Assembly: GCA_016839785.1 (NCBI GenBank)
Contig: JAEOTQ010000108.1
Span: 1 to 19,791 of the forward strand
From: Candidatus Hodarchaeota archaeon
GTDB lineage: Archaea > Asgardarchaeota > Heimdallarchaeia > Hodarchaeales > Hodarchaeaceae
DNA length: 19,791 nt
Direction: 5' to 3'
Below are positions 1 through 19,791 of the stretch, piece by piece. The notes beneath the pieces were generated by a model that was not told where the DNA came from, made no database searches, and was given only the letters and a program-made list of their open reading frames with translations. Position numbers and translations under genes: made by a program. Numbering within the stretch: the first letter of the stretch is position 1; each line of letters starts with the position of its first letter.

Positions 1-69
1 CGGAAAGGAACTTGGAAAGATGCTTGTCGTAGAGAAGGACGTAGAAAATTGACTATCAAGAAGGTATAG
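1..69 (+). CDS. possible 3' end of an upstream gene (partial; RKGTWKDACRREGRRKLTIKKV*)
   Basis: Frame 1 is open from base 1 to TAG at 67-69 and converges on the rubrerythrin stop. Too short to identify. Confidence 0.35.
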   Translation, partial: RKGTWKDACRREGRRKLTIKKV

Positions 70-106
70 AAATAAAGAAAAAATAGTTAGTAGAGACAGT
101 CAACTC

Positions 107-610
107 TTACTCTACTTCAAAGAATTTGTCGTGAACTGCACCGCAAATAGGACAGACTTCAGGAGCCTCACCTTCAACGGTGTATCCACAGACTTCACAA
201 ACAAACATCTTGACTGCATCTAAGTCTTTTCCTGCCTCTGCAGCTTTTAAGGCTTTAGAGTACAGTTCATGATGTACTTTTTCAACTTGATTGGCTAAGT
301 CAAAACTTCGCTCGGCACGTTTATTGCCTTCTTTCTTCGCCTCTTCAAGAAATTCAGGATACATTGCTGTGAATTCATAATGTTCGCCTGACATTGCGTC
401 CTTAACATTTTCCACTGTGGATTTGACACCACCTACCGTACGAAAATGTGCATGCGCATGAATAGTTTCAGCAGCTGCAGCCGCTCGAAAAACTCGTCCG
501 ATTTGGGGAAGTCCATCTTTGTCTGCTTGTTTAGCATAAGCTAAATACTTACGATTGGCTTGGCTCTCGCCCGTGAAAGCTATCATAAGGTTTTTTTCAC
601 TATTACCCAT
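107..610 (-). CDS. rbr: rubrerythrin (ferritin-like di-iron domain + C-terminal rubredoxin domain)
   Basis: GESQA..Y, ETIH, GEHYE..MYP and EKVH di-iron motifs; CEVCG...CPICG rubredoxin pair. ATG at 610 lies 9 nt after AGGAG (the track start at 619 is TTG). Confidence 0.95.
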   Translation of the reverse strand: MGNSEKNLMIAFTGESQANRKYLAYAKQADKDGLPQIGRVFRAAAAAETIHAHAHFRTVGGVKSTVENVKDAMSGEHYEFTAMYPEFLEEAKKEGNKRAERSFDLANQVEKVHHELYSKALKAAEAGKDLDAVKMFVCEVCGYTVEGEAPEVCPICGAVHDKFFEVE

Positions 611-655
611 GACTATCAACTCCTATTAGTGAATGGACAAGGCTGATAAGGGGGG

Positions 656-661
656 TATAAA
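656..661 (-). promoter_or_regulatory. putative TATA box of rubrerythrin
   Basis: TTTATA on the minus strand, about 45 nt upstream of the ATG. Confidence 0.45.
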
Positions 662-787
662 TCTTATGGTTCGTCTGTCAATCTTGTTAATTCGAAGACA
701 GGAGATGCTTTAAATAGAGGATTCGACGATTATCGTAGAAGTTTTTTGAATTCTTAACGCAAAAAGTAATTCTACCATATCGTTGAG

Positions 788-803
788 GAAAAAATATATT
801 ATA
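788..803 (+). promoter_or_regulatory. putative BRE/TATA of the sdhA-sdhB-fumC cluster
   Basis: GAAAAAATATATTATA: purine run followed by a TATA-like box, about 40-55 nt upstream of the candidate starts. Confidence 0.45.
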
Positions 804-843
804 GGTGAGAATAATAGAAGAGTCTATTAAGAATAAGTAGAAT

Positions 844-2586
844 TTGGAAGGATATTCTTTGAGTGTAAAAGAATTTGATGTTTTAATTGTCGGTGGAGGA
901 CTGAGTGGGTTACGTGCAGGGTTAGAGCTTTCTAAAAAGTGGAAAGTAGCACTGGTAAGTAAAGTGGTACCAATACGCTCACATTCAGGAGCCGCACAAG
1001 GAGGTATTAATGCTGCTCTGGGTAATCATCCCGAGGGAAAGGAGGATACCCCTGAAAAGCACGCATTTGACACAATCAAGGGTAGTGATTATCTTGCGGA
1101 TCAAGATGTTGTTATGTTCATGACAAAAGAGGCACCCAAAATAGTGGTGGAATTTGAAAGCATGGGTGCCCCTTTTTCACGGTTCGAGAATGGAAAAATT
1201 GCACAGCGACCATTCGGTGGGGCAGGGTCACCTAGAACCTGTTATGCTGCAGATCGAACTGGACACGCATTACTCCACACGCTATATGAACAGTGTATTC
1301 GCCAAGGAGTCGATTTCTATGACGAATTTTTCTTGATTGATCTGATTTCTGTGTATAACACAGTGACTGGTGCACTTACTCTCGATTTAACAACTGGAGA
1401 GTTGGTTACATTCCGTACTCCGTATGTCATACTAGCCACAGGTGGATTTGGACGAATTTTTACTGCAAGTACTAATGCAATTATTTGTACTGGTGATGGT
1501 GTAGGTGCTGCATTTCGAGTGGGTGTCCCCATGCAGGATTGTGAATTTATCCAGTTTCATCCCACTTGTCTGTATGGTTCAGGAATTTTAATGAGCGAAG
1601 GGGCTCGTGGAGAAGGAGGATTACTCTTTAACAACAAAAAGGAGCGTTTTATGTTAAAAATCGCACCAGAAGCCAAGGAATTAGCACCCCGCGATATTAT
1701 CGCACGGGCGATAACCACTGAAATTAATGAGGGACGCGGATTTGAAGATGCGTATGTTCATTTAGACTTAACTCATCTTGGAGCAGAACGTATAAAAGAA
1801 CGATTACCGGGAATTCGTGACATTGCCATTGATTTTGCTGGTGTAGATTCCATAGAAAAACCTATTCCTGTACATGCAGGTCATCATTATAGTATGGGTG
1901 GAATTGGGACTAAATTTGATGGTGATTATTGCGAAACCTCCCTCGATGGTTTATGGGCTGTTGGTGAGAATGCGGCAGTCTCTGTTCATGGTGCCAATCG
2001 GTTAGGAGGAAATAGTTTACTTGAAACGGCAGTGTTTGGAAGGTATATAGGAAGAAAAATGTTGGAAAGAGGTTTACCATCTCGCCCATCTTTAGATAAG
2101 ATTATTGCAGCCGAAAAAGCCACTCTGGATAATATTGAAGGATTATTTAAGCGATGGGAGAGTAATTCTGGTAAAAAGGCGGTAGAAATCCGTGAAGCGA
2201 TGGGGGAAACTCTAAGTCGTAATGTGTTTGTGTTTCGGAAAGAGTCGGAGTTACAACAAGCTGTCAACGATATGAAAAATTTTCAGAAAGACTTTGAGAA
2301 TGTGTCCCTGACAAATATCTCTTCTCCCGCCGCTAGGAAGTTTAACTACGGATTAGTGCGAACCTTGGAGCTAAGAAATATGATTGACATAGCAGAAGTA
2401 ACCGCGTTTGCCTCACTATGGAGAAAAGAAAGTCGTGGAGCACATTACCGTACAGATTATCCAACACGTAAGGACGAAGATTATCTGGTCCATTCAATGG
2501 TTATCAGAAATAATTCAGGTGATCTTGAAATGCATACGAAACCAGTCAAACTGGGAATATTTGAACCTAAACCGAGGGAATACTAA
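844..2586 (+). CDS. sdhA: succinate dehydrogenase/fumarate reductase flavoprotein subunit
   Basis: GGGLSG Rossmann motif, RSHSGAAQGGI (covalent FAD His), QFHPT, SEGARGEGG, ELAPRD, HYSMGG, HGANRLGGNSL, ESRGAHYR. The true start may be TTG at 859 after GGAAGGA. Catalytic direction (Sdh vs Frd) cannot be determined here. Confidence 0.95.
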   Translation: MEGYSLSVKEFDVLIVGGGLSGLRAGLELSKKWKVALVSKVVPIRSHSGAAQGGINAALGNHPEGKEDTPEKHAFDTIKGSDYLADQDVVMFMTKEAPKIVVEFESMGAPFSRFENGKIAQRPFGGAGSPRTCYAADRTGHALLHTLYEQCIRQGVDFYDEFFLIDLISVYNTVTGALTLDLTTGELVTFRTPYVILATGGFGRIFTASTNAIICTGDGVGAAFRVGVPMQDCEFIQFHPTCLYGSGILMSEGARGEGGLLFNNKKERFMLKIAPEAKELAPRDIIARAITTEINEGRGFEDAYVHLDLTHLGAERIKERLPGIRDIAIDFAGVDSIEKPIPVHAGHHYSMGGIGTKFDGDYCETSLDGLWAVGENAAVSVHGANRLGGNSLLETAVFGRYIGRKMLERGLPSRPSLDKIIAAEKATLDNIEGLFKRWESNSGKKAVEIREAMGETLSRNVFVFRKESELQQAVNDMKNFQKDFENVSLTNISSPAARKFNYGLVRTLELRNMIDIAEVTAFASLWRKESRGAHYRTDYPTRKDEDYLVHSMVIRNNSGDLEMHTKPVKLGIFEPKPREY

Positions 2587-2588
2587 AG

Positions 2589-3362
2589 GTGAAGAAAATG
2601 GTAGAAAAACAGAAATTTTTGGTTTATAGAAAAAACCCTGGAGAAACCCCCCGTTATGAACGATACACTGTTCCATTAAAACCTGGAATGAGTGTATTAG
2701 AGGCATTATTTTACATACAAGATCATTTAGATTCTAGCTTTGCTTTTCGTTATGCCTGTCGTGGAGCGATCTGTGGTTCATGTGGTATCACCATTGATAA
2801 ATTCCCCCAATTGGCGTGTAGGACACAAGTTACTGCTGTTAAGTCAACAAAGAAACCTCTCAAACTTCCTGAGCTAACTTTTGGAGAGGTACCGAATGAT
2901 TGGAATCAAGAAACGGAAATTCTTATTGAACCTTTACCCAACATGGAACCAATTAAAGATCTAGTAGTGGAAATGGAACCTTTTTGGAAATTTTATGAGG
3001 AAGTTAAACCTTATTTTGTACGGGAGTACATTGATGTTCAACCTGAATCATTACAATCCTTTGAAGATGCACGATCTATCGAACATCTTGTATACTGTAT
3101 TTTATGTGGGATATGCTGGACTTGCCCTGTAAATGCCACTAATTCCAATTATCTCGGACCTACAGCGCTAGCCAAAGCATATCGTTTTATGGCTGATACT
3201 CGTGTAGATGACTCTCATCGAAGCGTAATTGCTGGTCGAGTCTCGAAAGAGGATGGGGTACCTGCCTGTGAAAAACACTTTGTATGTAACCGAGTTTGCC
3301 CCAAAGGAGTCAAACCTGGAACAGCAATTCAAAACACTCGGAAAGAATATTTGACCCCATGA
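2589..3362 (+). CDS. sdhB: succinate dehydrogenase/fumarate reductase iron-sulfur subunit
   Basis: CRGAICGSC...LAC ([2Fe-2S]), CILCGICWTCP, CEKHFVCNRVCP ([3Fe-4S]-type), EPLP...IKDLVV, YLGP. Directly follows sdhA; ATG at 2598 is an alternative start. Confidence 0.93.
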   Translation: MKKMVEKQKFLVYRKNPGETPRYERYTVPLKPGMSVLEALFYIQDHLDSSFAFRYACRGAICGSCGITIDKFPQLACRTQVTAVKSTKKPLKLPELTFGEVPNDWNQETEILIEPLPNMEPIKDLVVEMEPFWKFYEEVKPYFVREYIDVQPESLQSFEDARSIEHLVYCILCGICWTCPVNATNSNYLGPTALAKAYRFMADTRVDDSHRSVIAGRVSKEDGVPACEKHFVCNRVCPKGVKPGTAIQNTRKEYLTP

Positions 3363-3414
3363 ATTTACTGCCTATAGGTTCGATCTTTCTATGATAAAAA
3401 GATGAGGAAAAGTA

Positions 3415-4818
3415 ATGACGACCTTTCGTGTTGAAAAGGACAGTTTAGGAGAAGTTAAAGTTCCCGCAGAAAGCTATTGGGGAGCCCAAACTCAGCGTTC
3501 TATCGAGAATTTTCCTTTTGAATCTTCAGCTCACCTTCGCTTTCCCCGGGAATTTATTCGGGCATTGGGAATTGTTAAGAAGGCATGTGCAGAAGTAAAT
3601 GGGGACCTCGGTTTATTGTCTCTTGAAATTGCTCAAGCTATAAGTAAAGCGGCCCAAGAAGTAATTAATGGGAAATTTGCTAACCAATTTCCCCTACTAA
3701 TCTGGCAAACTGGATCTGGCACTCAAACAAATATGAATATGAATGAAGTACTTGCAAATCGTGCCAATGAGATCCTCGGAGGTAAACTAGGATCATATGC
3801 TCCTATTCACCCCAATGATCATGTTAATAGGTCTCAATCTTCAAATGATGTGATTCCTACTGCCATGCATGTATCTGCAGTTTCATCAATCTTTCATTCT
3901 CTTCTTCCTTCCCTAAAAATTCTGAAAAATACTCTCAAAGAAAAGGAGGACAAGTATGCAGATATTATTAAGACAGGAAGGACGCATCTCCAAGATGCAA
4001 CCCCGATATCTTATGGACAGGTCTTCTCTGGGTATGTTACTCAGATCGCTAAGGGTATAAAACGAGTTGAAAAATCTCTTTCCAATCTATATGAACTAGC
4101 GCTGGGAGGAACAGCTGTCGGTACTGGACTAAATACACACCCTGAATTTGCTGAGAGCACTGCGCACATTATATCGAAAAATACGAATATCGCGTTTATT
4201 ACCGGTCACAATAAGTTTGAAGGTATAGCTGCCCATGACGCGATTGTAGAAATGAGTGGTACACTGCGTGTAATTGCCGTGAGTATGATGAAAATTGCCA
4301 ATGACATACGTTGGTTAGGGTCTGGCCCTAGAAATGGTTTAGGAGAACTTATATTACCAATGAATGAACCTGGATCATCTATTATGCCTGGAAAGATCAA
4401 TCCTACTCAAGTTGAATCTGTTACTCAAGTTGTCGCCCAAATCATTGGAAACGATGTAGCCATTGGCTTTGCTGGTTCCCAAGGCAATTTTGAGCTCAAT
4501 GTGTTTAAACCCATCATGATCTACAATCTATTGCAATCAATCCAATTGTTAGCTGATGTTTCACGAAATTTTGCTCAAAAATGCATTGCAGGTCTTACTG
4601 TAGATACAGCAAGAGTCAAAAGCGATTTGGAACAAAATCTAATGCTAGTGACTAGTCTCACTCCCTTAATTGGCTATGAAAAAGCAGCTGCAGTGGCCCA
4701 TGAAGCGTATAGCACCCAAAAGACATTAAAAGAAGTTCTGCTTGCCCAAAAGCTTCTATCCGAGTCAGAAATCGATAAAGCCCTCGATCCTTCGAAGATG
4801 ATTTCACCAAGGAAGTGA
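3415..4818 (+). CDS. fumC: class II fumarate hydratase
   Basis: FRVEKDSLG, YWGAQTQRS, WQTGSGTQTNMN, HPNDHVN.SQSSND, GRTHLQDATP and the GSSIMPGKINP signature. GAGGA RBS. Confidence 0.96.
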   Translation: MTTFRVEKDSLGEVKVPAESYWGAQTQRSIENFPFESSAHLRFPREFIRALGIVKKACAEVNGDLGLLSLEIAQAISKAAQEVINGKFANQFPLLIWQTGSGTQTNMNMNEVLANRANEILGGKLGSYAPIHPNDHVNRSQSSNDVIPTAMHVSAVSSIFHSLLPSLKILKNTLKEKEDKYADIIKTGRTHLQDATPISYGQVFSGYVTQIAKGIKRVEKSLSNLYELALGGTAVGTGLNTHPEFAESTAHIISKNTNIAFITGHNKFEGIAAHDAIVEMSGTLRVIAVSMMKIANDIRWLGSGPRNGLGELILPMNEPGSSIMPGKINPTQVESVTQVVAQIIGNDVAIGFAGSQGNFELNVFKPIMIYNLLQSIQLLADVSRNFAQKCIAGLTVDTARVKSDLEQNLMLVTSLTPLIGYEKAAAVAHEAYSTQKTLKEVLLAQKLLSESEIDKALDPSKMISPRK

Positions 4819-4836
4819 CTCAATCACAAATATTGA

Positions 4837-5283
4837 TCACATCGTAGATCTTTCTTCTAAAAGGGTTTTCAATCCATTGAGGACGACATCCCAACTTTCC
4901 GATGTATGATTGAATTGCTCTTCTTTTTGGAACTCACCTTGTGAAACATGTAACTGGGTTCCAACCTCCGTTTTACTTAACTGGTATATCACTTGTGTAT
5001 GCCTAGAGACATCATCCTCAAATTCAGGTGCAAAACATGTATATTCCAAGAGTTCTCCTTTTTTAATTCTTACAATTAGTCCTTTAACTGGAATGACTTC
5101 TTTCCCCTCTGAAATCATTTTAAATATTATGGGATCGCCAGTATTCCAGTCGGAAATTGCTTCACAGTTGAGAAAATACTGCTTGGTAATTTTGGGATCG
5201 GTCAGTGCATTCCAAACCGTTGAAATATCAGCTTTAATAGTAATATCTTTTTCTACAGTTAATTCTTTACTCAACTTGCCCAC
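4837..5283 (-). CDS. SRPBCC / activator of Hsp90 ATPase 1-like (AHSA1) domain protein
   Basis: ITIKA...VWNALTDP..TKQY, SDW..G, GT.L.V.Q and W..VL.GLK.LLE pattern typical of CalC/Aha1-like proteins. Confidence 0.85.
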   Translation of the reverse strand: MGKLSKELTVEKDITIKADISTVWNALTDPKITKQYFLNCEAISDWNTGDPIIFKMISEGKEVIPVKGLIVRIKKGELLEYTCFAPEFEDDVSRHTQVIYQLSKTEVGTQLHVSQGEFQKEEQFNHTSESWDVVLNGLKTLLEERSTM

Positions 5284-5484
5284 TTCGTGTAAATAAATCG
5301 GTTTAGAGGTATTTTCACTCAGTTTACTAATAAATTTATTATCTGTTTGACGTAGACTTTGATGGAAAAATGACTGAACTGGAAAAAGGCAAAAGGTCCC
5401 TAGTTTCCTTTTACCTAGTCTGATTTCTCATTGGTAATTGTAAACATTTTTCACATATGAAAATAATATAATGTTAATCGGGTC

Positions 5485-6054
5485 GTGTTTGTTGAATTGC
5501 TGAAGGTGCTTTATTCGAGTGGAAGACGGATAATCATTACGGCAAGTTTGGTTCTTGTGGTAAGCCTGCTTCTTAGTATGATTCTTATTCAGGCGTGGTT
5601 TGATTCTGAGGTCAAAAAACAGCTGAATGCCACAGAAACAAGCATTAATTCCATAGAAGTCTTAGATATTAGCTATACAACAAAAAGCGCCAATTTGACC
5701 ATTAATGCATCCGTTTCCAATCCGCATGATATTGAAATAACGGTTGCAGAAACCAATTTCTCAATTGAATATCACGGAACGCGTATGGGAGTTGTCCGCA
5801 TGCCCAAAATCATTTTGGAATCGAATTTGGTCTCACTAGTGTTTAATACAACCTTCATTCTTGGAGGGATTTTACCGATTACTTATTCTTACTTTGCAAT
5901 AGATCTTTTTGCCGATGGAGAAGTATCAGTTAATATCACTGGCAGCTTGACCTTAAGCGCACCAGCATTATTTTTCACGGTTTACTCAACTACGAGTATT
6001 AACACGGAAATCGTGCTAACAACGGATCTTATTTTGTATTCAAGGATGATTTAA
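5485..6054 (+). CDS. membrane-anchored LEA type 2 (WHy) domain protein
   Basis: N-terminal hydrophobic helix, then a beta-rich domain with V.NPH.I.I.V....F.I.Y.G..MG (variant of the LEA_2 NPN motif). Confidence 0.7.
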   Translation: MFVELLKVLYSSGRRIIITASLVLVVSLLLSMILIQAWFDSEVKKQLNATETSINSIEVLDISYTTKSANLTINASVSNPHDIEITVAETNFSIEYHGTRMGVVRMPKIILESNLVSLVFNTTFILGGILPITYSYFAIDLFADGEVSVNITGSLTLSAPALFFTVYSTTSINTEIVLTTDLILYSRMI

Positions 6055-7013
6055 TTTCCAAAAACGCCTTTACTCAAATATTTCTGTCCTGAATCGGGAA
6101 AAACTGTAATAATAGAACCTTTTGCACTTGGTTCACTTTCTAGCCAAGTTAAAATACCGTGTAATTCCGCGCCTGAACTAGGACCAACAAGTCATGAAGA
6201 TTCCGATGCAATTCGACGAGTCATATTATTAGCATCTCTTTCCGTTATTTGAAAAATACCATCTAGCTCCTCACGTTGGAGAATCCCAGGTTTTTCTTTA
6301 ACCATCAATGTGTTTTTCAACCCAGGAATAGTACTAGTATTAGTGGGTTCAACTCCATAGACTTTGAGATTAAGATTTTGCTCTTTTAAGAATCTACTGA
6401 TCCCAATGATTGTACCCCCTGTTCCTAAACCTGCGAATAAGTAATCAACATTACCATGTGATTGTGCCCATATTTCCGGGCCAGTTGTACAATAATGGGT
6501 TTTCCAATTCGTGTCATTATTGAATTGATCTAGCATTACATACTCCTTGGAGAATTTCTGGGCCATCTCACGAGCTTTTCGGATTGCCCCATCCATACCC
6601 TCTTCTCCTGGAGTTGAGATAATCCTTGCACGATAGGAACGTAGGATATCTAACCGTTCTTGACTCATCGAGTCAGGAATGACAAGGGTAATATCAATAC
6701 CTAGAAGTCTGCCTACCCAAGCTAATCCAATTCCAGTATTGCCTGAAGTTGGTTCAATTACACATCTTCCATTCAGTTTTCCTGAAGATTTCAATTCTTC
6801 AAGCATATAAAGGGCAATACGATCTTTAACCGACCCTCCGAAGTTGAACATTTCTAGTTTTGCAAAGACCCGTACATTTGGAAATACTGCTAATTCTGAT
6901 AAATTCACCAGTTCAATAAGAGGGGTATTGCCAACATAATGAAATGCAGGAGGATGCATATGCTTCTCTAAAGTATAATGTGGAGGAGAATAACTCTCAA
7001 CAAAAATAGTCAC
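6051..7013 (-). pseudogene. cysM: cysteine synthase (CysM/CysK family, PLP-dependent) interrupted by one in-frame TGA at 6194-6192; pseudogene, sequencing error or readthrough
   Basis: VGNTPL, KLE.FN.GGSVKDR (PLP Lys), EPTSGNTGIGLA, QF.N..N...H..TTGPEIW, GLGTGGT, IPGLKN. After the TGA the same frame continues LVGPSSGAELHGILTWLESEPSAKGSIITVFPDSGQKYLSKGVFGN to TAA at 6053-6051, which is the canonical C-terminus. Confidence 0.85.
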
Positions 7014-7300
7014 CTTTCACCATTCTAACCTCAATGAAGACGTTTCACTGGTACTTCATTAAATACATGATTCGGAATCCGTAAAAGTGAAAATGTGTTA
7101 TTACAATGTAGTTACAGAAAGGATATACCAGTATTCATAATTCTTCTTCCGTTTGTCTATTATGCTTAATTTTCTTACGAGATACATCTCGTAGCAGTAA
7201 TATGCGAACGATAGCATATAACTTGAGATTGAGGCTAAAACTTTAATACGAACAAATTAACATCTCATGAAGCATTATTGACAACTATTTTCGTTGGGAA

Positions 7301-8428
7301 GTGACTAGGATTTCAGAGGATATTACCGAATTGAGTGAAGTCGATGTAAAACAAAGACGATTAAAATTACGAATACTAGGTTTAGGATTAATATTTATCT
7401 TCATTGCTTTCTTATTGTTACAATTTTTTGTTCAAATGCGTTATCCTCCCGAGTTAAAACTTCCTATAGAGTTGCAACCAGAGTGGACGAGTGATGTAAA
7501 TCGTGTCAAAACGATGCAATTTGTTGGAGATGTTGGAATAGTTATTGGGTGGATTATTCTTATTATTGGTGCACTGCTGGTTATTTATGGTTTCATTAAT
7601 ACGCTACTAGACCCACATTTAAGGGTACCTCGACGATTTGAACAAAATATTGTAGAAGCAATAAAATCTAATCTCTCTACGGATCGAAATTTCGTAATTT
7701 TGTTTGCAGGTTCAGTCATTTTTGGTATTATTTGGCTTTTTAATCTTTTAACCTATCCCAGCGATGGACCTCTTTATTTTTTGCGAGAACCAAATTTACA
7801 AGCCTATTATCCGACCGTCCCTGTTGAGGATCTTCCTGCGCTATCAACCTATGGAGGTTTTGCAGTGATTCAAGATACTGCAATCCTTTTATTGTTCATC
7901 TACGTAATATATGTAAGGTTACGACCTGGAAAGCAATTTGCTGAAGATTTTGTGTCATTTGCTTTAGATCGAACGGCTTTTCTTGTCCTCTTAATAAGTG
8001 TCAGTATTTTCCATGCAGTTGGTCACTTACCCTACGAGCTTTATGGTAAGGGCCAATGGGGTACAGGATTTACGGATATAAATTCATGGATTGCGTTTGA
8101 TAAGATAGCTCATGGTTTAACTAGTGCCGCAATTACGATGTTAATTGTTTATATTATTACTGATCAGTTTAAAAATTATGGGGCCGAGAGTACATCAGCT
8201 AAATTGTTTGGGATTGTGGTAGCAATTGCATTTATGATTAGTTTAGGACTAGCTTGGGAAATTTTTGAATGGATAACAAACGCTCTACTTAATCTTGGTC
8301 ATTTCGTCGATGAGATTTTGGATGCCCCGAAAGATCTTGTTTGGGATGCAATTGGTGCTGTTCTTGGTGCATGCTTGGCAATAATAGATATGTATCTTGA
8401 AAGATCAAAGGTTGATACAACCTCTTAA
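7301..8428 (+). CDS. polytopic membrane protein with C-terminal VanZ/DUF2238-like domain
   Basis: About 8-9 hydrophobic segments; FHAVG...FDKIAH...AWEIFE...DAPKDLVWDAIG motif set. Confidence 0.7.
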   Translation: MTRISEDITELSEVDVKQRRLKLRILGLGLIFIFIAFLLLQFFVQMRYPPELKLPIELQPEWTSDVNRVKTMQFVGDVGIVIGWIILIIGALLVIYGFINTLLDPHLRVPRRFEQNIVEAIKSNLSTDRNFVILFAGSVIFGIIWLFNLLTYPSDGPLYFLREPNLQAYYPTVPVEDLPALSTYGGFAVIQDTAILLLFIYVIYVRLRPGKQFAEDFVSFALDRTAFLVLLISVSIFHAVGHLPYELYGKGQWGTGFTDINSWIAFDKIAHGLTSAAITMLIVYIITDQFKNYGAESTSAKLFGIVVAIAFMISLGLAWEIFEWITNALLNLGHFVDEILDAPKDLVWDAIGAVLGACLAIIDMYLERSKVDTTS

Positions 8429-8593
8429 AATGGATCAATTCTTCATTTCTGGGTGGAAAATAAGTTTGAAACTAATTCGTCTTGATCTGTAGCTTGAAAA
8501 AGGCCTTTCGGAAACAGCATGTTGGTTATTATTTTTAGAAATAATGATCTGTTATTGCCCTAAGCAACTCAAAATAATCAACGTTGATCCCAG

Positions 8594-9802
8594 ATGAAAT
8601 CAGTAAGACCAGCGAATTTAAATATTCTCACACTAGTCTTTACTTATTTTCTTTGGGGATTTGCTAACTTTATTTTCGCTATCCAGATCCAACCTTTCAT
8701 CATAGACATATATGGAGAAAGTGAGCAAGTAGCACAGCTTTTAGGAGCAATACTCTCTATTGGGAGTTTTTTTGCTGTAATACCGCTCTTATTTAGTTAT
8801 TTGTCAGATACTCATGGAAGAAAGAAATTCATCATTTTGGGGGAGTTTTTAAGCTTTATTGGATTAATCGGTTTATCTTTGGAAAACACACATCTTGTAC
8901 TAATGATAATTAGCATCATAATATTTAATGTTGGACTTGGGGTTCAAGATTCCCCTCTAAATGCACTAGTATATGAATCAACTGCGGAAAAAAATCGTGG
9001 ACTAGTTTACGCTATAATATATAATTCAGGATCAATAGCAGGAATTATTTCTTCAATCTTAATAGAAAAAAATACCACAAGTGAGAATTACATAACTTTT
9101 TTTCAGATAGGGACTGTATCTTTACTGGTGATTCTTGTAGTAAATGTCTTTCTTCTATCTGATATTAAGCCAAATATCTCTAGGGTAAATTTTTCAATTA
9201 AAAACATATTTACAACCCCTATTTCTCGTTTCACTGTAATTGCTTTTGTTATAGATTCTTTTGCTTGGGGATTACCTCTTTCAATCGCAAACGGAATTTT
9301 TATCTTGCTTTTCGATGTCGATGTCGGCTTTATCGCTACATTAATTCTATATCAATCGATCTCAATTGTTCTACTCCAATATCCTGCAGGTTTCTTAGTT
9401 GATAGATTGGGTAAAATCTTCGGGCTTATTATAGGAGAAATAACAGGAATTATGTTTATCATTTGTGTCCAACTTGCACTGATGAATCCCTTTGATGCTA
9501 AGTTCTTATTGTTGGTAGGAGAGTTAATTCTAGGTTTAAGTATCGCTTTTTGGAGACCGGCCGTTACCATAAGCTTGATAGAAGTGGATCCCTCTATTCC
9601 CTCCACTAATTTCGGTATGATGTCTTTCTTTCAGCGACTTGGGTCGGTTCCCACAGCGGCGATAGGAGGGTTCCTTTTCACAATTATTGGATTTGGTCCG
9701 CTTCTCCTCGTAACATTCGTTGGGACTTTAATTGCTATGTTCTTATTTTACAGAATTAATCACCTTGAAACACTAAATAAAAGTAAATTATCAGAGATAT
9801 GA
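8594..9802 (+). CDS. MFS transporter
   Basis: 402 aa with about 12 TM segments; motif A variants LSDTHGRKK and GFLVDRLGK in the two halves; NRG in the loop after TM4. Confidence 0.9.
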   Translation: MKSVRPANLNILTLVFTYFLWGFANFIFAIQIQPFIIDIYGESEQVAQLLGAILSIGSFFAVIPLLFSYLSDTHGRKKFIILGEFLSFIGLIGLSLENTHLVLMIISIIIFNVGLGVQDSPLNALVYESTAEKNRGLVYAIIYNSGSIAGIISSILIEKNTTSENYITFFQIGTVSLLVILVVNVFLLSDIKPNISRVNFSIKNIFTTPISRFTVIAFVIDSFAWGLPLSIANGIFILLFDVDVGFIATLILYQSISIVLLQYPAGFLVDRLGKIFGLIIGEITGIMFIICVQLALMNPFDAKFLLLVGELILGLSIAFWRPAVTISLIEVDPSIPSTNFGMMSFFQRLGSVPTAAIGGFLFTIIGFGPLLLVTFVGTLIAMFLFYRINHLETLNKSKLSEI

Positions 9803-9908
9803 GTTTCTTATGAAATCTGCCAAGCTAAATAGATAAGAATTTTGCTAAGGAGAATTAGGTGTTCGGAAGCACAATGTTTAATTAATTCTGGTATAATTGT
9901 TCCTCAGT

Positions 9909-10364
9909 ATGGAAATTAACCAACAGAAAGTAACCACTGTTCTAGTGGAGATCTACCACTTTCTAAGAAATGATCGAATTTTTCTATTTGCTATCATCAT
10001 TGTAAGCATTCTTACATTGGGGAATTTCTTCAACAAGGAATTTCTCGATTTTGAACCATTACAGTATTCTTTATTCTCTTATGATAAAATCCTACATCTA
10101 CTTTCGTCAGTTATTATTCTGCGAGTACTTTATTGCCTAATCTTACGTATTGATAATACATATACAAAAGAGCATCCACGACTGATTGCTTCCTTGCTTA
10201 CAATGGCACTTTATGGCTTTATCTGGGAACCGTTTGAACTCATGACTTTTTTAATTCAAGAATCAAGGTCAGACCAATTTTGGGCTGAAGTTTTTGATGT
10301 TCCATTGGATTGGGTATATGATTTGGCTGGAATTTTGTTGAGTAATTTTTTAGGTTATGATTAA
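9909..10364 (+). CDS. small VanZ/DUF2238-like membrane protein
   Basis: About 4 TM segments; YDKILH...IWEPFE...DVPLDWVYDLAG. ATG at 9909 preferred over TTG at 9897. Confidence 0.7.
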   Translation: MEINQQKVTTVLVEIYHFLRNDRIFLFAIIIVSILTLGNFFNKEFLDFEPLQYSLFSYDKILHLLSSVIILRVLYCLILRIDNTYTKEHPRLIASLLTMALYGFIWEPFELMTFLIQESRSDQFWAEVFDVPLDWVYDLAGILLSNFLGYD

Positions 10365-10462
10365 TTCTTTACAAGTATAGGAAGTCAAACTATTGGAAAA
10401 AAAAGCAGAAGAAAATAAGAAGAAATTCGAGAAATTCGTAGATTAAATTCGAGGTGGAAAAG

Positions 10463-10942
10463 ATGAATAGAACAAAGAATACTGAATTTTACAAACAGCA
10501 GATTGAGCTCGAACAAGAGATAATTCAAGCTGCAGAGGCTTCTGTGAAACGAGTAAAGAATATACTTGTCAAAGAATTGATACTGGGTATAAGTCAGGAC
10601 AGTAAAAAACATACGTCAATCCTAAAGGGAATAAGTGCACTTCGAGAGAAAAGTACTGAAGGGATTCGATTAATCTCGGAAGGTGAACGAGAAGAGCTGA
10701 AACAAAGTATAGAGACGCATATTGAATTGGAACAAAAAGCTATCGATACTTATCGTCTCTTGCTGGGTCAGATCACAGATATGCGTGAAAAAATGTTATT
10801 GAAGACTATTCTTAAGGATGAGCTTCGACATCATGTGTTGTTAAAATGGTTATATGACGTGATAATAAAAGACCTAACGTTAACTGAAGATGACATCTTT
10901 GATATGACCTGGAAAGATGCAATCTGGCAAGACGGGACTTGA
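10463..10942 (+). CDS. ferritin-like (rubrerythrin-related) four-helix bundle protein
   Basis: Two helical repeats: IELE...DSKKH and HIELE..AI..Y...DELRHH. GAGGTG RBS 6 nt before ATG 10463. Confidence 0.8.
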   Translation: MNRTKNTEFYKQQIELEQEIIQAAEASVKRVKNILVKELILGISQDSKKHTSILKGISALREKSTEGIRLISEGEREELKQSIETHIELEQKAIDTYRLLLGQITDMREKMLLKTILKDELRHHVLLKWLYDVIIKDLTLTEDDIFDMTWKDAIWQDGT

Positions 10943-11038
10943 TTCCCCAAAATTCTCTACGTTATTCCAAATGAAATTGATTTGAAAATATTATTTGGTG
11001 TTTGTTTATCACCATTGGAATAATAGAAGAAGCTTATT

Positions 11039-11497
11039 ATGAATGAAATTCGAGATGTTCTACATATTGTCCCAATAATGCGATTTGTGGTGGAATCCAC
11101 AACCTGGATTTGGTTACTACTTATTGGAATAGAAACATTTGGTTTTCCCGTTATTAATTCTAAAAATCGTATGATTTTTGATTCATGGGTATTTTTAGGA
11201 TTCCTTTTGCTGAGTTTATTCTTATTAAGCCAGTTTAATTTTCCAGGTGACAAAAAACCTCATGGAAAAATGGTTGCAGGTTGGCAACGTATAACTGTGG
11301 AAATATTCTCTGCTACTCTTGGAATTTTTGCAGCATGGGTAATTTTTGGAGTTTTAGGTGCCATATTTCAGACTGCTGTATCTGTACTCTCATTTATCCT
11401 TGACAGAGAGAGATGGAAATGGTTTCTGGGTTACCGTGAGGGTCCACCAAATTTTGTACTTGCGTTGGGAAATTTTCCGCAAGAAAACTCAGAGTAA
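11039..11497 (+). CDS. membrane protein, YrdB/DUF2568-like
   Basis: About 4 TM segments; MRFVVE at the N-terminus and F.FPGD...V.GW.RI.VE internally resemble my recollection of the DUF2568 pattern (no search run). Confidence 0.55.
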   Translation: MNEIRDVLHIVPIMRFVVESTTWIWLLLIGIETFGFPVINSKNRMIFDSWVFLGFLLLSLFLLSQFNFPGDKKPHGKMVAGWQRITVEIFSATLGIFAAWVIFGVLGAIFQTAVSVLSFILDRERWKWFLGYREGPPNFVLALGNFPQENSE

Positions 11498-11519
11498 AAT
11501 TTGTTTACCGATGTGAACA

Positions 11520-11528
11520 TTTTTATAA
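11520..11528 (+). promoter_or_regulatory. putative TATA box of the first ABC operon
   Basis: GAACA followed by TTTTTATAA in the intergenic gap. Confidence 0.4.
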
Positions 11529-11637
11529 TAGGGTGATTCTTGAAGAATTATTATCGTACTTAATTTCTAACTTCACCTAATAACTTGAAATTTTGTCGAA
11601 CACAATTTACTACCTTGATGAGTTGACTAAGGTGGAA

Positions 11638-12582
11638 TTGAATAATAATTTCGTCATAGAATTAGAAAATTTGACCAAATATTATGGAAAATATCGTGGT
11701 ATTGAAAATTTGAGTCTTCAAATTAAAAAGGGGACAATTTATGGATTTTTAGGGCCCAACGGTGCAGGAAAGACTACCACTCTTCGTTGTTTACTTGGAA
11801 TCTTACATCCGAATAGTGGGAACATTTCGGTTTTTGGAGAAAAGATAGATCGTTGGGAGGCAAATATCGATTTAAAAGAGAAAATTGGCTATTTACCAGG
11901 AGAATTCGAACTATATCGTCATTTTACCGTAAAACAAATTCTAGATTATTTTGAATCACTACGAAAGCGACCTGCAGTATTAAGAGAAAAACTTATCACA
12001 GAGTTAGATTTAGATGAGTCCAGATCAGTTTCTCAGTTGAGTAAAGGAAATAAACAGAAGGTAGGATTAGTTCAGGCTCTGATGCATAATCCAGACTTAG
12101 TAATTCTAGATGAACCAACATCAGGCCTTGACCCGCTTATTCAACATCGATTATATTTAATTCTAAAAGAGCTCAGAAAGAGTGGGAGGACGATTTTCTT
12201 CAGTAGTCATAATTTATCAGAGGTTCAGAAAATTGCAGATGAAGTCGCAATAATTAAAGATGGTTTCTTGGTTAGTCATGATCGAATCGCCGATCTGAGT
12301 TTAAAAGTTCAACAAAAATTGAATATTACAACCAAGATTCCTATCCCGGCTACTATATGTGAATCACCCCTTATTAATCGATATGATCAAATTTATAGTA
12401 TGAATGGAGACCATCGTTATCAAATTTGGTTACACCGTCAGAATCAGAATCTGAGTAAAGTTTTTGGATTATTAGAAGAGTTCCAGCTTCTTGACGTGGC
12501 CCTTCCAGAGTCAAGTGTGGAGGAATACTTCATTCAGTATTATTCCGAAAATAAGGAGGAACATAGGGATGTGGATAAGTAG
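11638..12582 (+). CDS. ABC-2 type exporter ATP-binding protein
   Basis: Walker A GPNGAGKTT, signature variant LSKGNKQK, Walker B VILDEPTSGLDP, H-loop SSH. TTG at 11638 follows AAGGTGG (track start 11593). Confidence 0.93.
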   Translation: MNNNFVIELENLTKYYGKYRGIENLSLQIKKGTIYGFLGPNGAGKTTTLRCLLGILHPNSGNISVFGEKIDRWEANIDLKEKIGYLPGEFELYRHFTVKQILDYFESLRKRPAVLREKLITELDLDESRSVSQLSKGNKQKVGLVQALMHNPDLVILDEPTSGLDPLIQHRLYLILKELRKSGRTIFFSSHNLSEVQKIADEVAIIKDGFLVSHDRIADLSLKVQQKLNITTKIPIPATICESPLINRYDQIYSMNGDHRYQIWLHRQNQNLSKVFGLLEEFQLLDVALPESSVEEYFIQYYSENKEEHRDVDK

Positions 12583-14284
12583 CTTCAAACTAATATGGCG
12601 ACAAACCAAATATACTTATCTATTGCTATTGTTTATTGGGGTCGCAGGATCTTGGCTCTGTTATTTCACTTATCCAGGTGAAGAAGGAGTACGTGGATTT
12701 CTAGGTATGGAAGACACCCCTTTTATGGAAATCTTTTTTGGAGATATTCTTGATAGTTTAAATTCAGGTGATCCCGGCTTGTACCTCTATTTTGTTTTGC
12801 TCTATTTTATGGCCTATGCTGCCATTCTTTTTCCATTCATAGGATTATGGTTAGGCGGAGCAGGAATAAGTGAGGAGATCCAATCGTCAATGTCTGACAT
12901 CTTTTTTGCTAGTCCCCAGAAAAAACATAATTTACTCCATCGTCACTTGATTATTCATGCTATTCTTTTGACTCTGGTGGTTAGTGTTCTTTATATTCAG
13001 ATTCACATCTTCTTCGAATTAACAGGAAGCTCATTTAATTATTCCAGGATATTAAATGCTTTTGCCATCCTTTGGGTGTCTTCTATTTTCTTCTTTTCAA
13101 TTTCATTTTTAATTAGTACATTAACAGTACGGAATGACATCGGTCGTGGGGTGGCTGGTCTTGTATTATTAGGTGGTTATTTAATTCAGATGTTGATCAG
13201 TTTTAATCCCTCCTTGTCTGATCTGAAATATCTTAATCCGCTATTTTATACTGAAACGACTTCTTCTTTATTACTAGGAGATCCAATTCAGAGTGAGATT
13301 ATCATACCTTTAGTTATTAGTATAAGTTTTCTTGCGCTAACAGTGATTATCTTTAGAATAAGAGATCCTTTACCACTTGATCTTAATATAAAAAGAAGAT
13401 TTAGGAATAAAATCGGCAATGAAAATAAATTTAAATCTGAAACAAAAGATGGAATCATTTATACTCTTTTAAAACGAATTTCTCCTATAACCGCAGAACA
13501 ATGGGCCGCAGATAAATTAATATTTCTCATATTCTTTGGTCTTAGTATATTTTCGATTCTTTCAATTATTGGGGGATTTCCACAAGGAGAAGAAGGAATG
13601 AATCAGCTTGTAACCCTTTACCAAAATAATCCGATTGCGAAATCAATTATGCGCGATCATAATGATCTCATCACCTCGGATTCATTAGGTGCAATATATC
13701 CACAATTCTATGGATATTCGTGGATTTACTTCTTCTTCTTGGTTATAATTGCTGCAGGTCGTATAATAACGCGCGATCTTGATGGTAAAACTCTGGATTT
13801 AATCATGGGCTGTCCTATAAATTCCCAAAGAAAAATTTTTTATCGTGTGATAGCAATAATCTTGCAAGTAACTTTTATTGCAGCCTTTATGATAATCTCA
13901 TTGATTGGGGGTGAAATCATCTTAGGAATTCAATCTAAAATCCCTGAACAGCTTCTAGCGATTCTTGTGATTTCATTTGTATACCTTAGTCTTCTTACCT
14001 GTATGATTGCAATTGGAATTGCCATTCCTAAACCGCGTTTCCGAAAACCTGTAATTTATGGCTTTGCAGGAATAACAATTATCTTCTCGATACTTCCCTA
14101 TTTTAGTAAAGATCTGCTTCTCCTACAATACTTCTCCCTCTTATATTACTTAGACTTGGTAGGTTTAGTCGCCTATAGCTATTCTTTCGAATATCTTAAC
14201 CATTTATTTGTTCTAGTAGGAGTATTTGCAATTTCAGTGTTGTTTATTTGGAATAGGAGCGAGAAAAGTATTCACGCATGGTAA
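12569..14284 (+). CDS. ABC-2 type exporter permease with two fused permease domains
   Basis: About 12 TM segments in two repeats with coupling-helix motifs EEIQSSMSDIFFASP and RDLDGKTLDLIMGCP. ATG 12569 overlaps the end of the ATPase gene. Confidence 0.88.
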   Translation: MWISSFKLIWRQTKYTYLLLLFIGVAGSWLCYFTYPGEEGVRGFLGMEDTPFMEIFFGDILDSLNSGDPGLYLYFVLLYFMAYAAILFPFIGLWLGGAGISEEIQSSMSDIFFASPQKKHNLLHRHLIIHAILLTLVVSVLYIQIHIFFELTGSSFNYSRILNAFAILWVSSIFFFSISFLISTLTVRNDIGRGVAGLVLLGGYLIQMLISFNPSLSDLKYLNPLFYTETTSSLLLGDPIQSEIIIPLVISISFLALTVIIFRIRDPLPLDLNIKRRFRNKIGNENKFKSETKDGIIYTLLKRISPITAEQWAADKLIFLIFFGLSIFSILSIIGGFPQGEEGMNQLVTLYQNNPIAKSIMRDHNDLITSDSLGAIYPQFYGYSWIYFFFLVIIAAGRIITRDLDGKTLDLIMGCPINSQRKIFYRVIAIILQVTFIAAFMIISLIGGEIILGIQSKIPEQLLAILVISFVYLSLLTCMIAIGIAIPKPRFRKPVIYGFAGITIIFSILPYFSKDLLLLQYFSLLYYLDLVGLVAYSYSFEYLNHLFVLVGVFAISVLFIWNRSEKSIHAW

Positions 14285-14288
14285 TTGT

Positions 14289-14314
14289 GGGAATTCTTCG
14301 CTATGACAATTCCC
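14289..14314 (+). repeat. 7-bp inverted repeat just after the permease stop
   Basis: GGGAATT-N12-AATTCCC, with no U-tract after it. Confidence 0.4.
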
Positions 14315-14392
14315 TAAAATAACACTACGCTTAAACATGACAATAAAATAGATAGGGTATACTATTAGTAGAGTTTATATGTAGGTATTAAT

Positions 14393-14980
14393 ATGCAAAA
14401 GCATCTCCGGACGTATAACCATCCTTCTAAGTTCTTTAAAAAACGAACTTATACATTTAGAACTTTTATCACGGATATCATAAAAACGATGAAGCATCGA
14501 GAGTATATTCGTGATGCTCATCGATCTCAGCGTATTTCAAAGCAATTTAGTGAGCATATCATGTTGGTTGTGACTGGAATTAATGGTTGTATTTACTGTG
14601 AGTGGGGGCATACCAGTTTCGCTCTTCAAGCAGGAAGTACTTTGAAGGAAGTAAAAGCATTATTATCTCAACAATTCGGTGAGTTTCCCCCTGACGAGGA
14701 ATTAGCGTTAACTTTTGCCCAACATTATGCTGAATCTGCAGGACAGCCCTCTAAAGAAGCCATTCGAAGGTTACTGGAGCACTATGGTTTAGAGAAAGGA
14801 CGAGATATCTTAGTGTTTTGTGAAATGATAACACTCGGGAATTTGCTGGGTAATTCGATATCTGCGTTTTTTAGCAGATTAGACGGTATTCCTCCTGAAC
14901 ATGGATCCTTTCTCTTTGAATTAACAGTTTTTCTGTTCGGAGGATTCCTTTTCGATCGGTATATGAATCAAGGCAGATAA
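14393..14980 (+). CDS. AhpD-like / carboxymuconolactone decarboxylase family protein
   Basis: EHIMLVVTGINGCIYCEWGH matches the AhpD core E-x6-8-N-x-C-x-Y-C-x3-H; EELALTFAQHYAE in the second half. Confidence 0.85.
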   Translation: MQKHLRTYNHPSKFFKKRTYTFRTFITDIIKTMKHREYIRDAHRSQRISKQFSEHIMLVVTGINGCIYCEWGHTSFALQAGSTLKEVKALLSQQFGEFPPDEELALTFAQHYAESAGQPSKEAIRRLLEHYGLEKGRDILVFCEMITLGNLLGNSISAFFSRLDGIPPEHGSFLFELTVFLFGGFLFDRYMNQGR

Positions 14981-14984
14981 AATT

Positions 14985-15010
14985 AAAAAAAAAGGAAAAA
15001 GGGGAAAAGA
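14985..15010 (-). terminator. oligo-T tract, candidate archaeal-type terminator
   Basis: The minus strand reads TCTTTTCCCCTTTTTCCTTTTTTTTT immediately after the stop at 15013. Confidence 0.5.
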
Positions 15011-15012
15011 GA

Positions 15013-15312
15013 TTATTGCCTGAAATGGTTTATGACTTTCATGGGTTCAATCGTGATTAAAAAGACTAAATATGCAATCAATTGTAACCATAAATCCAGC
15101 CCACCGAAATCTTGGAACAAATCTGGATCAGTTAGTGAATTCAAAAAGACCACAAGCATTGCTAACGTCAGTAACAAGAAAGCTATGCCAATAACAAGAT
15201 CACTCTGTATTTTTTCCATTTTCACATATTTATAGAGGGCAAAAACCGCTATAACAACAGTTAATATAATGATCAACAATGGTATAAAATCAATTAATGG
15301 TAAATCTGCCAT
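15013..15312 (-). CDS. small hypothetical membrane protein (3 TM)
   Basis: Three hydrophobic helices. GAGGTG RBS upstream of ATG 15312 (MADLPL...). Confidence 0.7.
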   Translation of the reverse strand: MADLPLIDFIPLLIIILTVVIAVFALYKYVKMEKIQSDLVIGIAFLLLTLAMLVVFLNSLTDPDLFQDFGGLDLWLQLIAYLVFLITIEPMKVINHFRQ

Positions 15313-15513
15313 TTTATCTAGACACCTCAATTATATTCTAAAAGAGTCAGAAATGATCTGGTTTTTTTAAGAATAAATAATTTATCCCATTAACGGATGA
15401 TTAATGCACTTCTCCGATGATTCCGACATGTTCATTCTTATAAATAGTAAGAGAGAATGTAGATTTATTTCAATTTCTAATGTAAGAAGAATAACAATGA
15501 TGGGTAAAACAAA

Positions 15514-15882
15514 ATGACTAATGAACCAAAGATAGAATCCGTACGAAGTGTCCTTTTGACCAAAGCGGTACAGGTTCTCGTATTAGCATTTTTAAGTATA
15601 ATTCTATCTGTTTTTTTGGCATTATTATTGGGAGATGGATCTATTATCGAATCAACAATTTCTTTTATAGCAATTCTTGGATTTGTGGAAGTAGCAATAG
15701 GAGCGATATTTTCACTTGGCGTGAGTGAAGTGACATATGCATCCAGAGCTGGACTTAATCCTGTTTATGGAGAAACTATAACTAGAGATCGATTACGCTA
15801 CCATACTACTCAGATATTGAATGGCATTAATTTAATTTTTGCTGGTATCCTCCTTATGCTTCTAGGGACCTTTTTGAGTTGA
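15514..15882 (+). CDS. hypothetical membrane protein (3 TM)
   Basis: Two N-terminal helices, a polar loop and a C-terminal helix. ATG start; TTATAAAT at 15438-15445 upstream. Confidence 0.7.
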   Translation: MTNEPKIESVRSVLLTKAVQVLVLAFLSIILSVFLALLLGDGSIIESTISFIAILGFVEVAIGAIFSLGVSEVTYASRAGLNPVYGETITRDRLRYHTTQILNGINLIFAGILLMLLGTFLS

Positions 15883-15983
15883 AATTAAGCGGAGTTTCTT
15901 CCTCAATCGAAAACCATATATAAGATATTGGTAACTATATACCCAGAGTTTGGGAACATCAACTCTAGAAGGTTACGATCTGA

Positions 15984-16451
15984 GTGACTGAAAAAACACG
16001 AAACGTCCTTTCAAGTGACGAAACGGCAGTATTTACCGCAATGGATGCTGGTTTAAGTCCTAAGGAAATTAGCGTGAAACTATCTAAAGAAGACGGATAC
16101 ATTCGCAAAACACAGTCACGAATTCGTAAAAAAATTGACAAAGAACTTAAAAGGGCTGCAAATATGCTTCGCTTGCAATTTTCTGATAATGATATTATGC
16201 GAGATCAAGGAATTCTCAAATGTTTTGACTGGGTGAATAATACCTACGTTTTTCTGGTGTTTACTCCCATGATGGGTATTCTTGCATATTATACTCACGA
16301 TTGCTCAAACAATTGCGAAGATACATGTAAGGAAACACTTGATCTAATTCGTTCAGAGCGAGGAGTTCGAGTTAATGACAAGATTCGATCGTTACCAAAC
16401 AAAATTCAATACGAACATGTCTTTGAGGCAATACGTAAGCAAAAGGGTTAA
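15984..16451 (+). CDS. putative transcriptional regulator: N-terminal LuxR/sigma70-r4-like HTH + C-terminal His/Cys cluster
   Basis: LSSDETAVF.AM..GLSPKEIS.KL....YI.....RIRKKI fits GerE-type HTH spacing; HDCSNNCEDTC lies in the C-terminal half. Confidence 0.65.
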   Translation: MTEKTRNVLSSDETAVFTAMDAGLSPKEISVKLSKEDGYIRKTQSRIRKKIDKELKRAANMLRLQFSDNDIMRDQGILKCFDWVNNTYVFLVFTPMMGILAYYTHDCSNNCEDTCKETLDLIRSERGVRVNDKIRSLPNKIQYEHVFEAIRKQKG

Positions 16452-16454
16452 AAC

Positions 16455-17156
16455 ATGACAATTCAGACTCAAATAACGTTAATTAAAGGAGATGGAACTT
16501 ATCCTCCTCCCAAAACGCGTCGGATCTATCCTACCAACTCACTTCTTTGGAAGTACTATCTAAAGAGTTTCATAATATGGTCTGCAGCCATGGGAGCGAT
16601 AATCCTGATAATTATGTTTTTTAACTTCGTGGCTGATTTTGACAATGAATTTGTTTTCTTTCGTGATCCAGAATTTCAGTTACTCATCTTAACTGTTGCA
16701 TTTGTTTGTTCATTGATTGTCATGCCTGTTGTTTTAGTATTATTAACTCTATACGTCCGAAATATGGAATTCATTGTTCATGGGGATGAAGTTATTGTAA
16801 AAAAAGGAATTATCAATAAGACCGTAAAATATTGCCCATTTAGAACAATTACCAATATTTCTACTCATGTGGGAGTATTTGATAGACTTTTCAAGATTGG
16901 CTGTATAAATATTCAAACAGCAGGGAGTGGTGGAATGACAGGAGCTCCTGAAGAAAAGCTAGAAGGATTGAAAGTATATTCTGAGATAAGAGAATATATT
17001 GTTCTCCAACTACGATATTTTACTCATACTCCCACAGTCTTACCTAAGCATGATTTAGATGAACCCAAGGGCCTGTTTCAAAAGAATATATTAACAGAAT
17101 TGAAAGAAATAAAGAAAGAATTTACAAAAATAAAGAGAAGTGACATAAATGAATGA
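16455..17156 (+). CDS. membrane-anchored bacterial PH domain (bPH_2, YdbS-like) protein
   Basis: 2 TM segments then V.VKKGII......PFRTITNI....G.FDR.F.IG.I.IQTAG. Starts 3 nt after the regulator stop. Confidence 0.85.
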   Translation: MTIQTQITLIKGDGTYPPPKTRRIYPTNSLLWKYYLKSFIIWSAAMGAIILIIMFFNFVADFDNEFVFFRDPEFQLLILTVAFVCSLIVMPVVLVLLTLYVRNMEFIVHGDEVIVKKGIINKTVKYCPFRTITNISTHVGVFDRLFKIGCINIQTAGSGGMTGAPEEKLEGLKVYSEIREYIVLQLRYFTHTPTVLPKHDLDEPKGLFQKNILTELKEIKKEFTKIKRSDINE

Positions 17157-17811
17157 AAAAGGATATGGATTAGAGAGGGTGTTTAAACCCCGGACGAATT
17201 TTTTATACAAGCAGTTTTTGTATATAATATCGGTTTTTGTTGTAGTTACTGTATCGATCTATGGTTTAATAGGATTAATTACATTTTTTTCCTCAATGGA
17301 TATCGATCCAGAAGCAGATCAATTCACAAATTGGATTACGACGAATTCTGCAGCTCTAAATACATGGTATTTAGTGATTTGTGGAATAATCATGATTGTT
17401 CTTGCGATCATAGCTGTCTATTATGTTCGAGGAATCGAATACTACATTGGTGATCGGGAAGTTGTTGTGAAAAAAGGAATCATCAATAAGATGGAAAAGC
17501 ATGTGCCGTTTAGAACAATAACCAACATCAGTTCAAGATATGGGATCTACGATCGTATTTTTGGGATTGGTACAGTTCAAATTGAAACTGCAGGGAGGAG
17601 TGGCAGTCAAATGGGACCCGAAGAAAAAATAGAAGGGATTGATAATTACTTTGAAGTCCGTGATCAAATCTTAGAGGTTCTTCGACTTTTTAGACATCAA
17701 TATGCTACTGGTACAGAGTCCCCTGAATCTCTTGATAGTAAAGAACCAGCTAGCTTTGAAAAGCAATTACTGAAGGAATTACAAGATATCAAGGAGATTT
17801 TGAGGAAATAA
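17149..17811 (+). CDS. membrane-anchored bacterial PH domain (bPH_2, YdbS-like) protein, tandem paralog
   Basis: Same architecture and motifs (VVKKGIINK...PFRTITNIS...YDRIFGIGTVQIETAG). Overlaps the previous gene by 8 nt. Confidence 0.85.
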   Translation: MNEKGYGLERVFKPRTNFLYKQFLYIISVFVVVTVSIYGLIGLITFFSSMDIDPEADQFTNWITTNSAALNTWYLVICGIIMIVLAIIAVYYVRGIEYYIGDREVVVKKGIINKMEKHVPFRTITNISSRYGIYDRIFGIGTVQIETAGRSGSQMGPEEKIEGIDNYFEVRDQILEVLRLFRHQYATGTESPESLDSKEPASFEKQLLKELQDIKEILRK

Positions 17812-17838
17812 TTTTCCTCCATTTTTTTTCTAATTTTC
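17812..17838 (+). terminator. oligo-T tract, candidate archaeal-type terminator
   Basis: TTTTCCTCCATTTTTTTTCTAATTTTC directly after the TAA of the second bPH_2 gene. Confidence 0.5.
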
Positions 17839-17852
17839 CGTGAAATAATTCC

Positions 17853-17860
17853 TTATATAA
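17853..17860 (+). promoter_or_regulatory. putative TATA box of the second ABC operon
   Basis: TTATATAA in the gap between the T-tract and the ATPase gene. Confidence 0.4.
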
Positions 17861-17930
17861 CTACTCTGGAAACTCTTTATCAATTAAAATTCAACGCCAC
17901 GTGTGTCGTGAAGGTGATAACAGCTTGGAC

Positions 17931-18743
17931 ATGCTACAAATTAATAATTTAACAAAAAAATTTGGAAAAAGTAATGTAGCTCTTGATAACCTTAGTCTGA
18001 ATATAAGGAAAGGGGAAGTATTCGGCTTATTGGGTCCTAATGGGGCAGGCAAGACTACATTAATTCGTTTATTGATTGGTTTGATTAAACCAACTTCTGG
18101 TACAGCTCAGATCAGTTATAATGGTGAATATTATGATATTCACCGAGATATCATGAAAATCCGCGAGAGGGCGAGTATGTTACCTCAAGAGGCGGAGGTT
18201 TATGAAAATTTGACTGCAAGAGAAAACATTCTCTATTACGGCCAAATCTACGGGAATATGACAAATGAAGAAGTAGAAAAACGAACCGAGGAATTAATAG
18301 ATATGATCGGTTTGCGAGGCCGTGAAAATGATGTTACGAAAGAATTTTCAGGGGGAATGAAGCGGAAAGTTTTGGTAGCACGCGCCTTAGTCATGGATCC
18401 TGATCTCGTTTTTTTGGACGAACCTACAACAGGGATAGATATTCTAGGAGCGAGGACTGTTCGGAATGTCATTAAAAAGCTTTCTAAGGAATTACATAAA
18501 ACAATTATCCTAACTACTCACGATTTATCTGAAGTGGGTGAATTATGTGATCGTGTAGGGATTTTAGTCAAAGGAAGGTTGGCAGCTGTAGGAACTCCAG
18601 ATGAATTAGAAGAAAAATTCCAGAAAGCTGGGATTGAGGATGTTTTTATCGGTTTAACAACTGGTGAAGGTGTTATTGAGGAGGATTTCTTGTCAAAGGG
18701 TAAGAAACAAACTCTCTTTTCTCGAATTTTAAAACGACGGTGA
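17931..18743 (+). CDS. ABC exporter ATP-binding protein (DrrA/NatA-like)
   Basis: GPNGAGKTT, FSGGMKRK, VFLDEPTTGID, TTH. ATG 17931 (or TTG 17925) lies downstream of AAGGTGA. Confidence 0.95.
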   Translation: MLQINNLTKKFGKSNVALDNLSLNIRKGEVFGLLGPNGAGKTTLIRLLIGLIKPTSGTAQISYNGEYYDIHRDIMKIRERASMLPQEAEVYENLTARENILYYGQIYGNMTNEEVEKRTEELIDMIGLRGRENDVTKEFSGGMKRKVLVARALVMDPDLVFLDEPTTGIDILGARTVRNVIKKLSKELHKTIILTTHDLSEVGELCDRVGILVKGRLAAVGTPDELEEKFQKAGIEDVFIGLTTGEGVIEEDFLSKGKKQTLFSRILKRR

Positions 18744-18748
18744 TAATC

Positions 18749-19791
18749 ATGAGTGTAGTAAAACAAACATTAGCATTAATGAAACAAGAACTCAGATCTG
18801 CCAGTAGAACTCGTTATATAGTAATTAGTTTTGTTTTGATGCCTTTACTTATGTGGGGGCTTCAAGGAGGGGTACAAATGCTTGTAGGGTTATCTCTCAC
18901 TTCTACACAAGAAGGTGAAGTGATTTATGTGGCAAATTTCGATGAAGGCAATACCACTGATAATCTTGGAGATCTATTTGTTCAGTACTTAAAACTCGCT
19001 AGTACAGATATTAATACGACATATATTTATGATAAATATACCATCAACGATACTCGATATGATTCTACTACCTATGAGGAACTGCATTCAATGCTAAACA
19101 GTACAGAAGAAAAGAGATCGTTAGACTATCCCCTTTTAATAATTCCGGAGAATTTTACAGCAGTTTACAATGCGTTTGATTTTGCAACAAATCGAAATAT
19201 GTCTACTGTGGAACTCTATACCCTCCCTGGGGGAATTATTGGTTCAGATCTTCTCCAAGCTGGAATTTGGGAAGTTCTTCAGTGGGATCCTTTTACACTT
19301 GTAGATATCAACAAGGTTTCAACTCTTAATTCGGAGGTAATTGTTTTTCCTGGTGAAGAATCTGCAGCGTCTGGGTTTGGTGTTGGATTTATTGGATTTA
19401 TTTCTGTAATTATCGCCGTAATGGCACCTGCTCCCTTCGTATCAACAAGTTTTGCTGGCGAACGTGAGAAGAAAACTATGGAATCTTTGTTAGCACTCCC
19501 AATTTCTCGTTTTAATATTCTATTAGGAAAACTACTTGCAGGTATGGTCTTGGTTAGTATTTTTGCGATAATGAATATGGTTGGATTACTTGGTTTCTCA
19601 TTTATAATCGGTTTGGCCGATACTGGAGGAGGGGAGTTTAGTACAGCTGAACTATATTCTATTGATCCAAGTTTAATCATGCTAGCTCTAATAGGACTCA
19701 CAATGTTTCTGTCAGCGTTTGTCTCCATAGGTATTGGAATTTCCATAGCGTCTTTAACAAAAGATGTCCGAAGTGCAGAATCTTTGTATTC
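18749..19791 (+). CDS. ABC-2 permease, NatB-like (partial, runs off the window; absent from the ORF track)
   Basis: ATG 5 nt after the ATPase stop. MSVVKQTLALMKQELRSASRTRYIVISFVLMPLL..., a large extracytoplasmic loop, then FAGEREKKTMESLLALPISRFNILLGK (NatB-type motif). No stop seen. Confidence 0.9.
   Translation, partial: MSVVKQTLALMKQELRSASRTRYIVISFVLMPLLMWGLQGGVQMLVGLSLTSTQEGEVIYVANFDEGNTTDNLGDLFVQYLKLASTDINTTYIYDKYTINDTRYDSTTYEELHSMLNSTEEKRSLDYPLLIIPENFTAVYNAFDFATNRNMSTVELYTLPGGIIGSDLLQAGIWEVLQWDPFTLVDINKVSTLNSEVIVFPGEESAASGFGVGFIGFISVIIAVMAPAPFVSTSFAGEREKKTMESLLALPISRFNILLGKLLAGMVLVSIFAIMNMVGLLGFSFIIGLADTGGGEFSTAELYSIDPSLIMLALIGLTMFLSAFVSIGIGISIASLTKDVRSAESLY

Follow-up and report, generated by a model that had tools for sequence, protein, structure and literature searches.

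In the window, the 19,791-nt stretch of archaeal DNA analysed here, a gene of the PLP-dependent cysteine synthase family is interrupted by a UGA codon, beyond which the frame runs on through a conserved C-terminus. Is this UGA decoded in a special way, does it mark a gene broken by mutation, or is it an error of assembly? The source is a Hodarchaeales (Heimdall-group) metagenome-assembled genome (MAG) of 248 contigs, with 84.5% completeness and 3.4% contamination. The features discussed are as follows.

6195..7013, minus strand: codons 1-273 of the cysteine-synthase-family gene, which contain the greater part of the PALP domain and its invariant SVKDR lysine, K63.
6192..6194, minus strand: in-frame TGA at codon 274, which is TTA (Leu) in orthologues; the changed base is 6193 (T>G on the gene strand).
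6054..6191, minus strand: 46 open codons 3' of the TGA, the conserved C-terminus (GPSSGA, FPDSGQKYLS).
6051..6053, minus strand: ancestral TAA of the gene, at the same position in three orthologues.
5485..6054, plus strand: convergent LEA_2-like ORF of 189 aa, an arrangement kept in relatives.
6166..6958, minus strand: the other five private replacements, K19M (6958), P39S (6899), P214L (6373), L268I (6212), and V283E (6166).

The gene occupies positions 6051-7013 of the minus strand as a 320-codon frame running from a GTG at 7013 to a TAA at 6053-6051. Translation with TGA read as X revealed a sole internal stop, the TGA at 6194-6192 (...RRIASESS-TGA-LVGPSSGA...TVFPDSGQKYLSKGVFGN-TAA, with CTT directly after the TGA). 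The Pfam PALP model (PF00291) matched the read-through protein without a break across this stop (residues 26-307, profile positions 4-295 of 295, 221.8 bits against a cut-off of 35), and the full-length domain was obtained only when the frame was read through the TGA. The 46 codons after the stop carry 11 residues that are invariant in a 27-sequence alignment (G277, S279, S280, G281, A282, G299, T303, D307, G309, Y312, and S314). At least 46 open codons follow the stop in 274 of the 2906 ORFs of at least 150 aa in this genome, which is not rare per se; it is because the PALP match and the invariant residues run on across the stop, and not because of openness alone, that we regard this as a single interrupted gene. 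The first-pass annotation had described a single in-frame UGA followed by an intact conserved C-terminus, and this description holds. A tryptic peptide covering GSIITVFPDSGQK is an example of a peptide spanning or following residue 274.

The TAA at 6051-6053 and the TAA of the convergent ORF both lie inside the TTAA at 6051-6054, giving a 4-nt overlap of the two ORFs. Three close orthologues likewise have 321 codons including the stop and the same convergent neighbour, so the TAA is the ancestral gene end, as had been proposed. The neighbour had been called a LEA gene; the ORF and its overlap are present, but its LEA_2 match fell below the Pfam cut-off (18.5 vs 25.4 bits). The tail contains no in-frame ATG, GTG, or TTG before a TTG 8 codons from its end and no ORF of 40 aa or more. 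A split gene with a separately translated tail was therefore ruled out. It is extremely improbable that the broken gene still works, whether as a short enzyme of 273 (or 255) aa or as two pieces made separately and then assembling: nothing speaks for this beyond both pieces being open, whereas the tail has no usable start, the cut-off part holds the 11 family-invariant residues, and the tail was present in 26 of 26 aligned homologues, the shorter forms among the 120 matches listed being a few partial ones.

The best NCBIfam models for the read-through protein were cysKM (TIGR01136), cysM, and cysK, all scoring under their curated cut-offs (302.6 vs 344.15, 283.8 vs 394.2, and 264.8 vs 350.95 bits, respectively). 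Judged by its sequence, the interrupted gene is a member of the cysteine synthase family but of no named equivalog, and with such scores its substrate could be O-acetylserine or O-phosphoserine, or it could catalyse a CBS-like reaction. The public names of its relatives are "cysteine synthase B" or "PLP-dependent cysteine synthase family protein". P0123, an intact relative with 98% identity, aligned end to end with E. coli CysM (cysteine synthase B, or O-acetylserine sulfhydrylase B; 2bht), residues 26-319 against 7-293 (E = 1.5e-62), with the SVKDR lysine, TSGNTG, the GxSSG loop, and the DxGxRYLS tail conserved. K63, S90-G94, and G277/S279-A282 were invariant across the 27 aligned sequences, and these residues align with E. 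coli CysM. Together with the PALP match, these results uphold the initial identification as a cysteine synthase. The SVKDR lysine and the TSGNTG and GxSSG motifs have catalytic roles in cysteine synthases, and in the CysK/CysM structural literature the SSG serine acts at the PLP ring. Unlike CysM, the protein examined here has an N-terminal extension of approximately 25 residues; the gene is moreover interrupted in this assembly, and no CysE was found in the genome.

Comparison with relatives showed the TGA to be private to this assembly. All three same-genus orthologues (G002, G019, and G004, with 92%, 87%, and 86% identity) have TTA at codon 274; they contain no internal stops, and the whole-enzyme frame that is interrupted here is intact in them. 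Leu also occupies this codon in all nine members covering the site in two 90%-identity clusters, including P0123 and P0126 (98% identical), and among 26 aligned homologues the site was Leu in 23 and Ile in three, never Cys. The post-stop frame is still ancestral, and the site is Leu or Ile throughout the family, in agreement with the earlier observation that the codon aligns to a hydrophobic position and that TTA>TGA is one substitution. Because all close relatives have Leu at codon 274, the locus is to be read as a gene broken in an ordinary way, or else as an error of assembly, with no special decoding. The first-pass annotation had suggested checking whether relatives share the TGA, and a sense codon in all close relatives is the result it had named beforehand as refuting recoding.

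TGA is an ordinary stop in this genome. It terminates 791 of the 2906 ORFs of at least 150 aa (27%) and, within the window, sdhB (2589-3362), fumC (3415-4818), and 8 of 20 other ORFs checked; the fumC product ending at its TGA has 467 aa, the same length as in a 98.7% identical relative. Reassignment of TGA to sense was thus ruled out, as the first reading of the sequence had argued.

In-frame stops are not confined to this gene. In a genome-wide survey, 151 of 274 candidates passed a coding-potential score and were then examined with Pfam, and at least four further genes proved to be interrupted, by in-frame stops that are absent from relatives or that split a domain. The resulting five genes are a lower bound, the survey having covered only the 151 higher-scoring of the 274 ORFs that are at least 150 aa long and have at least 46 open codons after the stop; the score after stops fails to separate interrupted genes from tandem same-frame genes and served only to pick candidates. 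TGA is the stop in three of the five, two of these being private TGAs at invariant Trp (TGG) codons, codon 225 of a UbiA prenyltransferase and codon 283 of a repeat protein, and the excess of TGA was not significant (3/41 vs 2/110, Fisher p = 0.12). Relatives have similar interruptions: one TAG in the G031 homologue of the cysteine synthase and one TAG in the G001 UbiA orthologue. ARAGORN identified only 16 tRNAs in the whole genome (13 with introns allowed), with no tRNA-Trp, tRNA-Cys, or tRNA-Sec among them. With four or more other interrupted genes in the genome, a recent nonsense allele in the cysteine synthase gene would not stand alone, which counts in favour of that reading.

Some Asgard clades use selenocysteine, and like an archaeal selenoprotein gene (with its UGA, SECIS, SelB, tRNA-Sec, PSTK, and SepSecS), the present gene has a UGA in frame, beyond which the reading frame stays open and conserved. 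In contrast to such genes, it has no Cys or Sec at the site in relatives and no conserved UGA, and the four parts of the machinery that were searched for were not found in the 84.5% complete genome: tRNA-Sec (RF01852) reached at best 32.7 bits (cut-off 47), SelD (TIGR00476) 58.8 bits (cut-off 125), and PSTK (TIGR03574) 20.8 bits (cut-off 290.5). SepSecS (PF05889) had no match in the genome and only partial matches in 41 related genomes (27 bits or less, approximately 100 of 389 positions). Positions 5300-7300 gave no match to a SECIS family in Rfam, which may not model Asgard-type SECIS, up to E = 10, and the DNA 3' of the gene codes for the convergent neighbour. In its account of selenocysteine use, a 2024 survey mentions Sec-containing homologues in a few Heimdallarchaeia/Hodarchaeales genomes without most of the machinery, but lists Sec use only for other Asgard groups, namely Lokiarchaeia/Helarchaeales, Thorarchaeia, and Sifarchaeia/Borrarchaeales (PMC11227280). 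A selenoprotein form of cysteine synthase is, on this evidence, barely credible.

Readthrough by a near-cognate or suppressor tRNA, tolerated or conditional, would yield some full-length enzyme and leave only weak selection against TGA alleles. The intact downstream frame would fit this, as would the TGA in three of the five interrupted genes, since misreading by tRNA-Trp at the two invariant Trp codons would restore the wild type. A UGA followed by C is moreover a leaky termination context in eukaryotes. Leu at the present site would not be restored, however, and TGG>TGA is a G>A change by which nonsense codons commonly arise in a genome of 36% GC in which TGA ends more than a quarter of the long ORFs. 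The stop conservation required for programmed readthrough was absent (0/3 same-genus orthologues, 0/9 cluster members), and no stable RNA structure was predicted 3' of the TGA (MFE -17 vs a shuffle mean of -19.9 kcal/mol, z = +1.02; 170 of 200 shuffles folded as well or better). In a 2021 review of recoding in archaea, the text bearing on this point describes no readthrough other than that for selenocysteine and pyrrolysine, and "near-cognate" does not occur as a term in the main text (PMC8211752). We consider readthrough at this codon very unlikely; the wider idea that a leaky UGA (read by tRNA-Trp or another near-cognate or suppressor tRNA) lets three private TGA alleles persist, as an early, gene-by-gene stage of UGA capture, is a similarly long shot. 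Because the UGA is private and the relatives all have a sense codon, programmed readthrough or selenocysteine insertion at this UGA is not supported, and the conditional readthrough linked to this enzyme in the first-pass annotation finds no backing.

What remains is the choice between a real nonsense allele and an erroneous base, and the private changes in the gene bear on it. When amino-acid changes on the tip branches were polarised against outgroups, six derived changes (with L274stop) fell to this assembly and one to the 98% relative, and all five private replacement positions are conserved in close relatives. Scaling by deeper divergence with four neighbouring genes (10 per 246) gave 1.0 expected change against the 6 observed (Poisson p = 6e-4), whereas the branch of the 98% relative fitted expectation (1 observed vs 0.9 expected). 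The neighbouring genes were balanced, with 10 private changes in this assembly and 9 in the 98% relative over 1431 residues. The per-residue excess over these neighbours was not significant (6/320 vs 10/1431, Fisher p = 0.09), and the 6:1 split alone gives p = 0.125. V283E is the lone private replacement within the 46 post-stop codons, too few for dN/dS. A scan of metagenome contigs with P0123 recovered only more distant loci (85%, 76%, and 43%) and not the DNA of the 98% relative. A four-genome relative-rate count was not relied on: it gave 23 synonymous and 18 replacement changes on the G000 branch vs 26 and 8 on the G002 branch, but many of the G000-branch replacements lie in a variable loop (codons 225-246), are common to the 95-98% relatives, and are older than the stop. 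A "stop" at codon 225 in the same count was an artefact of a multi-hit codon. That private replacements at conserved positions are in excess is consistent with a relaxation of constraint on this copy and favours a null allele over assembly error. Random errors would, however, yield the same replacement-rich pattern, and transversions make up four of the six private changes, a proportion unusual for natural substitutions. Conversely, assembly error would require six substitution errors within 963 bases, locally an extreme rate, and the balance in the neighbouring genes also argues against it.

Base-level support was examined in the Logan contigs of four runs (X1-X4), that is, in contigs rather than raw reads. 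Contigs of X1, the likely source run, showed 0 differences from the window between 6262 and 6926, so the assembly is not error-ridden in general here, and P39S and P214L are real variants because these contigs reproduce both exactly. Over the gene, the word depth of X1 was only approximately 2-5, and it is precisely at the site that its contigs are interrupted, leaving 6175-6261 uncovered; of the six private changes, three (6958, 6212, and 6193) are located in the 18% of the gene that X1 contigs do not reach. X3 contigs, from another study, had the ancestral bases at 6958, 6899, and 6373 and were approximately 98-99% identical to the window, showing that close strains coexist in related samples. 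The sole foreign contig to reach the TGA was X3 record 10 (6186-6447), in which the site lies 8 nt from the contig end and differences were not itemised; in X2 and X4 the site was uncovered. With X1 contigs this thin and the site uncovered, the organism may after all have TTA, the C at 6193 stemming from one or two erroneous reads or a patchwork of strains. The fragmented, slightly contaminated MAG and its four or more other genes with in-frame stops would be in keeping with such an artefact, which we regard as a serious possibility, though one short of even odds. From the agreement of X1 elsewhere in the gene and the excess of private replacements, we infer that the base call is probably real.

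We thus favour, with a probability of roughly 0.55, a recent, unprogrammed nonsense allele, TTA (Leu) > TGA, private to this population and giving a truncated, most likely inactive enzyme. A one-base change would have arisen in the population behind the assembly; translation would then stop after codon 273, and the resulting cysteine synthase would lack the final 47 residues. The event is recent because the 46 downstream codons are open to the ancestral stop with just one private replacement. We would be dealing with a pseudogene of recent origin, or with a null allele that the population still carries alongside the intact form. The truncated enzyme would have lost both the invariant G-x-SSGA loop and the D-x-G-x-x-Y-x-S segment and is therefore most likely inactive. 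The first-pass annotation had given an inactive product of 273 aa: the loss of invariant C-terminal residues is confirmed and inactivity is the probable consequence, but that length is counted from the upstream GTG, and the public record starts at the ATG of codon 19 (6959-6957) and gives a product (P0129) of 255 aa. The simplest explanation in the first-pass annotation, a recent nonsense mutation or a read error, is where the evidence points. The finding resembles ordinary nonsense pseudogenes or assembly-derived stops, and shares with such in-frame stops of MAGs the one-base change of a sense codon, the restriction to one assembly, and the undecayed downstream frame; it differs from them only in that the interrupted gene is the only CysK/CysM-like copy found.

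As it stands, the finding has little significance: in one MAG, the gene of a housekeeping-type enzyme either carries a private nonsense codon or was misassembled. With at least five genes carrying in-frame stops in the assembly, relatives should be consulted before any such stop is taken for recoding. Only if all three private TGAs were real and peptides beyond them were found would the case be relevant to the beginnings of stop-codon capture in archaea. The more immediate meaning concerns metabolism: the annotated 255-aa "cysteine synthase" is probably non-functional, which affects the metabolic reconstruction of cysteine synthesis because no other good CysK/CysM-like gene and no CysE, SepRS, or SepCysS were found in the 84.5% complete assembly, and a true loss would leave cysteine synthesis in this organism unexplained.

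The interrupted cysteine synthase gene lies on contig C62 of a metagenome-assembled genome (G000; 248 contigs totalling 4.04 Mb, completeness 84.5%, contamination 3.4%, 36% G+C). The public names of its nearest proteins point to Hodarchaeales / Heimdall-group Asgard archaea. The gene neighbours sdhA, sdhB, a class II fumarase, an AHSA1-family protein, and a DUF2238-like membrane protein; the order of genes around it is kept in three same-genus genomes. Reading and translation of the sequence gave the following features:

7013 (GTG) to 6053–6051 (TAA), minus strand: cysteine synthase frame, 320 codons
6194–6192, minus strand: single internal stop TGA, codon 274 of that frame
5485–6054, plus strand: convergent LEA_2-like ORF

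The TAA codons of the two convergent frames share the TTAA at 6051–6054. With the internal stop read as X, the Pfam PALP match ran unbroken across the TGA (residues 26–307, profile 4–295 of 295, 221.8 bits). The top NCBIfam models for the read-through protein were cysKM, cysM, and cysK, every one under its curated cut-off (302.6 bits vs 344.15 for cysKM), and the structure nearest to an intact relative 98% identical to the window's protein (P0123/P0126) was E. coli cysteine synthase B (2bht, E = 1.5e-62). Eleven residues of the 46 codons after the TGA are invariant across a 27-sequence alignment, including G277, S279, S280, G281, A282, D307, G309, Y312, and S314. The first in-frame start codon in this tail comes only 8 codons from its end, which rules the tail out as a separate gene. 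The public record (P0129) lists a 255-aa product running from the ATG of codon 19 to the TGA. The first-pass annotation had described an in-frame TGA, a conserved tail, and the TTAA stop overlap, and sequence, Pfam, and alignment bore it out in every detail checked.

An orthologue search of the window's genome and 40 relatives revealed clear orthologues without an internal stop in three same-genus genomes (G002, 92% identity; G019, 87%; G004, 86%), with the next-best match at 46%. The four genes align without gaps, each with 321 codons including the stop; codon 274 is TTA (Leu) in all three orthologues and TGA only in the window's gene. The best clusters in a collection of 5.8 billion proteins were likewise intact: within the two nearest 90% clusters, Leu occupied site 274 in all 9 members that cover it, among them P0123/P0126, which is encoded on a 30,267-base contig. 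We also aligned 26 homologues picked from 120 listed, comprising near-full-length proteins down to approximately 50% identity, with four from further away added, and excluding partial matches (P0012, P0013, P0022, and P0027) and most matches below 50% identity. The column held Leu 23 times, Ile three times, and Cys never, in agreement with the earlier placement of this codon at a hydrophobic position rather than a cysteine. As judged from these sequence comparisons, the idea of a conserved, recoded UGA is refuted by the sense codon in all close relatives, the outcome named beforehand as refuting.

Four components of the selenocysteine machinery were not recovered above cut-off in this 84.5% complete genome: the best tRNA-Sec candidate reached 32.7 bits (cut-off 47), SelD 58.8 (125), and PSTK 20.8 (290.5), and SepSecS gave no match. 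Across 41 related genomes, the SepSecS profile gave only partial matches (at most 27 bits, approximately 100 of 389 positions), which were rejected as SepSecS. No Rfam SECIS model matched within 5300–7300 even at E ≤ 10, a search to which Asgard-type elements may be invisible, and a 106-nt segment starting at the TGA folded no better than shuffled sequences (z = +1.02; 170/200 shuffles at least as stable). TGA is a genuine stop elsewhere, as had been noted for sdhB and fumC: it terminates both of these among 8 of the 20 other ORFs in the window, and 791 of the 2906 ORFs with at least 150 aa genome-wide. The TGA-terminated fumC product has 467 aa, the same length as its 98.7% identical relative. 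In the part of a 2024 survey consulted, Sec use in Asgard archaea is assigned to Lokiarchaeia/Helarchaeales, Thorarchaeia, and Sifarchaeia/Borrarchaeales, other clades appearing to be without it, and a few Heimdall/Hodarchaeales genomes are reported with Sec-containing homologues without the machinery (PMC11227280). The consulted part of a 2021 review of archaeal recoding describes readthrough for Sec and Pyl only (PMC8211752).

Elsewhere in the genome, MtmB-family (monomethylamine methyltransferase-like) genes were observed at L115:1–1662 (G000:C153:72590–74251) and L126:1–1539 (G000:C127:3543–5081), one of them directly 3' of a gene for a B12-binding corrinoid protein, a hint that this archaeon may metabolise methylated amines or carry out related methyl transfer. 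ARAGORN found only 13–16 tRNA genes in the 4.04 Mb, with no tRNA-Trp or tRNA-Cys among them; either recovery of the set was poor or archaeal introns caused genes to be missed.

At least 46 open codons follow the stop in 274 of the 2906 long ORFs (TAA 136, TGA 81, TAG 57), a stop mix close to overall usage, and 151 of these 274 showed coding-like codon usage directly past the stop. When the other 150 of the 151 candidates were read through with X and scanned with Pfam, nearly all proved to be tandem genes in the same frame, and a domain crossed the stop in four: a UbiA prenyltransferase, a Laminin_G_3 protein, a DDE transposase, and RNA polymerase A'/A'' (C148, TAA). The last was set aside as what we take to be the usual archaeal gene split. 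Interrupted genes here and in relatives were as follows:

G000:C125:16625–17506 (L108:1–882), plus strand: UbiA-family prenyltransferase, TGA at codon 225, Pfam UbiA 30–261 spanning the stop
G000:C117:1819–3153 (L069:1–1335), plus strand: repeat protein, TGA at codon 283, a Trp position in all its remaining repeats, spotted by eye
L106:13385–14272, part of G000:C100, minus strand: Laminin_G_3 (concanavalin-like) protein, TAG at codon 152, domain 98–252 spanning the stop
G000:C145:10841–12133 (L168:1–1293), minus strand: DDE transposase (DDE_Tnp_1), TAA at codon 252, Pfam domain spanning the stop
G031:C98:97155–98060 (L016): cysteine synthase homologue, 42% identical, single in-frame TAG
G001:C2:371142–371975 (L181): UbiA orthologue, single in-frame TAG

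Codon 225 of the UbiA gene, entered in the public record as a shortened 224-aa product, is TGG (Trp) in 5/5 orthologues, and Trp occupies the site in 4/4 covering members of its 90% cluster (92–95% identity). The TGA of the repeat protein faces Trp in 7/7 aligned repeats of two stop-free homologues (G003 and G012). TGG becomes TGA by a simple G>A change, an unremarkable path to a nonsense codon where the genome is AT-rich, and the interrupted transposase is probably a decayed insertion sequence. With cysteine synthase included, the assembly contains at least five interrupted genes (TGA 3, TAG 1, TAA 1), and the cysteine synthase gene is not special within this genome. The TGA share among interrupted genes was not significant (3/41 vs 2/110; Fisher p = 0.12), and leaky UGA termination tolerating private TGA alleles, an idea resting on three genes, is very improbable. 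Separately, an archaeal Hel308-like helicase ORF (G000:C99:9980–12517, L067:1–2538, minus strand) ends in TAA and is followed in frame by only the C-terminal third of GNAT_acetyltran (profile 178–242 of 243), probably a gene remnant.

The TTA>TGA change in cysteine synthase is ordinary and private; it is a null allele of recent origin or else a mistake in the assembly. At base level, we compared the window with assembled contigs of public runs. X1, the best-holding run (0.79 of sampled words; word depth approximately 2–5 over the gene), is probably the source sample; its contigs showed no differences at 6262–6926 and left a gap at 6175–6261 that includes the TGA. X3, from a separate study, represents a strain approximately 98–99% identical to the window. 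Its contig at 6186–6447 carries four differences, of which only 6373 is itemised, and the contig ends 8 nt away from position 6193. X3 has the ancestral base at 6958 (K19), 6899 (P39), and 6373 (P214), and X1 has the window's base at 6899 and 6373, which shows that some private replacements in the gene are real variants. Amino-acid differences from the 98% relative were then polarised against outgroups.

Derived amino-acid changes in the window assembly and in its 98% relative
Cysteine synthase: assembly 6 (K19M, P39S, P214L, L268I, L274stop, V283E), relative 1
fumC: assembly 4, relative 1
sdhA: assembly 0 (start codon set aside), relative 2
152-aa ORF, 11039–11497: assembly 3, relative 4
233-aa ORF, 16455–17156: assembly 3, relative 2

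Deeper conservation is highest for cysteine synthase (92% to G002, vs 76–89% for the four compared genes). Deep-divergence scaling predicted 1.0 private changes against the six seen (Poisson p = 6e-4) and 0.9 against one on the relative's branch; counted per residue, the excess was weak (p = 0.09). A surplus of replacements at conserved positions would fit a dead gene under relaxed constraint, in which case the TGA would be a young null allele private to this assembly. Where coverage is so thin, random errors would leave the identical pattern, and three of the six private changes fall where X1 has no contig; for these reasons, we give a real nonsense allele a probability of roughly 0.55 and regard an assembly artefact as a tentative reading, at somewhat under even odds.

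The 84.5% complete assembly showed no second good CysK/CysM-like gene. Its remaining PALP paralogues comprise threonine/serine dehydratase-like proteins, a threonine synthase, and a single protein of 489 aa that matches cysK weakly, and CysE, SepRS, and SepCysS gave nothing above cut-off across the same genome. These absences do not show cysteine auxotrophy, because 15% of the genome is missing. Should the allele be real, the cysteine synthase gene ought not to be treated as intact in metabolic reconstructions.
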